A stretch of DNA of 43,138 bases from a virus. The notes under the pieces were generated by a model. That model searched no databases. It saw nothing but the letters and a program-made list of their open reading frames with translations, and was not told where the DNA came from. The position numbers were made by a program, and so were the translations under genes. This document shows positions 1 through 43,138 of this stretch, in pieces. The stretch is taken from UHGV virus genome UHGV-0213559; one strand, written 5' to 3'. Numbering within the stretch: the stretch's first letter is position 1; every line of letters begins with the position of its first letter.

Positions 1-441
1 ATGTCTACCTATTCTTTTATGGATGTCACTGCGACGCTGACCGGCCCGACCGGTTCGATTGACCTCGGGTACGGTTCTGCAAGTTCTGAAGAGGGGATTG
101 TGGTTGCGATGGGCGGTCCTAAAAACACCATGACCATCGGTGCTGATGGTGAAGTGATGCACAGCCTCCATGCAGATAAAAGCGGGACGATTACCGTTAA
201 CCTTCTGAAGACATCACCGACAAATAAAAAATTGTCGCTGGCGTATAACGCACAGAGCCAGTCTTCTGCCACATGGGGGAATAACGTTATCGTGATCCGC
301 AACAAGGTCAGCGGCGACATCATCACGGCACGCAGTGTTGCGTTCCAGAAACAACCGGATAACGCCAACGCTAAAACCGGTAATACGATGCCGTGGGTGT
401 TTGACTGCGGCAAGATTGACCAGGTTCTCGGGGAGTTTTAA
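1..441 (+). CDS. phage tail tube protein (DUF3277-like, from memory)
   Basis: 146-aa ORF with ATG at base 1; if the window ends are joined, a GGGGAAG Shine-Dalgarno lies about 5 nt upstream; follows the sheath gene in circular order and precedes chaperone and tape measure. Confidence 0.55.
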   Translation: MSTYSFMDVTATLTGPTGSIDLGYGSASSEEGIVVAMGGPKNTMTIGADGEVMHSLHADKSGTITVNLLKTSPTNKKLSLAYNAQSQSSATWGNNVIVIRNKVSGDIITARSVAFQKQPDNANAKTGNTMPWVFDCGKIDQVLGEF

Positions 442-444
442 TGC

Positions 445-897
445 ATGGAATTCGAAATTAAAGGCGTGAAATATCGCACGGCAAAACTCAGCGTTTTTGA
501 CCAGCTGAAAGTGACCCGCAAACTTCTGCCGGTGCTGGCAGGAATGATGTCAGATTTCGGGAGTATTCGCTCCCGTTTGCCTGCTGACGGCAAAATCGAC
601 ACTGTGAAATTCGAACAGTTAAAACCGGTGTTTGAAACCATGCTCCCGCGTATCGCTGAGGAACTGTCTTCCCTGACCGAAGATGACACCGATGCGATTA
701 TTCATCCCTGTCTTGCGGTGGTATCGCGGCGTCATATGGACGGATGGGTGCCGGTATTTACCCAGGGCGAACTGATGTTTGATGATATTGACTTGCTGGT
801 CATGCTTCATCTGGTGGCGCGGGTGGTCGCCGATTCGCTGGGAAATTTTTTGCCTACACCCCTTACCAGCACGACGCAGAGCCTGCAACAGGGCTGA
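445..897 (+). CDS. tail assembly chaperone (zero-frame product)
   Basis: 150-aa ORF between tube and tape-measure genes; slippery run near its 3' end with an open -1 frame continuing to 1085. Confidence 0.5.
   Translation: MEFEIKGVKYRTAKLSVFDQLKVTRKLLPVLAGMMSDFGSIRSRLPADGKIDTVKFEQLKPVFETMLPRIAEELSSLTEDDTDAIIHPCLAVVSRRHMDGWVPVFTQGELMFDDIDLLVMLHLVARVVADSLGNFLPTPLTSTTQSLQQG
841..852 (+). promoter_or_regulatory. candidate -1 programmed ribosomal frameshift site (GGAAATTTTTTG, heptamers A_AAT_TTT / T_TTT_TTG)
   Basis: run of six T after AAA in the chaperone zero frame; the -1 frame is stop-free for about 77 codons from 852 to the TGA at 1083-1085. Confidence 0.45.
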
Positions 898-1074
898 CGT
901 TTAACAGCCTGCCGGACGGGCTGTCCTACCTTCTCAATCCGGTTGACGCCGGGTTAATTCCTTATACAGCACTTAAAGATGGCTCTGTCGATTTGTACGA
1001 CATTGCTCTCTTGAATGACCATCTGGCGGTAAAAGCGGATAACCAGCGGCGCATTGAGAAATGGAGAGAGGATA

Positions 1075-3063
1075 ATGAACGCTGAAACTATTAAAGATTT
1101 CCTCGTCTCGCTTGGCTTCAGTGTGGATGATGCAGGAGCGAAAAAGTTCGGTTCTGTCCTCGCCGGTACAACTGCAAATGTCATCAAAATGGGACTGGCC
1201 GTTGAAGGAGCTGCGCTGTCAGTGGTGGCCTTCACGGCTAAGATCGCCTCCGGCCTGGATAATCTTTACTGGGCGTCACAGCGCACCGGCGCGACAATCC
1301 AGGGAATTCAGTCTATTGGCTATGCGGTTTCGCAGGTTGGCGGCAGCGTGGACGCTGCGCGATCTTCTCTGGAAAGCCTCTCCCGGTTTATTCGTAACAA
1401 TCTCGGTGCAGAAGGCTTTCTGAATCGCCTGGGCGTACAGACCCGTGATGCCAGCGGTAACATGCGTGACATGGCCGCTATCTTTACGGGCGTTGGACAG
1501 AAACTCAGCAGCATGCCGTATTACCGGGCTAACCAGTATGCGCAGATGCTGGGCATTGACGAAAATACCCTTATGGCGATGCGCCGGGGTGTGGGTGGCT
1601 TCTCCGGGCAGTACAGCGCAATGGCGAAAGCTATCGGCTTCAATGCTGACGAGGCGGCCAGAAGCTCCAACAAATTTATGACCTCCCTGCGTGAGTTTGG
1701 CGCGATGGCAGGCATGGCCCGTGACAAAATCGGCTCTAATCTTGCGGGGGGGCTTGCGGGTTCGCTGGACACCCTGCGCCGCCATATCCTGGACAACTTC
1801 CCTCGTATCGAGCAGACCCTGACGAAAGCCATAAAAGGCATTCTGGCGCTCGGGGATATTATCGGGCGGCTGTTCTTCAGACTGATTGAGGGGACATCAG
1901 GCCTTATCACCTGGTGGCAATCGCTGGATAAGCAAACGCGGGAGTTGATCTCGCTGTTTGGCGCACTGACGATTGCGCTGCGCATTCTGAACAGTACGTT
2001 CTGGATGTCGCCGGTTGGCCTCATTACCGCGCTGGCGGCGGGGATTGCCCTCCTGTGGGAGGACTATCAGACCTGGAAGGAAGGCGGCGACAGCCTGATT
2101 GACTGGGGCAAGTGGAAACCGGAGGTCGATGCCGCGCTGAAGATGGTTCGTGACCTTAAAACGACCGTTAACGATCTGGCGAAAGCGCTGGCGAAACTGC
2201 TCAATATTGACCCCAAATCATGGTCCCTGAAGTGGGATTTCAGCAACTTCATCGACCAGATGGGCGAATTCAGCAAAATGCTGAACATGATCGCCGACCT
2301 GCTCAACGCTATCAAAGATGGACGCTGGGCTGATGCCGTCAGCATCGGCAAACAGATACTTAATCAGGGCAGCGAAAATCCGTCAGCGATGCCGATGGTT
2401 ACAGACAGCGCTAACAGTACTGCCGACTGGATTAAAGAGCACTGGGGATTCGATCCCCGCAGTGTGGGCCGGACGGTACGCGGCTGGTTTGGTGATGATG
2501 AGCCGGAACAACATGCACAGGCTACGAAACGAGGAGAGCGGAATAACAATCCGGGAAACCTTAATTTTGCTGGTCAGGCAGGGGCTTCTCTTGAACACCC
2601 GGGCGGGCGATTTGCCAGATTTGAAACTGCCTTTGATGGATTACGGGCTCTTGCTCGTCAGTTAATGTTGTACGCCGGGCGAGGAATAAACAGTGTGGAA
2701 AAAATTATCTCTACCTGGGCACCTGCCTCTGATAATAACAACACAACTGCGTATATCAGGGCTGTATCGCAACGACTGGGAGTGGATCCCCGGGCAGCCC
2801 TGAATATGAGCGATCCGAAAACCATGTCAGCATTGATGAGCAGCATTATCCAGCATGAAAATGGAAGAAATATCTATTCCCGAGAGCTGATTAATAAGGC
2901 TGCCGTGGCGGGAATTAGTGGCAAAATGACAGAGGTTAACCAGCAAAATACCTACCACATTTACGGTGGCGGAGATCCGCACGCTGTCGGTAATGAGGTT
3001 GCACGTCAGCAACAGTCTGCAAATGCTCAGGTCATGCGAAGTAATCAGGTGAGGGTGGGTTAG
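1075..3063 (+). CDS. tail tape measure protein
   Basis: 662 aa from ATG 1075 with GGAGAGAGG SD (ORF track starts at TTG 1054); long, Ala/Gly-rich, helical-looking with a central hydrophobic segment; canonical position after the chaperone. Confidence 0.7.
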   Translation: MNAETIKDFLVSLGFSVDDAGAKKFGSVLAGTTANVIKMGLAVEGAALSVVAFTAKIASGLDNLYWASQRTGATIQGIQSIGYAVSQVGGSVDAARSSLESLSRFIRNNLGAEGFLNRLGVQTRDASGNMRDMAAIFTGVGQKLSSMPYYRANQYAQMLGIDENTLMAMRRGVGGFSGQYSAMAKAIGFNADEAARSSNKFMTSLREFGAMAGMARDKIGSNLAGGLAGSLDTLRRHILDNFPRIEQTLTKAIKGILALGDIIGRLFFRLIEGTSGLITWWQSLDKQTRELISLFGALTIALRILNSTFWMSPVGLITALAAGIALLWEDYQTWKEGGDSLIDWGKWKPEVDAALKMVRDLKTTVNDLAKALAKLLNIDPKSWSLKWDFSNFIDQMGEFSKMLNMIADLLNAIKDGRWADAVSIGKQILNQGSENPSAMPMVTDSANSTADWIKEHWGFDPRSVGRTVRGWFGDDEPEQHAQATKRGERNNNPGNLNFAGQAGASLEHPGGRFARFETAFDGLRALARQLMLYAGRGINSVEKIISTWAPASDNNNTTAYIRAVSQRLGVDPRAALNMSDPKTMSALMSSIIQHENGRNIYSRELINKAAVAGISGKMTEVNQQNTYHIYGGGDPHAVGNEVARQQQSANAQVMRSNQVRVG

Positions 3064-3650
3064 TGGATATTCTCTCTACACTTTTTCATCAGCAGAGCAG
3101 AAAAATAGGAATGATTGTTCCCAGTGTTGTTATTTCAGAGAAGCATACAGATATGCTTGAAATAACCGAGCATCCGGTAGAGGTCGGGGCTGCTGTCGCT
3201 GATCATGCCTATAAAAAACCGTCAGAAGTGGTGATGGAGGTTGGTTTCGCCGGTGGCGGCACATTGCTGGATTTTGCCAGTAACCTGACGGCTACCAGCC
3301 TGCTCGGCCTGAGTCCTCAGCAGACGTATCAGGAGCTACTGGATCTGCAGGAAAGCCGTATCCCCTTCGATGTGGTAACCGGTAAACGGCTGTACAGCAA
3401 CATGTTGATCCGGGCGCTGGAAGTGACGACGGACAAGACAACCGAAAATGTCCTGTCCGCCGTCCTTACCCTGAGGGAGGTCCTTATCTCCCGGACACAG
3501 CAGATTACCGTCGCGGATAAAACCAACATGAAGGAAGGGGCCAGCACGTCGGCGGTACAGAATAGCGGCAACAAAACCACAAAGCCTCCAGATACTTCAC
3601 TGCTGAAAAGCATTACGGGTAACGTGGCGTCATTACTGGGAGGCGGCTAA
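3063..3650 (+). CDS. tail/baseplate-associated protein, function unknown
   Basis: 195-aa ORF with GTG start overlapping the tape-measure stop; sits between tape measure and baseplate hub. Confidence 0.35.
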   Translation: MDILSTLFHQQSRKIGMIVPSVVISEKHTDMLEITEHPVEVGAAVADHAYKKPSEVVMEVGFAGGGTLLDFASNLTATSLLGLSPQQTYQELLDLQESRIPFDVVTGKRLYSNMLIRALEVTTDKTTENVLSAVLTLREVLISRTQQITVADKTNMKEGASTSAVQNSGNKTTKPPDTSLLKSITGNVASLLGGG

Positions 3651-3952
3651 TGACAATTCAGGAAATTCCGCTGACAGCGGACAACCAGCAGTTCAGCATC
3701 GTCCTGGGCGGTGTTACCTGGCGGATTAGCATCATATGGCGCGATCTGTACTGGATTATGGACCTGCAGAATGACAGAGGGGAGCCGGTAATCTCCGGTA
3801 TTCCTCTCGTCACTGGCGCTGATCTGCTGGCGCAGTACGCCTGTATGGGGCTTGGTTTTAAGCTGTTGGTGGTCTGCGATGACAACACACAGGATTATCC
3901 CACGAAAACTGACCTGGGCGGTCGCAGTCATTTACTGGTATCAACGGAGTAA
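3650..3952 (+). CDS. hypothetical tail protein
   Basis: 100-aa ORF whose ATG overlaps the preceding stop (translational coupling) in the tail module. Confidence 0.35.
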   Translation: MTIQEIPLTADNQQFSIVLGGVTWRISIIWRDLYWIMDLQNDRGEPVISGIPLVTGADLLAQYACMGLGFKLLVVCDDNTQDYPTKTDLGGRSHLLVSTE

Positions 3953-3954
3953 GC

Positions 3955-5022
3955 ATGTCACAGAACTGGATGAGACATTTCGAGCTGCAGCTTGTGGACG
4001 GGAACGGTCAGGGAATTGAGCTAAGTGATTTCAAAGTCACCTTTACGATCGACTGGTTCAACATCAGCAGCGCGTCCCGGGTAGGGACTATCAAAATTTA
4101 TAACCTCTCGGCAGATACTGTGAACCGAATTACCGGGCAGGAGTTTTCGAAAGTGCGTCTGATTGCGGGTTACGACGGTATCGCGCCGGAGGTGTCGGCA
4201 AGCGACGTCGGGACAGTGCGGGAAGTTGACGCGGCGGACGTGGGCCAGAGTGATGGTCGCAACTACGGACTGATTTTCAGCGGTGAAATTCGCTACTCGG
4301 TCACAGGAAAAGACAGTCCGGTTGATTCCTACGTCCTGATTCAGGCAGCAGATACTGATCTGGCTTTTGCCACCAGTATAACCTCACAGACGCTGGCTGC
4401 CGGTTACACGGTCGCTGATGTGAACCGTGCGCTGATGAAAGACTTCGAAGCCAAAGGTGCGACCGAAGGCCTGACGCCTGAAATGCCTGCTACTGTATTC
4501 CCCCGGGGGCGGGTGCTCTTTGGCATGACGCGGCATCTAATGGATAACGTAGCCGGGCAATGTGGCGCAACATGGCAATTCGTGGACGGTCAGCGCCAGA
4601 TGGTGGCGACTAATGAATATGTTCACGAAGCGATTGTGCTCAACAGTGCTACCGGGCTTATTGGCATGCCGCAGCAGACCATCGGCAACGGCGTAAACGT
4701 CCGCGCGCTTATTAATCCGAACATCCGGGTTAACGGGCTCATTCAGCTGGATCAGGCTTCCGTCTATCGTACCGCGTTGTCGAACAACGATATTGCGATG
4801 GCTGGTGGTCAGATCACCGACCAGAACACGGACGGAAATATCACGCTCAGCGGCACCACATCGCAGCCTGCCAGCATCGCAACGGATGGCGTTTATATTG
4901 TGCGCGGGATTATGTACACTGGTGACACAAGGGGCCAGGCGTGGTACATGGACATGATGTGCGAAGCGCGTGGCGCGGCGGATTTACTTTCGTCCTCAGC
5001 GCAGCAAAGGTTTTATTCATGA
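3955..5022 (+). CDS. baseplate hub-like tail protein (Mu gp44 / P2 gpD-like position)
   Basis: 355-aa ORF in the hub position of the tail gene order; assignment by synteny and size only. Confidence 0.45.
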   Translation: MSQNWMRHFELQLVDGNGQGIELSDFKVTFTIDWFNISSASRVGTIKIYNLSADTVNRITGQEFSKVRLIAGYDGIAPEVSASDVGTVREVDAADVGQSDGRNYGLIFSGEIRYSVTGKDSPVDSYVLIQAADTDLAFATSITSQTLAAGYTVADVNRALMKDFEAKGATEGLTPEMPATVFPRGRVLFGMTRHLMDNVAGQCGATWQFVDGQRQMVATNEYVHEAIVLNSATGLIGMPQQTIGNGVNVRALINPNIRVNGLIQLDQASVYRTALSNNDIAMAGGQITDQNTDGNITLSGTTSQPASIATDGVYIVRGIMYTGDTRGQAWYMDMMCEARGAADLLSSSAQQRFYS

Positions 5023-5366
5023 AGCGTATGAAGTTAGTTCTGACAATTTCGTTACTGTTTTCCTGCTCATCGGCTTTCGCTGATTTGCAATGCGGGGGAT
5101 ACCGACTTCATGCATCTGATAACGGGTGGACGAAAATCAACGGCGAACAGGTAACATCTCAGAAAATTAAGTTTCTTGGTCAGAAAGATGACTGGGACAA
5201 CGTTAAAACCGACATGGGCCTGATGCCTTCCCGCGATGGCAACAATTACGGCTTTGAGTTTGTGAAGCGTAACGGAAAAGCTTTTCTGAACGTCCAGCTT
5301 CTGCAGAACAGCATGGATGCGCCTAGAATCATCGGATCATTCCCTTGTAAAAAGGCGTTACGCTAA
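5019..5366 (+). CDS. secreted or lipoprotein cargo protein (signal peptide)
   Basis: in-frame ATG at 5019 overlapping the upstream stop (ATGA); N-terminus MKRMKLVLTISLLFSCSSAFA is a typical signal peptide with a possible lipobox Cys; AT-rich by eye. Confidence 0.5.
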   Translation: MKRMKLVLTISLLFSCSSAFADLQCGGYRLHASDNGWTKINGEQVTSQKIKFLGQKDDWDNVKTDMGLMPSRDGNNYGFEFVKRNGKAFLNVQLLQNSMDAPRIIGSFPCKKALR

Positions 5367-5461
5367 AGTTTGATGTCAATCTTCCGAGATGAGCGCTTTA
5401 AGGTTGACGAGATATTGTTCAAAGTTCACAATCACAATCCCTTTAGTAAGAGAAATAATCC

Positions 5462-6235
5462 ATGGCGGCAGGCATCCCACTAGAAAAAGCGCAAAAATAT
5501 GTTGAACAATTCAATGCGCTTCTATTGGATAGGGAAAGATTAGATCCCTTCACTGAAAAGAAAATTCGAGAGGAACTTTCTGTTTCTCCAACGCCTGCTA
5601 CCAACATTGCACTATCTTATCTGGATGCAATAACCGGAAAGATTGAAAGCGCGTTACGTTATCTCAGGATAAGCCTGGAAGTAAACGATGTAACGTTGGC
5701 AATGCACTATCATCACATTTTAATTAATACATTTAGCTATAATGAACTCAAGGATGTCTATGTCCCGCTGGCAAAGAAGTATCGGACAAAACTTTTTAGT
5801 CACAACGCATACAGTTGGGCGTACCGTTGCGGTGAGCGTGAACAGTTAGAATTTTATATGGAAGAGCACATTAAGCTTCTTTCTGAATCAGAAGGCAGGA
5901 GTAATGCTATGAAGCACAAAGAAGAACTCCTTGCAGAAATGGATAATTTCTATAGCGCCACACAGTGCTCGAAGGAACAGTTTCAGACCTTAGCATCCAT
6001 AATCTGGGGCTTGCTAAGTGAATACAAGGCTACGACAGGTTTCGTTCAGCTTAGTGGAAGCGGTTGCTATGTTGTTGATATTAAAAATCTTGAGCCTAAA
6101 ACTATTGCCAAAATGAATTTCGATTTGGCTGATAGAGTCTGTGCTGAATCTAAACTGGATGATTGTTCCCTGTTAGCTAGATTTACCTCTCCGCGTCAGT
6201 TGCATACGGGGGTGAGCTACCATGTCGGTAACTAG
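5462..6235 (+). CDS. hypothetical protein, cargo gene A (257 aa)
   Basis: ORF-track ORF; AT-richer than flanking tail genes by eye; 3' end overlaps the next ORF by 14 nt. Confidence 0.5.
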   Translation: MAAGIPLEKAQKYVEQFNALLLDRERLDPFTEKKIREELSVSPTPATNIALSYLDAITGKIESALRYLRISLEVNDVTLAMHYHHILINTFSYNELKDVYVPLAKKYRTKLFSHNAYSWAYRCGEREQLEFYMEEHIKLLSESEGRSNAMKHKEELLAEMDNFYSATQCSKEQFQTLASIIWGLLSEYKATTGFVQLSGSGCYVVDIKNLEPKTIAKMNFDLADRVCAESKLDDCSLLARFTSPRQLHTGVSYHVGN

Positions 6236-6617
6236 CAATCAGATTCTCGATACCGCTCGATTATGTCTGTCTGAAAATATTGAGAGTGGATTTCGAAGCG
6301 CTATCTCAAGGGCGTATTACAGTATGTTACATGAGTCTATTAGCTCACTTACTGCCATACCGCATTTTACCCATGAGCATCACAAAAATACTGTGGGTTA
6401 TATGTCAACGCCATCAGAGTGCAAATCAGAGCCATACCCGACAAATACACTGAAATCCCTGGCTTTCGTACTTCGCCAGTGGCGGGATGCTAGAAACGAA
6501 GCTGACTATGATCTGACGAATGTGACTGTTTCGAAAGAGATGGGACAGGATGCAATCGAGGCTGCTGAACTCTATTTTGAGCGCTGGGAACAGCTAAAGT
6601 CTGCTAGGGCTTCATGA
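6222..6617 (+). CDS. hypothetical protein, cargo gene B (131 aa), possible HEPN-like motifs
   Basis: overlaps gene A (coupling); contains RAYYSMLH (R-x6-H) and RNEADY stretches reminiscent of HEPN R-x4-6-H motifs; followed by a strong intrinsic terminator. Confidence 0.45.
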   Translation: MSVTSNQILDTARLCLSENIESGFRSAISRAYYSMLHESISSLTAIPHFTHEHHKNTVGYMSTPSECKSEPYPTNTLKSLAFVLRQWRDARNEADYDLTNVTVSKEMGQDAIEAAELYFERWEQLKSARAS

Positions 6618-6634
6618 ATAAAATTAACGTTATC

Positions 6635-6659
6635 AAACCCGCTTCGGCGGGTTTTTTGC
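6635..6659 (+). terminator. rho-independent terminator
   Basis: AAACCCGC-TTCG-GCGGGTTTTTT hairpin plus T-tract immediately after the cargo pair. Confidence 0.7.
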
Positions 6660-6676
6660 TTTCTGGAGCCTACTAA

Positions 6677-7429
6677 ATGGCAGTATCTGACGAGACCCGC
6701 AGCGGCGATCTTGCCGAAACATTCAAATCTGAACGGGAAACAACAAAGAACCAGATCCGTGTCGCCCTGCCTGGCATTATTCAGTCATTCGATCCTGATG
6801 CGGTGACGGCAGTTGTGCTGCCTGCTATCCGTTCGGTTGAAAAGGATAATGACGGCAAGCGCATTACCAAAAATTACCCATTGCTGGTGGATGTGCCAGT
6901 GGTATTCCCGCGTGGCGGAGGCTGTACGTTGACTTTTCCGGTAAAAGCTGGGGATGAGTGTCTTGTCGTTTTTGCCGATCGTTGTATTGATTTCTGGTGG
7001 CAGAGCGGCGGGATACAGGAGCCGGTTGATGACAGAATGCATGATTTATCGGATGCGTTTTGTATTGTCGGTCCCCAGTCGCAGGCGAGGAAGATTAGCG
7101 GTATTAATACCAGTGCCACACAGTTGCGTAGTGACGACGGCAGCACCTATTTTGAGCTTAATCCTGATACCAGGAAAATTAAAATTGTCGCTCCGGGGGG
7201 GCTTGATGTGGTTGCCCCCCTGGCTGATTTTTCTGAGAAAGTAACCATTCATGGCCTGTTAACCTGGATGGGTGGCATGGTGGGGTCTGTTGTTTCTGGT
7301 GTGGCTTCAAAAATCACTGGTGCTGTTGAGTTCTTGGGGAGCGTGAAGGCTAACGGCAAGCCAATCGATGATACGCACACTCATGGTGGTGTTCAGCGCG
7401 GTGGAAGCAATACCGACGGAGTAAACTGA
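6677..7429 (+). CDS. baseplate spike / assembly protein (gpV / Mu gp45-like)
   Basis: 250-aa ORF after the hub in a V-W-J-I gene order; assignment by order and size. Confidence 0.5.
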   Translation: MAVSDETRSGDLAETFKSERETTKNQIRVALPGIIQSFDPDAVTAVVLPAIRSVEKDNDGKRITKNYPLLVDVPVVFPRGGGCTLTFPVKAGDECLVVFADRCIDFWWQSGGIQEPVDDRMHDLSDAFCIVGPQSQARKISGINTSATQLRSDDGSTYFELNPDTRKIKIVAPGGLDVVAPLADFSEKVTIHGLLTWMGGMVGSVVSGVASKITGAVEFLGSVKANGKPIDDTHTHGGVQRGGSNTDGVN

Positions 7430-7782
7430 TGCGATACAGACGTGAAGACGCCGATGGCGATTACACCTTTGGCAGCGGTGATGACACCTGGCTAATTAAC
7501 TCACCGGAGGCCGTGGCACAGGCGGTAAAAACGCGATTCGAATTGTGGTATGGGCAATGGTTTCTCGACACCACCGAGGGGACTCCGTGGATCCAGTCCG
7601 TACTCGGTAAGCAGAAGCCGGAAACCTACAACCTGGCGATCCGTAAGCGCATCCTCGAAACGCGGGGCGTTAAATCAATCCTCTCTTTCAATACGACGGT
7701 GGATACCACGACCCGACGTGTCAGGTTTTCCGCTGAAATCGACACTCTTTATGGAATAACGACTGTTACATCGGAGGCGTAA
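7429..7782 (+). CDS. baseplate wedge protein (gpW / gp25-like)
   Basis: 117-aa ORF coupled to the preceding gene; position and size match W-like proteins. Confidence 0.5.
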   Translation: MRYRREDADGDYTFGSGDDTWLINSPEAVAQAVKTRFELWYGQWFLDTTEGTPWIQSVLGKQKPETYNLAIRKRILETRGVKSILSFNTTVDTTTRRVRFSAEIDTLYGITTVTSEA

Positions 7783-8981
7783 TGGCTCTGAACCTTGATT
7801 CTCTCGGTTTATCTGCAAAGGTAACCGCGGAGGGGATCAGTGCGCCTGATTATCAGACGATACTCAGCACCCTGATTAGCTATTTTCAGCAGATTTATGG
7901 TAGTGATGCCTACCTCGAACCGGACAGTAAAGACGGTCAGATGGTGGCTCTGATGGCGCTGGCGATTCATGATGCCAATAATACGGCGATAACTGTCTAC
8001 AACTGTTTTTCACCGGCAACCGGCTATGGGGCTGCACTGACCAGTAACGTGAAAATAAATGGTATTTCACGTAAAGGCGCGACGAACTCTACGGTTGATT
8101 TGCTTCTTACAGGAACTGCCGGAACAACCATCATTAATGGCAGCGTGAAAGACAGTAATAATGTGATATGGCGTTTGCCTGCTTCAGTGGTGGTCGGCGT
8201 GGATGGTACAGTGATGGTGACCGCAAAATGTTCCGTCAGTGGTGCAGTGGCGGCGCTGGCTGGAACTATCACTGAAATTAATACGCCAACCCGTGGCTGG
8301 GTTTCGGTAACCAATCCTGCTGCAGCTACTGTAGGCACTCCAGCAGAAACTGATGCGGAGTTACGTATCCGCCAGTCGCAAAGTGTTGCGTTGCCATCAA
8401 TAACCCCATTTGAAGCACTGGATGGTGCTGTTTCTAATGTTACCGGTGTAACCCGCCACAAACTCTATGAAAACGATACTGGTTCGGAGGATGGTAACGG
8501 GTTACCGCCACACTCTGTTGCTGTAATTGTGGATGGCGGTGATGTGACGGATATTGCTCAGGCTATCAGAGGGAATAAAGGCCAGGGGACAGCCACTCAC
8601 GGTACAACATCCGTTACGGTTCCGGATAAATACGGCAATCCCCATGTAATCAAATTCTCGCGTTCCAGTGATGTGCCTGTTTATGCCCGGATTAAATTAA
8701 AAGTTTTTACGGGTTATACCTCACAGATAGGGCAGCAGATCCAGCAGGCTATTTCCGACTATATCAATAGTCTGATGATTGGTGATTCGGTCCTTTTAAG
8801 TCGCATTTACTCACCGGCGAATCTTGGCGTGGTGAGTGGCGGAAATGCACGCTATTACGATATTCAGGAACTGACGATTGGTAAATCCCCGGGGGCTTTG
8901 TCGTCATCAAACATTGATATCAGATATAACGAATATGCGTCCTGTGCCCCGGAAAATATCGTTATAACGGTGGAGTCATGA
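7782..8981 (+). CDS. baseplate J-like protein
   Basis: 399-aa ORF in the J position; ATG overlaps the preceding stop. Confidence 0.55.
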   Translation: MALNLDSLGLSAKVTAEGISAPDYQTILSTLISYFQQIYGSDAYLEPDSKDGQMVALMALAIHDANNTAITVYNCFSPATGYGAALTSNVKINGISRKGATNSTVDLLLTGTAGTTIINGSVKDSNNVIWRLPASVVVGVDGTVMVTAKCSVSGAVAALAGTITEINTPTRGWVSVTNPAAATVGTPAETDAELRIRQSQSVALPSITPFEALDGAVSNVTGVTRHKLYENDTGSEDGNGLPPHSVAVIVDGGDVTDIAQAIRGNKGQGTATHGTTSVTVPDKYGNPHVIKFSRSSDVPVYARIKLKVFTGYTSQIGQQIQQAISDYINSLMIGDSVLLSRIYSPANLGVVSGGNARYYDIQELTIGKSPGALSSSNIDIRYNEYASCAPENIVITVES

Positions 8982-9658
8982 GCAAATACACCGAACTAAT
9001 CACGAACTATCACGCCACCAAACCTAAATTTCTTGCACATGCTGATCTGATGACCAGGCCGCTTATTGATGTTGCGGCTGCCACCAGAGGGCTGATTACT
9101 GCATTTGATATTGACTCCGCGGTTGGTGTGCAACTTGACATTCTTGGATTGTGGATCGGACGTAGCCGTGTTGTCAGCCAGCCTATCTCAAGTGTCTATT
9201 TCAGCTGGGATACCGACGGGCTTGGGTATGATCAGGGTGTATGGCAGGGGCCATACGATCCTGATTCAGGATACATGTATCTCAGCGATGAAACTTATCG
9301 TGTCATTCTTAAAGCGAAGATTGCGATTAATAACTGGGACGGACGGAATGATTCGCTTCCGGCAATCCTTGACGCTGCAACAGCAGGATCCGGACTGCGA
9401 ATGCAGATTGTCGATAACCAGGACATGACGATATCGGTCTGGGTCTTTCCTGATACAGATATTTCAGATGTATCGCGTGAGTTAATTGCGGCAATTAAAC
9501 AGGGGTATCTCACAGTAAAAGCCGCCGGGGTATGGGCGGGTGGCATTGAAACACCTTCGGTTGAAACCCCATCGGAAGGTTCAAAATTTTTTGGTTTTGA
9601 TATGGATAACGAATTTATCAGTGGTTTTGATGTAGGGGCATGGGGAGTATTACTCTGA
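8978..9658 (+). CDS. tail protein I-like (baseplate)
   Basis: 226-aa ORF overlapping the J-like stop, upstream of the tail fibre. Confidence 0.45.
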
Positions 9659-10734
9659 TGACAAAAAATGACTTTAAAGCATTCGCAACGGGTAAAAATG
9701 CCAATGTTATGTCGCAGGAGGAATGGGAAGCGTTGCCTGCGCTTTTATCCGGATTTACAGCAGGGAAAGCATCCAGTGCGCAAGTCAATAAGGTTATTCG
9801 GCAGGCCAGCTTTATTGCATCTGCAATAGCACAATATACAGCAAATGAAAGTGGACTGGATGTACAGGATGATGGCGATCAGGCCGGCTTTATCGCAAAA
9901 ATGTCGTCTGCATTAGATAAGAACTATCAGAGAATTAATGCCATACTTACCGCACTTGCTAATCTTTCAGCATCCGAAAACAAATTACCGTATTTTACCA
10001 ATCAAGATACCGCTAATTTGGCTGACCTGACACAGGTTGGGCGAGATATTTTGGCAAAAAGCTCTGTTGCTGATGTCCTTAAATATCTTGGTCTGGAAGA
10101 TAATTCGACCTTTCCTGTAGGTGCCCCGATCCCGTGGCCATCAGATACAGTTCCATCTGGTTATACTCTGATGCAGGGACAGACTTTTGACAAGTCTGCA
10201 TACCCGAAACTTGCAGCCGCTTATCCGTCAGGCGTGATCCCTGATATGCGTGGCTGGACGATTAAGGGCAAGCCCGCCAGTGGTCGTACCGTATTGTCTC
10301 AGGAACAGGACGGCATTAAATCGCACACCCACAGCGCCAGCGTATCCAGTACGGATTTGGGTACGAAAACCACATCGTCGTTTGATTACGGGACGAAAAC
10401 CACCTCACTATTTGACTATGGGACCAAAACTACCAGTAACGCCGGGAGTCACACGCATTCAATACCAACATCAGATGGTGCAAACCAGGGGGGGAAAATT
10501 CCACTGACATCTGGGCGTCTGGCAACTCAATATACATCAGCAACAACAGGTTCCTCTGGCTCACATTCTCATACTGTAGGTATTGGTTCTCATCAGCACA
10601 CTGTCGGTATTGGTGCACACACGCACTCCATTGCGATTGGCTCACATGGACACACCATCACCGTTAACGCTGCTGGTAACGCGGAAAACACCGTCAAAAA
10701 CATCGCATTTAACTATATTGTGAGGCTTGCATAA
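9658..10734 (+). CDS. tail fibre protein
   Basis: ATG at 9658 overlaps the preceding TGA (ORF track starts 9640 in frame); C-terminal half has tandem GTKTTS and SH-x-H-T[VI]-[GA]-IG repeats typical of fibre tips. Confidence 0.65.
10350..10665 (+). repeat. tandem coding repeats in the tail-fibre tip (3 x DYGTKTTS-like, 4 x H-x-H units)
   Basis: near-identical nucleotide units of about 30 nt (gggacgaaaaccac...) and about 27 nt (ggtattggt..ca.ca.cac) visible directly. Confidence 0.6.
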
Positions 10735-11312
10735 TGGCATTCAGAATGAGTGAACAATCACGAACCATCAAAATTTATAATCTGCTGGCCGGAACTAATG
10801 AATTTATTGGTGACAGTGACGCATATATTCCACCTCATACAGGTCTACCTGCAAACAGTACCGATATTGCACCGCCAGATATTCCGGCTGGCTTCGTGGC
10901 TGTTTTCAACACTGATGAGGCATCGTGGCATCTCGTTGAAGACCATCGGGGTAAAACCGTCTATGATGTGGCTTCCGGCGACGCGTTATTTATTTCTGAA
11001 CTTGGCCCATTACCGGAAAATGTCACCTGGTTATCCCCGGAAGGGGAGTTTCAGAAGTGGAACGGTACATCCTGGGTGAAAGATGCAGAAGCAGAAAAAC
11101 TGTTTCGGAACCAGGAGGCGGAAGAAACAAAAAACAGCCTGATGCAGGTAGCTAGCGAGCATATTGCGCCACTTCAGGATGCTGTAGATTTGGATATTGC
11201 GACGGAAGAAGAGGCATCGTTACTGGCTGCATGGAAGACATATCGGGTATTGTTGAATCGTGTTGATACAACAGTAGCAGCGGATATTGAGTGGCCAGTC
11301 GCCCCACAATAA
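10734..11312 (+). CDS. tail fibre assembly protein (Tfa / gpG-like)
   Basis: 192-aa ORF with ATG overlapping the fibre stop (TAATG); composition typical of lambdoid/P2 Tfa chaperones. Confidence 0.65.
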
Positions 11313-11320
11313 AAAGAAAA

Positions 11321-11346
11321 AGCCATCGATAGAAATATCGATGGCT
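11321..11346. terminator. bidirectional intrinsic terminator hairpin
   Basis: perfect 10-bp stem AGCCATCGAT/ATCGATGGCT with 6-nt loop, A-run on one side and T-rich on the other; sits between convergent tfa (+) and acyltransferase (-) genes. Confidence 0.55.
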
Positions 11347-11355
11347 TTATGTGCT

Positions 11356-11961
11356 CTATTTATACAATACAACACCGCTCTTTTTAGTTATATATGTGCA
11401 GTTCGATGGTATATCTTTATTTATAAAAGACATTGCGCCTATTTTTACATTATCCCCGATTTTACGTGATAATCCAATGATGCAACAATTAGCTCCGATA
11501 TCAACGTTACTACCAATTTTTACTCTTGAACCAGGTATGTCACCATCTATCTGTCCAATCGTAGTATTCTGTCGTAACACCAGATTTTCACCAGCATCAA
11601 CAGCAAAATGAACAACAATTCCAGCGTGATGGGGAATTGTTAGCCCTTTTCCAATTTTTGCGCCCAGTCCAATCTCGCAACCAAATTTGTTAATTATTTT
11701 ATTGTTTAACTTTTTAGCAGCTTTCTTATGTAATTTATTACCATTAATATACATTTCGTTAGCCAGCCGCCACCAGAAAAGGAAATTCCTGTTACGCTGT
11801 TTTTTCTCTCTGAAAAGCCTCCAGATATTCATATGCTCCCGCCGTATTACTTCAGATTTCCAAAAGCTTTTTAAATCAGAAGAATTTCCAAGTAAAACAA
11901 AATGAATTGCTATTAAGTAAGATAACACGATAATCTCCTTAATTATTACTTTCGACCACAT
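11356..11961 (-). CDS. hexapeptide-repeat (left-handed beta-helix) acyltransferase, CysE/LacA-type
   Basis: 201 aa; C-terminal half shows repeated [LIV]-G-x-x-x-x hexads (IGLGAKIGKGLTIPHHAGIVVH..IGSNVDIGANCCIIG..IGDNVKIGAMSFI); N-terminal hydrophobic helix; strongly AT-rich. Confidence 0.55.
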   Translation of the reverse strand: MWSKVIIKEIIVLSYLIAIHFVLLGNSSDLKSFWKSEVIRREHMNIWRLFREKKQRNRNFLFWWRLANEMYINGNKLHKKAAKKLNNKIINKFGCEIGLGAKIGKGLTIPHHAGIVVHFAVDAGENLVLRQNTTIGQIDGDIPGSRVKIGSNVDIGANCCIIGLSRKIGDNVKIGAMSFINKDIPSNCTYITKKSGVVLYK

Positions 11962-12080
11962 TAGTCCTAAATTTAATGAAGTGTAAAATCTGGTTGTTTG
12001 TTATTTAAAAACTAAGTTCGTGATACTTTACGGATGCTGAGGAGAGCATTATACGATACTTTTCTGCACACTCATAGTAA

Positions 12081-12254
12081 AAAACACCAGAACAATGGGC
12101 GCAGGCTGGGCGATTAATTGCATCAGGAGTTCATCGCCAGAATGTGGCGATTATCTATGATGTTAGCGTAACGACTGTGTATAAGAAGTTTCCTGCAGGT
12201 GAAAATGAAAACATAGCACGTCGTATCCAAGTACGTGCCTCGGCTGTCTGGTAA
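12081..12254 (+). pseudogene. remnant of Hin/Gin/Pin-type serine DNA invertase (C-terminal HTH only)
   Basis: stop-bounded frame with no start codon encodes ...GVHRQNVAIIYDVSVTTVYKKFPAG..., resembling the Hin C-terminus (PRQQLAIIFGIGVSTLYRYFPAS); the catalytic N-terminal domain is absent. Confidence 0.5.
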
Positions 12255-12289
12255 GCTTGTAAAAATCTTGAACAGGGAGTGGAGCATTT

Positions 12290-12937
12290 CTATGAAGCTA
12301 ATTTGTTTAATTTTATTTGTAGTGACTTTACTTCTTGGTCGATAATGTTGAATCCCTTATTGACTGCATCTCTTAGCTCTGCATCAATATTTTTTATCCC
12401 TTGAGCATAATCTACCATTACATTTATTTTTGCATCATGTAATCTCTTATACATGGTTTTATCTTTGTTATTGTCTGCCATGCCAATAAGGATTTTTTCA
12501 TAATCCTCAATGAGTTTGTTGTTTCCTTTAAATGATTGTATTAATGAACGTGAATATGTGTATATATTAATTATTGAGTCTCTAGCAGAATCATTTAGTT
12601 TTGCAATGACATTCGCATTTTGCTCATAGAATGTGAAATTATCATCCCCTACAGGGAAAGTGAGAATCAACATTTGTCCCGGTTTGATATTATCAATGTG
12701 TGTTTTCATCCTTTTATTATATAAATTGATTAGGGTGAAAACTTCTCCCTTAACTCCTTTTAATACTGAAAGTTGTAATTCAAGGGATTCTCTTTCTGTC
12801 CCTACTTTAGACAGCTTAGCTTGTTGGGTAACTCCTTTTAGGGTAAACCATCCGCCAATAAGAGTACCAACTAGAGCTGTGAGGGAGGAGGATAACCATC
12901 CAGGAATACTATTTAAAAGATTACTAAATTCACTCAT
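12290..12937 (-). CDS. hypothetical membrane-anchored protein (215 aa)
   Basis: ORF-track ORF; one N-terminal hydrophobic helix (WLSSSLTALVGTLIGGWFTL); very AT-rich; cargo position between tail fibre genes and attP/int. Confidence 0.5.
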   Translation of the reverse strand: MSEFSNLLNSIPGWLSSSLTALVGTLIGGWFTLKGVTQQAKLSKVGTERESLELQLSVLKGVKGEVFTLINLYNKRMKTHIDNIKPGQMLILTFPVGDDNFTFYEQNANVIAKLNDSARDSIINIYTYSRSLIQSFKGNNKLIEDYEKILIGMADNNKDKTMYKRLHDAKINVMVDYAQGIKNIDAELRDAVNKGFNIIDQEVKSLQIKLNKLAS

Positions 12938-12995
12938 TATAAGTACTCGCTAATATTGAACGATATATATATCAAATTATTATAAAACTCGTCAG

Positions 12996-13274
12996 CTACT
13001 GGAGAAGGCTACCTGAACTTCGATCTATTCCTGCATCCATATAGTTGATGGTCTTCTGGAGCTCTTCGATTAGGGCAACAGCTTTTGCTCGAGAAATGCA
13101 TATTAGTTGATCCGGAAATTCTTGTAAGGGCCAGTTTGGTATACAGGCCATGTTATCAGTGAAGGATGCAGACAAGTAAACTTCATTGGTAACCAGAGAA
13201 TAGCTTACCTCAAAATTGGTGAGTTCCGGCAAACTGCTAACGTTTGACTCTTTTCTGCGCATAATATTATCCAT
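12996..13274 (-). CDS. hypothetical protein (start uncertain; ORF track extends to 13430 from a GTG)
   Basis: AT-rich ORF upstream of and co-oriented with 12290-12937; no convincing SD for any candidate start. Confidence 0.3.
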   Translation of the reverse strand: MDNIMRRKESNVSSLPELTNFEVSYSLVTNEVYLSASFTDNMACIPNWPLQEFPDQLICISRAKAVALIEELQKTINYMDAGIDRSSGSLLQ

Positions 13275-13430
13275 GACTGTGATTATGTACAGGTGATGGT
13301 CTTCAATTTCGAAGAGGGAGTCAAGGGGGAGTCTCAAATGAACCGTTATAGAAAGGGGGAGGATCTTTGTGTTGCTGAACTTATGCAAAATTTTTTTGCA
13401 CCATAAATCCAACAACACATTCAATAACAC

Positions 13431-13727
13431 ATTGCTGTATCACTATGAAAATAAGTGTGTTTTTATTTGATTTCACACATATCACAATTAATACAGCGTT
13501 TAGTAATTAGTAAAGACATTTCAATGGATTACCGTTAAATCAATTTAAAATCAGTAAGTTGTATCGAGTTTGTATGCTTTACTGTCATTAACTTACTGTA
13601 TGTTGATCCAGTGTATTTAACCTTGATAAACTCAGTCCAGCAACACAAAACCGCAACACATTGCATTTTGTCCCGTAAAAAAGACTTGTATGTGTGAGCT
13701 TGTTTTCTGCGCCTACGCAGATAAGGA
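13431..13727. other. candidate attP region upstream of int
   Basis: AT-rich non-coding stretch immediately 5' of the integrase; inverted 9-mers CAGTAAGTT (13552-13560) and AACTTACTG (13590-13598), each followed by GTAT. Confidence 0.3.
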
Positions 13728-13733
13728 TTGAGA

Positions 13734-15131
13734 ATGCCGCGCACTGTAACACATAATCCGGATAGCCCCAATAATGACGATGTTTTAGCCGCATCCGAAA
13801 AATGGGACGCCTGTAAACCCCCCTATACCAGCGCACACATGAAAATCTGTGTTGCTGCCGCCAAAATCATCCTCGCTGCTTCCGGCGTGGCTCGCCGTTC
13901 CAAATACGAAAAAGAGAACTATCTCCGTATCGATTTCAGCAAAGCCGGTAAGGTTACATTTTACGCCGAGTTTCCAAAAAAGATGGGCCTCAAAGGTAAA
14001 AAGCTCGGCGAGTGGCCGGAGCTCGCTATCCAGCTGGCGCGCGAAAAAGCGCTAGGTATGGCTGACGGTGGCCTGCGGGCAGAGTCCGTACATGCAGCGC
14101 TGGAAATGTACCGGGATGACCTCAAAGCCAAAGTCGCCCGGCAGAAGCTGAGCCCGGACAGTTTCACAACCTACGGGGTGCGTATCGACCGGATTAAAGC
14201 AACGTTCGGCGAGCGCGAGGTGTTCAGCGACGTAACATACAATCGGCTGGTGGAAGTGCTGGACGAGTGGATCGCCACTCGCTCGAACAATAACGCCCTG
14301 GAGTTGTTTGCCGAGCTCCGTCGGTTCTGGAAGTTCTGTGCACCTACTCTTTGCAACGGCCGCAATGTTGCCGCCAGTCTGCCAGATGATTATGTTTCCT
14401 CCCGCGTACAGAAACCTACCCCCACACGGCTTTTTACCGATATTGAATCAATCGCCCGACTCTGGCTCAATGTTGCTGCCTGCACCTCTGTACACCAGAA
14501 GAATGCTGTTCGCTTCATGATCATCACTGGCGTTCGTCCGATTAATGTCCATAACCTGCGCTGGGACTACGTTCACGAGGAGGCTGGTGAAATTGTTTAT
14601 CCGGAAGGGGTTATCGGCATGCGAGGGGCTATGAAAACACAAAAGGCTTTCCGCCTGCCGATAACACCTGAGATCCGGCGGATTATCGACGAGCAGAAAG
14701 CCTGGCGTGATTCAGTTCCTGAGTGCAACAGGGATTATGTATTTTTGCAGCCACGTGATCCAATGCAGCCATTTTCAAAACGATCACTGGATAAGCTGGT
14801 GAAAACATACAGCCCGGACGGGGCTGTAAAAGGAATAAAACATGATGGGACTGTTAAAGGGAAAGACGGTGCATTTAATACGATGTGCCGTAAATTCCTT
14901 AAGAGCAATGTTATTGCCTTGATGAAGGAAAGAGGCTATTCCCGATCAGACCGAAGGGAAATCAGCCTCCTTTGCCTTCACCACTCCAGCAAGTCAGATG
15001 ACCCGATGGCAGAACATTACGACTTTTCTGATGAGATTTTGCAGGAAGAGATTGCGTTAAAGCGCGAAGCTTTCGAGGCTCACGAGCGGAGCATACTTGC
15101 GCAGGTTGCATTGCTACGGCGGCGAGGTTAA
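13734..15131 (+). CDS. int: tyrosine integrase (P4-like family)
   Basis: 465 aa from ATG 13734 with AAGGA SD (ORF track starts at TTG 13728); length, composition and position next to an AlpA-like gene fit a phage integrase. Confidence 0.75.
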   Translation: MPRTVTHNPDSPNNDDVLAASEKWDACKPPYTSAHMKICVAAAKIILAASGVARRSKYEKENYLRIDFSKAGKVTFYAEFPKKMGLKGKKLGEWPELAIQLAREKALGMADGGLRAESVHAALEMYRDDLKAKVARQKLSPDSFTTYGVRIDRIKATFGEREVFSDVTYNRLVEVLDEWIATRSNNNALELFAELRRFWKFCAPTLCNGRNVAASLPDDYVSSRVQKPTPTRLFTDIESIARLWLNVAACTSVHQKNAVRFMIITGVRPINVHNLRWDYVHEEAGEIVYPEGVIGMRGAMKTQKAFRLPITPEIRRIIDEQKAWRDSVPECNRDYVFLQPRDPMQPFSKRSLDKLVKTYSPDGAVKGIKHDGTVKGKDGAFNTMCRKFLKSNVIALMKERGYSRSDRREISLLCLHHSSKSDDPMAEHYDFSDEILQEEIALKREAFEAHERSILAQVALLRRRG

Positions 15132-15328
15132 TACTGGCTGCGACACTTTTGAATAAAAGCGTCGACATTTCGGCGCTCATAACGAACTACTTTTGCACTG
15201 AAACGAATTGGTCCCAGGATAGCCCGATGACGATGCTTAATATTCCACTCACATAGCGTTTTCTGTGTAATACCTAACTTTTGGCATACTTCATCCGGGG
15301 TGAGTAAATCGTCGGGTTTCTCGCTCAT
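15128..15328 (-). CDS. xis: AlpA-family excisionase / DNA-binding regulator
   Basis: 66 aa from internal ATG (MSEKPDDLLTPDEVCQKLGITQKTLCEW...); helix-turn-helix-like; its start overlaps the stop of the upstream helicase gene. Confidence 0.55.
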   Translation of the reverse strand: MSEKPDDLLTPDEVCQKLGITQKTLCEWNIKHRHRAILGPIRFSAKVVRYERRNVDAFIQKCRSQY

Positions 15329-16722
15329 GCTATACCTCTCTTTTTCATGGCATCGAGCAGGATGTCCTGCACTGTTCGTTTTGAGTTGCGCCGCTCCATC
15401 ACCATTTCGTCCATAGTGTCGGCGGCAATAATGTGGTGAATGAACACCGGGCGGTTGTGTCCGGCCTGAATCTGCCGGGTTGGCCCGATGCGTTCGATAA
15501 TTTGTTGGTACTGCTCCAGATCCCACCAGTGCGAGAAAAACACCAGTATGTTTCCGCCGTCCTGCATGTTCAGGCCGTGGCCCGCGCTGGCTGGGTGTGC
15601 AAAGAGAACAGGAATCTTTCCGGAATTCCAGTCGCGCAGTGTCTGTGGATCCTGGTCGAGGTGACGACTGCGAGGGAATGCTTTAAGCAAGCGTTCAAGA
15701 TCGTGTTTCCAGTGATAAGCAACCAGCACAGGTGCGCCAGCTGCTTCGGTCAGTATGCTGTCCAGCGCCTGTAGTTTGGTGTCATGCAGTTCTGACCAAC
15801 TTCCGGTGTCGTCTGTGTATACTGCGCCACTGGCGATTTGAAGACACTTCAGTGTCTTTGCCGCGGCGTTCGGTGCTTCGATGCCTTCGCCATTCAGCTC
15901 GAGGAACATTTCCTTTTCCATTTCACGATACTGCTGACGGGCCTTCGGCGGCATATCCACGCGGATTACGTTATGGATGGGGTCTTTGATATCGAACCAG
16001 TCGGCCGCATCCAGCGAGAGGGTCACATCGGCTAACGCTCGCTGTATTTCAGCCTGTGAGTGAGCAAACGGCTCCAGTTTGGTCCAGCTCTGCCCCGGAA
16101 ACTGTATCGAGTTGAACCAGCGTGAGGTAAACGCGCCGTAAGTGCGCCCGAGACGTTGTCCCTGGTCCACAAACCACGATTGTCCCCACAAATCTACCAG
16201 GCCGTTCGGTGCTGGCGTACCGGTGAGATTTATCCAGCGCCGGACATACTTATGCGCCACTTTGCCCAGCGCCGCCGCGCGCTTACCACCACCTCGCAGC
16301 CGGAAGGATTTTAGCCGGGTGCTTTCATCCGGAATGACAGTACCGAACGGCCATCGTTCTCCCAATTCCTCAACCAGCCAGACAAGGTTATCGTAGTTGA
16401 TTGTGAACACGCTCGCGTTGCTGTTCGCCAGCGCTGTAGAGCGCGCTTTGGCGTTACCGATGATCGGCTGTACCTCAATATTACGCAGATGCCCCCATTT
16501 AACAGCTTCATCAGGCCAGGTGCTTGCTGCAACGCGTAGCGGCGCGAGGACCAGCGCGGGGCGTGTTTCTGTTCCAGCCATGAAAAGATCTTCCAGCGTG
16601 GTGAGTGTCGCTACGGTTTTACCCATTCCCATACCTGCCCAGATGTTGCAGCGCATAATGTCGACTTGATGATTGATGATGAGATCTTGGTAGGGGTGAG
16701 GTGAAAATATAGCATAGTCCAT
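15325..16722 (-). CDS. SNF2/DEAD-like superfamily 2 helicase
   Basis: Walker A GMGMGKT and motif II DEST visible in the translated ORF. Confidence 0.7.
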   Translation of the reverse strand: MDYAIFSPHPYQDLIINHQVDIMRCNIWAGMGMGKTVATLTTLEDLFMAGTETRPALVLAPLRVAASTWPDEAVKWGHLRNIEVQPIIGNAKARSTALANSNASVFTINYDNLVWLVEELGERWPFGTVIPDESTRLKSFRLRGGGKRAAALGKVAHKYVRRWINLTGTPAPNGLVDLWGQSWFVDQGQRLGRTYGAFTSRWFNSIQFPGQSWTKLEPFAHSQAEIQRALADVTLSLDAADWFDIKDPIHNVIRVDMPPKARQQYREMEKEMFLELNGEGIEAPNAAAKTLKCLQIASGAVYTDDTGSWSELHDTKLQALDSILTEAAGAPVLVAYHWKHDLERLLKAFPRSRHLDQDPQTLRDWNSGKIPVLFAHPASAGHGLNMQDGGNILVFFSHWWDLEQYQQIIERIGPTRQIQAGHNRPVFIHHIIAADTMDEMVMERRNSKRTVQDILLDAMKKRGIA

Positions 16723-16789
16723 GGTATTGTATCTCCATGAATGAACTTATGTAGTAATAGCTTAATTATTTATTTCGAAAGGAACAGTT

Positions 16790-17668
16790 ATGACCTCAGC
16801 TTATACAGATGTACAGCAAGAAGAAAATATTACTGATAAATTAGTTGTTAAATATGATGGTCCCGCACTAGCAGATCATAAAATAGATTTGGATGTTTTA
16901 ACTGAGTCATTGAATGGACTAAACAACTTGCTTAAAGAAGTTAATTTGGTTGTCAATGGCACTAGTGAGTGTATTAATGTTGAGGTTGAGCCTTTTAAGG
17001 AAGGCTCATTTGAGTATTTGATTGATGTTATTCAAAATCCACTTGACCATTTGAATATATTAAGCATTATTGGGCTTGGAGGTACAACTGCACTCGCAGC
17101 AGGAAATACTCTCATTGACTTAATTCGTCAGATCAATGGTAGGCAAATAAAACGGTTGACTTTAACAGCGGAAGGAGACTGTAAAATAGTTATGGATGAT
17201 GGTGAGGAAATTATAGCCCCGTCATATTTCCGACCTTTACTTGCCTCACCAAGCATACGCAAATCCTTATCGAAGTTAATTCATAAACCTTTGCAAAAGG
17301 AAGGATACGAATCGCTTAAAATTTCAACTCAACAGGGGGTTGAGCTGATTAAGGTGCACGAAGATAATATTGAACCGTTCAGATATAGGCGCGTTCCTGT
17401 AGTGCAGTCCTTGTCTGAAAGGGTGATTGAAGAGGCTCTAATCACATTTTTGACTATTCATAAGGATAAAAACACAGGCTGGCGAGTCAACTATGGCGAT
17501 GACACAATCAGCGTGTCTATAGAAGATACTGAGTTCTTACAACGTGTTAGTACGGGAAGAGAACCTGGTGTTTTTAGTGATGCTTACTTCGTTGATTTGC
17601 TCGTCCGTGAGAACTTGAATTCGCTGGACAAAACGTACATAGTTGTTAAAGTACACGGCATCTTATAG
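16790..17668 (+). CDS. hypothetical protein (292 aa), first gene of an AT-rich plus-strand cassette
   Basis: AAGGA SD 7 nt upstream of the ATG; no recognisable catalytic motif; opposite in orientation to the flanking replication operon. Confidence 0.5.
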   Translation: MTSAYTDVQQEENITDKLVVKYDGPALADHKIDLDVLTESLNGLNNLLKEVNLVVNGTSECINVEVEPFKEGSFEYLIDVIQNPLDHLNILSIIGLGGTTALAAGNTLIDLIRQINGRQIKRLTLTAEGDCKIVMDDGEEIIAPSYFRPLLASPSIRKSLSKLIHKPLQKEGYESLKISTQQGVELIKVHEDNIEPFRYRRVPVVQSLSERVIEEALITFLTIHKDKNTGWRVNYGDDTISVSIEDTEFLQRVSTGREPGVFSDAYFVDLLVRENLNSLDKTYIVVKVHGIL

Positions 17669-17691
17669 TAGATTCACATGGGGAGGGGGCT

Positions 17692-17940
17692 ATGATTGCT
17701 TTTGCTTTTTGGCTGGCTTTTTTTAGCCTGCTTCCCGTACTATATTGGGTTCTTAAGATGGGGTTTGACCGGTTACGCTTTGCGCTTATGCCTAAACATC
17801 ATCTTGTTCTTGAATGTGTTGACTCAGAAGGAGTTGTCCGTCGCGATGTCGTTGATGTCTCCTCTGATGATGAATTTTACAAAATTGCAATGAATGCCAT
17901 TCGTGCTGGAAGATCAGTCAAAGGAGGGACGTTTGAGTAG
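17692..17940 (+). CDS. small membrane protein (82 aa)
   Basis: N-terminal hydrophobic helix (IAFAFWLAFFSLLPVLYWVL); 23 nt downstream of the 292-aa gene. Confidence 0.4.
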   Translation: MIAFAFWLAFFSLLPVLYWVLKMGFDRLRFALMPKHHLVLECVDSEGVVRRDVVDVSSDDEFYKIAMNAIRAGRSVKGGTFE

Positions 17941-18463
17941 CGCTTCTAAACCTGATAGCTACGAAAAAGTCCCTCTGATTTCTAATGTTGCTGCTGGTGG
18001 CATCATTGGTTTTTTAACATTACTGGTGTCCTCGTGGGACGGTCGTTTTCCGTATATTGGTTCTGATTTAAATACAATAAAGCCATTTCTTTTATTAATG
18101 CTTCCCAGTTGCGCTATGTTTCTGGCGCATTGGATAAAGTCGATTGGGTTTAAATGGTCCTTAGGTAGCGTTAATCGACAGTTATTAAGCATTAATAAGA
18201 AGAAAGAAAAAGAACTTCGCCGTGATATTGAAAAGTACAAAAATGTTATTTCTAATGAAAAGATAGAGGACTTTAAAAGTCAACTTGAACAAGTATTACA
18301 AGATCGTCATGATATTATTTCTAATAATTACGCACAGAAACTAAGAGAAAGAAATTATACGCAAGAAAAATATCATGAGCATAAACAAACCGCTGCAAAT
18401 GATAATATTGAGCTGCAAAGCATACTGGAGAATCAGAAGTTCAATCAAAAAGGCATTGACTAA
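17933..18463 (+). CDS. membrane protein with charged coiled-coil-like C-terminus (about 176 aa)
   Basis: strong AAGGAGGG SD 5 nt before an in-frame TTG at 17933 (ORF track starts at ATG 17894); two hydrophobic segments then a Lys/Glu-rich tail. Confidence 0.4.
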   Translation: MSSASKPDSYEKVPLISNVAAGGIIGFLTLLVSSWDGRFPYIGSDLNTIKPFLLLMLPSCAMFLAHWIKSIGFKWSLGSVNRQLLSINKKKEKELRRDIEKYKNVISNEKIEDFKSQLEQVLQDRHDIISNNYAQKLRERNYTQEKYHEHKQTAANDNIELQSILENQKFNQKGID

Positions 18464-18467
18464 ATTT

Positions 18468-18737
18468 TTATAATATCCTCTCTAGGTTCTTGCTATCCAG
18501 CACCACTACGGTAAAGCCCAGTTTTCGCAGACGTTCATGTTCGCGCAATTGGTCAGGCCGTGGTGGCTTGCCGGGAGATTTACATTCAACGAAAACGATA
18601 CGACCACCTGGTAGCAGGACAATGCGATCCGGTACCGAGCGGTGACCGGGAGATACAAACTTAAAGGCCACTCCGCCAGCTTTTTTCACTTCAGCGACGA
18701 GATGCTTTTCGATAAGGCTTTCACGTTCATAGGCCAT
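18468..18737 (-). CDS. VRR-NUC domain nuclease
   Basis: PD-(D/E)xK-like signature ...PDRIVLL...VFVECKSPGK...; start taken at internal ATG (MAYERESL), ORF track extends to 18764. Confidence 0.55.
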   Translation of the reverse strand: MAYERESLIEKHLVAEVKKAGGVAFKFVSPGHRSVPDRIVLLPGGRIVFVECKSPGKPPRPDQLREHERLRKLGFTVVVLDSKNLERIL

Positions 18738-19026
18738 CTGAATCCCACTCTTCAAAAAGCACATTCAATTCCAGTTTCTCTGCCAACGCGTTTTCTGCAC
18801 GTGCGCCAGCAGAGTACTCCCACTCTTTGAGCATATAAATCGTATCGGCACAGCGAAGCATTGCGAGGCAGATGTCCATATACTGAGCCTGTGTCAAACC
18901 ATTGGGTAAAGTTGCGGGGTTAAGCACAACATATCCCTTGTCCGTTAGCCTCTTTGCTGCGGAATGAAAAGCCGGGCGGTTAAATTGCTCGTAACCGCTC
19001 ATCGGCCCGGCAACGTAAACGATCAT
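18727..19026 (-). CDS. DUF4406 / nucleoside 2-deoxyribosyltransferase-like protein
   Basis: N-terminal MIVYVAGPMSG resembles the Rossmann-like start of that family (from memory). Confidence 0.4.
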   Translation of the reverse strand: MIVYVAGPMSGYEQFNRPAFHSAAKRLTDKGYVVLNPATLPNGLTQAQYMDICLAMLRCADTIYMLKEWEYSAGARAENALAEKLELNVLFEEWDSDGL

Positions 19027-19238
19027 TCTTCGACCGCCTTACGCTTTTCACGCATATTCTGCATCAGGCAAAAATCAGATCTGCGTTCACTCCATTCCTG
19101 ATTCAGTTCGTGATGTGATTCGCGGTTGGCTTTTGCCCAGACCTTCGCTGCCCGGTCATATTCGCCGGATTGTTCAAGTCGCAAAGCCTCCCTTGCAGCC
19201 CTGTAATAAAGTGGATTGTCCCGGTATTTAAATGACAT
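19023..19238 (-). CDS. hypothetical small protein (71 aa)
   Basis: ORF-track ORF coupled to its neighbours in the leftward operon. Confidence 0.4.
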   Translation of the reverse strand: MSFKYRDNPLYYRAAREALRLEQSGEYDRAAKVWAKANRESHHELNQEWSERRSDFCLMQNMREKRKAVEE

Positions 19239-19243
19239 AGGAG

Positions 19244-21307
19244 TTAATCCTTACGGTAGTGGTACGCCTCAAAACCGCCAGCGTTCAGTGGGATATCGGG
19301 CGCCCATTCGGGGTTAGTGGAGAGAAGCGCGGAAAGCGCTTTATCGTTGAAATCTTCTGTGTCAGGTGCTTCGGTGATCACCTCGTCGTGTACCGTCAGC
19401 ACAATGCTGTAACCGGCATCTTCGATAAGCGGCATGTTTCCGGCCAGAACGTCGCGGGCGGCCGCCTGGGTGACGTTCTCTACCAGCTTTCCGCCGTAGG
19501 TTTTGAGTCGTTGCCATTTACGCGAATAAGAGTTAACACCCATATAGGTGATATCCCCTTTTTCGATAATCGGAGACGGGTAGCATACAGCGCGTCCGGA
19601 TGGTAGCTGTATGCGCAGCCACGCACCATCGCGGCGGATTTTAAGATAACCGCAATACAATGTTTTTTGCGGTGTGGCGATTGCAGTGCGGACGGTGCGC
19701 TCCAGTTCGTACCAGAAATCACAGGTCGCGGGATGCGCCCGGCGCCAGAGACGTTTAAGTGAGTCGCAGGCGATAAATACCCGTTCAGAAAGCCCGTAGG
19801 TTGACTTGCGTTTAACCGATTCGTCGTACCAGCTTTTCGCCTCGCGGATAACATCGCGGGGAATGTTTGGTAGTGCGGCGTTCGCCAGCTCGTCGAGATC
19901 GAGACCGTAAACCAGTGCAAAAGTGATGAAGGCCGACACACCACCACCATAACCCAGACCGAGTTCCATGACTTTACCGATCTGACGCATGTGTTTATCA
20001 ACATCATCTGGTGCAATATCGAAAGCTTTTGCATACGCCAGTTTATATAAGTCCGGACCCGTTCCGGCGTCGTACTCTCTGAATGCATTCAGTTTCCATT
20101 CTTCTCCCGCCAGCCATGCCAGCATACGGCCTTCAATGTTCGACAAGTCACTTACCACCAGCTTTTTGCCTGTTGGCGCGATAATGCAGCCACGTAACGC
20201 TGAACTGGTTAGTTCCATGATATTGTCAAACAGCAGGTCTGCACATCCGGCTTTCAGTGCTTCGATGCCTTCGTCTATTTGTTCCTGTTTTAGTGAAGGG
20301 CGGGGAAGGTTCTGGGGCTGGAATAGCCGTCCGGCCCAACGACCGGTACGTGACGCCCCGCAGAACTGTAGCGTACCGCGTAAGCGCCCGTCGTGGCTTA
20401 CGCCTTTCATCAGTGCCTTGTATTTACTGGTGCTGGTAGTACTGGCCTGCAGGCGGATAGCCAGCAGTTCTTTCACGGCAGATGGTAAATCGGGGTCGGC
20501 AATACGACGTTCCAGAGTACTGCGTTGCATGTCTGGTAGCTCCACACCGTAGGATTCAACAATGTGCTTAATCAACGCGTCTCGTTGTGTGGCTGCCTGC
20601 ACTTCGCCATCAGTCATTTCCTGTGTACGCTTTGCCAGGCGCTTTTGTTCCTGGTCTACCGCGTCGATCGCAGCGCGTGCGAGTTCCACGTCCATGCAGA
20701 CGCCCCGGTCATTGATCTGCTGATCACGATGCCAGAGCGCCAGTTCTGTCCCCTGATAATTCCACTTCGGCAGACGTTTATAGACTTCGCGCATTGCCTC
20801 GATATCCAGTCCGGCGTAAGCAACAAAGCGCCGCCATTCTTCCGGGTGGGTTTTGCTGGTGGCCCGGCGCAGTTTGCTGTTTTTCGGGCGTGGTTTACAG
20901 AACAGCTGGATCAGCGCTTTACCTTCTTTGTCCTTCGCTTTGTCTTGCGGGACGCCTAGTACTTCGCAGAGTTCCCCCAGAGACCCCGGGAGACCGTGCG
21001 CCAGCGCCTGCACCATTGTGTCGCGCCAACGTTCGACTGGCGGTGCCAGGCGCGGCATTGCATAACGCAGGACGGTGCGGTCGAAGTGAGAGTTATGAAA
21101 ATAAAGCAGGGTTTCAGGGGCTGCGATTGCTTCGTATAAGCCGTGTGGAATACCACTACCGGCAGTGATATCCCACACGTTTACGGGCCCGTCGTTGATA
21201 GCCCATGCGAACAGCATCACTTCAACGCCTTCGGCATACGCATGGGTACCGTTCGTAATAGGGATTTCGCAATAGGTTTCTAGGTCACCCCATAGTATAT
21301 TGGACAT
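19244..21307 (-). CDS. family A DNA polymerase (phage type)
   Basis: motif A-like DLSNIEGR, motif B-like [16 protein letters not shown], motif C-like VHDE; 687 aa. Confidence 0.75.
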
Positions 21308-21363
21308 AAAATAACCTTGTGTGATATATGGTTATGTAGGTGTAAATAAACAAGGAGACGGCG

Positions 21364-21633
21364 GTGTTTAGCTTTGGTATCGGAATACTTTCATTGATAG
21401 GTATTATTGCTTTCCCCATTCTTTATATTTTAGGGAGAATAGTTCGGGCTGGTGGCGCATGGCTCGAACGTGAAGAAGGTCCTAAGGATCGTGTTCTTCC
21501 CAAAATTATAATTTTTGCGCTTATTGGGTTCTTTCTTGGGTGTTTGGCTCAGCCTGTATGGGACAGCATTTCGGCATGTAGAGACTATGGCAATCCAATA
21601 GGGAAATGTCTTTTTAAATTCAATGAATTTTAA
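21364..21633 (+). CDS. small two-helix membrane protein (89 aa), cargo gene
   Basis: GTG start with AAGGAG SD 7 nt upstream; two hydrophobic helices; opposite strand to the surrounding operon; hairpin plus T-run downstream. Confidence 0.45.
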   Translation: MFSFGIGILSLIGIIAFPILYILGRIVRAGGAWLEREEGPKDRVLPKIIIFALIGFFLGCLAQPVWDSISACRDYGNPIGKCLFKFNEF

Positions 21634-21700
21634 TTTTTAGTATTGCGGTAGGCTGGTTTGGATAACTATTTTCTTAAGCCAGCCTTTGTTATAAGAAATA

Positions 21701-22339
21701 TTAAGCATCTACCCCTTCGTCAGAAGGGAGGCCGATCATTTCGTTGAGAGTTTCGCGTCGTATAGCTGGCGGAAGCGGAGCAGATGGTGCATCGGCTGGC
21801 AGAAGTTCTTTAGCTTCAGGCCACTCTTCCAGCAGGCGCTTAACTGTGCGCACTTTACTGAGTGCAGCGCTGACATTCTGTCGAATGTCTGACTCATCGC
21901 TCTGTATCTGCTCATAAAGTGCATCAAACCCGTAAAACTCTGTAACTAGAGGGTCATTTGCCAGAAGGGTAAATGTCCCCGGCGCGATTTTGTGAATATG
22001 GTCTGGTGACCCTGATTCATATCCTCGATAGTTACCGTTGAAATAGACGGTAACCCGAGAACCTGCCAGATTCAGACACATGTAACACTCTTTCCTGATA
22101 ATATTATTGGCGGTTTTTAATGCTTCGGGGAATTTTGATACCAGTGTTTCTATTTTTTTTATAATTTTTAATATTTCAGCTTCTTTCTCTACGCCCCCGA
22201 TAGCTGCAAGCCGAACACGTTCGGCCCATTCAACACGAGCAGCTCGTAGTGCTGATTTACGTTTGGGGATACACGCTTTCTCAAGTGCGTTATTGATGAT
22301 TTGAGTTTTAAGGTGATTAGTTAATACGGGCTGTGACAT
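21701..22339 (-). CDS. hypothetical phage protein (212 aa)
   Basis: start taken at ATG 22339 with GAGGGA SD (ORF track extends to 22369). Confidence 0.45.
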   Translation of the reverse strand: MSQPVLTNHLKTQIINNALEKACIPKRKSALRAARVEWAERVRLAAIGGVEKEAEILKIIKKIETLVSKFPEALKTANNIIRKECYMCLNLAGSRVTVYFNGNYRGYESGSPDHIHKIAPGTFTLLANDPLVTEFYGFDALYEQIQSDESDIRQNVSAALSKVRTVKRLLEEWPEAKELLPADAPSAPLPPAIRRETLNEMIGLPSDEGVDA

Positions 22340-22390
22340 TATTCTTTCCCTCATGAGATACCCCAGCACGTAGCTGGGGGATGAATATTT

Positions 22391-22939
22391 TTAAATTAGT
22401 GCTTCAGCATCAGCACCTTCGCTGATATCGTCGAAATCGTCAGCGCTTGCCACTCCGCCGCCAGCAAATGCATCGCCGTCTCGCAGGAACTGGACTCCGC
22501 CGAGTGAGGCATTAATGCGTTTACCGAAATTATTGTCCTGTGCCCAGATATCGATAACGGCGTTTACATAGCACCCTGCATAGGGACGTCCATCAGCCTG
22601 AATTAGTGGCGAACGATCGCGATCAAGAACAGCTGGGCGCGCTTTGTTAGCAGCATTCAGGAAGAAATTGCCGGGGAAGCCTTCATACTCTGCTTTTTCA
22701 TCACCATCATGCAGGCACAGATTGAGTTTTTTCTCCAGCTGGTTATAAATGGGCTCCCACTTCTCTCCCCATTTTTCCTTCGCTACCTGCTTCATAGCTT
22801 TACGGATTTCTTCCAGTTGTGGGTGTTTGGGAGACATTAAAAATACTGCGGAGAAACGCGGATCGCCTTCGCCGTTTACAGTTTTAGCTTCAAACAGAGA
22901 CGGGAAGGCCAGACGAACATTGTTCAGCTTCAGTTTCAT
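22391..22939 (-). CDS. DUF2815-like phage protein (possible ssDNA-binding)
   Basis: N-terminus MKLKLNNVRLAFPSLF typical of that family (from memory); sits next to a DUF2800-like gene. Confidence 0.55.
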   Translation of the reverse strand: MKLKLNNVRLAFPSLFEAKTVNGEGDPRFSAVFLMSPKHPQLEEIRKAMKQVAKEKWGEKWEPIYNQLEKKLNLCLHDGDEKAEYEGFPGNFFLNAANKARPAVLDRDRSPLIQADGRPYAGCYVNAVIDIWAQDNNFGKRINASLGGVQFLRDGDAFAGGGVASADDFDDISEGADAEALI

Positions 22940-22954
22940 GGGTATTTCCTTAAA

Positions 22955-24256
22955 TCAGATGAGGTCTGCGGTTAGCGTATCGTCGGATACGTCGTCGAAA
23001 TCATTTACAGGGTTGATATTGAGTGCGGGGCGTGGGTCTGACTCGGGAACGACGGTTGGTTTACCATCAGCTCGTGTTATCAGTGCCTCGACTTTTGACC
23101 AACGGCGTGGACTGGCCTTTTTGATAAGTTTTTCGGCTTTTGTGGGACTAATAAGTTTAAAGTCGAATACTTCTTCAGTTTTGTACCTGAACTGGTCCTT
23201 CAGAAGTGCGCGAGCTGCCTCTTCATCACTCCAGGCCCGGTTACCTTGTTTTCCTGTTACCAGTTTAAACCCCGGTACCGGATGTCCGGCATTGAGTTCA
23301 TTGTGAACCCGGTCCCGTACTGCCTTTAGCCAGGACTCAATAAAGTCGGCCTGGCTATAGATCTTCGCAAGCTGCTCAATGGTTAACAGAGGTACACGTG
23401 CGCTGGCATTGGTGATTATTTCGCTGACAGGCTTTGTCAGATCTTCAAAGTCGCTGGCCGCTGTTTGTAAATGCTGCATTTTCTGGGCAGTGCAAATAGC
23501 TTTTGCTTTACAGAAGCGGCACTGTTTTTCTCCAGGTATGAAGTTTTCCAGCGGTAGTGTCTCAATGCCTTCGCATTCAGCAATATTGAGAACAAGGATC
23601 GCACTGGTTGCGGCCTCCTGTGCTCGTTTACCGAAAGACTGAAGTTCCTGCACGGTTAACGACCATTCTGAAACGTGGTTGAGCCTTGGCTGGTGAATAA
23701 ATAATCTTACAGTCTCAAAGTCATACAGCATGCTGAATTGTTCGAGCGCACCCAGAGCATACAGTTGTAGTTGCTCATTTTGTTCTGCATCAATGCGGAC
23801 GCCTTTGCCATATTTCAGGTCGTGGATTTGTAATTCGCTACCAGCAATGATTATGCCGTCGGCAGTTCCGAAAGATTCTTCCACACCCGTTATATGTGAG
23901 AAATCAACACGTTGTTCAACCAATAGTTCATTATTCTGTGCAAGAGTCCAGACCGTATCAACATACCGGCCAACGGCTTCGACCATTTCATCATCCACCT
24001 GTGGGCCAGATGTATCATCAGGATTTTCGCGAAGGGGGTATGAGCCGAGAAACATAGAAACATTGCATCCGGCGTAGTGTTCCGGGTGGCTTTGCCTGTT
24101 TCGTAGAACTTTTTCAGCAAGCGCGTGCGCTGCAGTGCCCTCGATTGCAAAAGTTGTTTCTTTATCCGGTTGTGTGGCCTCCAGCGCCAGACTTCCTGGG
24201 CAGCGCATCCATCGATGCGCTGATGATGGAGAAAGTTGTGCATGAACGTCTGGCAT
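22955..24256 (-). CDS. DUF2800 / Cas4-like PD-(D/E)xK nuclease
   Basis: N-terminal [14 protein letters not shown] and C-terminal Cys cluster [10 protein letters not shown] (Fe-S-like). Confidence 0.6.
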
Positions 24257-24258
24257 GA

Positions 24259-25161
24259 TTAACCCTCCAGTGCTTTTTCAGCCAGGGTGATTACTTCAGC
24301 GAGATTTTCATCCGTTACTTCACCAAGTTTCCTGGCTCCCTGTTTTTCCAGAATTGCAATAGCTTCTGCCCGGTAACCCCCTTTTGCTAACTGGAGGATC
24401 AACCCTTCAGCTTGTTTGCGTAGTGCCGCGAAATCAATTGTATGGTCATCTTTGGCGTCATTATTCTGGCTGGAATTTGCTGCGTCTCTGCGTGCAAATT
24501 CTTCCTGCAGCTGAAGGTACTCAACACGGTTGATCTCGATATGGCCTTTTTTCAGCATCTCGTTCAACTTGCGTAAGGTGTGGAGTTCACTGGCTGCTGT
24601 GCCGGATACATTTTTGACGTAAAACGGCCCCGTGCGTTCTCCATCTTTGTTACTGGCCTTTTTCGGCTTAACTTCATCACGCCCATCCGCAGGTGCATCA
24701 AGTAGCTGCTCGGCAAAAGCACGTCGCTCGCCGATGGTTGGCAGGTCGTCCCAGAACTTAAGAATGTTACGGGACAGGTCCAGAAGAGCGGGTTTAAGCA
24801 GCGCCCTGGCTCGTTTGACGCCCTGCAATGCGCTGTCGAGAGCATCAATCTGAACTACTCGTTTATCGCCTTCAGCATCACGGTAGGCAACAGCACGTTG
24901 CAGCATGTCTTCTGTGATAGGGGTGGCTACCGGGTAGAAACCAGCCAGTGCGATAACGTCGCTGAACTCCAGATCATCCAGTGTCATTGCCGCTGACATA
25001 TTTTCAGTTTCAGTTGCTGTATCCCGACATTCCTGCACTCGTGAAATCGTGTCAGGATGCATAACAATACCTGATGCCATTGTGCGGATAAGACGTTCAA
25101 GCAGCGCATTATGTTGTGCCAGAAGTTGATTATTAAGTTCGAGACTGGTTTCTAAACTCAT
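24259..25161 (-). CDS. hypothetical phage protein (300 aa)
   Basis: ORF-track ORF in the leftward early operon, coupled to the small upstream ORF. Confidence 0.45.
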
Positions 25162-25307
25162 ACTGTGGTCCTCGCTACAAGGAGAATGAAAGTGATGATC
25201 AGACCGAGCGCAGTGGCAACGGCCAGACCGGTCATCAAATCGAAGTTTTTACGGCGATAACGGAGAACATCGCGCCCCGTCAGTCGATAGAGGTGTTCAG
25301 GTTTCAT
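25158..25307 (-). CDS. small tail-anchored membrane protein (49 aa)
   Basis: not in the ORF track (under 60 aa); translated by hand as [49 protein letters not shown]; its TGA overlaps the ATG of the downstream gene. Confidence 0.3.
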   Translation of the reverse strand: MKPEHLYRLTGRDVLRYRRKNFDLMTGLAVATALGLIITFILLVARTTV

Positions 25308-25423
25308 CGGTTGTATTCCTTTTTTCATATCGGGGAGCGCGCTGTTGCGAGTGCGCTTTCAGACATAAAAAAGCCCGTCACTTGCGGCGGGCAAAGACTA
25401 CACACAGCAATTACATGGATGAT

Positions 25424-25618
25424 TCAGTTGGTATTGTGCGTACGTGGTACCACAAGGTTGAAGCGGACACGCCAGTGCGTTGCAATGGTATGCAGGAAAG
25501 CACCACATCCAGGGCAGTGCTCATAACATTCGTTGATTTGGTATCGTTTTGGCTTTGGTGTCTGAAGCTGTGTTTGGCAAGCAGGGCATTCACCTTTGAG
25601 CGGTTTATACGTTTTCAC
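25424..25618 (-). CDS. zinc-ribbon small protein (64 aa)
   Basis: two CxxC pairs (CPAC, CPGC); GTG start preceded by GAGGAA. Confidence 0.35.
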   Translation of the reverse strand: MKTYKPLKGECPACQTQLQTPKPKRYQINECYEHCPGCGAFLHTIATHWRVRFNLVVPRTHNTN

Positions 25619-25805
25619 GCCGTTTCCTCATTCAGTTCACTTTGGTGGTTCGGCGGCTTCGACTTGTATCAGTAGACAGTGCTTCGCCGCACCCCAAAGG
25701 GAACTTACTGACCCGTATTGCCGACATCCTGTCCCGCCACGGTCCCGACGCATGGTTTAGAGTCGCGCCGTTCGACTTGTGGTTTAAATATCTGTGTATA
25801 GATAT

Positions 25806-25865
25806 CTTAACTTCACGCACATAGTTAAGACCTCTAAACTCGCAAAGTCAAGTGTTGCAGTTAAG
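25806..25865. promoter_or_regulatory. candidate left operator/promoter (OL) region
   Basis: inverted repeat CTTAACT-N10-AGTTAAG (25806-25829) plus a further GTTAAG at 25860-25865; same half-site as next to cro. Confidence 0.35.
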
Positions 25866-25888
25866 AAAAGTGAACTTTTTCGGATAGG

Positions 25889-25916
25889 TAAAGAAAAGCC
25901 CGCTTAGGAAGCGGGC
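25889..25916 (-). terminator. intrinsic terminator downstream of cI (minus strand)
   Basis: hairpin GCCCGCTT-AGG-AAGCGGGC with an A-run on the plus strand (T-run on the minus strand) just after the cI stop. Confidence 0.45.
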
Positions 25917-25940
25917 ATGTGGTATAGAGTGAATTTACGC

Positions 25941-26633
25941 TCAGAGCAGAACGGAGTACCAAAATACTTGGCCTATAATCCTGATTTTATTAGCCTCTTG
26001 ATTAAAATACTCTTCGTCTGCGTATTCATCCCTATTGAAAGAGCGTATCCGGAGTCCGCTTGGGAGACGGTACAATAGTTTGACACGAAGTAATCCGTCT
26101 TGGTCTATAGCGTACATTTGACCATCTTTTACACCTGTTTTTGATGTATCTATGCCGACGACAGCGCCATCCGGTAATACCGGTTCCATGCTGTTGCCGT
26201 GGATGCTGACACAAGCCGCACAATTTACGTCAACACCTGCTTTGCGCAACGTTGAACGGGCGAATCTTAACTTACATCCCATTCGATCTATATCAACATA
26301 AGTACCATTACCGGCAGATAGCTCAATTTCCTGATAGAACGGTATTTCCACTTCATCATCCTCTAATGGCGTTGATGAGTCCCATACAGAAAACCCCCCC
26401 TCAACTTGTGCATTAGAATGTATTTCTTTGGTATCGCTTGTTTTGCCTGAAAGTAGCCACTCTGGAGAAACGTTCAATGCTTCGGCCAGATTTATAAGAT
26501 TTTTCCCGTTAGGTGTGGTGTTTCCGGATTCCCATTGTGAAATCGTGGCTTTAGTTAGACCAATACGTTTAGCAAGCGCATCCTGCGTTAGGTGGACATT
26601 GCGACGAGCCTCGCGAATACGATCATTAATCAT
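25941..26633 (-). CDS. cI: CI-like repressor (HTH plus S24 LexA-like peptidase)
   Basis: N-terminal HTH (LTQDALAKRIGLTKATISQWESG) and C-terminal S24 signature (HGNSMEP Ser, downstream Lys); divergent from a cro-like gene. Confidence 0.8.
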   Translation of the reverse strand: MINDRIREARRNVHLTQDALAKRIGLTKATISQWESGNTTPNGKNLINLAEALNVSPEWLLSGKTSDTKEIHSNAQVEGGFSVWDSSTPLEDDEVEIPFYQEIELSAGNGTYVDIDRMGCKLRFARSTLRKAGVDVNCAACVSIHGNSMEPVLPDGAVVGIDTSKTGVKDGQMYAIDQDGLLRVKLLYRLPSGLRIRSFNRDEYADEEYFNQEANKIRIIGQVFWYSVLL

Positions 26634-26640
26634 GGTTTTA

Positions 26641-26722
26641 CCCTCATATAGTTTAGTTAGCTTAACTTAATCAGGGTATCGCTTTCTTGACTTATGGGTT
26701 TAGTTTTCTTAACCTCATATAA
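26641..26722. promoter_or_regulatory. candidate right operator/promoter (OR) region between cI and cro
   Basis: two 14-bp repeats TTAGTTnnCTTAAC (26653-26666, 26700-26713), each flanked by CCTCATATA; AGTTA-GCT-TAACT is palindromic. Confidence 0.4.
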
Positions 26723-26746
26723 CCATATATTTCCTGGGTAACGGTT

Positions 26747-26929
26747 ATGAAAAAAGCAGAAGCAATTGAGCTTGCAGGAAGTAAAGCGAAACTAGCGAGA
26801 CTATTGAAGGTTTCCAAAGGAGCCGTATCTCAATGGGGGGAGGAAATCCCAGAGCTAAGAGCTCTTCAACTTGAAAAAATTTTGGAGCAAAAAAATGTAG
26901 TCAAACAAAAAGGCGTAACCCATGTCTGA
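26747..26929 (+). CDS. cro: Cro-like HTH regulator
   Basis: 60-aa HTH protein divergent from cI; its 3' end overlaps the primase start. Confidence 0.6.
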   Translation: MKKAEAIELAGSKAKLARLLKVSKGAVSQWGEEIPELRALQLEKILEQKNVVKQKGVTHV

Positions 26930-29183
26930 TAACAAACCATGGGGAGCTACGCCCGATGAGTGGTTCCACTTCGATCTGGTGTTGGGGATGACAGACAGGC
27001 TTTTACCTGTGGTGTCCAATCCCTGTGCAGAACTGTCGCCTAATAGCAAGCTGTCTCATAATTTCGGCAAAACTCCCAGTCGCTACAATGGCCAACGTAA
27101 GGTTGTTGGTATCCCCGACTGGGCTAACTATGTTGTTACGGAAAACGATTTTGCCCGGTGGTCGAACGAACCCGATTACGGTATTTGCGTTCGTACTGGC
27201 GACGGGGTGGTGGCTCTGGACTGCGATATCAATGACGCCGGGATGCAGGAGATCGTTCGCAATATTATCCTGTCATGCCTGGGGGAACTTCCGCCACGTC
27301 GCTGGCGGGCTGACAGTCATAAATGCCTGTACCTGATTGCTGTTGATGGCGACTACCGTAAACGTGGTCACCGCCTGGAAGGCGAAAACAAACAAATAGA
27401 GCTGCTCGCTAAGGGCCAGCAGTTTGTGGCTTGTGGTACCCATCCGGCAGGCGAACGTATTCAGTGGGACTGCGGTTTGCCCGGCGAACCTCTGAAAATT
27501 ACATCTGAACAGCTCGAAAGCCTGTGGCAGCGTCTGGCGGATAACTTACCCGTGAAAGACAGCTATACCGCAGGTGCGGGACGTCAGCGTGACCTTTCCT
27601 GTGTTGATCCTTCCGCGACAGATGATGTCGCCGACTGGCTTGACGCGAACGGGTGGACTCTGTCAGTCAGCTCTGATGGTTCCCGCAATCTGAAACCGTT
27701 TCGGGATGAGTCAGAATACAGCAACGGTTGCAGCGAAACATCCATTAAGTATTTCCCAAAAGGGACGGGGGGATTTGAACAGGGACATTTTAAAAGCATG
27801 CACAACACCGATGCGGGGCTTACTGATGCCGACTGGCTGGAAGGCTACGGCTATACGCAATCCCTGTTCGAAGATCTCACGGTGGCTGAAGATGGCGATA
27901 AGCCTGAATTTACCGATATTAATACAGATATGACAGCTCATTTTCTGGAACGCTTTATCTACGTCATCGAGGGTGACCAGGTATGTGATCTTAGCCGACC
28001 GCCATATCAGTGCATGATGGATATGAAGTCGTTCAAAAACCTGATGGCGCCTTACCAGTTCCCGCCAGAAGGGAAAGGGCAACCAACTCCCGCAACCAAA
28101 CGGTGGATAGAGCATCGGCATAAGAAGATTGCTGAGACGACAGGCTATAAGCCCGGTGCGGGACGTATTATCGAGCGTTTCGACGGGCGGTTTGAGATAA
28201 ACGAATTTTATATGCCTGAGCATCCACGTACAGCGGATACAAGTAAGGTGTCCACGTTCCTTAATCATATGGCGTATCTGGTACCTGATGCCTGGCAGCG
28301 CGAGTTTTTCATCGCCCGTCTGGGGTGGATGGTTCAGCGTCCGGAGCGTCGATGCCCGATTTCTATTCTGCATGTGGCTACCGCACATGGTACGGGCAGA
28401 GGATGGGTCAGCCAGTTAATGGAGCGCGTGCTTGGTCCGTGGAACTGTGCTCGTACTCGCATGAAGATCCTGTGCGATAACCAGTTCCATGACTATCTGT
28501 ACAATACGCTTCTATGCACCATTGACGAGGTGCGCGAAAACGATAAGCGGTATGAGGTGAACGATAAAATCCGCGATGTGCTGACAGAACCACGGTTTGA
28601 AGTGAACCGCAAATATGGCAGTAAAAAAACGATGGATATATACACTGGCTTTCTGTTCTACACCAATCACTTTGATGCGCTGGCGCTGCCAGAGGAAGAC
28701 CGACGTATCGCTGTGCTGGGGGGCCCTGACTTCGCCGCAACTGAAGAGCATTACGCCAGCCTGTATGGCGCGCTAAGCGACAGCGACTTTATAGCCCAGG
28801 TGTACTGGTATCTGATGGGCGTTGACCTGTCTCGCTTTAACTGGCAGCGCGCACCCGAGACGAAAGAACGTCTTCTGATGATTGAAAGCAATAAGAGCGA
28901 TGTGGAGGCTGCTCTTATTGAAATCCTGGATAATCCGCCTGTGCCAGCAATGACTTATCAACAAATTGTTAACGCAATACTGGCAGAAGCAGGAATGGAT
29001 GTAGAAATTAACCAGAAGCATATTACTCGCGTTTTGAAAGAAAGAACAAAACGTGAAGCAGTGAAACTAAAAGTGGACGGCATGACTGTTCGCATGTGGT
29101 TACTTGTAAAAAATACCGATTTCAGCAACGAAGAATTGCGTGAAATATATAAAAATTGCGAAATTTTGCAATCTGGATTGTAA
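26922..29183 (+). CDS. primase-helicase (primase-polymerase-like N-terminus, D5/P4-type NTPase C-terminus)
   Basis: 753-aa ORF directly followed by an iteron-rich origin-like region; family assignment from size, position and overall composition. Confidence 0.65.
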   Translation: MSDNKPWGATPDEWFHFDLVLGMTDRLLPVVSNPCAELSPNSKLSHNFGKTPSRYNGQRKVVGIPDWANYVVTENDFARWSNEPDYGICVRTGDGVVALDCDINDAGMQEIVRNIILSCLGELPPRRWRADSHKCLYLIAVDGDYRKRGHRLEGENKQIELLAKGQQFVACGTHPAGERIQWDCGLPGEPLKITSEQLESLWQRLADNLPVKDSYTAGAGRQRDLSCVDPSATDDVADWLDANGWTLSVSSDGSRNLKPFRDESEYSNGCSETSIKYFPKGTGGFEQGHFKSMHNTDAGLTDADWLEGYGYTQSLFEDLTVAEDGDKPEFTDINTDMTAHFLERFIYVIEGDQVCDLSRPPYQCMMDMKSFKNLMAPYQFPPEGKGQPTPATKRWIEHRHKKIAETTGYKPGAGRIIERFDGRFEINEFYMPEHPRTADTSKVSTFLNHMAYLVPDAWQREFFIARLGWMVQRPERRCPISILHVATAHGTGRGWVSQLMERVLGPWNCARTRMKILCDNQFHDYLYNTLLCTIDEVRENDKRYEVNDKIRDVLTEPRFEVNRKYGSKKTMDIYTGFLFYTNHFDALALPEEDRRIAVLGGPDFAATEEHYASLYGALSDSDFIAQVYWYLMGVDLSRFNWQRAPETKERLLMIESNKSDVEAALIEILDNPPVPAMTYQQIVNAILAEAGMDVEINQKHITRVLKERTKREAVKLKVDGMTVRMWLLVKNTDFSNEELREIYKNCEILQSGL

Positions 29184-29480
29184 AAAGGTGGCAGTAAGGT
29201 GGCAGATAAACGACTAACTGCCACTAGGTAAAGATCAATTAAATCAATTGGAAGCGGTGAAAAGGTGGCAGGTGGCAATAGAATTTAAAACTATATACGC
29301 GAGAACTTATATTTTATGTATTATGCGATCTCTTATGTATATAGAACTAAAACTATCTGCCACCCGCCACCCAAATAGCCCGACACCTTACGTGGCGTGC
29401 GTTTCAGGAGGTGGCAGATAGCTATTTAAGTGCCACTTAACTGCCACCCGGAAATTAACTTGCAAATATTTGCAAATAAC
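29184..29480. repeat. iteron cluster / candidate replication origin
   Basis: at least eight copies of GGTGGCAG or its complement CTGCCACC in both orientations (e.g. 29187-29194, 29198-29205, 29264-29271, 29357-29364, 29410-29417, 29441-29449) around an AT-rich core. Confidence 0.55.
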
Positions 29481-29497
29481 TAGCTGGAGTAAACAAC

Positions 29498-29728
29498 ATG
29501 AAAGTTTCAGGATTAAAAAATCATATCGACGGAAATAACGAAATTACCTGCCCACGCTGCGCTAGTAACAGCGTGTTTATTCGCGATGTCGCCATGCGAG
29601 CGCATAAACACGACAAAACGGTAGTTATTGACCTCGGCTGCTCTGTTTGCGACGACAATTTCCAGCTTGTGTTATCTGACGGGCCAAACGTCAGTGTTAG
29701 CGGCCACCTGACATTCAACGAGTATTGA
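29498..29728 (+). CDS. zinc-finger small protein (76 aa)
   Basis: CPRC ... CSVC cysteine pairs; lies between the origin and the Q-like gene. Confidence 0.4.
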   Translation: MKVSGLKNHIDGNNEITCPRCASNSVFIRDVAMRAHKHDKTVVIDLGCSVCDDNFQLVLSDGPNVSVSGHLTFNEY

Positions 29729-29773
29729 GTAGTAGAAAATTTCCAAACGTAGCAAAACGTAGAGGTCAGAGCT

Positions 29774-30196
29774 ATGCGTAATATTCAACAGGTTTTAGAG
29801 CGCTGGGGTGGCTGGGCAGCGAGTGAAGGTGGTAGCGTCTACTTTCCTCCTGTTGCAGCCGGGTTTAAGAATCTGCTACCCGCGACGCAGTCTGGCAGGC
29901 TGAAATGCAGTGACAATGACGGTCTTATCATCAACTCCGCTATGAGCTGCCTGAAGAAAAAAGATCCGTATCTGTGCACGCTCCTTGAGTGGCATTACGT
30001 CCAGGCCATGCCCGTGCGGGCGATGGGTGAGAAGCTCGGCGTATCTCACACCCACATTCTGAAGAGGCTTCAGGCGGCAGAGGGATTTATTGACGGTTGC
30101 TTAGCCATGCTGGATGTGGTGCTCGAAATGGATCAGTCGGTTCAGTCAAAGCCTCAGGCTATCAGGACTTTGCGTAGGAGCTGCTCGGCGGCATAA
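29774..30196 (+). CDS. Q: Q-like late antiterminator
   Basis: N-terminus MRNIQQVLERWGGWAA... resembles lambdoid Q proteins of the phage 21 / 933W type (from memory); positioned upstream of the lysis cassette. Confidence 0.65.
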   Translation: MRNIQQVLERWGGWAASEGGSVYFPPVAAGFKNLLPATQSGRLKCSDNDGLIINSAMSCLKKKDPYLCTLLEWHYVQAMPVRAMGEKLGVSHTHILKRLQAAEGFIDGCLAMLDVVLEMDQSVQSKPQAIRTLRRSCSAA

Positions 30197-30227
30197 TATC
30201 CAGCAATCAATCACGTAAGGGAACCAG

Positions 30228-30569
30228 ATGGCTCTGATCAGCGTTCGCAACAGATTTGAAAGCTTCATGGAACAGAGGTACCCAGACCTGTCGTTGCAGG
30301 TCAAAGGTAATATTGGCGCATCAATGAAGGCTCAACTTGGCATCAGGATTGAACGAGAATTGTACAGTGAAGATGTTACTTACTGTGATTCAGCAGTTCA
30401 GTTGATGTGGACACTCTTTCAGGCAGGTGTTCTGGCCGAACGAAGAGCTACCAGCGTTACGCTTCCTGCGCTGAAGGCAAAGCCGGATAGCTTCTACGAT
30501 GCGGGTTATAACGAAGGTATTCAGGACTGTCGTAAACATCTGACGGCATCAGGCATCAAGGTAAGATAA
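30228..30569 (+). CDS. hypothetical protein (113 aa) between Q and the late terminators
   Basis: ORF-track ORF; no recognisable motif. Confidence 0.4.
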   Translation: MALISVRNRFESFMEQRYPDLSLQVKGNIGASMKAQLGIRIERELYSEDVTYCDSAVQLMWTLFQAGVLAERRATSVTLPALKAKPDSFYDAGYNEGIQDCRKHLTASGIKVR

Positions 30570-30636
30570 AAAATAGTTGTGGAATTCCAAAAAGCCGATT
30601 AGCCTGATATCTGTTGAAAACAGTTCATCACGAAGA

Positions 30637-30660
30637 GGCTCCCGCAAGGGGGCCTTTTTT
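30637..30660 (+). terminator. intrinsic terminator with GNRA tetraloop
   Basis: GGCTCCC-GCAA-GGGGGCC hairpin followed by TTTTTT. Confidence 0.65.
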
Positions 30661-30890
30661 AATGCTCTATTCTCAGTAAAAGTTAATAAAACAGGGTTTT
30701 CGTCGCGAAAAAACGCTATGCAGTTTTTGCCCTTTTTTATGCACCTTTTATTCACTCGAATTTCGTCATTCTGGACCACTTAAGTTGATTAAATAGGCCT
30801 TTCATCGCAAATCTATTGCGAGCGGTGATCGTGTGGTTCCTATAACGTACATTATGTTAAATAACCTCCTTTTTTAACAAATTTAACAAG

Positions 30891-30913
30891 GTTCGCTATG
30901 GCGAACTTTTTTT
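30891..30913 (+). terminator. intrinsic terminator (candidate tR')
   Basis: GTTCGC-TATG-GCGAAC hairpin followed by TTTTTTT, about 100 nt upstream of the holin. Confidence 0.6.
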
Positions 30914-31014
30914 GTATTCAGGGCCCACCGAAGGACGGCTCATAACCCAATCCTACGGGCGTATACGCAGGGCCCGCCTTTCAACAACACCCCGTAATGG
31001 CGGAGGTGGGAAGT

Positions 31015-31356
31015 ATGAAAATGCACAATGCTCCTCATTCCTGGCCTGACTTACTGGAACTCTTACAAAGTTGGTGGCGTGGAGATACGCCGTTGGGCGC
31101 AGTGGTTATGTCAATTGTTATGGCTGGTTTGCGCATTGCCTATTTTGGCGGTGGCGGCGGCTGGAAACGAAAAACGCTTGAGATTTTGCTCTGTGGTGCT
31201 CTGACGCTGACCTTTGCATCCGCTCTTGAGTATGTTGGATGGCCTAAATCGCTTTCTGTTGCCATTGGTGGTGGTGTTGGGCTGATCGGTGTCGATGCTA
31301 TTCGTGGGGCTGCAATGCGAGTAATCGGTAACAAGTTTGGTGGCTCTAAGGAGTAA
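31015..31356 (+). CDS. S: holin with dual-start motif (Met-Lys-Met)
   Basis: GGAGGTGGG SD 8 nt before ATG 31015; MKM start like lambda S107/S105; hydrophobic helices; ORF track starts further upstream at 30997. Confidence 0.6.
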   Translation: MKMHNAPHSWPDLLELLQSWWRGDTPLGAVVMSIVMAGLRIAYFGGGGGWKRKTLEILLCGALTLTFASALEYVGWPKSLSVAIGGGVGLIGVDAIRGAAMRVIGNKFGGSKE

Positions 31357-31359
31357 TTC

Positions 31360-31836
31360 ATGCAGACACTAAATTCCCAACGTAAAGCTTTCCTGGATAT
31401 GGTGGCATGGTCAGAAGGAACGGATAACGGGCGACAACCAACACGTAATCACGGTTATGACGTTATCGTCGGAGGTGAGTTGTTCACTGATTACTCCGAT
31501 CACCCTCGCAAACTTGTCACGCTAAACCCGAAGCTTAAATCAACAGCTGCAGGCCGGTATCAGCTTCTTTCACGCTGGTGGGATGCCTACCGCAAGCAGC
31601 TTGGCCTGAAAGATTTTTCGCCAGAAAGTCAGGACGCTGTGGCGCTGCAGCAGATTAAAGAGCGTGGCGCTTTACCGATGATTGACCGTGGCGATATTCG
31701 TCAGGCAATCGACCGTTGCAGCAATATCTGGGCGTCGTTACCTGGTGCAGGTTACGGTCAGTATGAACATAAAATCGGTGACCTGATTTCCAGGTTTAAA
31801 GATGCTGGTGGGGTGGTAAATGAAGCTGACTTATAA
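31360..31836 (+). CDS. R: endolysin, lambda R-type lytic transglycosylase
   Basis: long stretches match lambda R as recalled (QRKAFLDM.AWSEGTDNGRQ.TRNHGYDVIVGGELFTDYSDHPRKLVTLNPKLKST.AGRYQLLSRWWDAYRKQLGLKDFSP). Confidence 0.85.
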   Translation: MQTLNSQRKAFLDMVAWSEGTDNGRQPTRNHGYDVIVGGELFTDYSDHPRKLVTLNPKLKSTAAGRYQLLSRWWDAYRKQLGLKDFSPESQDAVALQQIKERGALPMIDRGDIRQAIDRCSNIWASLPGAGYGQYEHKIGDLISRFKDAGGVVNEADL

Positions 31837-32344
31837 GATTGTCATCGCGGCATTTTTCTTCTCTGCCCTTGGGGCGCTCGTCTGGTCTGCAAACCATTAC
31901 CACAGCAAGTATCAGGCAGAAAAGTTGCGGGCTGATAAAGCGGAAGGTGAAGCTGAATATCAAGGGCAAGTGATAGCTAATCAGGCATTAAACTTCAATC
32001 GTTTTAACCAGATAGCAGAAAACGCAAGCCGATTAAATTCTCTGGTCGACATCGGTCACGAGAAGACAGTCATCAAATACCGTGAGGTTCTGCTCCGTGA
32101 AAAGAACTGTGATTTCCCTGTTCCTGCTGATATTGCTGTCGGGTTGCTCAACTACGCGAACCGTTTACGCGCCAGCACATTGCACGCCGATTCCGGGGAC
32201 ATTGACTCAGCCAGTGATCGTGCCACTACCACCAGAACGTTGACATATTGCCAGGCTGTTCTGTGGATTAACCCACTGTTGGCAGCCATCGAGAAGGCGA
32301 ATAACCAGTTGGCTGGTGTCCGACAAATAGAACAGTCCCGGTAA
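31820..32344 (+). CDS. Rz: i-spanin (Rz-like)
   Basis: N-terminal transmembrane helix (IVIAAFFFSALGALVWSANHY) then charged coiled-coil-like region; overlaps the endolysin 3' end. Confidence 0.6.
   Translation: MKLTYKIVIAAFFFSALGALVWSANHYHSKYQAEKLRADKAEGEAEYQGQVIANQALNFNRFNQIAENASRLNSLVDIGHEKTVIKYREVLLREKNCDFPVPADIAVGLLNYANRLRASTLHADSGDIDSASDRATTTRTLTYCQAVLWINPLLAAIEKANNQLAGVRQIEQSR
32097..32243 (+). CDS. Rz1: o-spanin (Rz1-like lipoprotein) embedded in the +1 frame of Rz
   Basis: hand translation MKRTVISLFLLILLSGCSTTRTVYAPAHCTPIPGTLTQPVIVPLPPER; GAGG SD 8 nt upstream of a GTG start; lipobox LSGC; Pro-rich tail. Confidence 0.5.
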   Translation: MKRTVISLFLLILLSGCSTTRTVYAPAHCTPIPGTLTQPVIVPLPPER

Positions 32345-32405
32345 TAGCATTACAGAAGCTCTTCCAGGAGGGGCTTCGATAATGACCTGATAACTGGAAA
32401 ATAAA

Positions 32406-32978
32406 ATGACTAAGAAGCTGAAAGCAAAACACGAGGTGTTTTGTCGCGAGTTTCTTGTCGATCTGAATGCTACACAAGCAGCTATTCGCGCAGGCTATGC
32501 CTCCAGGCGAGCACATGTTACGGGGGCTGAACTATATGGTAAACCTGAGATACGCGCCCGCATTAACGAGCTAAAGCAGGAGCGTATTGATCAACTGGGC
32601 ATTGATGCGAATTATGTGCTAATGCGACTGGTTGAGATCGACAGGCTCGATGTGGCTGACATCCTGGAGGACGATTTAAGTATTAAGCCTCTGTCTGCGT
32701 GGCCAGAATCGTGGCGTCGGTACCTGAGTGGATTTAACCTCGCTGAAATGTTTGAGGGGCGAGGAGATGACAGAGAAATGGTCGGGCTCCTTAAAAAGAT
32801 TAAGTGGCCTGATAAGGTTAAAAACCTTGAGTTGCTTGGGCGCCATGTTTCTGTTCAGGCGTTTAAAGACAACGTCAAAAATGAAGTGACTGGCGCTGAT
32901 GGAGGACCAGTCAGAACAGAAATTACCAACTTAACGCCGGAGCAGGCTGCAGAGGCGTATAGAAAAATGATGGGGTGA
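32406..32978 (+). CDS. terS: terminase small subunit
   Basis: 190-aa ORF immediately upstream of the large terminase; N-terminal HTH-like segment. Confidence 0.6.
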   Translation: MTKKLKAKHEVFCREFLVDLNATQAAIRAGYASRRAHVTGAELYGKPEIRARINELKQERIDQLGIDANYVLMRLVEIDRLDVADILEDDLSIKPLSAWPESWRRYLSGFNLAEMFEGRGDDREMVGLLKKIKWPDKVKNLELLGRHVSVQAFKDNVKNEVTGADGGPVRTEITNLTPEQAAEAYRKMMG

Positions 32979-33003
32979 TAGCCGCATGTTGCGGCTATGT
33001 ATT

Positions 33004-33216
33004 TTAGGCTTGCTTTGGTCGAGTAATTCGGCCAAGAGCTTTAATTGCAGCGACTTTGACGTTGTGATTTAAGTCTGAAGATAAAGCAAGTAAGCGATTT
33101 ACATGAGCTGGCGTTGCTGAAGCACTCTCACCGAGAGCATAAATTGCAGACAATTTTACTTCGTTGTTAAGGTCGTTGGTTAATTCCAACAACTTAGCAC
33201 TAACTGCTGGTGTCAT
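33004..33216 (-). CDS. small HEAT/PBS-lyase-repeat-like protein (70 aa), antisense between terS and terL
   Basis: AGGAGG SD 6 nt before ATG 33216; two repeats of the pattern V-K-x-x-A-I-x-A-L-G; AT-rich. Confidence 0.35.
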   Translation of the reverse strand: MTPAVSAKLLELTNDLNNEVKLSAIYALGESASATPAHVNRLLALSSDLNHNVKVAAIKALGRITRPKQA

Positions 33217-33287
33217 AAAACCTCCTGTAATTGGTACATAAACACTATCAACTTTGTTACGCAAAAACTCAATGCTTGGAATTGTTT

Positions 33288-34910
33288 ATGCCTATTCCGT
33301 TTAAATTCGACTTCAGGAACCCTGATTACCAGATGGTTTTTGAATGGCGGATGGAACGCTTACAGCGTATTCGCCAGAACCCTGAAATATTGCCAGCACT
33401 AAAACAGTTTTACCGAACCAACCCGGCTCAGTTCATCATCGACTGGGGCATGACAACGGACCCGCGTAATATTGATTATGGCCTGCCGGTAACCATTCCG
33501 TTTTTACTCTTCCCTAAGCAGGAGGAGTGGATCCACTGGATTATGGAACGCTGGAGCAATCGGGAGAATGGTATTACCGAAAAATCCCGTGAAATGGGGC
33601 TCAGTTGGACCGCGATCGGACTGGCCTGCTCGCTCTGCCTCTTCAACAAAGAGATGGTGATCGGTTTCGGCTCCCGTAAAGAGGAATACGTCGACAGCAC
33701 CGGTGACCCGAAGGCGCTGTTCTGGAAGGCGCGCAAGTTCGTGGAAACGCTGCCCATCGAGTTTCGAGGTTCGTGGAGCGAGAAGAAGCACGCGCCATAT
33801 ATGCGTGTTGAGTTTCCTGAAACTGGTGCCGTTATCAAAGGCGAGGCTGGCGATAATATTGGTCGTGGTGACCGTACCACGCTTTATCTGGTTGATGAGG
33901 CTGCATTCCTTCAGCGTCCTCTGCTGATTGATGCGGCGTTGTCACAAACGACGCGTTGCCGTATCGACCTGAGTTCAGTTAACGGCATGGCTAACCCGTT
34001 CGCTCAGAAGCGTCATGGCGGGAAGATACCGGTATTCACATTCCACTGGCGGGATGATCCTCGCAAGGATGAAGAGTGGTATCGCAGGGAATGCGAGAAA
34101 ATCGATAATCCGGTGGTGGTGGCACAGGAACTTGATCTGAACTACAGCGCATCAGCGGAAGGCGTCCTGATTCCATCCGAATGGGTACAGGCTGCCGTTG
34201 ATGCGCATATCAAACTGGGTATCCAGCCAACAGGCAAACGACTTGGCGCGATGGATGTCGCTGATGAAGGCAGGGACAAAAATGCCTTTTCCACCCGTCA
34301 TGGCTTCCTCCTGGAAAATGTGCGGGAATGGTCTGGTGTGGGCAGCGACATTTATCAGTCCGTCGAGAAGGTCTTCGGTTTTTGCGAACAGGACAACCTC
34401 GAAGAGTTTCGCTTTGATGAGGACGGGCTGGGCGCTGGCGTTCGCGGCGATGCACGCGCTATCAACGAACTGCGTAACGCTGCGCGCCGACCGTCAATAC
34501 TCGCCACACCGTTTCGAGGTAGTGGCGCGGTATTTGATCCGGATGATGAAGCTGTTCGCGGGGACAACGGGCAAGCCGCACGTCTGAACAAGGATTTCTT
34601 CGCTAACGCCAAAGCCCAGAGCTGGTGGCGGTTACGTAAACTTTTTCAGAATACCTGGCGCGCCGTGGTTGAAGGTATGGCTTACAACCCGGACGAGATC
34701 ATCTCAATCAGCAGTAGCATGGCACTCAAAGATAAACTCATCATCGAGCTTTCGCAGCCGACCTATTCCATTAATAGTGTGGGAAAAATCGTTATTGATA
34801 AACAGCCTGATGGGACCCGGTCGCCAAACCTTGCCGACTCGGTGATGATCAACTATGCCCCAATGAATTCAGCCCTGAACATCTGGGAGCAGCTAGGGAG
34901 ACAGGCCTGA
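33288..34910 (+). CDS. terL: terminase large subunit
   Basis: about 540 aa; ATPase-like N-terminal half and nuclease-like C-terminal half; start taken at ATG 33288 (ORF track starts at TTG 33231). Confidence 0.75.
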
Positions 34911-36376
34911 TGGCACGAAACAAACAAGCCCTGCGGCGAACTGCGCAGGCCACAGCTGATGGTTATGAGAATTTTATTGCCCGCGTAGGGATGCAGACAC
35001 CTAACCAGCACTCAGCATCCACCTACCGGGCTAATTTCACCAGTCGTAACCGCATGCTGGTGGAATGGTCCTATCGTTCATCCTGGATCATCGGCGAAGC
35101 AGTCGATGCTATCCCGGATGATATGACCCGCAAAGGCATTCGCATCACTTCGGAAATTGATGCAAAAGATCGTGGCATTCTCGAATCACAACTGGATGAG
35201 TTGCAAATCTGGGATGCGCTGAATGACGTGCTGAAATGGTCACGCCTCTACGGCGGCGCGGTGGGTTTCATCATGATTGAGGGGCAGGCACCAATGACCC
35301 CGCTGCGACCCGAAACCATCAGTAAGGGCAAGTTTAAGGGGATTCTCCCGCTCGACCGCTGGATGATTGACCCGGTACTGACCCGCCGCATTAAAGATAT
35401 GGGGCCGGACCTGGGTAAACCTGAGTTTTACGATGTGGTGACCACAGCAACGGGAATTCCTGCCTGGCGCATTCATCACAGTCGCCTGATTCGCTTTGAT
35501 GGCGTCACGCTGCCATTTCAGCAGAAGATGACCGAGAACGAATGGGGAATGTCGGTTGTAGAGCGTATCTGGGATCGTCTTACCGCGTTCGACAGCGCTA
35601 CTGTCGGCGCGGCGCAGCTGGTCTACAAGGCGCATCTGCGCACCTACAGCGTGGAGAAGCTACGCGAGCTTATCGCACTTGGTGGTCCTGCGTATGAAGC
35701 GTTGCTGAAGAATATCGACCTGATTCGACAGTTCCAGAGCAATGAAGGTATGACGCTCATGGACTCGCGGGATAAGTTTGAAACGCATCAGTACAGCTTC
35801 AGTGGTCTGGATGACATCCTATCGCAGTTTGCAGAACAGATTAGTGGCGCTGTTGGTATCCCACTGGTGCGGTTGTTCGGACAGTCCCCGAAAGGATTTT
35901 CTACCGGTGATGCAGACCTTGCCAACTATTACGACCGCATCAGTTCGCTGCAGGAGAGGCGTTTACGTCTTCCGGTGCGGCGGATACTGGACATCATGCA
36001 TCGCTCGGAACTTGGCAAGCCGCTGCCGGACGATTTCACGTTTGAGTTTAACCCGCTCTGGCAAATGTCTGATGTCGATCGCTCAACGGTGGCGTTAAAC
36101 ACCACCAACGCAATCAGTACAGCGCTGGGTGATGGTCTGATGACACTGAAAGCCGCTATGACCGATTTGCGCGAAAATTCTGACGTAACCGGCATCGGGG
36201 CATCCATTACCGACGAGGACATCGAGAATGCCGAAGACGAAGCGCCGCCCGGCATCGGCGAACCTGATGACGAACCGCAGGAACCGTCAGGCGGAAATCC
36301 GCTATCGAACCAGCCTACGCAGGATAGCGCGGGCGGTCGGGGACATCGTAAATGGTCGCTACGATGGTTCAAATGA
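34910..36376 (+). CDS. portal protein
   Basis: 488-aa ORF coupled to terL, acidic C-terminus; canonical position. Confidence 0.65.
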   Translation: MARNKQALRRTAQATADGYENFIARVGMQTPNQHSASTYRANFTSRNRMLVEWSYRSSWIIGEAVDAIPDDMTRKGIRITSEIDAKDRGILESQLDELQIWDALNDVLKWSRLYGGAVGFIMIEGQAPMTPLRPETISKGKFKGILPLDRWMIDPVLTRRIKDMGPDLGKPEFYDVVTTATGIPAWRIHHSRLIRFDGVTLPFQQKMTENEWGMSVVERIWDRLTAFDSATVGAAQLVYKAHLRTYSVEKLRELIALGGPAYEALLKNIDLIRQFQSNEGMTLMDSRDKFETHQYSFSGLDDILSQFAEQISGAVGIPLVRLFGQSPKGFSTGDADLANYYDRISSLQERRLRLPVRRILDIMHRSELGKPLPDDFTFEFNPLWQMSDVDRSTVALNTTNAISTALGDGLMTLKAAMTDLRENSDVTGIGASITDEDIENAEDEAPPGIGEPDDEPQEPSGGNPLSNQPTQDSAGGRGHRKWSLRWFK

Positions 36377-37001
36377 CAGTATCACGGAAATTATTGAGGC
36401 GCTGGAACGCTACAGTGAAATCATAACCCCCTGGGCGACAAAGGTCGCGGAAAACTTTACCGCCGACATTGTGCGCAAGAATGATGAGCAGTGGCGTAAA
36501 CACAGCAAAACCATCAGCCGTGAGCTACGCAATCTGGTAAACAGTGCCCCTCCAGGGCAGGTGATGAAATCCATCGTTGCTGAACAGGTTAAGTACATCA
36601 AATCGCTACCCCTCGAGGCGGCTGACAGGGTGTACGACATCCAGAATCGGGCGATAGAAGCTGTTGTGACCGGTGGGAGAGCGGAACATTTTGCTAAAGA
36701 AATAGCCGCATCGGGTGATATAGCAAAGTCCAGAGCTGACCTGATTGCCCGTACTGAACTTGGACGTGCAACCGGCGCGCTGGATCAGGCGCGTGCGCTG
36801 TCAATTGGTTCGAATGGTTATATCTGGCGTACAGCCGAAGATGGTGACGTCAGGCATTCTCATCGGGAAATGGAAGGTAAATTTGTCGAATGGGGCAAAC
36901 CTCCAACGCTTGACGGCATGACCGGTCACGCTGGCGAGCTCCCGAATTGTCGCTGTTATAAAGAAATCGTTTTTCCCACCTCCCAATCTTATCCCGCCTG
37001 A
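36267..37001 (+). CDS. head morphogenesis protein (Mu F / SPP1 gp7-like)
   Basis: follows the portal gene; start uncertain (overlaps the portal 3' end in another frame). Confidence 0.5.
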   Translation: MTNRRNRQAEIRYRTSLRRIARAVGDIVNGRYDGSNDSITEIIEALERYSEIITPWATKVAENFTADIVRKNDEQWRKHSKTISRELRNLVNSAPPGQVMKSIVAEQVKYIKSLPLEAADRVYDIQNRAIEAVVTGGRAEHFAKEIAASGDIAKSRADLIARTELGRATGALDQARALSIGSNGYIWRTAEDGDVRHSHREMEGKFVEWGKPPTLDGMTGHAGELPNCRCYKEIVFPTSQSYPA

Positions 37002-37015
37002 ATCGCAGGTAAACC

Positions 37016-38236
37016 ATGAAATATTTTTTCAATACCCGGCTGGGTGAAACCCGCTATCAGCTGGCTGACGGCTCTCTGTTGTGCAAAGACGTGCCGATAG
37101 GTCGAACGGGTAAACAGCTCTACGGCGCTGCCGATCTGCCAAAACTGAAACCCGATAAGTTCGGTGAAATAGTCGTCACGCGCTCTCCTGAGCAGGTATT
37201 CCATCCCGCCACGCTTGCCTCATTCGAAGGAATGAGTATCACGGTGTTGCATCCTGAAGATGAAAACGGGAATGTGCGGCTGGTGAATCCAGAGAACTGG
37301 AAAGAGCTTGCTGTCGGGCACATCCAGAATGTCCGGCGCGGGACGGGTGAGCAGTCTGATTTGATGCTGGCTGACCTTATCGTCAAAGACGAAAGCGCCA
37401 TTCAGCTTATCGAAGATGGCCTGCGCGAAGTGTCGTGCGGCTATGACGCGGAGTACGAGCAGACCGAGCCAGGTAAAGCTGAACAGGTCGATATTACCGG
37501 AAACCATGTGGCTCTTGTCAACAAAGGCAGAGCCGGAAATCGTTGTGCAATTGGAGACAGAGACACAATGGCAAATCAAAAGAAAAACTGGTGGAACCGC
37601 ATGCGTGCAGCCATCAAGACAGGAGATGCCGACACCATGAACGAACTGGTGGAGTCGGCTCCCGCATCGGTTACAGGAGATGAGGGGGATTTGCCGCAGG
37701 GCGTTAATCTCAACATCAACCTGTCCCCGCAGCAACCGCTACCGGACAAAGCACCAGAGATGGGCGGAGGTCCAACCGGCGACAGTAATGATGACCTCAA
37801 AACATTGCTGAAAGCCCTGCTGGCTAAGCTGGAAGGAAATGCGACGGGCGATAACGACAATAAGCCTGACGATAATCCGACCGGTGACGGCGAGGACGAT
37901 GAAGAGGAAACCACAATTACTGGTGACTCAGCCTGGCGTGCCGAAGTTATCGTTCCGGGTATCGATCTGAGCCGTAAGATGAAACCGACCGCGTTCAAAC
38001 GCGAGGTTCTGGCTTCTGCTGACAAAACGCTGGTTCGCCAGATAGTCGGTGATGCGGATATCCGCAAATTACCGAAACAATCGGTCGACATGGCGTTTAA
38101 TGCCGTGTCTGAGATTGCCAAAGGGCGAAACACCCGCGCCACCACCGGCGATGCACAGCGCCCAAACATGGGCATGACCAGTATCGCTTCCCTGAACAAA
38201 CAAAACGCTGAATTCTGGGCAAACCGTAAAGGGTAA
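37016..38236 (+). CDS. head scaffold / maturation protein (DUF2213-like)
   Basis: 406 aa with an acidic, Gly/Asp-rich central linker; position between the Mu F-like and capsid genes. Confidence 0.5.
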   Translation: MKYFFNTRLGETRYQLADGSLLCKDVPIGRTGKQLYGAADLPKLKPDKFGEIVVTRSPEQVFHPATLASFEGMSITVLHPEDENGNVRLVNPENWKELAVGHIQNVRRGTGEQSDLMLADLIVKDESAIQLIEDGLREVSCGYDAEYEQTEPGKAEQVDITGNHVALVNKGRAGNRCAIGDRDTMANQKKNWWNRMRAAIKTGDADTMNELVESAPASVTGDEGDLPQGVNLNINLSPQQPLPDKAPEMGGGPTGDSNDDLKTLLKALLAKLEGNATGDNDNKPDDNPTGDGEDDEEETTITGDSAWRAEVIVPGIDLSRKMKPTAFKREVLASADKTLVRQIVGDADIRKLPKQSVDMAFNAVSEIAKGRNTRATTGDAQRPNMGMTSIASLNKQNAEFWANRKG

Positions 38237-38239
38237 AAA

Positions 38240-38746
38240 ATGAATAATGTATTTCTGTACCGGATGCCTGTTGGCATTGCCGGGGCTGTCTCTCGCCCGC
38301 AGGACTTAACCGTCGAACCGGTGGTCCTTAAATCCGATAATGCCTTCGCTGCCTATGGCCTGGCTGGTAAATACGATGATGACGGTTTTTTCGTGCCGCT
38401 GGCAGATGGTGATACCGCAGACAAGGTGAAGGGGATCTACGTGCGCCCTTATCCGACCACGTCGCAGCCGGACATGGTTCGCCAGGTGGGGACTGGCAAG
38501 AACTTCCCGGGCGACGCCATGAAGCGTGGCTACGTGACCGTTAATCTCGGTTCTGATTTTGATGCCAGCACCATCAAAAAAGGCGACCCGGTATACGTTG
38601 TCGTCTCCACTGATGAATCCATCAAAGTGCCGCTGGGTGGATTCATGTCCACGTCAGTCAGTGGCAAAAACGTGGTGCTGACCAACGCTGAATTCACAGG
38701 TGCCGGTGATGCTGACGGCAATGCAGAAATTTCCTGGAAGATTTAA
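38240..38746 (+). CDS. head-associated structural protein (decoration/cement-like)
   Basis: 168-aa ORF immediately upstream of the major capsid gene. Confidence 0.4.
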   Translation: MNNVFLYRMPVGIAGAVSRPQDLTVEPVVLKSDNAFAAYGLAGKYDDDGFFVPLADGDTADKVKGIYVRPYPTTSQPDMVRQVGTGKNFPGDAMKRGYVTVNLGSDFDASTIKKGDPVYVVVSTDESIKVPLGGFMSTSVSGKNVVLTNAEFTGAGDADGNAEISWKI

Positions 38747-38757
38747 GGAACAGACGA

Positions 38758-39699
38758 ATGATTACTTTTGATCAGGCAACCGTTGACAGCTCTGGTGCCT
38801 TTCTCATCGGGGAGCTGGAGCGACTCGACCAGACGCTGAACCTGCCGCTGGTGGGGTACACCTGGACCCGCGATATTCAGTTGCGTGAAGATGTCTCTAT
38901 CGCAGATGACATTTCCAGCTGGACGAATACCAGCTTCGCCGCAGCTGGTACTGGTGCAAATCCGAATGGCAAAAACTGGGTAGGCAAAGACTCAACCGCT
39001 ATTGCTGGCGTGAACGTGGATATCGGCAAATCCGGTAACCCGCTGAACCTGTGGGGGATGGAACTTGGCTGGACGGTCATAGAATTGCAGGCTGCTCAGC
39101 AGGTCGGACGCCCGATCGATACGCAGAAGTATGACGGGATGCAACTGAAATGGCAGATGGATAACGATGAACAGGTGTATGTTGGCGATTCCGCATTAAA
39201 CCTGAAAGGTCTTGTTACCCTGGACGGTGTTCCTGTCAACAACGCTGCCAAAACGTGGGAAACCTCAACACCGGACGAAATCCGCGCAAGCATTAACCAG
39301 GTGCTGTCTGATGCGTGGGCCGCTTCTGGTTACTCTGTGGTTCCGCGTGATTTGCTGATCCCGCCTGAGCAGTTTGCTCTGTTGTCCAGCATCATCGTTT
39401 CATCTGCGGGTAACCAGTCCCTGTTGACGTACCTTCAGACCAACACTATCAGCTATCACCAGAACGGTGTTCCGCTGAATATCCGCGCGGTTAAATGGCT
39501 GAAAGGCCGTGGTGTGGGGAATAAGGATCGCATGGTTGCGTACACCAACGATAAAAAATACGTCCGCTACCCGCTGGTTCCGCTTCAGAGTGTGCCGGTG
39601 CAGTATCGCGGTCTGTATCAGATCGTCACTTACTACGGCAAGCTGGGTGCAGTCGAGCCAGTGTATAAAGAAACTCTGTCCTATGTGGACGGTATCTGA
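38758..39699 (+). CDS. major capsid protein
   Basis: 313-aa ORF in the capsid position, followed by a strong hairpin. Confidence 0.6.
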   Translation: MITFDQATVDSSGAFLIGELERLDQTLNLPLVGYTWTRDIQLREDVSIADDISSWTNTSFAAAGTGANPNGKNWVGKDSTAIAGVNVDIGKSGNPLNLWGMELGWTVIELQAAQQVGRPIDTQKYDGMQLKWQMDNDEQVYVGDSALNLKGLVTLDGVPVNNAAKTWETSTPDEIRASINQVLSDAWAASGYSVVPRDLLIPPEQFALLSSIIVSSAGNQSLLTYLQTNTISYHQNGVPLNIRAVKWLKGRGVGNKDRMVAYTNDKKYVRYPLVPLQSVPVQYRGLYQIVTYYGKLGAVEPVYKETLSYVDGI

Positions 39700-39709
39700 T
39701 AACCAGAAT

Positions 39710-39725
39710 GGCCCCGAAAGGGGCC
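39710..39725 (+). other. stable hairpin after the capsid gene (GGCCCC-GAAA-GGGGCC)
   Basis: perfect 6-bp GC stem with GAAA loop; no downstream T-tract. Confidence 0.4.
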
Positions 39726-39739
39726 TGAAGGAAACTGAA

Positions 39740-40108
39740 ATGGCGAAAGAAAAGCTGGTTACCATCCATGTTCACACCCCGTTTACGCTGACGCTCGGCG
39801 ATCAGTCAAAACAGGAGTTTGGCCGGGGACGGCATAACGTACCGGAAGAGGTCGCGTCGCACTGGTTCACCCAGGCGCACTCTGAGCTTTCCGAAAGCGT
39901 GATTAGCGACACCGATGATCTGCAACCCATTATCGACGGCCTGCAAGCGCAGATTGCCGACAAAGATAAGCTGATTGCCGATCTGAAAGATGCATTGCTC
40001 AAACTGCAGGAGCAGAACGACAGCCTGCAGGCGCAGATTACTGCCGCCCGGACTGGCGGTAATGGGGCGAAAAATGCCAAAGAATCAAAGTCTGCCAGCG
40101 GTAAGTGA
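39740..40108 (+). CDS. hypothetical head-tail region protein
   Basis: ATG at 39740 just after the hairpin (ORF track 39509 in frame); coiled-coil-like C-terminus. Confidence 0.4.
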
Positions 40109-40481
40109 TTTTCGCCGCGACTTCCCGCAGTTTGCTGACCCAGCCAAATATCCCGAAGCACAAATCCAGTTTCGTCTGAATCTGGCTGATGTGCTGTTGA
40201 GCGAAAACATCACCGGCAAAGAGTTGTTTCCGTACTTTGCCGAGTTGTTTGTGGCTCATTACATGACGCTCTGGGCCGCAGATAGCCGGGCAATGCTCGT
40301 AGGCGTCCCGGGTGGTTCAACCAATGGTGTTCAGTCCTCAAAGTCTGTTGACAAGGTAAGCGTCAGTTATGACTCCAGCGCGACGCTGAATTCTGACGCA
40401 GGCTTCTGGAATAACACCAGATATGGCGCTGAATTTTATCAGCTGATCACGATGTTCGGTGCGGGCGGTCGCCAGCTATGA
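40074..40481 (+). CDS. hypothetical head-tail connector region protein (DUF4054-like)
   Basis: start taken at ATG 40074 (MPKNQSLP...); position between capsid and neck genes. Confidence 0.4.
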
Positions 40482-41065
40482 GTTTCAAAAGCGGTGTAAC
40501 AACGAGGGTGGATAACGCTCAGGCCATTCTCGACGCGCTCAAGTCGCTAACCAAAAAGGATGTGCTGGTCGGCATCCCTTCGGAAGACAGCGAACGTGAA
40601 GATGTTCCGTTTGGTAATGCCGGGATCGGCTATGTCAACGAATACGGATCACCAGCGCAAAACATCCCCCCACGCCCGCACCTTATCCCCGGCGTTAAAT
40701 CCGTAGAGGAACAGACGGTGCCGCAACTCAAAGCAGCGGCGCAGGCTGCGCTTGATGGTAATGCGGCGGGTGCGGAAAGAGCGCTCAACCGCGCCGGAAC
40801 GCTGGCTGCCAATGGTGTCAGGCGTTACATGACCATTACCGGTTTTACACCGCTTGCTGATATCACTGTCGAAGCCCGTGCACGTCGAGGGCGCAAAGGG
40901 GCTAAGGCTGAGTTAGCACGCAGAGCGGCAGATGGAAAGCTTAATGCTATCAACCCAGATTCTGGTCAATTGATAAGCAATGAGAATGTAAGGCCGTTGA
41001 TTGATACCGGGCAATATCGCAGAGCGATTACCCATGTTGTGAGGGATAAAGATGCCGACTCTTGA
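40478..41065 (+). CDS. hypothetical head-tail joining protein
   Basis: 195-aa ORF with ATG overlapping the preceding stop. Confidence 0.4.
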
Positions 41066-41441
41066 TGTAACAGATGTGCTTTTTGACCCCGATTTTTGCG
41101 ACTTCAATTTGTGGGTAACACGCCGTGTGCAAACGGTGGATGAGGACGGGATCGGCAGCGACAGCGAAGTTAAAAAGCAGTTTGCCGGAGTCGTAACTGT
41201 TGATCGCTCTCTGGAAAACCGTCGTATGCAGGCCGGGCAGGTAATCAGTGGTGCAATTCTGATTGTGACGACTGAGCGACTGACGCAGGGACAGACTGGC
41301 CGTGATGCCGATATCGTGACGTATCAGGGCCGTGATTATCGTGTGACTTTCGTCGACCCGTATACAGCTTATGGGGCCGGATTCGTTCAGGCGCATTGTG
41401 AGTTGCTGCCGTTTGATGGGGGAATTCCGGTTGAGCAATAA
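41052..41441 (+). CDS. hypothetical neck / head-closure protein
   Basis: 129-aa ORF in the neck position. Confidence 0.4.
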   Translation: MPTLDVTDVLFDPDFCDFNLWVTRRVQTVDEDGIGSDSEVKKQFAGVVTVDRSLENRRMQAGQVISGAILIVTTERLTQGQTGRDADIVTYQGRDYRVTFVDPYTAYGAGFVQAHCELLPFDGGIPVEQ

Positions 41442-41979
41442 CACCAGCACAGAGCGCGGATGGCTGATACCAACCAGTGGCGATCCGGATTATGACGAAG
41501 CGCTCGACAGGCTGTTAAGCCAGTGGATGCGTAACGTTTCCGGTCTGTCTGCCGGGATGGTTCGCCCGCGCTGGCAGAAAGAGCTGCCGCCACTGCTACC
41601 GGCTGAAACGAACTGGTGTGCGTTTGGGGTTATCGGATGGTCAGGTGATGACAGTCCGGCATTCACCAGACAGACCGATGATGGCTCTCAGCTCTGGCGA
41701 CATGAAACGATTGAGTGTATGGCTTCGTTTTATGGACCGGCGGGGATGGTGTATGCGTCCCGGTTTCGTGACGGTATATCTGTGCCGCAGAACAATGCAG
41801 CACTGAATGCGCTGGGGCTGTCTCTTGGCGATTACACAGGTCTGACTCCCTTCCCTGAACTTATTAATCAGCAATGGGTCCGCCGCTACGATATGACGGT
41901 GCGCCTGCGCCGGAAGGTTGTGCGCGAGTACGGTATTAAATCGCTGGTGGAAGCACCAGTCATCTTTTTCGGAGATTAA
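41416..41979 (+). CDS. hypothetical tail-completion / terminator-like protein
   Basis: ORF immediately upstream of the sheath gene; start uncertain (ATG 41416 or TTG 41431). Confidence 0.4.
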   Translation: MGEFRLSNNTSTERGWLIPTSGDPDYDEALDRLLSQWMRNVSGLSAGMVRPRWQKELPPLLPAETNWCAFGVIGWSGDDSPAFTRQTDDGSQLWRHETIECMASFYGPAGMVYASRFRDGISVPQNNAALNALGLSLGDYTGLTPFPELINQQWVRRYDMTVRLRRKVVREYGIKSLVEAPVIFFGD

Positions 41980-41982
41980 GCT

Positions 41983-43128
41983 ATGGCACAGGGCTTGCCT
42001 GTATCAAACGTTGTTAATGTTGATGTGATCATGTCGCCGCGTGCAGCATCAGGGCGAAATTTTGGTGCATTACTCATTCTCGGCCCGTCCACAATCATTC
42101 CGGTAAGTGAGCGCATTCGTCGTTATTCTGCCGCGGAAGATATTGGAAAAGATTTTGGCGTGGAATCACCAGAATATAAAGCTGCGCAGGTGTTTTTCTC
42201 ACAATCACCGAAACCTCAGGAGGTTTTTGTTGGTCGTTGGGTGAAAACGAAGGGAGACAGCGAACAGGCCACGCCTGAGACGCTGGAGCAGGCTGTGAAT
42301 GCCATGCTCGATTATACTTCATGGTATGGGCTGGGGATTGCAGACGATGAAGATATTCCGGATGCAGACTGGCTGAAAGTGGCTGCGGCGATCGAATCCT
42401 CTTCTGTAAGCCGTATTCTGGCGATTACGACAAGCGATGATAAATGCCTGCAGACTGCATCCAGCGATGATTTGGCATCAAAACTGAAAACCGCCGGATA
42501 TTCACGCAGTTTTATTCAGTATTCATCGGGTAATAAATACGCTGCGTTATCTGCATTTGGCCGGGCATTCACGGTTAATTTCAATGGCAGTAATACCGCG
42601 ATTACGCTCAAGTTTAAGCAGGAGCCGGGTGTCGGGTATGAAACACTGACAGTCAGCCAGGCATCGGCACTTGATGCAAAAAACTGCAATGTATTCGTGT
42701 ACTACCAGAATGATACGGCTATCCTCCAGCAGGGAGTGATGGCTAACGGCGATTTCTTTGATGAACGCCACGGCCTGGACTGGTTACAGAATTATGTGCA
42801 GACCAACCTCTATAACCTGCTTTATACCAGCACCACGAAAGTTCCCCAGACTGAAGCCGGTATTACCCGACTGTTATCAAATGTTGAAAAATCACTGGAT
42901 CAGGCCGTTCAGAATGGACTGATTGCTCCGGGCGTATGGAACGGGGGCGACCTTGGTCAGTTGTCATCAGGTGACACACTGCCCAAAGGTTATTACGTAT
43001 ACGCCCAGCCGCTGGATGAACAGGCACAATCAGAACGTGAAGCCCGTAAGGCTCCGGTGATTCAGGCTGCAATAAAACTTGCAGGCGCGGTTCATTACGC
43101 TGACGTACAGATTAACGTTGTTCGCTAA
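41983..43128 (+). CDS. tail sheath protein (DUF3383-like, from memory)
   Basis: 381-aa ORF ending 10 nt before the window end, directly upstream (in circular order) of the tube gene at base 1. Confidence 0.6.
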
Positions 43129-43138
43129 GGGGAAGTGA

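What the first reader, a model, noticed from the sequence alone, without database searches (positions are those of the whole stretch)
841..1085. Probable -1 programmed frameshift extending the tail assembly chaperone
The chaperone ORF contains the slippery run GGAAATTTTTTG (841-852). The -1 frame from that point is open for about 77 codons, ending at the TGA at 1083-1085 just inside the tape-measure gene start. This matches the conserved G/GT-type frameshift of tailed phages, and the ORF track cannot show it because the extension has no start codon.
Basis: partly seen in the sequence, partly recalled or inferred. Interest (0 to 1): 0.45.

Follow-up and report, generated by a model that had tools for sequence, protein, structure and literature searches.

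The report
Tail chaperone programmed -1 frameshift
A small share of ribosomes translating this E. coli prophage's tail assembly chaperone gene very probably slip back one base at a conserved GGGAAATTTTTTG patch and make a longer chaperone. This is the ordinary two-proteins-from-one-gene device of long-tailed phages, but public annotation of this phage group misses it.

Summary

- **Slip site.** GGA AAT TTT TTG (841-852) lies in phase in the chaperone gene (445-897). With the preceding G it forms three overlapping X_XXY_YYZ heptamers.
- **-1 frame.** It is open from 792 to the TGA at 1083-1085, just inside the tape-measure gene (ATG 1075). It has no usable start codon.
- **The extension is a real protein domain.** It matches Pfam DUF6889 (E=1e-20). 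It shows dN/dS of 0.02-0.15 against close relatives.
- **Conservation.** About 55 related loci from Enterobacterales to Burkholderia, Bordetella and Acinetobacter keep the -1 extension and a slippery patch at the same place. AAT, TTT and TTG never vary at synonymous positions.
- **Natural fusions.** Distant relatives encode both domains in one frame. They align end to end with the predicted product (E=2e-29).
- **Stimulators.** No downstream RNA structure is conserved. A strong Shine-Dalgarno-like element lies 11-17 nt upstream.
- **Annotation.** GenBank marks the homologous frameshift in Klebsiella phage Mulock (identical site) and Burkholderia phage Magia. RefSeq E. coli, SEN34 and YP3 do not.

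Verdict: a real, ordinary G/GT-type frameshift and a new member of a known kind. Interest is modest.

The parts
1..441 (+). Tail tube gene (DUF3277 / KPP10_Orf10). It is the upstream neighbour of the chaperone and the presumed binding partner of the T domain.
   Evidence: Pfam PF11681 E=8.8e-61. RefSeq names it 'DUF3277 family protein'.
445..897 (+). Gene G: tail assembly chaperone, 150 aa, the product of standard zero-frame translation.
   Evidence: Pfam Phage_TAC_15 PF21822 E=1.7e-30, 106.5 bits against a cut-off of 22. phrog_1688 E=9.8e-65. The best named Foldseek matches in BFVD are tail assembly chaperones.
820..829 (+). CGGGTGGTCG: an internal Shine-Dalgarno-like element and candidate 5' stimulator. 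Its GGGTGGTC core (821-828) lies 11, 14 and 17 nt upstream of the three heptamers.
   Evidence: It is the strongest anti-SD duplex of the whole 445-1100 region (-12.7 kcal/mol). The region mean is -2.2 (sd 2.4) and the real tape-measure RBS gives -8.3. The duplex is -8 kcal/mol or stronger in 45 of 56 related loci. It is the gene-wide minimum in 33 of 56, often through different sequences. Codon choice is biased towards it: R126 CGG in 29/42 and V127 GTG in 42/49. Its function is inferred, not shown.
840..852 (+). Slippery patch G_GGA_AAT_TTT_TTG. It holds three overlapping in-phase heptamers: 840-846, 843-849 (favoured) and 846-852.
   Evidence: Sequence. These are the only in-phase heptamers in the overlap and the only triple run in the window. 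Synonymous entropy is 0: AAT 44/44, TTT 49/49, TTG 44/44; GGA is 44/49. Distant phages carry a slip patch at the homologous position.
849..1085 (+). T segment: the -1 frame extension, 78 codons plus TGA. It is translated only after the shift. GT is 213 aa in total, and DUF6889 forms its C-terminal core.
   Evidence: Pfam DUF6889 PF21829 E=1.2e-20 and phrog_4364 E=1.9e-23. Codon-position entropy is 0.82/0.65/1.46 and dN/dS is 0.02-0.15. There is no start codon. In the AF2 model residues 160-213 form a confident helical domain. Natural in-frame fusions align across the junction.
921..1085 (+). RefSeq/PGAP CDS 'DUF6889 family protein' (54 aa, CTG start). This is an annotation artefact that covers the 3' part of the T segment.
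   Evidence: locus 2022-2186 equals window 921-1085. Position 921 is CTG. That start cuts off the conserved LPDG motif and the conserved -1-frame residues upstream of it.
1075..3063 (+). Tape measure gene with a C-terminal lytic transglycosylase region. Its RBS is GGAGAGAGG at 1062-1070. It is the downstream neighbour and the presumed ligand of the G domain.
   Evidence: phrog_2276 E=3e-280. RefSeq start and product name. The T stop at 1083-1085 lies inside it.

Best explanation
This is the G/GT-type programmed -1 ribosomal frameshift of a myovirus-type tail module (SEN34 / Brunovirus-like E. coli prophage).

**Products.** Most ribosomes read 445-897 and release the 150-aa chaperone G. A minority slip back one nucleotide on the G_GGA_AAT_TTT_TTG patch (840-852) and continue in the -1 frame to the TGA at 1083-1085. 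The result is a 213-aa GT protein. It consists of the G domain (about residues 1-136), a flexible linker and a roughly 55-aa helical T domain (DUF6889).

**Which heptamer.** A_AAT_TTT (843-849) is the most likely main site. Here tRNA-Phe in the A site re-pairs cognately UUU to UUU, giving the junction ...GNFFAYTP.... T_TTT_TTG (846-852) is a second site or backup. It gives ...GNFLAYTP... if both tRNAs slip, or GNFF if only the P-site tRNA-Phe slips while the rare UUG codon waits.

**Stimulators.** No downstream RNA structure is involved. An upstream SD-like element (820-829) pairing with 16S rRNA may raise the efficiency.

**Function.** By analogy with lambda gpG/gpGT, G and the G part of GT coat the tape measure protein. 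The T domain recruits the tube protein, and neither product ends up in the virion.

**Shown here:** the sequence anatomy, its conservation, the coding nature of the -1 frame, and homology to annotated frameshift loci and to natural fusions.

**Inferred:** that the shift occurs, its efficiency, which heptamer is used, the role of the SD-like element, and the binding partners.
For: **Anatomy.** The gene order is tube, TAC, -1 ORF, tape measure.

**The -1 ORF is a real domain with no start codon.** It matches DUF6889 at E=1.2e-20. PGAP has to use a CTG start. About 40 of 56 relatives have no ATG, GTG or TTG between the slip site and the domain.

**Conservation of the extension.** 46 of 49 loci from one genome per species keep a -1 extension of 58-65 codons, while the +1 frame is closed. 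Ten phages of Klebsiella, Hafnia, Providencia, Acinetobacter, Ralstonia, Bordetella and Burkholderia keep 55-64 codons.

**Slip patch at the homologous LG(N/P/S)F position.** The in-phase heptamers differ by lineage: A_AAT_TTT, C_CCT_TTT, G_GGT_TTT, T_TTT_TTN and G_GGA_AAT.

**Synonymous conservation.** AAT is 44/44, TTT 49/49 and TTG 44/44. Other conserved Phe columns are about 50:50 TTT/TTC.

**Purifying selection.** It acts in the -1 frame after the G stop. The -1 motif F-x-R-T-P-(Y/R) begins immediately after the slip site, while the zero-frame tail is variable.

**Fusions.**
- A T7 variant (L084/P0001) gives exactly the predicted fused ORF.
- Natural in-frame TAC_15+DUF6889 proteins have no slippery run at the junction. 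They align with the predicted GT over residues 3-211, E=2e-29.

**Precedent.** GenBank annotates 'tape measure chaperone frameshift product' at the homologous loci of Mulock (identical GGAAATTTTTTG) and Magia.

**Motif rules in E. coli.** H_HH.U_UU.Y heptamers and cognate A-site re-pairing are efficient, and U_UUG is weak (PMC4066793).

**The lambda paradigm.** PMC5009743.
Against: - There is no experimental evidence for this family: no protein data, no reporter assay, and no paper mentions DUF6889.
- No downstream stimulatory structure was found. MFE z-scores are -0.8 and -0.3, the RNAalifold consensus is -1.67 kcal/mol and Rfam gives no hit. Efficiency may therefore be low. This is also the case for lambda G/GT.
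- All three heptamers are sub-optimal for E. coli compared with X_XXA_AAG.
- One relative, Burkholderia phage E192a, has no canonical heptamer (GGT TCT TTT).
- A few relatives have a stop-start overlap (TAATG or TGATG) just before the T domain, which could allow separate translation there.
Confidence: 0.9

Rival explanations
1. Transcriptional slippage. RNA polymerase stutters on the T6 run (846-851) and adds one U to a fraction of the mRNAs. Standard translation of those mRNAs then gives the same GNFF fusion protein.
For: The shift site contains a homopolymer. A DNA variant with T7 encodes exactly the fusion, so one extra U in the RNA would be enough. The product would be indistinguishable from a ribosomal shift on A_AAT_TTT.
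Against: Bacterial transcriptional slippage is described for runs of about 9 A or T (PMC5009743), and this run has 6. Relatives keep the -1 extension with only T4 (Acinetobacter GGA AAT TTT ATT; Burkholderia CCT TTT ATC) or with no T run at all (Bordetella GGA AAT ACT). In every lineage the repeats sit in the exact X_XXY_YYZ phase. Ribosomes need that phase and polymerase does not.
Confidence: 0.04
2. DUF6889 is a separate small gene, as RefSeq annotates it (921-1085, CTG start). It would be translated on its own or by re-initiation after the G stop codon.
For: PGAP and some phage records call a 42-59 aa CDS here. Most DUF6889 hits in the protein libraries are such short ORFs. A few relatives have ATG or GTG four codons before the LP motif, overlapping the G stop.
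Against: In the window there is no ATG, GTG or TTG upstream of the conserved domain and no SD-like sequence before 921. The CTG start cuts off the conserved LPDG motif. About 40 of 56 relatives have no start codon, and where starts occur they are scattered. Conservation of the -1 frame begins at the slip site, about 20 codons upstream of any such start. The slip site is frozen at synonymous positions. Natural fusions show that the two domains work as one chain.
Confidence: 0.04
3. Chance. The slippery run and the open -1 frame coincide without function, and only G is made.
For: Open -1 frames of this length after a stop are common in this compact genome (median 45 codons). T6 runs are common too, with 21 on the + strand.
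Against: The -1 frame matches a curated protein family (E=1e-20), shows dN/dS far below 1 and is kept across two proteobacterial classes. The slip site never varies at synonymous positions.
Confidence: 0.01

Closest known systems
Bacteriophage lambda gpG / gpGT -1 frameshift (Levin, Hendrix & Casjens 1993; Xu, Hendrix & Duda 2004, 2013, 2014; summarised in PMC5009743)
   Same: Two overlapping ORFs lie between the major tail gene and the tape measure gene. [quoted passage not shown] No 3' structure is needed, and the extension ends at the start of the tape measure gene. The expected logic is the same: G binds the tape measure and T recruits the tube.
   Different: There is no detectable sequence similarity to lambda G or T. 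This is a myovirus-type module (sheath DUF3383, tube DUF3277). The A-site codon is AAT/TTT/TTG rather than AAG, so tRNA-Lys is not involved. Three overlapping heptamers are present. An upstream SD-like element is conserved. None of this has been tested experimentally here.
Klebsiella phage Mulock CPT_Mulock_014/015 and Burkholderia phage Magia CPT_Magia_015/016 ('tape measure chaperone frameshift product', GenBank MN098327, MT701587)
   Same: These are true homologues (T domain 63% and 42% identical) with the same gene order. Mulock has the identical GGAAATTTTTTG site. Magia has C_CCT_TTT at the homologous codons.
   Different: They are annotation-only predictions. The Mulock paper does not mention the frameshift. 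The E. coli, SEN34 and YP3 members are not annotated this way.
TAC-N / TAC-NC frameshift proposed for Pakpunavirus (phage Adele) and Andersonviridae, with a conserved GTTTTT motif (PMC12846349)
   Same: The tail architecture is related (KPP10-type tube family). The downstream fragment is routinely mis-annotated as a hypothetical protein. The slip motif is T-rich, the -1 frame is uninterrupted across divergent genera, and the argument is purely comparative.
   Different: It is a different phage family and host, and I did not test sequence homology of the chaperones. Their motif is stated as GTTTTT, whereas here it is a 13-nt triple heptamer.
E. coli dnaX and IS911/IS3 -1 frameshift signals (5' SD-like element + heptamer + 3' hairpin or pseudoknot)
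   Same: There is an in-phase heptamer preceded by a strong internal SD-like sequence. It lies within the 6-17 nt range used to search for such stimulators (PMC4066793).
   Different: There is no 3' hairpin or pseudoknot. The heptamer is not X_XXA_AAG. The frameshift product is the longer protein, not the shorter one as in dnaX.

Membership tests
G/GT-type tail assembly chaperone -1 programmed frameshift (Xu, Hendrix & Duda 2004) | Two overlapping ORFs placed between the major tail (tube) gene and the tape measure gene | tested here: met
   Tube 1-441, G 445-897, -1 ORF 792-1085, tape measure 1075-3063.
G/GT-type tail assembly chaperone -1 programmed frameshift (Xu, Hendrix & Duda 2004) | The second ORF is in the -1 frame and has no translation start of its own | tested here: met
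   There is no ATG, GTG or TTG in the -1 frame from 792 up to the conserved domain. PGAP resorts to a CTG start. There is no SD-like sequence before 921.
G/GT-type tail assembly chaperone -1 programmed frameshift (Xu, Hendrix & Duda 2004) | A slippery X_XXY_YYZ heptamer, in zero-frame phase, inside the overlap | tested here: met
   G_GGA_AAT, A_AAT_TTT and T_TTT_TTG at 840-852. These are the only in-phase heptamers in the overlap.
G/GT-type tail assembly chaperone -1 programmed frameshift (Xu, Hendrix & Duda 2004) | The arrangement and slip site are conserved among relatives despite sequence divergence | tested here: met
   46 of 49 species-level loci and 10 of 10 distant phages keep the -1 extension. 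The slip codons never vary at synonymous sites.
G/GT-type tail assembly chaperone -1 programmed frameshift (Xu, Hendrix & Duda 2004) | The -1 ORF encodes a protein under purifying selection | tested here: met
   DUF6889 E=1.2e-20. dN/dS is 0.02-0.15 and third-position entropy is about twice that of positions 1 and 2.
G/GT-type tail assembly chaperone -1 programmed frameshift (Xu, Hendrix & Duda 2004) | Two proteins (G and GT) are made in a fixed ratio, both are needed for tail assembly, and both are absent from virions | not testable with these tools
   This needs a Western blot or mass spectrometry, a reporter assay and genetics.
G/GT-type tail assembly chaperone -1 programmed frameshift (Xu, Hendrix & Duda 2004) | The G domain binds the tape measure protein and the T domain binds the major tail or tube protein | not testable with these tools
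   This is inferred only by analogy with lambda (PMC5009743).
Pfam Phage_TAC_15 (PF21822) | Score above the curated gathering threshold | tested here: met
   106.5 bits against 22, E=1.7e-30, profile positions 1-122 of 127.
Tail assembly chaperone fold (HK97 gp13-like spiral; Pell et al. 2013) | Structural similarity of the G domain to solved TAC structures | tested here: inconclusive
Pfam DUF6889 (PF21829) | Score above the curated gathering threshold | tested here: met
   73.4 bits against 23.9, E=1.2e-20, profile positions 2-40 of 40.
dnaX / IS911-type frameshift cassette | Conserved 3' hairpin or pseudoknot 5-9 nt after the heptamer | tested here: not met
   MFE z-scores are -0.8 and -0.3. 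The RNAalifold consensus over 24 sequences is -1.67 kcal/mol. Rfam finds nothing.
dnaX / IS911-type frameshift cassette | SD-like element 6-17 nt upstream of the heptamer | tested here: met
   The GGGTGGTC core (821-828) of CGGGTGGTCG (820-829) lies 11, 14 and 17 nt upstream, -12.7 kcal/mol against the anti-SD. It is kept in 45 of 56 loci. Its function is not shown.
Transcriptional slippage site | Homopolymer run long enough for RNA polymerase stuttering (about 9 A or T in bacteria), with no phase requirement | tested here: not met
   The run is T6. Relatives have T4 or no run, and always in heptamer phase. Run length requirement from PMC5009743.

The most novel reading that the evidence does not exclude
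The signal may be a structure-free, three-part cassette that has not been described for tail chaperone frameshifts. It would combine a conserved internal Shine-Dalgarno-like element (820-829), which pairs with the GAUCACC part of the 16S 3' end, with three tandem heptamers. Ribosomes would shift at two sites and make two GT isoforms, with junctions GNFF and GNFL.

A related possibility comes from distant relatives that encode G and T in one frame with no slippery site (L150, L151). They may make only the long form. That would question whether the short/long ratio is universally required.
Probability: 0.3. Interest if true: 0.4.

Novelty: new member of a known kind. Interest (0 to 1): 0.3.

Why it matters
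- **Annotation.** The 'DUF6889 family protein' CDS occurs in hundreds of E. coli genomes (346 of 5426 complete genomes carry this locus). In SEN34-like phages the same stretch is an unexplained gap. The CDS is a fragment of the frameshift product. Pfam DUF6889 and phrog_4364 are the T domain of the Phage_TAC_15 chaperones. This gives a function to a domain of unknown function that no paper mentions.
- **Mechanism.** It adds a well-conserved myovirus example whose slip site does not use tRNA-Lys. It also has a candidate upstream SD stimulator, which could serve as a clean test case for structure-free -1 frameshifting in E. coli.
- **Limits.** It does not change the general picture of tail assembly.

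Tried and rejected
- **Downstream stimulatory structure.** Single-sequence folds, RNAalifold on 24 diverse loci and Rfam found nothing conserved. A stable hairpin at about 904-924 lies 52 nt from the site and is not conserved.
- **T7 pattern scan of viral contigs**. The five hits are unrelated chance 18-mer matches, with no TAC homology by tblastn.
- **Long PEGA-repeat proteins among the T-domain hits**. I first suspected a dockerin or EF-hand-like motif. Pfam shows they are PEGA / CarboxypepD_reg repeat proteins with many weak stretches, so the hits are spurious.
- **First viral-contig search**. It returned only relatives 93-99% identical, which is useless for covariation. The genome contigs and phage tblastn searches gave the needed diversity.
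- **Solved structures by sequence** and **NCBIfam**: no hits.
- **Literature.** The Mulock genome paper does not mention the frameshift. Vladimirov et al. 2022 is not held. One literature search was wasted on too broad a query.
- **Length of the open -1 frame as a statistic.** I rejected it, because adjacent genes in this genome often occupy the -1 frame.
Full report
**1. The observation**

Positions 841-852 read GGAAATTTTTTG. They are the zero-frame codons GGA AAT TTT TTG (Gly133 Asn134 Phe135 Leu136) of the 150-codon ORF 445-897. With G840 they form three overlapping heptamers in the X_XXY_YYZ phase that tandem tRNA slippage needs:
- G_GGA_AAT (840-846)
- A_AAT_TTT (843-849)
- T_TTT_TTG (846-852)

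The -1 frame is closed by a stop at 789-791. It is then open from 792 to the TGA at 1083-1085. From the shift site it gives 78 codons: FAYTPYQHDAEPATGLTFNSLPDGLSYLLNPVDAGLIPYTALKDGSVDLYDIALLNDHLAVKADNQRRIEKWREDNER.

The tape measure gene starts at ATG 1075, behind GGAGAGAGG (one search gives the RefSeq start). The -1 stop therefore lies just inside it.

Length alone proves little. In this compact genome the -1 frame after a stop is open for a median of 45 codons, because the next gene often lies there. Here, however, the next gene is in the same frame as the chaperone, so the -1 stretch belongs to no gene. In-phase heptamers occur at 3.4 per 1000 codons, so about 0.12 are expected in the 35-codon overlap. 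Three are seen, and this is the only triple run in the window.

**2. What the genes are**

| Window position | Gene | Evidence |
|---|---|---|
| 1-441 | Tail tube | DUF3277 / KPP10_Orf10, E=9e-61 |
| 445-897 | Tail assembly chaperone | Phage_TAC_15, E=1.7e-30; phrog_1688, E=1e-64 |
| 1075-3063 | Tape measure with a lytic transglycosylase region | phrog_2276 |
| after 3063 | Dit-like, Pam3_gp18-like plug and baseplate hub proteins | |

The sheath gene (DUF3383) is at the very end of the window.

The window is 100% identical to a prophage of E. coli TB06051. It is about 83-85% identical to Salmonella phage SEN34 (Brunovirus) and Yersinia phage YP3.

The 78-residue -1 translation on its own matches Pfam DUF6889 (E=1.2e-20, above threshold) and phrog_4364 (E=1.9e-23). 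The -1 frame therefore encodes a recognised, conserved protein domain.

**3. How public records treat it**
- RefSeq/PGAP annotates a separate 54-aa 'DUF6889 family protein' at window 921-1085. It begins at a CTG because no normal start exists.
- SEN34 and YP3 leave a 177-nt gap.
- Klebsiella phage Mulock has the identical GGAAATTTTTTG. Burkholderia phage Magia has GGC CCT TTT ATC, that is C_CCT_TTT. Both carry a joined CDS 'tape measure chaperone frameshift product'.
- The Mulock paper does not discuss it, and no paper mentions DUF6889.
- A 2025 paper argues on comparative grounds for a conserved -1 frameshift with a GTTTTT motif in the chaperone of Pakpunavirus and Andersonviridae. These phages have a related tail architecture (PMC12846349).

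**4. Comparative test**

*Conservation of the extension.* I fetched 49 loci from a collection holding one genome per species (chaperone 40-85% identical, Enterobacterales). In 46 intact loci the -1 frame runs 58-65 codons past the chaperone stop and ends at the tape measure start. The +1 frame does not. Ten phages of Klebsiella, Hafnia, Providencia, Acinetobacter, Ralstonia, Bordetella and Burkholderia behave the same way, with 55-64 codons.

*Slip patch.* It always sits at the homologous L-G-(N/P/S)-F position and always in phase, but the heptamers differ by lineage:

| Lineage | Heptamer(s) |
|---|---|
| Most Enterobacterales | G_GGA_AAT_TTT_TTG |
| Some Erwinia, Providencia | T_TTT_TTN only |
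| Acinetobacter | G_GGA_AAT + A_AAT_TTT |
| Burkholderia | C_CCT_TTT |
| Ralstonia | G_GGT_TTT + T_TTT_TTC |
| Bordetella | G_GGA_AAT only |
| Burkholderia phage E192a | no canonical heptamer (GGT TCT TTT) |

*Synonymous sites.* Among 49 distinct sequences, AAT is 44/44, TTT 49/49, TTG 44/44 and GGA 44/49. Other conserved Phe columns are about 1:1 TTT:TTC, and other Leu columns use up to six codons.

*Selection on the -1 frame.* After the chaperone stop, the -1 frame has codon-position entropies of 0.82, 0.65 and 1.46. Against close relatives dN/dS is 0.02-0.15 with dS above 1.

*Where the constraint begins.* Conservation of the -1 protein (F-x-R-T-P-Y/R) starts right after the slip site. The zero-frame tail there is a variable P/T/E/Q-rich stretch. 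About 40 of 56 loci have no ATG, GTG or TTG between the slip site and the conserved LP(D/G)G motif.

**5. Natural fusions**
- A Logan assembly (L084) has T7 instead of T6 and therefore one 213-aa ORF. It reads ...SLGNFFAYTPYQ..., exactly the predicted product.
- Such variants are rare. The cluster has 16 members, including E. coli ISC7, and 80 of 80 IMG/VR loci have T6. They may be homopolymer sequencing errors.
- More telling is an exhaustive profile-free search with the T segment. It found about eight clusters of roughly 200-aa proteins in which the TAC and DUF6889 domains are in one frame.
- In the two I could read at DNA level, the junction has no slippery run (TAC TTC TCG; CCG TTC TTC TCC).
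- These proteins align with the predicted GT from residue 3 to 211 without a break at the junction. The match is 32% identity, E=2e-29, with VADSLGNFFAYTPYQHD aligned to LGDNLHGYFSYTPVAFD.
- This shows that the two domains work as one chain. It also places the shift at the GNF patch.

**6. Structure**

**7. Stimulators**

There is no downstream structure. MFE z-scores are -0.8 and -0.3, the consensus fold is -1.67 kcal/mol with no covariation, and there is no Rfam hit.

Upstream, CGGGTGGTCG (820-829) is the best anti-Shine-Dalgarno match in the whole 445-1100 region. It scores -12.7 kcal/mol, against a regional mean of -2.2 and -8.3 for the true tape measure RBS. Its GGGTGGTC core (821-828) lies 11, 14 and 17 nt before the three heptamers. 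That is inside the 6-17 nt range used for such stimulators (PMC4066793).

A comparable match (-8 kcal/mol or stronger) is present in 45 of 56 loci and is the gene-wide minimum in 33 of 56. It is often made from different sequences: GAGAGTGATC, AGGGTGATCG, TAGTGGAGGA, CTTGGGAGGC, GAGGTCATCA. Codon choice is biased towards it, with the rare CGG in 29/42 and GTG in 42/49. This is suggestive, not proven. Shared ancestry and the conserved A-R-V-V peptide both inflate these counts.

**8. Which heptamer**

[quoted passage not shown] Among tetramers the order is A_AAG >> U_UUC > U_UUU, while U_UUG is barely above background. H_HH.U_UU.Y heptamers are in the efficient class (PMC4066793).

This favours A_AAT_TTT (843-849). 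The distant relatives agree, since they share the X_XXT_TTT form. T_TTT_TTG is the only motif present in all Enterobacterales, so it is probably used too.

The products differ. A_AAT_TTT, or a slip of the P-site tRNA alone on T_TTT, gives GNFF-AYTP. A tandem slip on T_TTT_TTG gives GNFL-AYTP. My own knowledge, not tested here: UUG is read by minor Leu tRNAs in E. coli, which would favour a P-site slip.

**9. Rivals**
- **Transcriptional slippage** is unlikely. The run has only six T, against about nine in known bacterial cases (PMC5009743). Relatives manage with T4 or no run, and always in heptamer phase.
- **A separate small gene** is unlikely, for the reasons given in sections 4 and 5.
- **Chance** is excluded by the comparative data.

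**10. Function**

By analogy with lambda (PMC5009743), G and GT would bind the tape measure protein, and T would recruit the tube protein. The ratio would be set by the shift efficiency: about 30:1 in lambda, 2-3 times higher frameshift efficiency in P2, and 6-7% efficiency measured for HK97-like cases (PMC3711429). None of this is shown for this family.

**11. Verdict**

This is a real and ordinary G/GT-type -1 programmed frameshift. It is a new, unannotated member of a known kind. The useful by-products are:
- DUF6889 and phrog_4364 are the T domain of Phage_TAC_15 chaperones.
- The RefSeq CTG-start CDS is an artefact.
- The signal seems to rely on tandem heptamers plus an upstream SD-like element rather than on RNA structure.

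Confidence in the frameshift is 0.9. Interest is 0.3.

Noticed in passing
window 820-829: CGGGTGGTCG is the strongest anti-Shine-Dalgarno match in the chaperone region, stronger than the real tape measure RBS. It lies 11-17 nt upstream of the slip patch. Equivalent matches, built from different sequences, occur in most relatives. It is a candidate 5' frameshift stimulator.
   Followed up: partly
window 921-1085; L001 2022-2186: RefSeq/PGAP annotates a 54-aa 'DUF6889 family protein' with a CTG start. Pfam DUF6889 and phrog_4364 appear to be built from such fragments of the frameshift product.
   Followed up: yes
L084 1895-1912 (Logan SRR23924998); cluster of P0001, including E. coli ISC7 CDL28562.1: A few assemblies carry T7 instead of T6, which fuses G and T into one 213-aa ORF. 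They are either homopolymer sequencing errors or natural GT-only mutants. 80 of 80 IMG/VR relatives have T6.
   Followed up: partly
L150 1038-1664 and L151 1501-2133 (proteins P0171, P0164; also P0149, P0156, P0174, P0202, P0235): Distant relatives encode TAC_15 and DUF6889 in a single frame with no slippery run at the junction. In L150 the fused gene is followed directly by Dit-like, Pam3_gp18-like and hub genes, with no tape measure gene in between. How these systems make a short form, or whether they do, is unknown.
   Followed up: partly
L097, L098, L110, L126 (junction of the G stop and the T domain): In some relatives the chaperone stop overlaps an ATG in the -1 frame (TAATG or TGATG), four codons before the LPDG motif. 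Termination-reinitiation could therefore also yield a free T peptide there. The slip site and the upstream -1 conservation are nevertheless kept.
   Followed up: partly
window 41983-43138 and 1-441: The sheath gene (DUF3383) ends 10 nt before the end of the window, and the tube gene starts at base 1. In E. coli TB06051 the two genes are adjacent with a 10-nt gap. The window therefore looks like a complete, circularly permuted phage or prophage genome of about 43.1 kb, opened between sheath and tube.
   Followed up: partly
window 5019-5366 and 5462-6235: Two ORFs with no Pfam match sit between the baseplate hub gene and the rest of the baseplate module. One is a 115-aa protein with a signal-peptide or lipoprotein-like N-terminus (MKRMKLVLTISLLFSCSSAFA...). 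The other is a 257-aa protein. They are possible cargo or moron genes.
   Followed up: no
L117 (Izhakiella australiensis), L092 (Apirhabdus), L123 and L129 (Arsenophonus): These are degraded copies. In L117 the T frame runs on for 241 codons into an unrelated structural gene, which looks like a deletion. L092 has a broken chaperone ORF. L123 has a stop in the -1 frame after the slip site. They are probably decaying prophages.
   Followed up: no
window 1075-3063, residues about 474-651 of the product: The C-terminal part of the tape measure protein matches endolysin or transglycosylase families (phrog_873, phrog_7182). RefSeq names the whole protein 'lytic transglycosylase'.
   Followed up: no
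L142 (Burkholderia phage vB_E192a), codons GGT TCT TTT: This relative keeps the 63-codon -1 extension but has no canonical heptamer at the homologous position. Only the A-site T_TTT tetramer remains.
   Followed up: no

Follow-up and report, generated by a model that had tools for sequence, protein, structure and literature searches.

Phages are known to encode exported proteins within their tail operons, for example Lom, gp15, Cor and Llp, and the genes of such proteins are usually sporadic morons, while to our knowledge little has been described of the periplasmic behaviour of contractile-tailed temperate phages. Spackle of phage T4 is a small periplasmic, disulfide-bonded protein that blocks the tail lysozyme gp5; it works from within the periplasm of an infected cell, where it counters the tails of incoming phages (PMC7677548). 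HK97 gp15 is the product of an exclusion gene that lies inside the tail operon, and morons in the sense of Hendrix and Juhala carry their own promoter and terminator, which allow them to be expressed from a repressed prophage (PMC3594210). The Cor proteins of phi80 and N15 and the Llp protein of T5 are likewise phage proteins of the envelope, and their genes are linked to those for the tail or for receptor binding (PMC9586334, PMC3594210).

Here we describe orf115, a gene in the virus genome UHGV-0213559; the whole stretch of 43,138 nucleotides that was analysed is referred to as the window, and its relevant features are collected in Table 1. orf115 belongs to the backbone of SEN34-like temperate myovirus tail modules, in which it lies between the genes for the baseplate hub and the central spike.

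Table 1. Coordinates in the window of orf115, the parts of its product and the neighbouring tail genes.
Feature	Position	Strand	Evidence
orf115 CDS, 115-aa exported protein (predicted), PHROG 3443 family	5019..5366	+	translation, PHROG 3443 match, homolog clusters, dN/dS, PGAP call
Translational coupling region: AAAGG Shine-Dalgarno-like motif and ATGA overlap	5006..5022	+	sequence; hub-to-homolog gap in relatives
Sec signal peptide, residues 1-21 (MKRMK n-region, LVLTISLLF h-region, ..AFA c-region)	5019..5081	+	hydropathy, alignment A1, homolog counts
Mature periplasmic domain (predicted), residues 22-115, 8-stranded up-and-down beta-barrel	5082..5363	+	AF2 model, invariant columns
Baseplate hub gene, 355 aa, fixed upstream neighbour of orf115	3955..5022	+	phrog_196 'baseplate hub' E 3e-88; weak PF22759 match
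Variable cargo island between orf115 and the spike gene	5354..6632	+	DNA homology break, promoter/terminator scan, GC
Island ORF, 257 aa	5462-6235	+	
Island ORF, 131 aa	6222-6617	+	
Central spike gene, fixed downstream neighbour of the slot	6677..7429	+	PF18352 E 2e-43, Apex motif PF18946, synteny
Peptidoglycan-hydrolase-like domain in the tape measure protein (TMP), residues 491-623	2524..2922	+	phmmer vs PDB

The product of orf115 resembles Spackle in several respects. Spackle, a small phage protein, is directed to the periplasm by a signal that is cleaved off, and it contains one disulfide (PMC7677548); the orf115 protein is likewise predicted to be cleaved and may form a disulfide. Moreover, the phage studied here delivers a peptidoglycan-hydrolase-like domain in its TMP. 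However, Spackle is an alpha-helical bundle encoded by an early gene outside the tail operon, whereas the model of the orf115 protein is all-beta and its gene lies in the late tail operon, and a search of the family profile against PDB sequences returned only a chance-level match to an unrelated SH2-domain protein (E 1.3). HK97 gp15 offers a parallel in position: it too is small and targeted to the envelope, and its gene lies among the tail genes of a temperate phage of enterobacteria (PMC3594210). Yet gp15 is an inner-membrane protein, and its gene is a classical moron that brings its own promoter and terminator and shows presence/absence polymorphism, whereas the orf115 protein is predicted to be soluble and exported, is encoded in nearly all relatives and has no predicted expression signals of its own. 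Cor and Llp differ from the orf115 family in being receptor-specific outer-membrane lipoproteins; the family has no conserved lipobox and does not co-vary with the fibre tip. A purely positional analogy is found in PB1-like phages, where E217 gp42 and Pa193 gp43 occupy the same slot, flanked by the genes for hub and tail tip. Like orf115, the E217 gene overlaps the stop codon of its hub gene, but gp42 is a 177-aa protein with neither a signal peptide nor similarity to orf115, and it is nowhere mentioned in the E217 virion structure paper, while Pa193 gp43 is absent from the protein list of the Pa193 structural atlas.

orf115 is a genuine gene. The hub gene stops at TGA 5020-5022, and the ATG of orf115 (5019-5021) shares these letters as ATGA (5019-5022), as the original prediction had proposed; the Shine-Dalgarno-like motif lies at 5006-5010 within the hub gene, 8 nt 5' of the ATG. 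Translation of 5019..5366 gives a 115-aa product, MKRMKLVLTISLLFSCSSAFADLQCGG...CKKALR*, and RefSeq/PGAP calls the same ORF (WP_042108966.1) in E. coli TB06051, the DNA of which is 100% identical to the window over 3900-6700. In the mechanical ORF list the frame begins at GTG 4941, but homologs begin at the ATG or at the second Met (P0015). The gene is usually start/stop-coupled to the hub gene, with an extrapolated gap of 0 nt in most related loci. The same prediction had described orf115 as fused onto the end of the hub gene, and this did not hold: orf115 has an ORF of its own, in the -1 frame relative to the hub. A frameshift fusion was rejected, since both the spacing (-15 to +20 nt among relatives) and the relative frame vary, so that relatives share no fixed frame relation on which such a fusion could rest; no canonical slippery heptamer was seen by eye in the 4941-5022 overlap.

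The leader was judged by hydropathy and family alignment for a basic n-region, an h-region of 7-15 residues and small residues at -3/-1, and the orf115 protein has the features of proteins exported by Sec and processed by signal peptidase I. Three basic residues fall within positions 2-5 (K2, R3 and K5), the hydrophobic core spans residues 6-14 (Kyte-Doolittle 9-mer maximum 2.8), and A19-F-A21 precedes D22, before which the signal peptide is probably cut. Among 113 full-length homologs, a Sec leader is present in 111 and a small -3/-1 cleavage site in every one. The mature part has exactly two cysteines, as in 112 of the 113 homologs, and these residues, C25 and C110, are invariant in the family alignment and may form a disulfide. 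Thus, the signal peptide and the two mature cysteines anticipated from the sequence were confirmed with the true start, whereas the suggestion of a lipoprotein was not. A lipobox-like LLFSC (C16) does occur inside the leader, but it satisfies only a loose PROSITE-style pattern, because the F at -2 is atypical, and orthologs do not share a lipobox of the form [LVI][ASTVI][GAS]C closing the h-region. A lipobox-like Cys is present in just 7/113 homologs, whereas all have the AxA site ahead of the mature N-terminus, which argues for a family of periplasmic proteins and not of lipoproteins, although C16 may still be used in this one allele. In two relatives (P0134 and P0154), the orf115 domain forms the C-terminus of a lipoprotein, and P0134 is encoded in the same slot after the hub; the N-terminal domain of these fused relatives found nothing in Pfam and, in PHROGs, a weak 17-residue match to another unannotated family. 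Taken together, these features support export of the orf115 protein to the periplasm.

The mature domain of about 94 residues is predicted to form an 8-stranded beta-barrel closed by the invariant Cys pair, with C25 in the first strand of the AF2 model and C110 in the last. Mean pLDDT of the model is 83.4, with values of 80-94 per 10-residue block across the mature part. A Foldseek search of the model against BFVD and PDB returned nothing at E <= 0.001, and the fold matches are generic, pointing to a calycin-like barrel and to no specific structural relative. The protein matches the full-length PHROG 3443 profile (E 7.9e-55, residues 1-112 on profile positions 1-112 of 115), but PHROG 3443 carries no annotation and membership therefore says nothing about function. 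Searches of Pfam and NCBIfam gave no match, PADLOC-DB (known anti-phage defence) gave no family at E <= 0.1, and the protein did not match the profile, with its conserved loop motifs, of the MliC/PliC lysozyme inhibitors, which together with PhiA are known periplasmic inhibitors of lysozymes or peptidoglycan hydrolases; more broadly, profile and sequence searches found no homology to known exclusion or inhibitor families. Homology to tail structural domains, sought by profile, sequence and fold, was also not found, in agreement with the initial impression that orf115 has no obvious role in the tail. The literature on SEN34, the S. Typhi locus tags and periplasmic exclusion factors yielded nothing on orf115.

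Homologs form 401 protein clusters, all in Enterobacterales prophages, and an exhaustive profile search of 1.84 billion representatives returned only 64 matches, indicating that the family is narrow. Within this range the prophages that carry it are widespread, and their hosts include E. coli, Klebsiella, Salmonella, Yersinia and Photorhabdus. About 120 related loci, spread over many genera, have a homolog immediately 3' of the hub gene and ahead of the spike gene, and in some lineages the order is hub, orf115 and spike with nothing else in between. Between distant lineages, orf115 (70-76% identity) is more conserved than hub, spike or TMP. Strong purifying selection acts on the mature part (dN/dS 0.12, compared with 0.81 in the leader), a contrast that fits an exported protein; positive selection was rejected, as no pair of homologs has dN/dS > 1, and there is hence no arms-race signature. 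The slot is not invariably filled by orf115. In PSTCR3 the spike gene follows the hub gene directly, yong1 retains a 21-aa remnant with other genes in the slot, and in EKP1 two unrelated signal-peptide ORFs occupy it.

The original prediction took orf115 to be cargo, and here the map has to be corrected, since the exchangeable slot of the tail module begins at the 3' end of orf115. The DNA homology with relatives spans orf115, ends at 5353 and restarts at 6633/6645, and the distance from orf115 to the spike gene ranges from 29 to 2120 nt among loci. It is the downstream island, with its ORFs at 5462-6617, that is the swappable, moron-like cargo: the promoter/terminator scan placed promoter-like sites at 5404-5459 and a hairpin terminator at 6635-6654 just beyond its right edge, and its GC content is 37-45% compared with 55% in the hub gene. 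For orf115, a crude consensus scan gave no + strand promoter-like site ahead of 5019 and placed no terminator in the interval from 5366 to 5462, and the gene is not extra DNA that comes and goes among close relatives. Of the hallmarks of a moron it shows only a base composition unlike that of its flanking genes (GC 45.7%, compared with 54.7% in the hub gene and 51.0% in the spike gene). As no promoter or terminator of its own is predicted, expression of orf115 in a repressed prophage is doubtful.

Discrete orf115 alleles are exchanged within modules that are otherwise 97-100% identical, independently of the downstream cargo. The last ~10 codons of the hub gene travel with the allele, and the association is confined to hub alignment columns 355-365; because the signal collapses to those residues, the correlation between orf115 and hub reflects only linkage. 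A partner elsewhere in the tail module was sought by co-variation and rejected, with correlations to TMP, Dit, plug, spike, wedge and fibre of about 0 inside the close backbone. Alleles also do not track the type of the TMP peptidoglycan-hydrolase cassette (chi-square p 0.45), and a pairing with this cassette was rejected. Paralog arrays are present in two of the about 120 loci, one with eight copies (L025) and one with four (L036). Three of the four copies in L036 have a piece of the hub 3' end in front of them and so resemble orphan cassettes that were displaced, while the L025 array adjoins an IS element in a possibly decaying prophage; promoter and terminator scans of both arrays did no better than shuffles.

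What, then, might orf115 do? One possibility, which we put forward tentatively and rate as short of probable, is that its product is a periplasmic self-protection or exclusion factor, similar in function to Spackle. The protein would be made alongside the tail proteins, from a late operon through which the Q antiterminator carries transcription, and would be exported to the periplasm and oxidised there. By binding a conserved partner on the envelope side it may protect the infected or induced cell from the tails of incoming phages, and would thus either exclude superinfection or make the cell resistant to lysis from without, in both cases at a periplasmic step. The orf115 protein would then be a functional analogue of Spackle or gp15, to both of which it is unrelated in sequence and fold. 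The conserved leader and cleavage site, the invariant Cys pair and the lipoprotein-fused relatives are consistent with this role, as are the immunity-like swapping of alleles, the paralog arrays and the precedents of Spackle (PMC7677548) and gp15 (PMC3594210). A periplasmic target borne by the tail is also at hand: TMP residues 491-623 match PDB entries 7q47 ('Endolysin', E 1e-13) and 9vvp ('Gp29', E 2e-20) by phmmer, TMP of a relative (L128/L129) corresponds to Pfam SLT, and the domain, which is unrelated to the phage's own endolysin of the lambda-R type, is a conceivable target of an exclusion factor. Against this stand the generic fold matches and the lack of homology to known exclusion or inhibitor families, the alleles that are uncorrelated with any tail gene or with the hydrolase cassette, the missing arms-race signature and the rarity of the arrays; furthermore, exclusion that operates only late in the lytic cycle would be of less obvious benefit.

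An alternative, which we regard as rather unlikely, is that the barrel has as its ligand some conserved part of the host envelope, for example peptidoglycan, a lipoprotein, a periplasmic enzyme or a lipid, and tunes lysis timing, envelope breakdown or progeny release without excluding any phage. Coupling to a late tail gene, with no promoter of its own predicted, and the absence of co-variation with any phage tail gene fit such a role; the very strong purifying selection and a cross-genus conservation above that of structural genes fit an invariant host target, and calycin-like barrels are typical of ligand binders. However, a complete lysis cassette (holin, lambda-R endolysin and Rz-like protein) is located elsewhere, relatives such as PSTCR3 and yong1 manage without the gene, and the multi-copy arrays and allele swapping would be left unexplained. 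It is less probable still that orf115 is a lysogenic-conversion factor, the role that the original prediction had named beside superinfection exclusion; its product would then be a secreted protein, expressed from the prophage, that alters host fitness, virulence or stress resistance. Although the leader and cleavage site, the low GC content, the IS element beside the L025 array and the tail-region precedents of lambda Lom and HK97 gp15 (PMC3594210) are compatible with it, the gene lacks predicted signals of its own, is found in essentially all relatives with homology running through it, and has a true moron cassette just downstream, and hosts as unlike in lifestyle as Photorhabdus, Pantoea, Yersinia, Klebsiella and E. 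coli all retain this protein.

Two further explanations we consider very improbable. In one, orf115 would mask the phage's own outer-membrane receptor from the periplasmic side in the manner of Cor or Llp, preventing superinfection and the loss of progeny on debris. An envelope-located protein encoded in a tail module, together with the T5 Llp precedent (PMC9586334), would suit this, but orf115 identity does not correlate with that of the fibre's C-terminal part, which binds the receptor (r = 0.02 over all loci and 0.00 in the close backbone), one allele is found with very different fibres, and the family is not lipoprotein-anchored. In the other, at similarly long odds, orf115 would be a tail assembly or structural factor, a small protein or chaperone associated with hub or spike, the hydrophobic N-terminus of which is not a secretion signal. 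The fixed hub-spike position, the translational coupling and the gene that PB1-like phages carry in the same slot point this way. The conserved cleavage-site pattern and Cys pair, the lipoprotein-fused relatives and the arrays of 4-8 copies do not, and E217 gp42 is leaderless and not homologous; moreover, the related tail of PSTCR3 does without orf115 and EKP1 has unrelated secreted ORFs in its place, which favours exclusion over a structural role.

To return to periplasmic exclusion, a bolder version of this reading can be envisaged, in which orf115 is the founding member of a new family of exclusion proteins that fold as beta-barrels in the periplasm, hard-wired in the hub/spike block throughout a clade of temperate enterobacterial myoviruses, exchanged and occasionally stacked like immunity genes, and neutralising periplasmic tail penetration by way of the TMP hydrolase or channel or of a conserved host entry factor. 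We think this doubtful on the comparisons made here.

Unlike the usual sporadic morons, orf115 is kept at one position in widespread prophages, and this fixed position, together with conservation above that of the tail structural proteins in distant lineages, suggests a function that is important to the phage itself and is exerted in the periplasm. If that function is exclusion or self-protection, induced or lysogenic cells would be guarded from lysis from without and from superinfection by a counterpart of Spackle with an unrelated fold. Such a factor may affect the susceptibility of clinical Enterobacterales to related phages, and its barrel would provide a new small binder scaffold.

The gene that follows the baseplate hub gene in the window, orf115, opens at an ATG (5019-5021) that overlaps the hub stop codon TGA (5020-5022) in an ATGA arrangement, with an AAAGG motif 8 nt 5' of the ATG. 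Its translation gives 115 residues (MKRMKLVLTISLLFSCSSAFADLQCGG...FPCKKALR), and the same ORF is listed in RefSeq as a hypothetical protein of E. coli TB06051, a strain whose sequence matches window positions 3900-6700 at 100% identity. The start and length given in the original prediction are thus confirmed; its description of orf115 as fused onto the hub gene is not, since these are separate genes that overlap by four bases. The leader has three basic residues within positions 2-5, a hydrophobic core at residues 6-14 (Kyte-Doolittle 9-mer maximum of 2.8) and AFA directly before D22, and the mature part contains two cysteines, C25 and C110.

Searches of Pfam, NCBIfam and PADLOC returned no match to orf115, and the protein matched PHROG 3443, a family that lacks a functional annotation, over its full length (E 8e-55). 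Homologs formed 401 clusters in a search of 5.8 billion, and all those with names were designated hypothetical or 'secreted protein'; the hosts include E. coli, Klebsiella, Salmonella, Enterobacter, Citrobacter, Yersinia, Serratia, Photorhabdus, Pantoea and others. The family is compact, as a profile search run exhaustively against 1.84 billion representatives gave only 64 matches. An alignment of 27 diverse members revealed a freely variable leader, an A-x-A type site followed by an invariant C-G, and invariance of both C25 and C110. Among 113 full-length homologs, a basic n-region and hydrophobic core are present in 111, small residues at -3 and -1 shortly before the first conserved cysteine in all, and exactly two cysteines from the cleavage-site region onward in 112, which bears out the signal peptide and the two mature cysteines noticed originally. 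Since a lipobox-like leader cysteine occurs in only 7 of the 113, the LLFSC of the window protein is probably an incidental, allele-specific feature. Thus, where a secreted protein or a lipoprotein had been proposed, the first part stands and the second does not: the family does not belong among the lipoproteins, and its predicted export features are those of a Sec/SPase-I exported periplasmic protein. In two relatives (P0134 and P0154) the orf115 domain forms the C-terminus of a lipoprotein of ~290 aa, and the gene encoding P0134 also lies directly 3' of the hub gene.

By codon analysis of 90 unique homologous CDSs, dN/dS is 0.81 in the leader, 0.17 in mature residues 22-64 and only 0.05 in residues 65-113, and nowhere in the mature protein did a homolog pair have a value greater than 1. 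These values point to a real and strongly constrained protein. An AlphaFold2 model built from the alignment (mean pLDDT of 83.4; 80-94 per 10-residue block in the mature part) consists of a leader helix followed by eight beta-strands, and it places the conserved cysteines in the first and last strands, consistent with a C25-C110 disulfide that would close the barrel.

The window is a SEN34-type prophage in which lambdoid regulation and lysis genes, among them a Q antiterminator (29774-30196) and an S-type holin, are joined to a contractile tail. SEN34 itself has lambda-like genes and myovirus morphology (PMC5261728).

Features of the window, with the PB1-like gene E217 gp42 for comparison
Feature	Coordinates	Remarks
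Tube	1-441	
Chaperone	445-897	
Tape measure protein (TMP)	1054-3063	
Dit-like protein	3063-3650	
Pam3-gp18-like plug	3650-3952	
Hub	3955-5022	
orf115	5019-5366	
Island ORF, 257 aa	5462-6235	phrog_17809
Island ORF, 131 aa	6222-6617	phrog_5176; overlaps the 257-aa ORF
Central spike	6677-7429	
Wedge genes	7429-9658	
Fibre and fibre assembly protein	9640-11312	
Lambdoid late-control and lysis block	29774-32344	Q antiterminator, S-type holin, lambda R-type endolysin, Rz-like ORF
E217 gp42 (Pseudomonas phage E217)	L131 12595-13128	between hub gp41 and tail tip gp43; overlaps hub stop

All tail genes were located in related loci, 42 of them in species-representative genomes and 80 in IMG/VR, and in phage records. 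An orf115 homolog lies immediately 3' of the hub gene wherever the latter is present, with an extrapolated gap of -15 to +20 nt that is mostly 0, corresponding to the ATGA arrangement; two loci with a truncated hub gene, and a few in which the hub gene is absent or cut off by the contig end, depart from this. Between the homolog and the spike gene lie 29 to 2120 nt, and loci L037-L042 have the plain order hub, orf115, spike, with wedge genes too divergent for detection. Of 21 phage records with a hub at least 47% identical, 18 have a homolog, directly after the hub gene in 17 of them; in the 106-kb record P12620-1 the hub and orf115 matches are ~39 kb apart. The three records that lack a homolog are two of the same Hafnia phage, yong1, and one of 'Elizabethkingia' phage EKP1. 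The slot in yong1 holds a different, non-secreted ORF of 136 aa that ends in a 21-residue remnant of the orf115 C-terminus (71% identical; L045 4023-4085), which indicates that an ancestral orf115 was replaced. The EKP1 slot holds two unrelated small ORFs (L047 3532-3774 and 3799-4122), both with signal-peptide-like N-termini, suggesting that this slot generally accommodates exported proteins. In Providencia phage PSTCR3, with a hub only 38% identical, the spike gene directly follows the hub gene. EKP1 and a contig labelled Chryseobacterium sp. 18061 (L012), whose hub shares 93% identity with the E. coli hub, are Flavobacteriia-assigned records with an Enterobacterales-type tail module, and their labels may reflect contamination or host misassignment.

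In relatives, DNA homology to the window runs from the hub gene through orf115, ends at 5353, 13 nt before the orf115 stop codon, and resumes at 6633 or 6645, just upstream of the spike gene. The exchangeable island in between has a GC content of 37-45% (55% in the hub gene), given as 42-45% for 5354-6654. Promoter-like hexamers occur within it at 5404-5459, and a strong hairpin terminator lies just past it, at 6635-6654. Neither island ORF matched Pfam or PADLOC, and the shorter one is without PGAP annotation in E. coli TB06051; to the eye, its product looks somewhat HEPN-like (AYYSMLHE..., RNEADY). Morons are described as having their own promoter and terminator and deviant GC content and as occurring in some relatives only (PMC3594210), a description that fits the island. 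The GC content of orf115 (45.7%) is also below that of the hub gene, and orf115 does not belong among the morons. Since it has no predicted promoter or terminator of its own and is present nearly everywhere among the relatives, orf115 is part of the backbone, and the cargo slot thus starts at its 3' end. The proposal that orf115 itself is cargo was not upheld, given this lack of signals, the fixed place after the hub gene and the homology that extends to 5353.

A close set of 40 loci, defined by a hub identity of 93% or more to the hub of vB_EcoM-606R2 (itself 98% identical to the window hub), contains three orf115 alleles with mature parts 73-89% identical and differences concentrated in residues ~27-64. 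The downstream cargo of the window is also found with a 70% allele (L085) and a 94% allele (L054), and three loci (L101, L107 and L112) have a 68-69% allele in modules 97-100% identical on both sides. In the close set, orf115 pairwise identity did not correlate with that of the tube, chaperone, TMP, Dit, plug, spike, wedge or fibre (|r| < 0.1), and correlated only with that of the hub (r = 0.52). The hub columns responsible are the last ~10 residues only, and the correlation therefore reflects linkage to a recombination breakpoint. When every locus was included, orf115 identity and that of the last 150 residues of the fibre had a correlation of 0.02. In Yersinia and Photorhabdus, orf115 is the best conserved gene of the module, at 70-76% identity to the window protein versus 48-63% for hub, spike and TMP.

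Two genomes contain orf115 arrays. Serratia aquatilis has about eight tandem paralogs 3' of the hub gene (L025 3458-8336), most with intact leaders, and a gene for an IS256-like transposase (6325-7533, minus strand) interrupts the array. The ~4 kb of sequence that this locus comprises downstream of the array start contained no spike gene. Pseudescherichia vulneris NBRC 102420 (L036 1-2900) has a full hub gene and paralog followed by three units, each a ~68-aa hub C-terminal fragment plus a paralog, one of the latter truncated. This arrangement resembles the displaced 'orphan' cassettes of toxin/immunity loci, and by that analogy may have arisen from successive recombination events anchored at the conserved 3' end of the hub gene.

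TMP residues 491-623 (2524-2922) are similar to Gp29 of 9vvp and to a PDB entry deposited under the name endolysin (7q47, E 1e-13), and in one relative (L128/L129) the TMP matches Pfam SLT. The tail is therefore predicted to deliver an enzyme to the periplasmic side by way of a PG-hydrolase-like TMP cassette, for which L003 1493-1914 is listed alongside the window segment. The window endolysin, which is of nearly the same type as lambda R (1am7, E 2e-95), is unrelated to this domain. About half of the related, otherwise similar TMPs lack the window-type domain, and if the SLT match in L128/L129 has the same position, hydrolase domains are swapped within TMP.

orf115 has export signals, a constrained barrel domain and a set position within the late tail operon, and its alleles assort independently. 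Its protein would be made together with tails, exported and then oxidised, and may bind some conserved partner on the periplasmic side. T4 Spackle is a small, exported, disulfide-bonded phage protein that blocks the tail lysozyme and confers exclusion as well as resistance to lysis from without (PMC7677548). By analogy, a Spackle-like or gp15-like protective role is the most likely function of orf115, and we propose it tentatively: across related loci the alleles are independent of the TMP hydrolase cassette type, about half of the TMPs lack the window-type domain, positive selection has left no sign, and no predicted promoter would serve expression in the lysogen.

An alternative possibility is that orf115 acts on the envelope as a helper in the lytic cycle, through binding of a conserved host component; this would fit its conservation and late coupling but leaves the arrays unaccounted for, and we consider it rather unlikely. 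The lack of moron features makes lysogenic conversion, as suggested originally, more doubtful still. Masking of the receptor is highly improbable, as orf115 has neither an association with the fibre tip nor a lipid anchor, and there is equally little to recommend a structural or assembly factor, a role contradicted by the export features, the arrays and the dispensability of orf115 in relatives.

A gene between hub and tail tip is likewise present in PB1-like phages, namely E217 gp42 and, by published numbering, Pa193 gp43; the former is nowhere mentioned in the published E217 virion structure paper, and the latter is absent from the Pa193 structural atlas. Unlike orf115, E217 gp42 has no signal peptide, and the two share no similarity. 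Phage-encoded envelope proteins within tail operons are a known kind (Lom, gp15, Cor, Llp and Spackle), although the orf115 family is homologous to none of these and does not belong to MliC/PliC. What is unusual in orf115 is that a gene with a fixed position and high conservation in the hub-spike block throughout a whole clade also undergoes allele exchange and occasionally forms arrays.

Follow-up and report, generated by a model that had tools for sequence, protein, structure and literature searches.

A phage-borne gene pair encoding a non-canonical HEPN protein and a TPR-containing partner occupies a cargo slot in the tail module of SEN34-like Escherichia coli prophages

Small HEPN proteins have been described both with and without dedicated partners. 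In the type VII HEPN-MNT systems of Shewanella, Aphanizomenon and Legionella, the HEPN component is an RNase toxin (HepT) of the DUF86 type with an RX4HXY motif, and is neutralised when an MNT enzyme carrying GSX10DXD AMPylates the Tyr of that motif (PMC7641770, PMC11586414). HepS, a solo HEPN protein of the Gifsy-1 prophage, is a constitutively expressed abortive-infection tRNase that defends the lysogen, bears a canonical R100-x4-H105 motif, has no partner and itself senses the tail-tip protein J (PMC13043305). Within the AF0298 family the Arg of the Rx4-6H motif is kept and the His is absent, and a further conserved His, N-terminal to the motif, has been suggested to provide an alternative active site; members of this branch stand alone, are fused to MNT nucleotidyltransferases or are clustered with restriction-modification operons (PMC3710099).

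The gene pair analysed here, A-B, lies in a 43,138-nucleotide stretch of DNA (the window) and resembles each of these systems in part. Like HepT/MntA it is an overlapping two-gene operon with the partner upstream and the small HEPN gene downstream, but B has no RX4HXY (R-x3-D-Y instead, without His) and A neither matches a nucleotidyltransferase nor has any invariant residue. HepS and B are both small HEPN proteins carried as prophage cargo and HepS serves as the working model for B, although no sequence relation is detectable between the two (HepS is absent from the B profile matches). With AF0298-type HEPN-T proteins (UPF0332; PF05168 clan; 2hsb, 9xbd/9xbc), B has in common its motifs (S-R/T-A-Y-Y-A-M on helix 2, a conserved His opening helix 3, and R-x3-D-Y at the canonical position but lacking the His), a length of ~125-131 aa and probably its fold class; it differs from that branch in being phage-borne and in having a 257-aa TPR protein as its partner. 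The literature searched does not name the pair, and mentions neither the WP accessions, nor the PHROG identifiers, nor, in context, PDB 9xbc/9xbd; its sequences are also absent from the DefensePredictor supplements, whose HEPN system DS-28 is unrelated.

The window is a prophage of E. coli that belongs to the type of Salmonella phage SEN34 (Brunovirus) and is 100% identical to strain TB06051 (features in Table 1). The initial annotation had described two ORFs of 257 and 131 aa that overlap by 14 nt, are AT-richer than the flanking tail genes and end at a strong intrinsic terminator, and all of this was confirmed: positions 6222-6235 are common to both genes, the GC fraction of 5400-6600 is 0.39-0.45 and that of the tail genes to its left and right 0.50-0.57, and the terminator is the sole terminator-like site within 3900-7500. 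It had also placed the pair between baseplate hub and spike genes; both labels are correct, but the hub gene is not directly adjacent, being separated from A by a small gene. Kept in all SEN34-like prophages whether or not they carry A-B, this small gene is part of the tail-module backbone and varies independently of the pair; it was considered as a module member and rejected, given that it occurs without A-B and assorts independently. Scans of the small gene with Pfam, NCBIfam and PADLOC gave no usable match. Identity to sister prophages drops from ~4980-5020 on the left and is back to ~95% from ~6640 on the right. A 15-nt perfect inverted repeat (5011-5025 / 6609-6623) was considered as a recombination site and rejected, as it is not kept in 12 other alleles.

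Table 1. Features of the A-B locus and its flanking genes, in window coordinates
Feature	Position	Strand	Remarks
Baseplate hub gene	3955..5022	+	SEN34 annotation; left anchor, context only
115-aa secreted/lipoprotein-like gene	5019..5366	+	STY1065/STY2022 family, phrog_3443; context only
Promoter-like site, TTGACG + 17-nt spacer + CACAAT	5404..5432	+	Consensus match only; -10 ends 29 nt before the ATG of A
Gene A, ORF of 257 aa	5462..6235	+	ATG start
SD-like GGGGGTGAG for B	6208..6216	+	Within the 3' end of A, 5 nt before the ATG of B; read from sequence
A/B overlap, 14 nt	6222..6235	+	Stop region of A and start of B
Gene B, ORF of 131 aa	6222..6617	+	ATG start
Intrinsic terminator, AAACCCGC-TTCG-GCGGGTTT then T-run	6635..6659	+	Stem 6635-6654, 8 pairs, TTCG loop
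Membrane-puncturing spike gene	6677..7429	+	SEN34 annotation, N-terminal Pfam domain PF18352; right anchor, context only

Homologue families (40 or more homologous clusters for A, 215 for B), low dN/dS (0.02-0.09 against close alleles) and confident AF2 models identify A and B as real genes; in at least two of the E. coli genomes examined, B is missing from the PGAP annotation. Their overlap is the arrangement expected for translational coupling, and in related loci it measures 11, 14, 17 or 20 nt, or the genes abut. A promoter-like site comparable to that of the window (TTGAC[TG], a 17-18 nt spacer and a TA[GA]AAT-type element, with at least 9 of 12 matches required) ends 26-34 nt before the start of A in 9 of 19 divergent alleles, those in unrelated contexts included; the corresponding rates were 0.4% for random anchors and 0/258 for the starts of other ORFs. 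Downstream of B, an AACCCGC...GCGGGTT hairpin followed by a T-run recurs in 17 of the 19 alleles and in all genomic contexts. An Rfam search returned only sub-threshold matches, located on the terminator. We are highly confident in this anatomy. The best reading of the ~1.25-kb unit (about 5400 to 6660) is that of a self-contained mobile cassette, or moron, in a high-turnover cargo slot: inserted between genes that are conserved in the phage, it is atypical in composition and carries a promoter-like site and a terminator of its own. Together, promoter-like site, genes, terminator and atypical GC form the classical moron layout, from which expression independent of the late operon may be predicted.

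Comparison with relatives was informative as to the nature of the insert. The hub and spike anchors were matched in 351 of 5,426 complete E. coli genomes (~6%), yet the A-B allele of the window (98.4-100% identity) was present in only 27 of these 351. Elsewhere the slot holds other A-B alleles, such as that of the enteropathogenic (EPEC) strain E2348/69 (256 + 131 aa, 14-nt overlap), a 190-aa protein with a YafO-family toxin in other E. coli, DUF2335 and DUF4282 membrane proteins in other prophages, and, in IAI1, a membrane protein of 176 aa that lacks annotation. None of the occupants seen is a defence system validated by experiment. The slot fits the concept of a hotspot between two conserved phage genes (Rousset et al., PMC9122126) and is like the P2/P4 hotspots described there in its 1-5 kb size, high turnover, differing composition and cargo with a promoter (here a promoter-like site) and terminator of its own; it differs from them in lying inside the baseplate block of a SEN34-like myovirus rather than beside cos or integrase.

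Outside this slot, lambda-like siphoviruses carry A-B between gpM and the tape-measure gene (loci L014, L015 and L051-53), and the pair is also seen downstream of gpK (L093), ahead of a tape-measure gene (L046, L068), in early or replication regions (L050, L083) and at a lysis/terminase junction (L076). By these sequence comparisons the pair is shown to move as a unit between unrelated phage modules. Its location between hub and spike genes could suggest a pair of conserved accessory proteins for tail or baseplate assembly, but SEN34 itself lacks A-B, as do many prophages whose hub and spike genes are 95-99% identical and flank unrelated cargo instead, and other phages carry the pair outside their tail regions; B moreover belongs to the HEPN proteins and the pair has its own terminator. 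Absence from isogenic tail modules and presence outside tail regions effectively exclude such a role, which we regard as extremely improbable. The earlier proposal of an inserted, non-structural pair is strongly supported, by presence and absence across relatives, by the other contexts, by co-divergence and by the terminator.

A cassette within the late operon and on the same strand might alternatively be a counter-defence or host-takeover module, which would act for the phage in lytic growth and be transcribed as part of the late tail operon, not in the lysogen, and TPR proteins can indeed inhibit by binding. Against this stand the promoter-like site and terminator of the pair, which are kept across contexts that include early regions, and its distribution: a B relative was detected in only 2 of 50,697 sequenced phage records, which makes the pair essentially a prophage trait. 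A role in lytic growth accordingly appears very unlikely to us, and we retain the reading of a prophage-borne moron.

Pairing of the two genes is strict. Across the loci examined (69 IMG/VR loci found via B together with genome loci, about 70-80 in all), a gene of the A family directly precedes every B that has room upstream in phage loci, overlapping it by 11-20 nt or abutting it. The association persists where B identity has fallen to 25-35% (L076, L083, L088, L093), with A there recognised by a broader profile (E 5e-62 to 5e-19), whilst in the non-phage outgroups L089 and L091 the upstream partners are unrelated proteins of 183 and 103 aa, respectively. No MNT domain was found in the upstream partners of B among the loci examined. 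Identities of A and B to the window copy are tightly correlated (r = 0.98), in contrast to those of B and the flanking genes (r = 0.24 for the hub and 0.21 for the spike), and prophages whose hub and spike genes are 97-99% identical carry A/B alleles of 30/43% or 32/37% identity. Ongoing positive selection was considered as the source of this allelic diversity and dropped; dN/dS is 0.02-0.09, and the allele pattern therefore reflects old divergence and cassette exchange.

Profile comparisons assign B to the AF0298/UPF0332 (HEPN-T) branch as a non-canonical HEPN protein. The HEPN resemblance first suggested from short motifs proved right at the family level: B-family profiles match the solved HEPN structure 9xbd_A (E 2.4e-6 with profile A1 and 1.3e-12 with the broader alignment, A4) and AF0298 (2hsb, UPF0332; E 1.8e-3 with A1 and 5.1e-8 with A4), and 9xbc_A, which like 9xbd_A is named 'HEPN domain-containing protein', is also matched. 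Six more distant B homologues have a precomputed PF05168 assignment, and some homologues are named 'HEPN domain-containing' or UPF0332, whilst B itself has no Pfam match at E <= 1, PF05168 included, and no NCBIfam model match. It matches phrog_5176, a PHROGs family of unknown function, and has 215 homologous clusters. At E <= 1, none of A, B and the small upstream gene matched the defence models of PADLOC-DB 2.0. Structure prediction had initially been proposed as a check for an HEPN fold; the AF2 model of B is confident (pLDDT 91.1) and its top Foldseek matches in the PDB are HEPN domains (sacsin, ST0689, an HEPN-MNT complex, 4nqf and 2q00 ranking highest), but each is non-significant (E > 0.3).

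The alignments of B, 9xbd and AF0298 have in common S-R-A-Y-Y-x-M on helix 2, a His opening helix 3 and R-x3-D-Y. Eleven mostly polar residues of B are invariant among 24 sequences reaching down to 24% identity (E21, R25, S29-R30-A31-Y32-Y33, H54, R91, D95 and Y96). R91 sits at the Arg position of the Rx4-6H motif and aligns with the Arg of 'REESDY' in AF0298, but the canonical His is absent (R91-N-E-A-D95-Y96), its place being taken by Tyr, with Asp95 and Tyr96 both invariant; H54, N-terminal to the motif, aligns with the His of 9xbd and AF0298. The initial annotation had picked out the RAYYSMLH and RNEADY stretches as loosely Rx4-6H-like. RNEADY does lie at the motif position, with Tyr96 for His, whereas RAYYSMLH corresponds to the family signature of helix 2 (SRAYYxM) and is not the catalytic motif. 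Catalysis by B would thus depend on a proposed alternative site.

The missing His leaves room for a pair without toxicity, in which B would be an inactive HEPN protein binding RNA or nucleotides and A an adaptor, the two modulating host or prophage physiology such as lysogeny or gene expression. HEPN domains that lack the motif may bind without being catalytic (PMC3710099), and that of human sacsin, the top (non-significant) Foldseek match of B, is such a domain. Yet the 11 invariant residues, Glu, Arg, His, Asp and Tyr among them, persist at 25-30% identity in an active-site-like pattern that agrees with the alternative site proposed for AF0298, and a strict upstream partner is typical of toxin control. 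A regulatory or RNA-binding pair of this kind consequently seems distinctly unlikely, and B is treated below as a putative toxin.

A is a TPR-containing partner that was previously undescribed, as far as the databases and literature searched show. Its AF2 model (pLDDT 91.7) begins with TPR-like helical repeats (~7-139), continues through a long hairpin of helices (146-187) and a small alpha/beta domain (192-242), and ends in a tail that is conserved though disordered (248-257). An A-family profile (A3) matches engineered or consensus TPR proteins over residues ~18-139 (E 2e-8 to 1e-7), and Pfam TPR models match ~7 of 60 family members, whilst A alone has no Pfam TPR match and no Pfam, NCBIfam or PADLOC match of any sort. 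Foldseek searches of the model gave weak TPR matches only in the PDB (E > 0.2) and, in BFVD, two members of the A family, both uncharacterised phage proteins; no match was obtained for the C-terminal half, either in profile searches or in Foldseek against PDB and BFVD. An exhaustive HMMER search, covering 1.84 billion representative proteins, yielded only 121 clusters of the family, nearly all of 245-270 aa and of a single architecture, and a scan of 185,579 species genomes yielded four loci. A matches phrog_17809, a PHROGs family of unknown function. The C-terminal domain was also considered as a stand-alone minimal antitoxin in non-phage relatives, an idea that was dropped when the L091 and L089 partners gave E values of 0.026 or worse. 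Short database matches to this domain may be fragments.

An MNT had initially been envisaged among the families to be searched for, and this did not hold for A: it has no nucleotidyltransferase match or signature in Pfam, NCBIfam or PDB profiles, is neither an MNT nor a known antitoxin, and has no invariant residue. The lack of any invariant or near-invariant column among 60 diverse members points to a protein that binds and not to an enzyme. A is always more divergent than B between alleles, and its TPR region is the most variable part among close relatives. This fast-evolving repeat surface, by which phage proteins could be recognised, recalls the TPR-sensor defence proteins of the Avs/AVAST type (STAND NTPases); the likeness is conceptual only, as A has no NTPase or effector domain and just 257 aa. 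In its layout A-B corresponds to a generic type II toxin-antitoxin pair, the genes being adjacent, co-oriented, overlapping and always together. Most type II antitoxins carry a DNA-binding domain through which they autoregulate; A has no HTH, RHH or AbrB-type match, TPR alone being matched. At two loci (L039/L040) A is split into two ORFs whilst B is intact, which fits a strict antitoxin poorly, unless its C-terminal 223 aa suffice.

From these sequence features we consider it somewhat probable that A-B is a toxin/neutraliser-type pair acting in defence or exclusion. In the mechanism proposed, the pair would be expressed in the lysogen from its own sigma-70-type promoter, and A would bind B and keep it inactive, with binding taking the place of AMPylation by an MNT. 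B would be a putative RNase-type toxin with a non-canonical site formed by Arg91, His54 and Asp95-Tyr96. Upon infection by another phage, A might be titrated, degraded or bound via its fast-evolving TPR surface, and the B thereby released would cut RNA and stop growth, as abortive infection or superinfection exclusion. The full model, a two-component abortive infection system in which A would both inhibit B and sense a phage protein, is put forward tentatively and with appreciable doubt.

The same anatomy would also be expected of plain addiction by post-segregational killing, whereby the pair would stabilise the prophage or be merely selfish, A being a labile antitoxin whose TPR is a scaffold and no phage being sensed. 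That a YafO-family toxin-antitoxin pair fills the slot in other strains is in line with this, as is the low dN/dS, by which close alleles do not look to be under continuing positive selection. On the other hand, the pair is almost confined to phages and prophages, among cargo typical of exclusion or defence, variation in A is greatest in the TPR region, and a two-domain protein of this size is large for a simple antitoxin. We therefore judge addiction rather unlikely and favour the reading of a defence or exclusion pair. If the abortive-infection model is true, the allelic series found in isogenic tail modules (99% to <25% identity) would constitute a library of specificities, and location in the tail module might relate to self-avoidance, by analogy with HepS and the J protein.

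Overall, the new element is a non-MNT TPR partner for a HEPN protein, carried as a phage moron, whilst HEPN toxin-type modules as such are known. A-B represents a candidate defence or toxin-antitoxin family missed by PADLOC 2.0, Pfam and NCBIfam, and its position marks, within the baseplate gene block, a cargo hotspot of a prophage family that ~6% of complete E. coli genomes carry. The occurrence of an A-B allele in the reference EPEC strain E2348/69 makes experiments easy. Should B be an active toxin, the His-less AF0298/UPF0332 branch of HEPN proteins would be catalytic, as predicted in 2013 and untried in the literature searched. Ultimately, if the proposed reading is true, HEPN toxins would be controllable by a binding partner unrelated to MNT, and the UPF0332 HEPN branch would gain its first assigned function and partner outside MNT pairing.

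The hub/spike slot, the site between the hub and spike tail genes that holds the A-B cassette in the window (A, TPR-containing; B, a HEPN protein of the AF0298/UPF0332 type), differed in content among other E. coli prophages (L094, L086, L087 and L096; see table). Immediately 3' of the hub, all SEN34-like prophages encoded a small secreted or lipoprotein-like gene that was itself highly variable (39-94% identity) and assorted independently of the A-B allele. In lambda-like prophages, one or two small lipoprotein or membrane ORFs likewise preceded the cassette (L014 4984-5838); these are unrelated to the STY1065-family gene, yet their arrangement echoes that of the window. The small gene, A and B are together flanked by a perfect 15-nt inverted repeat, with a chance expectation for such repeats in that stretch of ~0.002. 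This repeat was not kept in 12 other alleles, and is therefore probably coincidental or lineage-specific.

Features of the window and of related or comparable phage loci (L numbers)
Feature	Location	Sequence	Remarks
Small secreted/lipoprotein-like gene	window 5019-5366	MKRMKLVLTISLLFSCSSAFA	signal peptide; STY1065/STY2022 family, phrog_3443
Inverted repeat	window 5011-5025 / 6609-6623	TTTTATTCATGAAGC / GCTTCATGAATAAAA	15 nt, perfect
B	NZ_CM129850.1 1407903-1408298		equivalent of window 6222-6617
190-aa protein + YafO-family TA toxin	L094 1431-2421		hub/spike slot
DUF2335 protein	L086 2296-2868		hub/spike slot
DUF4282 protein	L087 2021-2260		hub/spike slot
Unannotated 176-aa membrane protein + 59-aa ORF	L096 1283-1989		hub/spike slot, IAI1
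165-aa ORF	L050 7530-8027	RLRNNALHGNKAGY	canonical HEPN-like motif
Very AT-rich block	window 11200-13800		GC 0.30-0.39; prophage end, just before host genes yfhH/yfhb
Divergent A-B allele	L095 1382-2534		E. coli O127:H6 E2348/69, NC_011601.1; 256 + 131 aa, 14-nt overlap
Broken A, intact B	L039 4369-5162; L040 5215-6008		A as 47-aa + 223-aa ORFs
Intact A, shortened B	L034 6001-6282		B of 93 aa

Further putative cargo was found outside this slot. In the early region of the phage locus L050, the 165-aa ORF adjoins an A-B cassette and may represent a second, unrelated HEPN cargo gene. The AT-rich block of the window, with minus-strand genes annotated as serine acetyltransferase and hypothetical protein, as well as an HTH pseudogene, is probably further prophage cargo.

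B lacked RefSeq/PGAP annotation in both RIVM_C029670 and TB06051, an E. coli strain 100% identical to the window. A single 'hypothetical protein' was listed for the 1,156-bp A-B match in most genomes sampled from the 27 E. coli carrying the window's allele. Among close A homologues, residues 1-9 (window 5462-5490; MAAGIP(L/Q)EK) shared 0.87 pairwise identity, with the next 100 residues far less conserved (0.43-0.47).

Three loci bearing either a broken A beside an intact B (L039 and L040) or an intact A beside a shortened B (L034) look like natural knock-outs. The divergent allele of E2348/69 encodes WP_000113597.1 and WP_001123212.1 and, as this is a reference EPEC strain, offers a convenient experimental handle on the A-B pair.

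Follow-up and report, generated by a model that had tools for sequence, protein, structure and literature searches.

A WcaB-like acyltransferase gene in the exchanged tail fiber cassette of a temperate myovirus: a candidate for O-acetylation of the LPS core

The window analyzed here, the 43,138 nucleotides of UHGV virus genome UHGV-0213559, is a whole, circularly permuted temperate myovirus genome of about 43 kb whose ORFs run in the order tail, fiber, cargo, integrase, early genes, lysis, terminase, head, and sheath. A tail fiber gene with a Collar domain and His-x-His-rich distal repeats occupies 9640..10734 on the plus strand (Pfam Collar, 7.5e-12) and is followed on the same strand by tfa, encoding a tail fiber assembly protein, at 10734..11312 (Caudo_TAP, 1.6e-41). 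Convergent with tfa, on the minus strand at 11356..11928, lies the coding sequence of a 190-aa SAT/WcaB-like LbH (left-handed beta-helix) acetyltransferase with its stop codon at 11356-11358, an assignment based on a GTG start and on profile, PDB, structural, and conservation evidence. Its placement after the tail fiber genes, noted in a preliminary description of this DNA, is borne out by the two genes that precede it. The 43-bp gap separating the stop codons of tfa and the acetyltransferase gene is filled by a hairpin (11319..11348) with a 13-bp stem and a 4-nt loop. The terminator scan called this hairpin on the minus strand only, with a TTCTTTTTAT tail, i.e., for the acetyltransferase; its plus-strand side reads TTTATGT, a weak U-tract. 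The bidirectional terminator originally described therefore stands for the minus strand, but for tfa on the plus strand it is weak and plausible by position. The AT-rich character of the DNA is evident from the GC content of the gene (34.7%, versus 49.0% for the window) and from the block at 11501-13000, which lies at 33-37%.

From the fiber onward the order is fiber, tfa, acetyltransferase, two small minus-strand ORFs, attP, and int. A remnant of a Pin/Gin/Cin-type DNA invertase at 12084..12254 on the plus strand retains the C-terminal HTH only (HTH_7, 8.1e-11) and is annotated by PGAP as a pseudogene in a 99.6%-identical prophage. That prophage, integrated in E. coli TB06051, ends at ~13510, adjoining yfhH, and the point at which homology to the integrated copy stops defines the prophage end and attP region, which together with the integrase spans 13510..15131 on the plus strand (integrase at 13728-15131, plus strand; Phage_integrase, 4e-7). 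Seroconverting phages keep their glycan-modification genes in this interval between tail fiber and att/int. The sister phage vB_EcoM-611R5, 96% identical through the baseplate, lacks the acetyltransferase and carries at the equivalent site an invertible-type fiber-tfa / tfa'-fiber' arrangement (S-U/U'-S') with an invertase gene. The acetyltransferase occupies the place corresponding to tfa'-fiber', and the invertase remnant marks the site as a decayed invertible tail fiber segment. The block of fiber tip, tfa, and acetyltransferase is not flanked by any convincing inverted repeat of the crossover-site kind, and because the invertase is also a remnant, we rejected an intact invertible segment; the fiber segment of the window is probably fixed.

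Judged by its sequence features, the gene behaves as a moron, a reading that we adopt because of its 35% GC, its antisense orientation to the late tail operon, its own terminator, and its variable site. The earlier view of the gene as cargo likewise holds, given its atypical GC, its separate terminator, the variability of the site among related phages, and the occurrence of the gene in P2-like, P1-like, and other prophages. A consensus promoter scan of the upstream region on the minus strand found no convincing sigma-70 promoter, and a hand-picked candidate, TTTACA-18-TAATGT (11987-11958), was discarded because related cassettes do not conserve its -10 element.

The 201-aa minus-strand ORF reported at 11356..11961 is present in the ORF listing of the window, where the mechanical reading starts at an ATG at 11959-11961. 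Alignment of upstream regions indicated that the true start is probably the GTG at 11928, which shortens the product from 201 to 190 aa. We favor this start because a Shine-Dalgarno sequence, AAGGAG (11935-11940, minus strand), lies 6 nt upstream of it, because four diverged cassettes share AAGGAGATTATCGTG without any change, and because conservation among related cassettes does not extend to ATG 11961. The codon equivalent to 11928 is ATG in P1-like copies, and RefSeq gene models are 573 nt long. From the upstream alignment and these models, positions 11929..11961, which include the Shine-Dalgarno sequence, are probably a noncoding 5' leader. Comparison with five relatives gave dN/dS values of 0.12-0.16, and the acetyltransferase is therefore under purifying selection.

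The choice of start codon bears on the N-terminal hydrophobic helix that had been described for the 201-aa product. A helix is indeed predicted, as helix 1 (residues 2-13, pLDDT ~91) of a modeled five-helix SAT-like N-domain. In the 190-aa form, however, the hydrophobic stretch covers only ~13 residues, and Kyte-Doolittle hydropathy becomes transmembrane-like only when the nonconserved 11-aa extension is counted in. We therefore rejected an N-terminal membrane anchor for the 190-aa form, in which the helix sits within the modeled globular N-domain; peripheral membrane association of the enzyme is conceivable.

Pfam, NCBIfam, PDB, AlphaFold, and Foldseek all agree on the hexapeptide-repeat/LbH fold that was first read from the sequence. 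The profile search that had been proposed as a check on that reading found the domain, both as Pfam Hexapep (E 5.7e-6; 26.2 bits, slightly below the gathering score of 27 bits) and as NCBIfam LbH families. The NCBIfam matches were EpsC (5.7e-21), CysE (6.3e-17), and WcaB (2e-14), followed by many other LbH enzymes, every one of them far under its equivalog cut-off. A phmmer search of PDB returned serine acetyltransferases (best E 2.5e-13), aligned over residues ~65-191 only, and in PHROGs the protein belongs to phrog_2154 (1.5e-84), a family that carries no annotated function. AlphaFold, supplied with 108 relatives, gave a confident model (pLDDT 94.2, pTM 0.89) that has five N-terminal helices (residues 2-82) followed by beta coils over ~83-180. 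When this model was compared with PDB by Foldseek, all 50 of the 50 best matches listed were CysE structures with TMq of ~0.7, and the matches span both the helical and the LbH parts, with a probability of 1.00 to LbH enzymes. As modeled, the protein is a "mini-SAT", a shortened SAT fold with its architecture as in WcaB. The predicted catalytic residue His100, equivalent to CysE His158 and encoded at 11629-11631 on the minus strand, is H in 107 of the 108 relatives. Its predicted acidic partner, Glu85 (codon 11674-11676, minus strand; CysE Asp143 equivalent), is D in 60 and E in 48 of them and thus acidic in 108/108. The N-terminal domain carries the family motif LFWWRLANEM. By these residues, the acyltransferase chemistry looks intact.

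PGAP and RefSeq apply the name serine (O-)acetyltransferase. We compared the protein with CysE in score, residues, and architecture. Both CysE equivalogs were missed by a wide distance (TIGR01172, 62.1 bits against a cut-off of 210.65; NF008349, 40.1 against 397). The serine/cysteine-binding residues of E. coli CysE are Asp92, Asp157, Arg192, and His193. When E. coli CysE and WcaB were aligned to the 108-member family, these positions fell on Asn, Pro, a gap, and Gly in the window's protein, and across the family they are variable, Pro/Ala, or gapped. The loop containing D92 is deleted together with half of the CysE N-domain: ~82 residues, in five helices, precede the LbH here versus ~140 in CysE, and no Pfam N-domain family was reported for the protein. 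At the other end, the protein finishes with ...VVLYK straight after the LbH, whereas CysE runs ~30 residues further to ...GDGI; the CysK-binding C-terminal tail, which in CysE ends in Ile, is absent. Since the CysE-specific tests of score, residues, and architecture all failed, the name "serine acetyltransferase" is misleading. The enzyme is very probably an active acyltransferase that is not CysE.

The assignment to the CysE/LacA/NeuO type, as initially worded, can be narrowed to the CysE/WcaB mini-SAT branch. WcaB (E. coli b2058), an established sugar O-acetyltransferase that acts on colanic acid fucose, is 35% identical over the LbH. The LacA and NeuO part of the assignment did not hold: LacA scored 25.3 bits against a cut-off of 347 (Maa, 19.4 against 314), and NeuO turned up neither among PDB sequence matches with E<=0.01 nor among the 50 best Foldseek matches listed. 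A search of 11200-12300 found no tandem repeats, and phase variation of the NeuO type, which relies on a 5' heptanucleotide repeat tract, was rejected because this interval contains no such tract. For WcaB and EpsC, the nearest named relatives, the substrates are exopolysaccharide repeat units and not the core.

The gene travels with its neighbors. Blastn comparisons define an exchanged cassette at 10113..12012 consisting of the fiber tip, tfa, the acetyltransferase, and its 84-bp upstream region, so the distal half of the fiber, from ~10113, belongs to the exchanged unit. This cassette of ~1.8-1.9 kb is shared at ~87% nucleotide identity with P2-like prophages, to position 12012, and at ~87% with P1-like phage-plasmids, to position 11927. 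In the P2-like prophages, a close homologue lies between tfa (G) and the sheath gene FI, at moron position 2. The surface-modifying acyltransferase gene neaT of CFT073 likewise lies at P2 moron position 2 and is transcribed in the opposite direction (PMC3573123). Among viral genomes, 288 IMG/VR loci encode a relative; we examined adjacency in the 80 best, and in nearly all of those with room a convergent Caudo_TAP gene lies 22-99 bp past the stop codon. The pairing with tfa persists at 43% acetyltransferase and 38-39% TAP identity, and the identities of the two genes correlate (Spearman 0.67, n=63). It is also found in prophage Sp13 of O157:H7 Sakai, where ECs_2638 adjoins tfaQ, in Citrobacter rodentium phage phiNP, and in the bee symbiont Gilliamella; a Buttiauxella relative at a prophage end adjoins a tail gene instead of tfa. 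The gene is carried at >=80% nucleotide identity by 530 of 5426 complete E. coli genomes (~10%), with 66 of the copies borne on plasmids, and it occurs across many serotypes, including O157 and O111 strains. The adjacency to tfa could simply mean that insertions are tolerated where the tail operon ends and that the gene hitch-hikes along.

The genomic contexts of more distant relatives offer an indication of substrate. The chromosomal waa operon of Leminorella grimontii closes with a homologue of 190 aa (48% identity, E 1e-46), in the order GT4, RfaP, WaaB, WaaI, WaaY, WaaZ, and homologue, convergent with the O-antigen ligase gene WaaL. RfaP, WaaB, WaaI, WaaZ, and RfaL of this locus score above their NCBIfam equivalog cut-offs, and WaaY scores above that of Pfam. 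Immediately downstream of the homologue in Xenorhabdus prophages comes a GT25 "LPS biosynthesis" glycosyltransferase gene (1.6e-35), the pair lying between int and fiber. A Morganella prophage has the homologue followed by a GT9 heptosyltransferase-like gene, and a Photorhabdus prophage has it followed by a WaaZ-like gene, adjoining fiber genes. The association with LPS-core genes thus rests on four loci whose relatives are 44-49% identical to the window's protein, a distance over which the substrate specificity of such enzymes can shift. The window's own copy stands alone without a partner glycosyltransferase. Many relatives are also lone genes in unrelated neighborhoods, in chromosomal islets or on plasmids, and such contexts in Citrobacter, Erwinia, Pantoea, Orbus, and Obesumbacterium are uninformative on substrate. 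Of the relatives that we examined, none belongs to a gene cluster for O-antigen, capsule, or colanic acid, and at the informative loci examined the polysaccharide-related neighbors are all LPS-core-type enzymes. The LPS core is therefore favored over O-antigen or capsule. A role in lysogenic conversion as a surface-glycan O-acetyltransferase, which the preliminary description had thought plausible, is favored by this comparative evidence, with the core in the place of O-antigen or capsule.

From these observations we propose the following model. The product would be a soluble or peripheral cytoplasmic O-acetyltransferase of the SAT/WcaB branch that depends on acetyl-CoA and, by analogy, forms a trimer with active sites at the subunit interfaces using His100 and Glu85. 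Because the gene runs against the late tail operon and has a terminator of its own, expression is presumed to come from the prophage. Acetyltransferases of the LbH type draw on cytoplasmic acetyl-CoA, assembly of the lipid A-core takes place at the inner membrane on its cytoplasmic side, and the fibers of P1, P2, and Mu bind LPS core. The most likely substrate is not serine but a sugar from an envelope glycan that is made on that side of the membrane, and the best candidate acceptor is the core oligosaccharide of LPS on lipid A. Once exported, an acetylated core may alter the receptor surface for LPS-core-binding fibers of the P2/P1/Mu type, such that the lysogen would be protected from superinfection and progeny would be kept from adsorbing to lysogens and debris. 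Receptor masking of this kind would explain the co-travel of the gene with the fiber-tip and tfa cassette. To our knowledge, no O-acetylation of the E. coli core has been reported. We consider it reasonably probable that the enzyme O-acetylates an envelope glycan, and we give slightly better than an even chance to O-acetylation of the LPS core in the lysogen, masking the receptor, which we regard as the best explanation. The core specifically as the acceptor is a more tentative claim that falls somewhat short of even. That fiber tip, tfa, and acetyltransferase form a mobile "bind-and-mask" cassette, pairing specificity for a core receptor with an enzyme that O-acetylates the same core in the lysogen of whichever P2-, P1-, or other myovirus-type prophage takes it up, is doubtful and put forward as one possible reading.

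Other functions must be weighed against this model. The database names would make the gene a serine O-acetyltransferase AMG that raises the supply of O-acetylserine and cysteine or induces the CysB regulon. This accords with the PGAP/RefSeq naming, with CysE structures as the closest solved folds, and with the retained catalytic His/acid pair, but the equivalog scores (62 versus 210.65, 40 versus 397), the unconserved or deleted D92, D157, R192, and H193 positions, the N-terminal part of ~80 versus ~140 residues without a reported Pfam N-domain family, and the missing CysK-binding tail all point away from it. The hosts, moreover, already possess cysE, and we find this reading very unlikely. 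Still further from credible is a xenobiotic or antibiotic acetyltransferase of the Vat/CatB type conferring resistance, a caveat of the preliminary description that the profile and PDB searches leave unsupported. Such enzymes share the LbH fold only: the 37 PDB matches with E<=0.01 included no Vat, CatB, or XAT, nor did the 25 listed of the 27 NCBIfam families matched at E<=0.1, and the SAT-type helical N-domain is foreign to the Vat/CatB architecture.

A closer competitor shares the glycan substrate and differs in the acceptor. The enzyme might O-acetylate a polysaccharide made on undecaprenyl-phosphate (O-antigen unit, colanic acid, ECA, or capsule), i.e., classical serotype or lysogenic conversion. 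Among named families, it is closest to exopolysaccharide acetyltransferases (EpsC, 5.7e-21; WcaB, 2e-14 and 35% over the LbH), its placement between fiber and att/int is that of O-antigen modification genes in seroconverting phages, and its stand-alone occurrence would suit the modification of a pre-existing, widely conserved polymer. The absence of every examined relative from O-antigen, capsule, and colanic-acid clusters and the LPS-core type of the polysaccharide neighbors weigh the other way. The spread over many serotypes (O157, O111) also argues against O-unit specificity, though not against colanic acid or ECA. We rate this alternative as unlikely while taking it seriously. More improbable in our view is a target outside the glycans, whether the phage's own fiber or tfa, a small molecule, or a component of an incoming phage in defense or counter-defense. 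The convergent pairing with tfa, which persists and co-diverges to ~40% identity, speaks for it indirectly, as does the fact that P2 moron position 2, known for anti-phage genes such as Z/fun, also hosts that class of gene. PADLOC, however, gave no match other than a spurious one to Cas6e (E 0.0076), on which we dismissed a defense system; antisense orientation and a separate terminator speak against co-expression with late genes; and homologues are also at work where no phage is present, for example in the waa operon and as lone genes on chromosomes.

Literature searches found no functional study of this acetyltransferase family and annotation-level mentions only. In the P1-like phage-plasmid JL22, the gene is listed as "sacF" and the reason for its presence is stated as unexplained (PMC9603915), and ORF4 of C. 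rodentium phiNP was entered among "fitness" genes (PMC6456863). That the CysE tests fail, that the cassette is conserved, and that relatives are associated with LPS-core genes appear not to have been noted previously. A gene that is common in reference EHEC strains and P1-like phage-plasmids is thus routinely misnamed, and the missing serine-binding apparatus corrects the annotation. If core acetylation is true, it would constitute a serotype-independent LPS modification affecting phage host range, therapy phages, and P1 transduction; immune recognition might also change, and the joint exchange of receptor-binding and receptor-modifying genes would be explained. If the paired binding and masking are true as well, a widespread and unrecognized family of prophage LPS-core O-acetyltransferases, ECs_2638 included, would be present in ~10% of complete E. 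coli genomes. If core acetylation is false, the gene simply joins the other acetyltransferase morons known from prophages. Overall, the gene belongs to an ordinary class and brings with it a useful annotation correction and a specific hypothesis.

Comparison with characterized systems places the gene among several partial likenesses. The homologue in the Leminorella waa operon is alike in length (190 aa), in 48% identity, and in the same family motifs, but it is chromosomal and sits within a core biosynthesis operon between waaZ and waaL. CysE (EC 2.3.1.30) is the nearest solved fold, with helical and LbH parts matched at TMq ~0.7 and the His158/Asp143 equivalents kept; the window's protein differs in lacking about half of the N-domain, the four serine-binding side chains, and the CysK-binding C terminus, and in leaving the equivalog thresholds unmet. 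WcaB and EpsC resemble it as short mini-SATs of 160-190 aa with few helices and an LbH, with a conserved His-His/His-Gly catalytic motif and acidic partner, and without the serine-binding residues of CysE. In contrast to both, the N-terminal domain of the window's protein is longer and different, with LFWWRLANEM, its scores remain below the equivalog cut-offs (WcaB, 53 bits versus 194.65 and 196; EpsC, 75 versus 150 bits), and its gene is carried on prophages and phage-plasmids outside any polysaccharide cluster, whereas wcaB lies in the wca cluster.

Prophages are known to carry acetyltransferases for surface glycans, and the proposed role falls within that group. NeuO, which O-acetylates polysialic acid and is encoded by prophage CUS-3 of E. 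coli K1 (PMC3046976), is like the window's enzyme a prophage-borne LbH protein, and a glycan role is proposed for the latter; the two belong to different LbH branches, and the window gene is without a 5' repeat tract. NeaT, Oac, and GtrC, Acyl_transf_3 proteins of P2-like, Sf6, and P22-like prophages (PMC3573123), occupy the same genomic niche: neaT lies between tfa (G) and FI in opposite orientation and is AT-rich, and the same is true of the homologue in P2-like prophages. These three, however, are integral membrane proteins with no homology to the window's enzyme, which is predicted to be a soluble LbH protein and, if so, must act before the glycan is flipped. We infer from sequence that the gene adds an example from the SAT/WcaB branch to the surface-glycan acetyltransferases already known from prophages, namely NeuO (PMC3046976) and Oac, GtrC, and NeaT (PMC3573123).

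The segment beside the acetyltransferase gene carries, on the plus strand at window positions 12084-12254, a remnant of a Pin/Gin/Cin-type DNA invertase that retains its C-terminal HTH (HTH_7, 8.1e-11) and lacks the N-terminal catalytic domain. The alternative tfa'/fibre' arm of a once-invertible tail-fibre segment seems to be gone, with the acetyltransferase now occupying its place.

A 215-aa ORF on the minus strand (12290-12937) has a hydrophobic stretch at its N-terminus, GWLSSSLTALVGTLIGGWFTLKGV, followed by a long part that is probably helical; searches of Pfam, PHROG and PADLOC returned no match for it. Because a 97%-identical version of this ORF adjoins intact pinE in many E. coli genomes that do not carry the acetyltransferase, it is an independent moron, and its product could be a candidate for exclusion or abortive infection. 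Immediately inside the prophage end (~13510) lies another minus-strand ORF (12996-13430), whose C-terminal 88 residues match phrog_17793, a family of unknown function (3.2e-44). It is absent from the PGAP annotation of the near-identical prophage in E. coli TB06051 and has a 93% counterpart in vB_EcoM-606R2-type phages. Additional acquired cargo genes may be housed in three further AT-rich blocks of the window (5001-6500, 16501-18500 and 29001-29500; GC 0.33-0.44 versus ~0.50-0.55 in their flanks), one of which breaks the baseplate gene row and another of which comes after the integrase.

Relatives of the acetyltransferase in other genomes also have cargo beside them. In P2-like prophages (L008, L009 and L010), a class-I SAM methyltransferase gene (6617-7605; Methyltransf_12, 1.2e-9) is inserted between a tfa fragment and an intact tfa, adjoining a 69%-identical acetyltransferase. 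This gives the P2 moron site used by the acetyltransferase another cargo gene, its second. The acetyltransferase is also found repeatedly in the company of toxin-antitoxin genes: a hok/gef-like toxin ORF (5662-5803) precedes a 56%-identical copy in L003-L007, which represent another E. coli prophage type with its integration site beside copA, and hicAB precedes the gene in Citrobacter phiNP and in Morganella.

A 51%-identical variant with 341 member sequences, P0039, lies on plasmid-type contigs (L014-L017, 5001-5594), downstream of genes that resemble the last part of a type IV pilus cluster, with matches to Peptidase_A24 and SLT, and surrounded by IS66 and EspF/IpaB_EvcA-family fragments. 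Alone among the 108 aligned relatives, P0039 has Arg rather than His at the catalytic position, with a His one residue after it; the variant may be inactive or register-shifted.

The receptor of the window tail fibre (9640-10734, plus strand) is of consequence for the proposed model, in which O-acetylation of the LPS core would mask the receptor of the co-transferred fibre tip. The distal part of this fibre contains repeated His-x-His motifs, which resemble the metal-binding needle in T4 gp37-type fibres.

Follow-up and report, generated by a model that had tools for sequence, protein, structure and literature searches.

A truncated pin invertase gene as the probable mark of a tail-fibre switch replaced by a fixed tip, chaperone and acetyltransferase block in Escherichia coli prophages

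Downstream of the fibre and tfa genes in a 43,138-nucleotide viral genome (UHGV-0213559; hereafter the window, meaning the whole stretch of DNA analysed) lies a short stub that, to judge from its sequence, is a non-functional relic: of a serine DNA invertase gene of the pin family, only the final 41 codons are left. We propose that the stub is the dead 3′ end of pin, left where a phase-variable switch was replaced by a fixed block encoding a fibre tip, its chaperone and an acetyltransferase, and that the junction between block and stub was made once and then spread between prophages; we put the probability of this reading at roughly 0.85. The predicted outcome in the window phage is a single fixed receptor-binding tip together with an acetyltransferase moron. 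An initial annotation of the same DNA had already recognized the helix-turn-helix (HTH) remnant, the loss of the catalytic domain and of the invertible segment, and the fixed fibre, all of which stand. Its picture of a decayed gene, broken by the insertion of adjacent cargo, needs correcting. The coordinates of the features discussed are collected in Table 1.

Table 1 Features between the tail fibre gene and the phage attachment site (window coordinates)
Feature	Coordinates	Strand	Remarks
Tail fibre gene, mosaic, 364 aa	9640..10734	+	Collar domain; N-terminal ~60 codons (to 9818) 97% identical to switch-keeping siblings
Best pixL-like 26-mer in the window (TCCTTAAATATCTTGGTCTGGAAGAT)	10076..10101	+	17/26 against sibling pixL, at the equivalent 'LGLxE' codons
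Tfa tail fibre assembly chaperone	10734..11312	+	Caudo_TAP, E 1.6e-41; part of the cassette
Hairpin terminator separating tfa from the acetyltransferase gene (convergent pair)	11319..11348		13-bp stem and T run, called on the minus strand
Hexapeptide-repeat (LbH) acetyltransferase moron, 201 aa	11356..11961	-	phrog_2154, E 1.5e-84; relatives annotated 'sacF' or serine acetyltransferase
Intergenic stretch left of the junction	11962..12083		Among complete E. coli genomes, 12013-12083 occur only at loci with the sacF/delta-pin junction (16 genomes)
Delta-pin stub (3′ 123 nt of a pin-family invertase gene)	12084..12206	+	PinE codons 144-184; HTH_7 domain only
Read-through tail	12207..12254	+	pin stop lost, 1-nt gap; frame gains 16 codons
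Cargo gene, 215 aa	12290..12937	-	Conserved beside intact pinE in siblings
attP core, 38 bp	13472..13509		Also present on both sides (attL and attR) of the prophage in TB06051

The stop-bounded plus-strand frame at 12081-12254 translates to KTPEQWAQAGRLIASGVHRQNVAIIYDVSVTTVYKKFPAGENENIARRIQVRASAVW. It matches the Pfam family HTH_7 (PF02796, 'HTH domain of resolvase') with an E-value of 8.1e-11 and a score of 42.3 bits (cut-off 23.8), and it also matches PHROG 125, 'DNA invertase' (E 8e-8). When PinE, the 184-residue invertase of a sibling prophage, is compared with the window by tblastn, residues 144-184 alone align, at 12084-12206 (E 7e-18), and the alignment of Cin from phage JL22 is limited to residues 146-181; neither protein gives a second match at E ≤ 0.1 in the six frames of the 43-kb window. 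The initial annotation had assigned this frame to the C-terminus of a Hin/Gin/Pin-type invertase, with coordinates that prove right to within 3 nt, and the similarity goes far beyond what chance would give. It had also reported that the frame has no start codon and that the N-terminal catalytic domain is missing, and both observations hold. A TAG and a TAA codon stand directly upstream with no ATG, the sole start-like codon being a late GTG at 12144 inside the HTH, and the resolvase-type catalytic domain with its nucleophilic serine (PF00239) is absent, PinE residues 1-143 being unmatched by tblastn (E ≤ 0.1) across the whole window. Judged as a functional serine invertase, the locus has HTH_7 but neither a catalytic domain nor a complete ORF with a start codon; judged as the remnant of a pinE-derived gene, it shows both nucleotide homology at the orthologous position and disabling lesions.

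Over 12084-12206 the stub is ~87% identical to sibling pinE, compared with ~97% for its flanks. The sequence GGAGAT[A/G]AATGA, which includes the pin stop, is present in all other alleles, and in the window this stop is gone. Further changes fall at residues that are identical in PinE, Cin and the other compared stub alleles: the Pro before Arg-Gln has become His, and S-T-L has become T-T-V in the recognition helix. The stub is presumably not expressed. It is an ordinary pseudogene, of a kind already annotated in public E. coli genomes.

A megablast search of 5426 complete E. coli genomes returned two kinds of relatives. The initial annotation had proposed a comparison with relatives that retain an intact invertible segment, and a prophage of E. 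coli BH100N (L002) provides one. At the same chromosomal site, L002 carries the fibre gene, tfa, tfa′ and fibreC′ (both on the minus strand), an intact 184-aa pinE, a 215-aa minus-strand gene and then yfhH, with 18-nt inverted repeats where the two crossover sites are expected, pixL within the fibre gene and pixR immediately before pinE. The window and L002 are 97% identical as far as 9818, some 60 codons into the fibre gene, and again from exactly 12084 to 13509. Between 9818 and 12084, 2514 bp of L002 have been swapped for 2266 bp of unrelated or distantly related sequence, and the L002 segment lost in the window comprises the fibre tip, tfa, tfa′, fibre tip′, pixR and pin codons 1-143. The novel joint reads …CATAGTAAAAA on its left side and ACACCAGAACAATGG… on its right. 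Nucleotide homology to intact pinE begins exactly at 12084; over more than 2 kb to the left of it, no frame is related to pin. The initial annotation had described the gene as decayed; the alignment shows instead a clean, sharp 5′ truncation at 12084 as the main lesion, rather than accumulated point decay, with the loss of the stop and the recognition-helix changes being secondary and minor.

In its position relative to the 215-aa gene and the attachment site, in its orientation and in its placement downstream of fibre and tfa, the stub resembles pinE of the e14 P segment and the intact pinE switch of the yfhH-site siblings. Unlike e14 and these siblings, the window is without codons 1-143, pixL, pixR, the inverted tfa′ and fibre tip′, and the pin stop codon. 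Gin with the G segment of Mu and Cin with the C segment of P1 belong to the same invertase family, and their logic of an invertible fibre tip and chaperone would correspond to the ancestral state of the window locus. In contrast to Mu G and P1 C, however, nothing invertible is left in the window.

Several searches for the remaining parts of a switch bear on this point. A palindromic consensus for gix/pix/cix/hix-like sites has no match at ≤3 mismatches in the whole window, and the sibling's real pixL and pixR, together with gix, hix and cix sites, have none at ≤7 mismatches, so the search for gix-like sites that the initial annotation had suggested comes back empty. The core AAACCNNGGTTT was also used to search the window and the fibre gene, and it yielded nothing beyond the 17/26 pixL-like 26-mer listed in Table 1. 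That 26-mer is not above chance, another match elsewhere in the window being as good, and it has no partner site; it is a vestige only. No trace of sibling tfa′/fibreC′ or of JL22 U and S is found by tblastn on the minus strand of 9600-12300, where the only minus-strand gene is that for the acetyltransferase, in agreement with the earlier observation that no inverted alternative fibre segment is present. In the Hin, Gin and Cin systems, the Fis-dependent recombinational enhancer sits within the 5′ portion of the invertase gene; by analogy, it would be missing from the window, from which the 5′ 429 nt of the pin gene are absent. Inverted crossover sites, an inverted alternative tip and chaperone and, by the same analogy, an enhancer, which together characterize switches of the Mu G, P1 C and e14 P type, are thus all lacking. 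Because there are no crossover sites and no inverted tfa′ or fibre tip′, the fibre is fixed, as the initial annotation had proposed on the view that the switch appeared to have been destroyed.

The block that occupies the place of the switch has relatives in several kinds of mobile element. From 9977 the fibre gene is 86% identical to lambda stf, and tfa is likewise 86% identical to lambda tfa. The C-terminal part of the fibre that is shared with the mobile cassette starts at ~10072 in comparison with a prophage at torT (L007) and at 10113 in comparison with the P1-like phage-plasmid JL22, to which 10113-11927 is ~90% identical at the nucleotide level. In JL22 the stf-tfa-sacF block lies inside the C segment, adjoining U′, S′ and an intact cin. 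The substitution was noted by the authors of the JL22 study, who stated the role of the acetyltransferase as unknown (PMC9603915). JL22 therefore carries the same cassette as the window but keeps U′, S′ and intact cin, whereas the window phage, a 43-kb integrating phage of myovirus type unrelated to JL22, has lost the switch and has the block fused to a dead pin stub. With a GC content of 32-38%, the acetyltransferase gene is AT-rich; it accompanies stf-tfa in several kinds of prophage, P1-like and P2-like ones included. A P2-like prophage remnant in O157:H7 also has the tfa-acetyltransferase pair, and its homology to the window reaches position 12012. Inside the 3′ tfa coding sequence, at 11077-11275 on the plus strand, the E. 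coli sRNA candidate IS009 (Rfam RF02111) is matched over its full length, at 189 bits against a gathering score of 117.

The junction itself is shared. The 124 bp to its left (11960-12083) are found in 16 of the 5426 complete E. coli genomes. Twelve of these carriers belong to the window's own family at yfhH, including the prophage of TB06051 (L003) and L005, and the other four are different prophages, located at torT (L007), yecD/aspS (L008 and L010) and dacD (L009). In all six carriers that were inspected (L003, L005, L007, L008, L009 and L010), the identical joint to the pin stub is aligned, and this junction, which we call A-type, also occurs in IMG/VR contigs (L020 and L116). The backbones of L007-L010 differ leftward, and on the right their homology to the window stops at ~12251, ~45 bp past the original pin stop. 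The pattern is that of a horizontally exchanged cassette: the same junction and the same right boundary at ~12251 recur in at least four backbones and sites, and parts of the block are found in P1-like and P2-like elements. Since an identical junction in at least four backbones at four sites makes independent breaks unlikely, it would have been formed once and then spread, and the simplest reading is that one event founded the block, which then spread horizontally as a whole. In L005, which belongs to the yfhH family, the stub has the SNP pattern of L008 and L010, and after ~12250 the pattern becomes that of L002; this change suggests that a homologous exchange took place at the stub's 3′ end.

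A pre-deletion ancestor, in which 12013-12083 would run into tfa′/fibre′ and a full pin, was not found. A 19-mer from 12040-12058 has no match in species-representative genomes or IMG/VR, 11960-12083 is seen within E. coli in junction-bearing genomes only, and a second scan of the species-representative genomes with a pin HTH pattern gave unrelated GC-rich matches only. The founding event is accordingly one that we infer rather than observe. We propose that the ancestor, in a form kept in most yfhL/yfhH siblings, carried a Mu/e14-type switch composed of the constant part of the fibre, pixL, a tip and tfa, inverted tfa′ and tip′, pixR and pinE. An acetyltransferase flank would have been fused to pin codon 144 once, by illegitimate deletion or fusion, in an ancestor of unspecified backbone. 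Cassette and junction could then have moved together between unrelated prophages by homologous recombination, the left arm being conserved fibre/tfa sequence and the right arm the 3′ end of pin with ~45 bp downstream. In the window lineage, such an exchange would have put a block ending in the mobile cassette in place of all sequence between a point within the fibre gene and pin codon 143.

One observation could speak against a single origin. In a second, B-type cassette (L012), an acetyltransferase that is only 36% identical in protein and has a non-alignable left flank is joined to pin 0-4 nt from the same position. The matching A and B breakpoints would be explained by a single ancient event, if the cargo then diverged for long while recombination with intact pins repeatedly 'refreshed' the stub; a hotspot or quasi-site event would also explain them. 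More speculatively, the stub may be a conserved 'handle', a right homology arm for cassette swaps into pin-switch prophages that fix the host range, or else the near-identical breakpoint may reflect a recurrent cut by a recombinase inside pin. We regard this extension as doubtful.

Other explanations for the stub can be weighed against the same data. Truncation in place, which comes near to the model of the initial annotation, would have the acetyltransferase insertion destroy the phage's own pin and alternative fibre, with the resulting structure exported later. The junction is indeed commonest in the yfhH backbone (12 of 16 genomes), and the window right of ~12252 is continuous with sibling sequence. 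Nevertheless, until ~12250 the L005 stub has the SNPs of the yecD type (L008 and L010) and not those of yfhH-family pinE (L002), the window stub matches no resident allele above 88%, and the replaced interval also has a different fibre tip and tfa, so that simple insertion is insufficient; we consider an in-place origin unlikely. An intact invertase hidden by an assembly or sequencing artefact, such as the frameshift that the initial annotation had named as grounds for abandoning its own view, has a negligible probability. No intact frame and no support for such an artefact were found, pin homology ends at 12084 with >2 kb to its left unrelated to pin in all frames, and the same junction recurs in independently finished genomes (11960-12083 in 16 of them) and in IMG/VR contigs.

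The B-type breakpoint raises the further possibility of a hotspot or site-specific event, for example action of Pin on a quasi-crossover site within its own gene near codons 141-144 (TCCCAAAC-TT-ACACC), with the two cassettes joined independently. The internal pin sequence at issue is GTCCCAAACTTACACCAG. Consistent with this idea, the A- and B-type left flanks are unalignable (500-1000 shuffles, no excess score), the acetyltransferases are as divergent as noted above, both cassettes abut pin within 0-4 nt, and TCCCAAAC, just left of the break in pin, matches 8 nt of the sibling pixR half-site. Iida and Hiestand-Nauer reportedly described Cin-mediated deletions at quasi-cix sites in the 1980s, which we also count in its favour. 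When inspected by eye, however, the left flanks of both junctions match half-sites at ~4-5 of 12 positions and are without AAACC, and the would-be right half-site in pin matches at ~2 of 12. In IMG/VR, other truncations of pin fall at different points (about nt 105, 155 and 388), and with about six truncation classes, a single coincidence within 4 nt has by our own estimate a chance of ~20%. Moreover, the LbH acetyltransferases of the two cassettes are homologous and point the same way, in favour of one old event and later divergence. A hotspot therefore seems to us quite improbable. The specific version in which the junction is a hybrid crossover site was rejected as the main explanation, as its flanks poorly resemble half-sites. 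We record separately that, in intact pin, the near-palindrome GGACGACGTCC and TCCCAAAC immediately precede the point corresponding to the joins at L012 3992 and window 12084. Finally, the stub might be kept because it is functional, either as a small HTH protein or regulator or as a cis element, such as a promoter or terminator, serving the acetyltransferase gene or the cargo downstream. It does persist beside two very divergent acetyltransferase cassettes, and in one E. coli lineage a fusion of 72 aa has been annotated (P0001). By contrast, the window copy has no start codon, has stops directly upstream and is altered at residues identical in PinE, Cin and the other compared stubs; nonsense codons occur in different lineages, and the stub is deleted in IAI1 and partially so in P0045. 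There is a single weak plus-strand sigma-70-like match inside the stub, in a region whose count of such matches is no higher than in shuffled sequence, and no Rfam family reaches threshold in the stub. We judge a retained function to be very improbable, and continue to favour a dead pin 3′ end whose junction was made once and then spread.

The copies of the stub differ in the changes that disable them. Two in-frame stops are present in L007, a CAG codon has become TAG in L005, L008 and L010, and the stop codon has been lost in the window and in L003. In IAI1 the stub has been deleted, and in P0045 what is left after partial deletion is fused to downstream sequence. The P0001 copy carries a frameshift that joins an upstream ATG to the HTH frame and is annotated as an 'HTH domain-containing protein'; the part fused there corresponds to a 27-codon ATG ORF at 12035-12118 on the plus strand of the window, which overlaps the junction in another frame. 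Independent lesions of this kind fit neutral decay. PGAP/RefSeq labels such copies 'helix-turn-helix domain-containing protein' and 'incomplete; missing N-terminus', with 'internal stop' added for some. The truncated pin pseudogenes that RefSeq flags in E. coli prophages are likewise HTH-only C-termini, from which the window copy differs solely by allele-specific substitutions and the lost stop. We take pinH of K-12 to be another truncated pin pseudogene.

The allele in the window and TB06051 is unusual in its divergence. It has ~17 private substitutions in 140 bp (12107-12250) and is ~12% diverged from all other E. coli pin alleles, the closest being 88% identical, whereas its flanks are ~97% identical to relatives. 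No intact pin allele close to it was found: none in E. coli exceeds 88%, and the maximum in the phage collection is 77.5% amino-acid identity. In a set of 5.8 billion proteins, the sole close match is another stub, that of P0001 (96%). This patch, which our simple model leaves unexplained, likely reflects conversion from an unsampled allele.

The stub itself is of little importance: E. coli prophages often carry truncated pin genes, and copies of this one are already flagged in RefSeq. It is useful as a marker, both of descent from phase-variable relatives in a phage that now has a single lambda-Stf-like tip and of the timing of the swap relative to the flanking cargo. More broadly, and of modest interest, the locus would illustrate how temperate phages trade host-range flexibility for lysogenic-conversion cargo, because the stretch between fibre and attachment site is occupied in some phages by an invertible switch and in others by one of several acyl/acetyltransferase morons. 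In the window's family, the interval from tfa to the attachment site is hypervariable and contains an intact switch, the A-type cassette, the B-type cassette (L012) or an acyltransferase_3 gene without a pin remnant (IAI1, L013). An intact switch is present in most of the 80 genomes carrying the downstream cargo, and IMG/VR loci add further variants, in which the differently truncated pins mentioned above stand beside other cargo. The enzymes of this slot comprise two LbH types, 36% identical, and the unrelated acyltransferase_3 family, which suggests a link between fibre tips and surface-modifying morons. Minus-strand acyl/acetyltransferases occur repeatedly between tfa and pin: besides the one in the window (11356-11961), they are seen in L012 (3359-3904), L013 (2432-3499), L025 and L097.

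The initial annotation had seen adjacent cargo as the probable cause of the damage. The cargo to the right of the stub, at 12290-13430, adjoins intact pinE in siblings, however, and is therefore not the cause of the truncation, in which ~2.5 kb were replaced by 2.27 kb; both of its genes are kept in siblings whatever the state of the switch. These two minus-strand genes, encoding proteins of 215 aa and, at 12996-13430, 144 aa, are AT-rich (29-37% GC) and lie between the stub and attP. Neither protein has a Pfam or PADLOC match, and PHROG gives only a family of unknown function, for the 144-aa protein. In TB06051, the same 43 kb form a prophage inserted between yfhL and yfhH, its two ends occupied by the integrase and the cargo, respectively; identity is 99.8% over the regions compared. 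The shared 38-bp core indicates that the window is an excised, circularly permuted and complete phage genome. Next to the attP core, at 13728-15131, lies a gene for a tyrosine integrase of 467 aa.

Follow-up and report, generated by a model that had tools for sequence, protein, structure and literature searches.

Genes and attachment site at the prophage's right end

The locus lies at the right end of a SEN34-like (Brunovirus) prophage whose integration target in the host is the 3' end of yfhL; throughout, the window denotes the whole 43,138-nucleotide stretch of viral DNA that was analyzed. Between the tail-fibre module and the integrase, it carries a gene for a 215-aa protein, an upstream gene for an 88-aa protein, and the phage attachment site (Table 1). 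The original prediction had placed a candidate attP and the integrase next to these genes, and this adjacency was confirmed and the att core refined: prophage homology stops at 13509 for the right end and begins at 13472 for the left end, which delimits a 38-bp core corresponding to the 3' end of yfhL. PGAP annotates a 'tyrosine-type recombinase/integrase' adjoining yfhL at attL. Exact copies of GCAACACA number four in the window and all lie within 13368-13855; AAGGGGGAG repeats were also considered and discarded, as they show no window-wide enrichment.

Table 1. Features at the prophage's right end, with coordinates in the window
Feature	Position	Strand	Evidence and remarks
Hexapeptide-repeat (CysE/WcaB-like) acetyltransferase, neighbouring cargo	11356-11961	-	Pfam Hexapep, NCBIfam EpsC/CysE/WcaB, PHROG 2154
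Pin/Gin-type invertase remnant (C-terminal HTH only)	12084-12254	+	PGAP pseudogene 'HTH domain-containing, missing N-terminus'
215-aa cargo gene	12290-12937	-	ORF; homologues, AF2 model, dN/dS
Spacer between genes, 58 bp	12938-12995	-	TATAAT at 12979-12984
88-aa backbone gene (PHROG 17793), predicted SOS-controlled, beta-beta-beta-helix fold	12996-13262	-	PHROG match, homologues, start-site comparison, AF2, dN/dS
LexA (SOS) box CTGTACATAATCACAG	13277-13292		Pattern CTGT-N8-ACAG; 14 nt upstream of the 88-aa start codon
Putative promoter of the 88-aa gene	13296-13324	-	Read from sequence: -35 TTGACT 13319-13324, 17-nt spacer, -10 GACCAT 13296-13301
attP	13366-13754		Core 13472-13509 plus arm-type repeats; junction mapping
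Candidate arm-type repeats (G)CAACACA	13368-13375 (inverted), 13408-13431, 13636-13661, 13743-13754		Repeat search
Tyrosine integrase	13728-15131	+	Pfam Phage_integrase

The interval from the small gene to the tail-fibre/invertase module is a cargo slot whose occupant truly varies among SEN34-like prophages. Its content differs or is absent among relatives compared at the same locus: SEN34 and Salmonella carry an acyltransferase_3 there, another relative a GT4 glycosyltransferase, a further one an unrelated 281-aa protein, and in Citrobacter the slot is empty. Homology to phage vB_EcoM-606R2, which holds other cargo, starts at ∼12981 and marks a cassette recombination junction. Among 5426 complete Escherichia coli genomes, the 215-aa gene is present in 80 and the small-gene backbone in 121, and the cargo is therefore variable. 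The 215-aa gene behaves as a moron both in its presence or absence among collinear relatives and in its deviant base composition (32.7% GC versus 49% for the whole window). Of all 500-bp bins in the window, 12501-13000 is the poorest in GC (0.328), in agreement with the earlier remark that the region is among its most AT-rich parts. The 88-aa gene, on the other hand, is constant in relatives. Thus the suggestion that both ORFs occupy a position for conversion or defence cargo was right in that the slot is variable and the 215-aa gene is mobile cargo, and wrong for the upstream gene, which belongs to the backbone.

Two neighbours complete the picture. The invertase remnant is convergent with the 215-aa gene; its annotation as a pseudogene comes from a nearly identical prophage (99.4% along the 1.6 kb at the right end), and an intact pinE stands in its place in most E. 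coli carriers. The acetyltransferase gene replaces the invertible tail-fibre segment, and phages Ro157c2YLVW and JL22 carry ∼90% identical DNA beside tfa; the Pfam and NCBIfam matches of the gene all fall under the equivalog cut-offs.

A short backbone gene behind a conserved LexA box

The upstream ORF had been described with an uncertain start, at 13274 or 13430. The gene is real, but both starts are wrong: it encodes 88 aa beginning MRRKES, rather than 92 or 144 aa. All orthologues begin at this start, and the match to PHROG 17793 (E 9e-45) aligns from the same Met. In the vB_EcoM-606R2 orthologue (93% identical), the ATG of 13274 is CTG and the extension contains in-frame stops, and in Salmonella and Citrobacter the DNA upstream of the 88-aa start is unrelated and full of stops. 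The long reading was accordingly rejected as non-coding; 13263-13430 holds instead the putative promoter, the LexA box, and integrase arm-type repeats of attP. Homologues of the 88-aa protein number 61 and come from Escherichia, Salmonella, and Citrobacter. The gene is kept at the prophage end in all SEN34-like phages and occurs in Citrobacter without any cargo downstream. The AF2 model of the protein (pLDDT 73.8) has no TM helix. The COMM domain and BssS were considered for comparison with this model, whose confidence is moderate, and homology to them is not established. The BssS family (PF13991) was rejected as an assignment: it does not match the window protein, the YeP1 relative reaches 17.5 bits where the Pfam gathering score is 27, and hhalign of the 88-aa family with 45 BssS sequences gave a probability of 2.6%.

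Within the 43-kb window, CTGT-N8-ACAG occurs nowhere but at the LexA box; in control loci, the pattern also recovers the boxes that precede umuD and dinI. All orthologue loci checked have a box at that position, as do 33 of the 36 IMG/VR loci with upstream sequence, the three exceptions being truncated copies. This position is held across lineages in which the upstream DNA is otherwise unrelated. The box begins 3 nt downstream of the putative -10 element, and the TTGACT of the -35 element recurs at the corresponding position in loci of Salmonella and Citrobacter whose surroundings are otherwise unrelated. A consensus promoter scanner did not call this promoter because its -10 element is weak. 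Judged from the conserved operator, the 88-aa gene is predicted to be under LexA/DNA-damage control; with the operator lying over the promoter, it would be off in an undamaged lysogen and switched on by DNA damage.

Control of the 215-aa gene may be partly shared. A consensus -10 hexamer, TATAAT, lies 41 nt before its ATG, at the same distance as in an orthologue locus from Enterobacter, with no scored -35 element. The hairpin after the gene is weak (z +1.25) and no better than shuffled sequence. A search of the spacer between the genes detected nothing terminator-like, and SOS induction may therefore also boost the 215-aa gene by read-through.

The 215-aa protein belongs to a widespread family of membrane-anchored helical bundles

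The 215-aa protein has, as originally described, a single N-terminal membrane anchor, a hydrophobic helix spanning approximately residues 15-37. Across the family this helix contains a conserved small-xxx-small glycine zipper (A21xxG24G/A25xxG28G29). In the AF2 model (pLDDT 79.8, pTM 0.70), it is followed by a helical bundle in which E65, Y73, F101, Y104, N107, R119, Y126, K/R130, N139, N140, Y177, and K182 are conserved family-wide polar or aromatic residues; D134 and H185 are likewise conserved across the family, but are Q and D in this clade. Lys and Arg residues flanking the TM helix average 3.0 on the C-terminal side versus 1.2 on the N-terminal side, a bias shared by 57 of 71 members, and by the positive-inside rule only, the bundle is probably cytoplasmic (N-out/C-in).

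No enzymatic or pore-forming domain was detected in the 215-aa protein, and the statement that neither protein resembles glucosyltransferase-type conversion genes was borne out, with no match to a glycosyl- or acyltransferase family in Pfam or NCBIfam and at most one TM helix in each. The best structural matches to the 215-aa model are sensor-type four-helix bundles. However, the ligand-binding domains of Tsr (2d4u) and Tar (1lih) and DUF3829 share just 5 to 12% identity with it and give no sequence signal, and de novo designed bundles match the fold as well as the chemoreceptor bundles do. Unlike chemoreceptors, the protein lacks a second TM helix and an output domain, and its predicted cytoplasmic orientation is the opposite of theirs. 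We therefore rejected assignment to the 4HB_MCP sensor domain, the likeness being at the level of the fold, with one TM helix, a cytoplasmic prediction, and no Pfam match.

Searches of Pfam, NCBIfam, PHROGs, and PADLOC, which covered both proteins as well as 71 distant relatives, gave no usable match for the 215-aa protein. PADLOC-DB v2.0.0 matched neither ORF, and when the 71 distant relatives were tested against it, only scattered sub-significant matches were returned, involving no more than two members per model. Sequence profile searches of the PDB returned chance matches only, a Foldseek search of the model against BFVD gave nothing below E 0.001, and tblastn against 50,697 deposited phage genomes found no homologue. 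Homology and structure searches, proposed earlier as a check on the two ORFs, thus placed the 88-aa protein in a PHROG and the 215-aa protein in no described family. A literature search by accession gave no match, and a transcriptome paper on ST64B contained nothing on the 215-aa gene. GiPD474 of Gifsy-1 was followed as a literature lead and dropped, being an ATPase-domain protein unrelated to the 215-aa protein.

Homologues are nevertheless abundant: 216 close homologues were found across Enterobacterales, with full-length relatives of 60 to 75% identity in more than 15 genera, and the remote family comprises 674 cluster representatives (50% identity) of the same length and architecture; a third homologue search, seeded by the distant alignment, was dominated by close relatives. 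The family gene has a GC content of 33 to 37% whatever the host, with flanks at 38 to 60%, and it stands solo in every context, in classic accessory-gene positions. In prophages of Morganella and Citrobacter, it comes last ahead of the icd' att fragment, and in lambdoid prophages of Providencia it is co-directional with and directly follows cI and an HSDR_N gene. The position behind cI is that of rexAB in lambda. It adjoins the integrase in a satellite-like Klebsiella element with capsid and adaptor genes, lies antisense in IncFIB phage-plasmid-like replicons of roughly 106 to 126 kb, is found in an ICE-like region of Dickeya, and sits beside HigBA in Enterobacter. Toxin-antitoxin pairs, HigBA and CcdAB, are found among its neighbours across contexts, and one remote member adjoins a ThsB-like TIR gene.

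Two independent modules and their possible roles

The two genes are independent modules rather than a functional pair. The original prediction had treated them as a two-gene cargo pair, and this did not hold up, the 88-aa gene being found with or without the cargo; a toxin-antitoxin-like or sensor-effector arrangement of the two ORFs was ruled out because each gene occurs without the other in other loci. We tentatively favor, at somewhat short of even confidence, a reading of the region as two unrelated modules side by side at the prophage end, with a phage-exclusion role for the 215-aa protein and an SOS/induction role for the 88-aa protein. That one or both ORFs might instead be decayed fragments of a larger gene or chance ORFs is extremely improbable, and for the 215-aa and 88-aa frames themselves this reading is already refuted. 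In most E. coli genomes the small gene goes without a PGAP annotation, and the 144-aa version of the upstream ORF is truly spurious, yet both genes are under purifying selection (dN/dS 0.09-0.18 for the 215-aa gene and 0.19 for the 88-aa gene), are conserved at full length across genera, and have confident fold predictions.

For the 88-aa protein, modulation of the SOS/induction switch is the most likely role; RecA/DinI could be its target, or it could serve as an auxiliary or trans-acting antirepressor. Among divergent relatives, the gene sits between the LexA box and dinI, which lies directly downstream in 21 of 28 loci and is annotated after the small gene in Fostie and YeP1; dinI was not found in the SEN34-like clade. 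We also considered whether the protein is a LexA-controlled antirepressor of the functional class of Tum and GftA, directed at its own CI or at the repressors of co-resident prophages, which we regard as somewhat unlikely. The LexA box over the promoter, the small size, and the dinI linkage in relatives match tum of phage 186 and the split tum of PSP3 and Fels-2, and retention of the gene by every SEN34-like phage is consistent with such a role. However, the CI of the window phage (25941-26633; HTH_3 and Peptidase_S24) has an S24 autocleavage domain, so that an antirepressor is not required; the YeP1 repressor, annotated as LexA-like, has such a domain as well. In addition, no homology to GftA was detected, hhalign of the 88-aa family against the antirepressor half of Tum gave a probability of 0.4%, and tblastn with two family members matched no 186, PSP3, or Fels-2 record.

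The 215-aa gene is a horizontally mobile, AT-rich accessory cargo gene for which defence, judged from context, is the most plausible role, and our best guess from that context is a single-protein phage-exclusion or abortive-infection factor. The protein would be made in the lysogen and tethered to the inner membrane by its one N-terminal TM helix; the helical bundle would recognize a phage-derived cue, after which oligomerization through the TM helix would impair the membrane or stop infection at a membrane-linked step. In a bolder form, which we consider unlikely, the protein would found a new and widespread family of anti-phage effectors, each a single membrane-anchored protein, with prophages, satellites, phage-plasmids, and ICEs as carriers and no entry in any current defence catalogue, placed here behind a new LexA-controlled regulator as an SOS-boosted exclusion operon resembling tum-orf97 without homology to it. 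Lysogenic-conversion cargo that alters host physiology, for example a membrane-tethered adaptor for an envelope, stress, or signalling pathway, is a distinctly unlikely alternative, though one with evidence in its favor: elsewhere the same slot holds envelope-modifying enzymes (acyltransferase_3, GT4, and hexapeptide acetyltransferase), sensor-type bundles are the top structural matches, and no defence model is matched. Yet the protein has no output or enzymatic domain, its predicted cytoplasmic orientation argues against a surface function, and both the position behind cI and the range of carriers (prophages, a satellite-like element, phage-plasmids, and an ICE-like region) agree better with conflict between elements than with a host-specific trait that would be conserved in more than 15 genera.

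Neither of two further readings of the 215-aa gene seems probable. The gene could serve here mainly as an SOS-induced, induction-phase function through read-through, in the manner of orf97, for example by keeping superinfecting relatives out or by adjusting membrane events during prophage induction. It lies on the same strand 58 bp downstream of the 88-aa gene, the arrangement is kept with two different small-gene alleles, and in phage 186 the LexA-repressed operon carries tum and then orf97, which according to the record annotation blocks 186 infection when expressed from a plasmid. We nonetheless think this improbable: a LexA box is missing upstream of the family gene in all other contexts, the gene here retains its own TATAAT, in Providencia it follows cI, a lysogeny transcript, and the protein lacks homology to orf97. 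Very unlikely, in our estimation, is an addiction or toxin-like membrane protein that stabilizes its mobile elements without excluding phages. A glycine-zipper TM helix is typical of oligomerizing or pore-forming small membrane proteins, toxin-antitoxin pairs are among the neighbours, and the family is strictly tied to mobile elements; however, no conserved cognate antitoxin gene stands alongside in any context, and a length of 215 aa together with a highly conserved soluble domain sets the protein apart from small membrane toxins. A spanin or holin identity was rejected, as the gene is not located in lysis cassettes and is also found in non-phage contexts.

If the 215-aa family is indeed a defence gene, it would add a compact one-gene system to the defence catalogue, with ∼670 clusters (50% identity) that are invisible to PADLOC- and Pfam-based annotation. 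As at least six kinds of mobile element carry it in clinically relevant Enterobacterales, a defence function would bear on host range in phage therapy. The 88-aa family is a candidate addition to the SOS regulons of prophages, a LexA-box/small-gene/dinI module distinct from Tum and GftA, and may explain extra induction control or prophage cross-talk despite cleavable repressors. The analysis also corrects the model of a gene usually missed by PGAP, maps attP, and defines a SEN34-like cargo hotspot.

Comparison with known systems

Inner-membrane-anchored exclusion or Abi proteins of prophages include lactococcal AbiP, which has an N-terminal anchor, SieB of P22 and lambda, and RexB of lambda. 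Like these, the 215-aa gene is a solo accessory gene of temperate elements, AT-rich relative to its host, with a membrane-tethered product, and the family shares their placement in slots that are expressed in the lysogen or lie at prophage ends, behind cI or last before att. There is no sequence or profile similarity to SieB or Abi families in Pfam or PADLOC, and the fold here is a plain helical bundle. The position also recalls mcrA, which encodes an HNH nuclease and is the last gene of prophage e14 before att at icd, after pinE: an intact pinE immediately precedes the 215-aa gene in most E. coli carriers, and in Morganella and Citrobacter its relatives are last before the icd' att fragment. 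The genes themselves have no similarity, and the analogy is positional only.

The LexA-controlled arrangement resembles the annotated SOS operon of phage 186 (p95-LexA-tum-orf97), in that promoter and LexA operator overlap, the start codon follows 14 to 20 nt downstream, and a small first gene is followed by a second of ∼215 to 245 aa; orf97 and the 215-aa protein have no detectable homology. In PSP3 and Fels-2, tum is split into an antirepressor and DinI (PMC3121763). The combination of a LexA-repressed promoter, a small first gene, and dinI is shared with these phages and 186 by the divergent relatives only and is not present in the window. A further difference is that Tum-type control presupposes a cognate repressor that is not RecA-cleavable, which makes induction dependent on the antirepressor, whereas the CI of the window phage is predicted to be autocleavable. 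The Gifsy antirepressors GftA and GfoA are small and encoded in LexA-repressed operons with dinI, and the Gifsy repressors are not cleaved (PMC3121763), unlike the S24 CI here. The Gifsy operons have the reverse order (dinI first), and there is no homology to the 88-aa protein; the 88-aa gene is likewise small, preceded by a LexA box, and accompanied by dinI in relatives.

Gene order around the attachment site

The phage is akin to Salmonella phage SEN34 (genus Brunovirus), and of 5426 complete E. coli genomes, 183 carry prophages that match the region. The right end of the near-identical prophage in E. coli TB06051 shares 99.4% identity with the window over 1.6 kb; homology to the right end stops at 13509 and homology to the left end begins at 13472. 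Because this prophage (∼43.2 kb) equals the window in length, the window represents the whole phage genome, opened elsewhere. A (G)CAACACA repeat lies on both sides of the att core, and all four exact copies of GCAACACA in the 43 kb fall within 13368-13855, a clustering as expected of integrase arm sites.

Main features of the att-proximal region (window positions)
Feature	Position	Strand	Remark
Tail fibre	9640-10734	+	Annotation of window ORFs
Tail-fibre assembly	10734-11312	+	Annotation of window ORFs
Hexapeptide acetyltransferase	11356-11961	-	CysE/WcaB-like
Pin-type invertase	12084-12254	+	C-terminal remnant
215-aa gene	12290-12937	-	Then small gene, attP, integrase
88-aa (small) gene	12996-13262	-
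LexA box	13277-13292		CTGTACATAATCACAG
attP core	13472-13509		38 bp, duplicated; 3' end of host yfhL
Integrase	13728-15131	+
HTH_17 ORF	15128-15331	-	AlpA/excisionase-like

AAG(A/G)GGGAG occurs three times (13312, 13323, and 13353; region 13312-13361) in the stretch that separates the attP arm repeats from the small-gene promoter, its copies overlapping the -35 element; the motif, not enriched across the window, may serve as a site for Int, Xis or IHF or as part of a promoter. The short HTH_17 ORF, opposite in strand to the integrase and just past it, probably encodes the excisionase, a role that then need not fall to the 88-aa gene. Once the phage has integrated, yfhH, a host gene for a MurR/RpiR regulator (7676-8524 of comparison locus L001), ends ∼65 bp beyond attR and is transcribed toward the small and 215-aa genes, making host read-through into the cargo conceivable. 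At the invertase site most E. coli relatives have pinE intact, together with a tail-fibre segment that can invert; here the acetyltransferase replaces them, with the C-terminal HTH alone left of the invertase. Acetyltransferase DNA of ∼90% identity adjoins tfa in phages Ro157c2YLVW and JL22 ('sacF').

A small backbone gene with a LexA box

The ORF upstream of the 215-aa gene ends 58 bp from it and in its longest reading extends to 13430. The PHROG 17793 alignment begins at the Met at 13262 (E 9e-45), as do 61 of 61 homologues from Escherichia, Salmonella and Citrobacter, with the motif M-x-x-x-ESNVSSL. Phage vB_EcoM-606R2 (606R2) has a copy of 93% identity, with CTG in place of the ATG at 13274 and stop codons in the longer frame; Salmonella and Citrobacter have unrelated DNA upstream, in which that frame is closed. 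Judged from these comparisons, the ORF is an 88-aa gene starting at 13262; of the original prediction of two genes, both ORFs stand as real and the coordinates of this one are revised. Its dN/dS of 0.19 against a close copy (pN 0.10-0.19 with pS saturated against distant copies) indicates purifying selection. Despite this conservation and selection, PGAP leaves the equivalent region without annotation in most complete E. coli genomes.

The LexA box lies 14 nt before the small-gene ATG and is the single match to CTGT-N8-ACAG in the whole window (0.45 expected). A box of the same type stands at equal distance in every fetched orthologue locus, where a TTGACT -35 element is the sole shared surrounding sequence, and the same pattern recovers the boxes before umuD and dinI in control loci. 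Among 64 small-gene loci scanned in IMG/VR, 36 included 45 nt or more of sequence upstream; 33 of these carry the box and the three exceptions are truncated copies. Predicted LexA control of the small gene is thus well supported. In divergent clades (≤53% identity), dinI directly follows the small gene in 21 of 28 loci, phages Fostie and YeP1 being annotated cases.

The annotated p95-LexA-tum-orf97 operon of phage 186 shares this architecture. PSP3 and Fels-2 split tum into an antirepressor followed by DinI (PMC3121763), an arrangement like the LexA box, small gene and dinI of the divergent clades. Homology of the small protein to Tum or GftA was looked for and not detected, and the phage CI (25941-26633), like the YeP1 repressor, has an S24 autocleavage domain; we therefore file the gene by its likely role, as a putative LexA-controlled induction/SOS modulator, and not as a Tum family member. 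An antirepressor is one option, rather unlikely, weakened by the cleavable CI. BssS was dropped as an identity at a profile-profile probability of just 2.6%; the YeP1 relative gives a weak BssS Pfam match (E 0.0045). In E. coli K-12, bssS follows chromosomal dinI on the same strand (locus L049, 3702-4488).

A variable cargo slot

In all SEN34-like prophages the small gene comes first within the att site. It is variously followed by an acyltransferase_3, a GT4 glycosyltransferase, an unrelated 281-aa protein, the 215-aa gene or, in Citrobacter, by nothing, the small gene there converging directly on the invertase gene. The homology shared with 606R2 ends at 12981, 15 bp past the small-gene stop codon, and 121 E. 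coli genomes have the small-gene region but just 80 the 215-aa gene. The predicted cargo slot beside att is therefore real, but the idea that the two genes form a cargo pair is rejected: by its distribution the small gene is backbone, under predicted LexA control, and a defence cargo role for it was wrong. In IMG/VR contigs L203 and L199, the 215-aa gene (97% identical) follows another small-gene allele (90% identical, Salmonella-like); two alleles before the same cargo show recombination of cargo or backbone among SEN34-like phages.

The 215-aa family

GC content is 32.7% in the 215-aa gene, 43% in the small gene and 49% in the whole window; the 500-bp bin 12501-13000 is the window's AT-richest (GC 0.328), bearing out the reported AT-richness. 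Another AT-rich islet (GC 0.33-0.43) spans 16790-18463: its 292-aa protein (16790-17668) matches the candidate system PDC-S42 in PADLOC (E 2.9e-40) and, weakly, DUF7946, and is followed by two membrane-like ORFs of small or medium size (17692-17940, 17894-18463) that match no family.

The 215-aa protein has 216 close homologues (215-223 aa, 60-75% identity) in Dickeya, Enterobacter, Yersinia, Serratia, Morganella, Providencia, Proteus, Klebsiella, Citrobacter and other genera, every one annotated 'hypothetical' and with no Pfam domain. Searched with a profile, 1.84 billion representatives yielded 674 clusters at E ≤1e-3, nearly all 185-235 aa long and aligned over their full length. Neither the 215-aa nor the 88-aa protein belongs to a described family. 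With the shared 88-aa start and dN/dS of 0.09-0.19 (0.09-0.18 for the 215-aa gene), these alignments exclude an origin as decayed fragments.

The family has a single TM helix behind a short N-terminal tail. In the AF2 model (pLDDT 79.8, pTM 0.70) this helix runs on as a long helix to residue 82, followed by a conserved loop, FPVGDDNF, and two more long helices. Among 71 distant members (19-31% identity, apart from two nearer ones at 54% and 46%), the TM helix carries a conserved small-xxx-small zipper, and E65, Y73, F101 (invariant), Y104, N107, R119, Y126, K/R130, N139, N140, Y177 and K182 are conserved. Lys and Arg average 3.0 on the C-terminal side of the helix versus 1.2 on the N-terminal side, a bias seen in 57 of the 71, which predicts an N-out/C-in topology.

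The family gene is always solo, and the small gene adjoins a member solely in SEN34-like phages. Its GC is 33-37% in every context, against flanks of 38-60%. It adjoins HigBA in an Enterobacter chromosomal islet, directly follows cI and an HSDR_N gene, co-directionally, in Providencia lambdoid prophages, lies with CcdAB and a coupling protein in an ICE-like region in Dickeya, and in prophages of Morganella and Citrobacter is the final gene ahead of the icd' att fragment. A satellite-like Klebsiella element carries it with integrase, adaptor and capsid genes; directly 3' of that homologue (L022/L024, 6660-6860) is a G/C-rich run of GGGGAGGGG...CCCCC units and then AT-rich TTATTAGATCA repeats, possibly the origin or iterons of this element. 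Non-mobilisable phage-plasmid-like replicons of ∼106-126 kb (IncFIB in one examined) hold a paralogue of 31% identity that runs antisense to the genes around it, and a remote member adjoins a ThsB-like TIR gene. Here (12979-12984) and in the Enterobacter copy alike, a consensus TATAAT precedes the ATG by 41 nt; the Dickeya copy has a related TATAGT within the same conserved upstream motif. In this phage SOS read-through from the small gene into the 215-aa gene is possible, as no terminator-like site was found between them.

Possible functions

On the reading with most support, the 215-aa gene is mobile single-gene cargo whose product, a membrane-tethered cytoplasmic bundle, would act in phage exclusion or abortive infection. 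A defence role is plausible, and we hold the functional claim below even confidence because its support is positional and compositional only. Conversion of host physiology, in a slot that elsewhere holds acyltransferase and glycosyltransferase genes, seems unlikely, and an addiction or toxin role, for a gene found beside HigBA and CcdAB, very improbable.

A mainly SOS-phase function, analogous to that of 186 orf97, is more doubtful than host conversion. In phage 186 (L048, 5021-6336), orf97 follows tum and is annotated 'expression from plasmid blocks 186 infection', which sets a precedent, though not a homologous one, for an exclusion-type gene placed behind a small gene under LexA control. 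On the exclusion reading, the 215-aa gene would fit a known kind, the prophage accessory exclusion genes; the 88-aa gene fits another, the LexA-controlled small regulators linked to dinI.

Follow-up and report, generated by a model that had tools for sequence, protein, structure and literature searches.

A three-gene prophage cassette of Escherichia coli, most likely a gammaproteobacterial variant of the MichelleMyBell gp29/gp30 defence system

We analysed a three-gene cassette (genes A, B and C) carried by a prophage of E. coli within a 43,138-nucleotide stretch of DNA, UHGV virus genome UHGV-0213559, which is referred to here as the window. Judged from its sequence, the cassette most likely represents a new variant, from gammaproteobacteria, of a defence system that is known but mechanistically unsolved, MichelleMyBell (MMB) gp29/gp30. 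Protein A shares its family with MMB gp29, a validated prophage defence, and this strongly suggests a role in defence. In full, the reading that we prefer, at a probability of about one half, is that the cassette is a horizontally mobile prophage anti-phage module, a three-gene variant of the MMB gp29/gp30 family in which protein A would be a sensor or toxin regulated by proteins B and C. What is new is the B/C pair, two membrane proteins that were previously uncatalogued, and the three-gene architecture.

Layout of the cassette and its prophage slot

The three plus-strand genes (292, 82 and 176 aa) fill exactly the 1745 bp from the SNF2 start codon to the VRR-NUC stop codon, and the features of the region are as follows.

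15325..16722, minus strand: SNF2-family helicase gene, left flank; part of the leftward replication operon of the prophage, backbone outside the cassette
16723..16789, plus strand: cassette leader, AT-rich, 67 nt, carrying the gene A Shine-Dalgarno sequence
16790..17668, plus strand: gene A, 292 aa, soluble protein, ATG start; MichelleMyBell gp29 / LAPAL (NF053583) / PDC-S42 family by profile match
17692..17940, plus strand: gene B, 82 aa, ATG start, one predicted N-terminal TM helix; phrog_15510, function unknown
17933..18463, plus strand: gene C, 176 aa, TTG start, two predicted TM helices; phrog_15878, function unknown
18468..18764, minus strand: VRR-NUC nuclease gene, right flank (the RefSeq start gives 18468-18737)

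A sequence-only reading of this DNA had described three plus-strand genes packed between VRR-NUC and SNF2, with their own ribosome-binding sites and a base composition richer in AT than that of their neighbours, and this description holds. The open reading frames are confirmed at 16790-17668, 17692-17940 and 17933-18463, a Shine-Dalgarno sequence is found ahead of each gene (AAGGA for A, GGGGAGGGGG for B, and AGGAGG at 17922-17927 for C), and the GC content of the cassette is 37.7%, against 54.8% in SNF2, 49.2% in VRR-NUC and 49% in the whole window. The stop of gene B and the start of gene C overlap by 8 nt, an arrangement by which the two genes are translationally coupled. A longer in-frame version of gene C (ATG 17894, 189 aa) was dropped, as the orthologues, phrog_15878, RefSeq and the Shine-Dalgarno sequence favour the TTG start at 17933 (176 aa). 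The dN/dS values against orthologues are 0.08 for A, 0.11-0.15 for B and 0.07 for C, which indicates strong purifying selection and therefore that the genes are real. On its opposite strand the leader carries a GGAG Shine-Dalgarno sequence for the now uncoupled SNF2 gene. At the right edge, gene C and VRR-NUC converge with their stop codons 4 nt apart and no terminator in the gap. A terminator search at the cassette borders found none, a sigma-70 promoter scan gave nothing convincing in the 67-nt leader or at the borders, and Rfam gave no credible match on the cassette.

The distribution of the cassette supports its being accessory cargo in a variable prophage slot. It is present in 17 of the 159 E. 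coli genomes that have the same prophage backbone. A relative with the helicase and VRR-NUC genes adjacent and no insert, which had been proposed as a check, does exist: E. coli B379 has nothing between the two genes, and the start of SNF2 overlaps the stop of VRR-NUC by 4 nt. Homology between the window and this empty site ends exactly at 16722/16723 on the left and at about 18464-18468 on the right. Because the flanking genes overlap in B379 and homology breaks at the cassette edges, the cassette is an insertion. Other relatives have BstA, TIR-like or methyltransferase genes between SNF2 and VRR-NUC, and the BstA is full-length (PADLOC E 2.5e-110) and likewise on the plus strand. The BstA and TIR-domain cargo of sister prophages occupies the identical junction, and its proteins are unrelated to those of the cassette, so these are alternatives and not homologues. 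Since the cassette is found in only 17 of 159 genomes and these other genes take its place elsewhere, the SNF2/VRR-NUC junction is a defence cargo hotspot, which bears out the earlier view of the cassette as a cargo locus inside a prophage operon.

Protein A and its two membrane partners

By the profile comparisons, protein A belongs to the gp29 family over its full length. It scores 193.8 bits against NCBIfam NF053583 (LAPAL_fam; equivalog, cutoff 60), where MMB gp29 scores 181.4 bits, and it matches PADLOC PDLC05015 (PDC-S42) with an E of 2.9e-40 over residues 17-288 of 292, where MMB gp29 gives 1.6e-16. In hhalign, the A clade aligns with MMB gp29 over 234 collinear columns (Prob 96.2, E 2e-9), the broad family aligns with MMB gp29 (Prob 98.6, E 6.6e-16), and the broad family aligns with the A clade (Prob 100, E 1e-65). 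Protein A also corresponds to PHROG 3243, and an A orthologue in GenBank PQ189332 (43% identity) carries the label of the DefenseFinder model MMB_gp29_gp30__gp29. The statement that none of the three proteins has a recognisable motif is thus wrong for protein A, which matches the curated families NF053583 and PDC-S42. The suggestion of an undescribed system survives for the membrane pair and the three-gene architecture but not for protein A, which was already catalogued in NCBIfam, PADLOC and PHROG. The A clade has lost the name-giving LAPAL motif and reads LTESL at this place. The gp29/LAPAL / PDC-S42 family comprises about 3,600 clusters at 50% identity, PADLOC lists PDC-S42 as a single-gene candidate defence family, and a literature search found no papers on PDC-S42, DUF7946 or the LAPAL motif.

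Two AlphaFold2 models of protein A (pLDDT 76 and 83) were used for structural comparison. The predicted fold has an OB-like beta-barrel at its C-terminus (residues 208-291). Foldseek searches of the PDB with both models gave nothing at E < 1e-3 and just local OB-fold matches of 80-90 residues, in which the barrel is similar to OB folds found in SSB, RPA and ligase; no solved structure related to the fold of protein A was found in the PDB searches. Sequence and profile searches of PDB sequences with A, the broad family and C gave no match, and BFVD returned uncharacterised viral proteins only. A conserved, semi-hydrophobic, Gly-rich segment lies at residues ~85-112; its hydrophobicity is borderline (Kyte-Doolittle about 1.4-1.6), and it could be a buried helix. 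The invariant residues G24, G72, W231, D246 and F249 suggest no catalytic site.

The description of B as a single-helix protein and of C as a two-helix protein with a charged tail agrees with our predictions. In protein B a single hydrophobic helix at the N-terminus (residues 1-25) is followed by an acidic C-terminal domain of ~55 aa, which is predicted to be cytoplasmic by the positive-inside rule, and W7, F10, P15, Y18, H36, E41, G47 and F62 are invariant in an alignment of 13 orthologues. Protein C has two hydrophobic helices (13-34 and 46-71) followed by a proline-free tail of 99 aa, 36% of it charged, which is predicted to be helical and cytoplasmic. Neither B nor C, singly or as families, matched Pfam, PADLOC or NCBIfam.

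Relatives and known systems

The results show that the three genes are passed on together as one unit, which sits in defence hotspots and islands. The three genes are together in 27/27 loci whose A is at least 43% identical (one of these loci ends at a contig end), and also in a Vibrio prophage. The A-B-C loci span at least seven different genomic contexts and are always on mobile elements. The Aeromonas copies adjoin a type I R-M system, Fic and Mrr_N, that of Celerinatantimonas adjoins a SIR2-like gene and ParE, and that of Pantoea is embedded in a tail/baseplate module. Other locations of A are int-xis junctions, a non-tailed Vinavirales prophage, a non-phage island beside R-M genes, and Patescibacteria chromosomes. 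A tblastn search of plasmids with A gave a single match, 28% identical, so the cassette is essentially absent from plasmids. A search of viral contigs for related loci with the broad alignment or single distant proteins yielded nothing usable. Distant relatives of A are solo genes with no membrane partner in 8/8 loci inspected (six distinct), a small sample on which this statement rests, and they adjoin type IIG R-M, AbiJ or prophage cI genes. Like protein A, which they match over its full length, the solo genes of PDC-S42 / LAPAL_fam occur in defence-island-like contexts; PDC-S42 is catalogued as a single gene, whereas the A clade is always accompanied by B and C in the 27 close loci.

The primary paper on MMB gp29/gp30 is that of Dedrick et al. 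2017, Nat Microbiol 2:16251. MMB gp29/gp30 has been shown experimentally to be a prophage defence of the abortive-infection type that lowers the plating of Tweety by 4-5 logs (PMC6426606, PMC8549241, PMC11856565). It lets the phage adsorb and inject its DNA and acts afterwards (PMC6426606), and gp29 is reported, in a secondary citation (PMC11856565), to be the toxic component, gp30 being a putative membrane protein. MMB gp29 (310 aa) and protein A (292 aa) are collinear, similar in size and members of the same HMM family, and they have the motifs P-x-K/E-x-GSF, WR and V-x-(I/V)-ED-x-(E/K)-FL-x-RV-x-x-G in common. Both systems are prophage-encoded, with genes for small membrane proteins next downstream of the gp29-type gene. 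The partners differ: gp29 of MMB has just one, gp30, a 2-TM protein of 67 aa encoded by a gene that overlaps the gp29 end, whereas the cassette encodes no gp30 homologue and has two, namely B (82 aa, one TM helix and a soluble domain) and C (176 aa, two TM helices and a helical tail of 99 aa). In hhalign comparisons with gp30 the B family reaches a Prob of 1.4 and the C family of 0.3, with no detectable homology, so the functional likeness of B/C to gp30 is an analogy only. Genes for gp30-like 2-TM proteins are kept in all examined actinophage relatives that retain a full-length gp29. The hosts also differ, a gammaproteobacterium for the cassette and Mycobacterium for MMB, and a defence phenotype is known for MMB, whereas the cassette is known from its sequence.

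Lambda RexA/RexB, CarolAnn gp44/gp43 and Sbash gp30/gp31 are likewise prophage-encoded; they are expressed in the lysogen and combine a cytoplasmic and a membrane protein to cause abortive infection (PMC6426606). The Rex-like layout noted earlier for the cassette is real in so far as a soluble protein stands with small membrane proteins, but the relationship to RexAB is not: Pfam and PADLOC searches of the cassette at E <= 1 gave no DUF4747/RexA or Rex match, and RexB, gp43 and gp31 have four TM helices, whereas B has one and C two. The two-gene Rex, CarolAnn and Sbash systems share the cytoplasmic-plus-membrane logic with the three-gene cassette and have no sequence or fold relationship with it. 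Membership of the cassette in RexAB was therefore rejected.

Proposed mechanism and alternative explanations

In the preferred reading, protein A would be a cytoplasmic sensor and toxic effector, as gp29 is reported to be toxic, the distant relatives are solo genes, and A has a Gly-rich segment and an OB-like barrel with the potential to bind a phage protein or ssDNA. As the eight distant loci inspected are solo genes, the gp29 family should be self-sufficient. B and C may form an inner-membrane complex in which the acidic domain of B and the helical tail of C hold A inactive or localise it, thereby filling the role of the unrelated 2-TM gp30 toward gp29. Once a sensitive phage infects, A would be released or activated, leading to growth stop or membrane damage before progeny are made and hence to abortive infection. 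Since the cassette lies on the plus strand, against the early leftward operon, it could be expressed in the lysogen, and antisense transcription might damp it on prophage induction, the latter by inference only. Going further, gp29/LAPAL, taken as a superfamily mostly of solo genes, could be a membrane-directed abortive-infection effector that recruited unrelated partners at least twice (gp30 in actinophages, B and C in gammaproteobacteria), B/C being an inner-membrane sensor or anchor through which a signal from the envelope or from DNA entry leads to the release of a toxic OB-fold effector; we regard this as possible and hold it tentatively.

The division of labour could also be that of Rex, with A as the sensor only and B and C as an effector ion channel or pore that A opens on infection, so that depolarisation aborts the infection. 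One soluble protein with translationally coupled membrane proteins would suit such a split, C with its two TM helices and long helical tail could oligomerise, and the Rex and CarolAnn models are established in prophage defence (PMC6426606). However, the eight distant A-family loci have no membrane partner and yet stand in defence contexts, which argues that A should have its own effector function. It is gp29 that PMC11856565 reports as toxic, there is no homology to RexA/DUF4747 or RexB, and two small proteins that together supply three TM helices are a weak basis for a channel unless it is oligomeric, so we consider this split rather unlikely. The membrane proteins could instead exclude superinfecting phages at the envelope, with B and C blocking the entry of incoming DNA (compare Charlie gp32, SieA and T4 Imm) and A accessory or regulatory. 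This is a common mode for small prophage-encoded inner-membrane proteins (PMC9262239, Charlie gp32), and B and C are predicted to be in the inner membrane with only short loops facing the periplasm. But the homologous MichelleMyBell system permits adsorption and DNA injection and acts later (PMC6426606), and the largest and best-conserved component is cytoplasmic, as is, by prediction, nearly all of the mass of B and C, which makes exclusion at the envelope quite improbable.

It is improbable, too, that the cassette has no direct anti-phage role and is a toxin-antitoxin-like addiction module, or a lysogenic-conversion module of another kind, stabilising the prophage or island or altering host physiology. 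A toxic member with a small neighbouring partner is reported for the family in PMC11856565, the cassette is always on mobile elements, and PDC-S42 is only a candidate in PADLOC. A defence phenotype has, however, been demonstrated for a family member (PMC8549241), bona fide defence genes occupy the same slot in relatives, and the neighbours elsewhere are R-M, AbiJ and SIR2-like genes. The NCBIfam product name of NF053583, 'putative phage structural protein', the Pantoea copy inside a tail/baseplate module, and the likeness of the C-terminal barrel to the OB folds of SSB, RPA and ligase could point to a core phage function, structural or as a replication/recombination accessory of the SNF2/VRR-NUC operon. 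Against it, just 17 of the 159 related prophages have the cassette and the empty-site relative lacks it; the cassette runs opposite to the operon and has a foreign GC content, and it is found at int-xis junctions, in the non-tailed Vinavirales prophage, in the non-phage R-M island and on Patescibacteria chromosomes. A core function is thus highly improbable, and a structural or replication role for A was rejected as largely refuted by distribution and orientation.

MMB gp29/gp30 is a validated defence whose mechanism is unsolved, and its family spans thousands of clusters without a solved structure. A relative resident in E. coli offers easy genetics and standard phage panels for asking what the gp29 family senses and how it kills. 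The cassette has obligatory membrane partners of a different kind and occupies a clean insertion hotspot. The catalogues under-describe the A clade, since PADLOC treats it as a single gene and the one label seen from DefenseFinder (PQ189332) covers just the gp29-like gene, and the SNF2/VRR-NUC junction of this prophage family could be mined further as a defence hotspot. If gp29/LAPAL is indeed an effector with repeatedly recruited membrane partners, the cassette would represent a three-component architecture that has no described counterpart and is tractable in E. coli.

Cassette genes and insertion site

The prophage is integrated in the E. coli chromosome beside yfhL/shoB, and strain TB06051 matches the window with 99.9-100% identity. 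Its leftward early operon on the minus strand carries DUF2800, DUF2815, Nmad5, DNA polymerase, ANR, DUF4406, VRR-NUC, and SNF2 helicase genes, and its end adjoins the integrase. Between the SNF2 start codon at 16722 and the VRR-NUC stop codon at 18468 lie three plus-strand ORFs:

16790-17668, plus strand, gene A, 292 aa ORF
17692-17940, plus strand, gene B, 82 aa ORF
17933-18463, plus strand, gene C, 176 aa ORF with a TTG start

The TTG start of C at 17933 follows AGGAGG by 5 nt and gives an 8-nt overlap with the B stop; a 189-aa version of C from ATG 17894 is without support from orthologues, PHROG 15878, or RefSeq. B has a single N-terminal hydrophobic helix, and C has two hydrophobic helices and then a proline-free tail of 99 aa, 36% of it charged. 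The C-terminal domain of B and the tail of C are predicted by the positive-inside rule to be cytoplasmic. The GC content of the cassette is 37.7%, compared to 54.8% for SNF2 and 49.2% for VRR-NUC, and the sequence-only reading had thus described the ORFs, membrane helices, and low GC accurately. Rfam gives a weak match of the cassette leader (16697-16791, plus strand) to the Bacillus sRNA ncr952, at 22 bits (gathering score 100) and E 0.038, which the AT-rich sequence has almost certainly produced by chance.

The SNF2-VRR-NUC backbone is present in 159 of 5,426 complete E. coli genomes. The sequence-only reading had suggested a search for relatives in which the two genes adjoin without the insert, and strain B379 provides such an empty site, with a 4-nt overlap between them. 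In the junction alignment, the SNF2 start codon and the VRR-NUC stop codon are the exact points at which homology to this site ends, and therefore the insert is 16723-18467. The cassette is not a core gene of all relatives, the contrary outcome raised by the same reading, as only 17 of the 159 backbone genomes carry it (all copies at least 99.3% identical). Sister prophages have other genes in the slot: a full-length BstA (PADLOC E 2.5e-110) together with a Dcm methylase, a DUF6338 protein with a small ORF, Rha/Arc/Ant genes, YfbU, methyltransferases, or, in phage vB_EcoM-689R2, a 305-aa protein weakly matching TIR. The SNF2/VRR-NUC junction is a defence hotspot, and the cassette is an insertion there.

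Further positions in the operon also vary. A TIR/PDC-S35 gene occupies the VRR-NUC/polymerase slot of some relatives, which makes this a third variable slot bearing defence genes; the window has DUF4406 and ANR genes here (18727-19238, minus strand). The sister prophages L001 (vB_EcoM-689R2; 3105-3866) and L034 (3569-4330) encode an additional 253-aa TIR protein in this slot (PADLOC PDC-S35, E 1e-108; Pfam CAP12-PCTIR_TIR). The minus-strand operon has a second plus-strand insert between DNA polymerase and Nmad5, an ORF of 89 aa with two hydrophobic helices (21364-21633, plus strand; no Pfam or PADLOC match). This position may be another cargo slot, since vB_EcoM-689R2 has a different plus-strand gene there (6041-6670). 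The integrase-SNF2 gap is filled by a 66-aa AlpA/excisionase-like HTH ORF (MSEKPDDLLTPDEVCQKLGIT...; ~15128-15328, minus strand), which is unannotated in the near-identical RefSeq NZ_CM129850, while an AlpA/HTH regulator is annotated there in other genomes.

Protein A and the gp29 family

The sequence-only reading had found no recognizable motif in A. HMM searches show otherwise: A matches NCBIfam NF053583 ('LAPAL motif-containing putative phage structural protein') with 193.8 bits (cutoff 60), PADLOC PDC-S42 over its full length (E 2.9e-40), and phrog_3243 (E 6e-100), and its N-terminus has a sub-threshold match to Pfam DUF7946. An exhaustive profile search gave 3,648 family clusters (50% identity) at E <= 1e-3, and the 150 best-scoring of these matches are almost all full-length, at about 280-350 aa.

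In the GenBank record PQ189332, the A orthologue is labelled 'MMB_gp29_gp30__gp29', the DefenseFinder model name for the defence pair of mycobacteriophage MichelleMyBell (MMB). We tested MMB gp29 (310 aa; genome KF986246) directly against the family models of A, and it scores 181.4 bits on NF053583 and E 1.6e-16 on the PADLOC model matched by A. In hhalign comparisons, the clade of A aligns with gp29 over 234 collinear columns (Prob 96.2, E 2e-9), and 80 distant family members align with both gp29 (Prob 98.6, E 6.6e-16) and the clade of A (Prob 100, E 1e-65). Shared motifs include P-x-K/E-x-GSF, WR, and V-x-(I/V)-ED-x-(E/K)-FL-x-RV-x-x-G, whereas the LAPAL motif that names the family is lost in the clade of A, which has LTESL instead. 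These comparisons establish A, at the sequence level, as a member of the MichelleMyBell gp29 family.

The AlphaFold2 model of A (63 sequences; pLDDT 83.3, pTM 0.64) comprises a strand and a long helix at the N-terminus, a beta-hairpin ending at the invariant GSF, a Gly-rich, semi-hydrophobic helix-loop-helix that is poorly modelled (about residues 85-115), a middle domain of mixed alpha/beta character, and a C-terminal five-stranded barrel (residues 208-291; beta1-3/helix/beta4-5). Foldseek found no PDB relative at E < 1e-3; consistent local matches are confined to OB folds (RPA70N, Rfa1-N, Rim1 SSB, and a ligase OB domain; 79-93 residues, probability 0.97-0.99). In our judgement, the invariant residues G24, G72, W231, D246, and F249 are unlike any known catalytic set. 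The position of the hydrophobic segment is conserved family-wide, with a mean best 19-residue Kyte-Doolittle score of 1.5-1.6 and half of the distant members above 1.6. In the distant family protein P0055, this possibly membrane-active segment (residues 85-138) has a weak sub-threshold Pfam match to EACC1 (Effector Associated Constant Component 1; E 0.017), which may be chance.

Conservation of the cassette and its partner genes

B-like and C-like genes of the same sizes, with the B/C overlap kept, lie directly downstream of A in 27 of 27 loci with A at 43% identity or more, of which one is truncated at a contig end. A, B, and C have dN/dS values against orthologues of 0.08, 0.11-0.15, and 0.07, and both transmembrane and soluble-domain residues of B and C are conserved. 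The results show that A, B, and C are an inherited unit under purifying selection, and that it lies in hotspot or island contexts, which vary greatly among the loci:

Genomic contexts of the cassette
E. coli and two other viral-contig prophages (L014, L015): SNF2/VRR-NUC slot
Another prophage: interval between integrase and AlpA-like gene
Pantoea: within tail/baseplate module
Aeromonas element with D5 primase and Mob: beside type I R-M, Fic, and Mrr_N
Celerinatantimonas: end of a P2-like prophage, with SIR2-like, Bro-N, KilA-N, and ParE genes nearby
Photobacterium: adjoins metH
PM2-like Vibrio prophage (PQ189332): adjoins integrase

The last of these (Vibrio phage 10N.286.45.F8_PE001, 1276-2880) has the same A-B-C arrangement in a 14.4-kb non-tailed prophage (Vinavirales), and therefore the cassette crosses tailed and non-tailed temperate phages.

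Plating of Tweety drops by four to five orders of magnitude in the presence of MMB gp29/gp30, which tuned Tweety gp54 variants counter (PMC8549241); gp29 is reported as the toxin of the pair (PMC11856565), and a survey of cultured phage genomes recorded 23 occurrences of MMB_gp29_gp30 (bioRxiv 10.64898/2026.05.06.722914). The 67-aa gp30 has two hydrophobic helices and a gene overlapping the end of gp29, and is kept in all examined actinophage relatives with full-length gp29. By hhalign, neither B nor C is homologous to gp30 (Prob 1.4 and 0.3), and they have no relatives in Pfam, PADLOC, NCBIfam, or PDB; their PHROG matches are only of 'unknown function'. All eight distant A-family loci inspected (six distinct) are solo, with no downstream membrane protein, and type IIG R-M, AbiJ-like, or cI-type repressor genes adjoin them. 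In Patescibacteria (Vogelbacteria; L048, 3001-3909) the solo gene is convergent with a type IIG (Eco57I/MmeI-like) R-M gene, and in a metagenomic contig (L052, 3001-5330) it lies directly upstream of an AbiJ_NTD3/Abi_C gene, arrangements consistent with defence islands. The superfamily therefore has three architectures: solo, gp29 with gp30, and A with B and C, the last being uncatalogued in any library searched.

Proposed mechanism

The proposal of defence cargo is well supported by the gp29-family homology and the hotspot and island context, while that of an entirely undescribed system gives way to the family membership of A. We infer that A would act as sensor and toxic effector, and that B and C would form an inner-membrane complex whose cytoplasmic parts restrain or position A, by analogy with the supposed role of gp30 for gp29. 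Infection would then release A and be aborted. The sequence-only reading had noted a Rex-like layout. A Rex-like model in which B and C form a pore is less likely in our view, and we prefer A as the effector, because solo relatives of A exist and gp29 is the reported toxin. The orientation against the early operon may permit lysogenic expression and antisense damping on induction, which is speculation because a promoter scan found none in the 67-nt cassette leader.

The cassette is a new three-gene version of the MichelleMyBell gp29 family, and it would make a large, mechanistically unsolved defence family accessible in an E. coli model.
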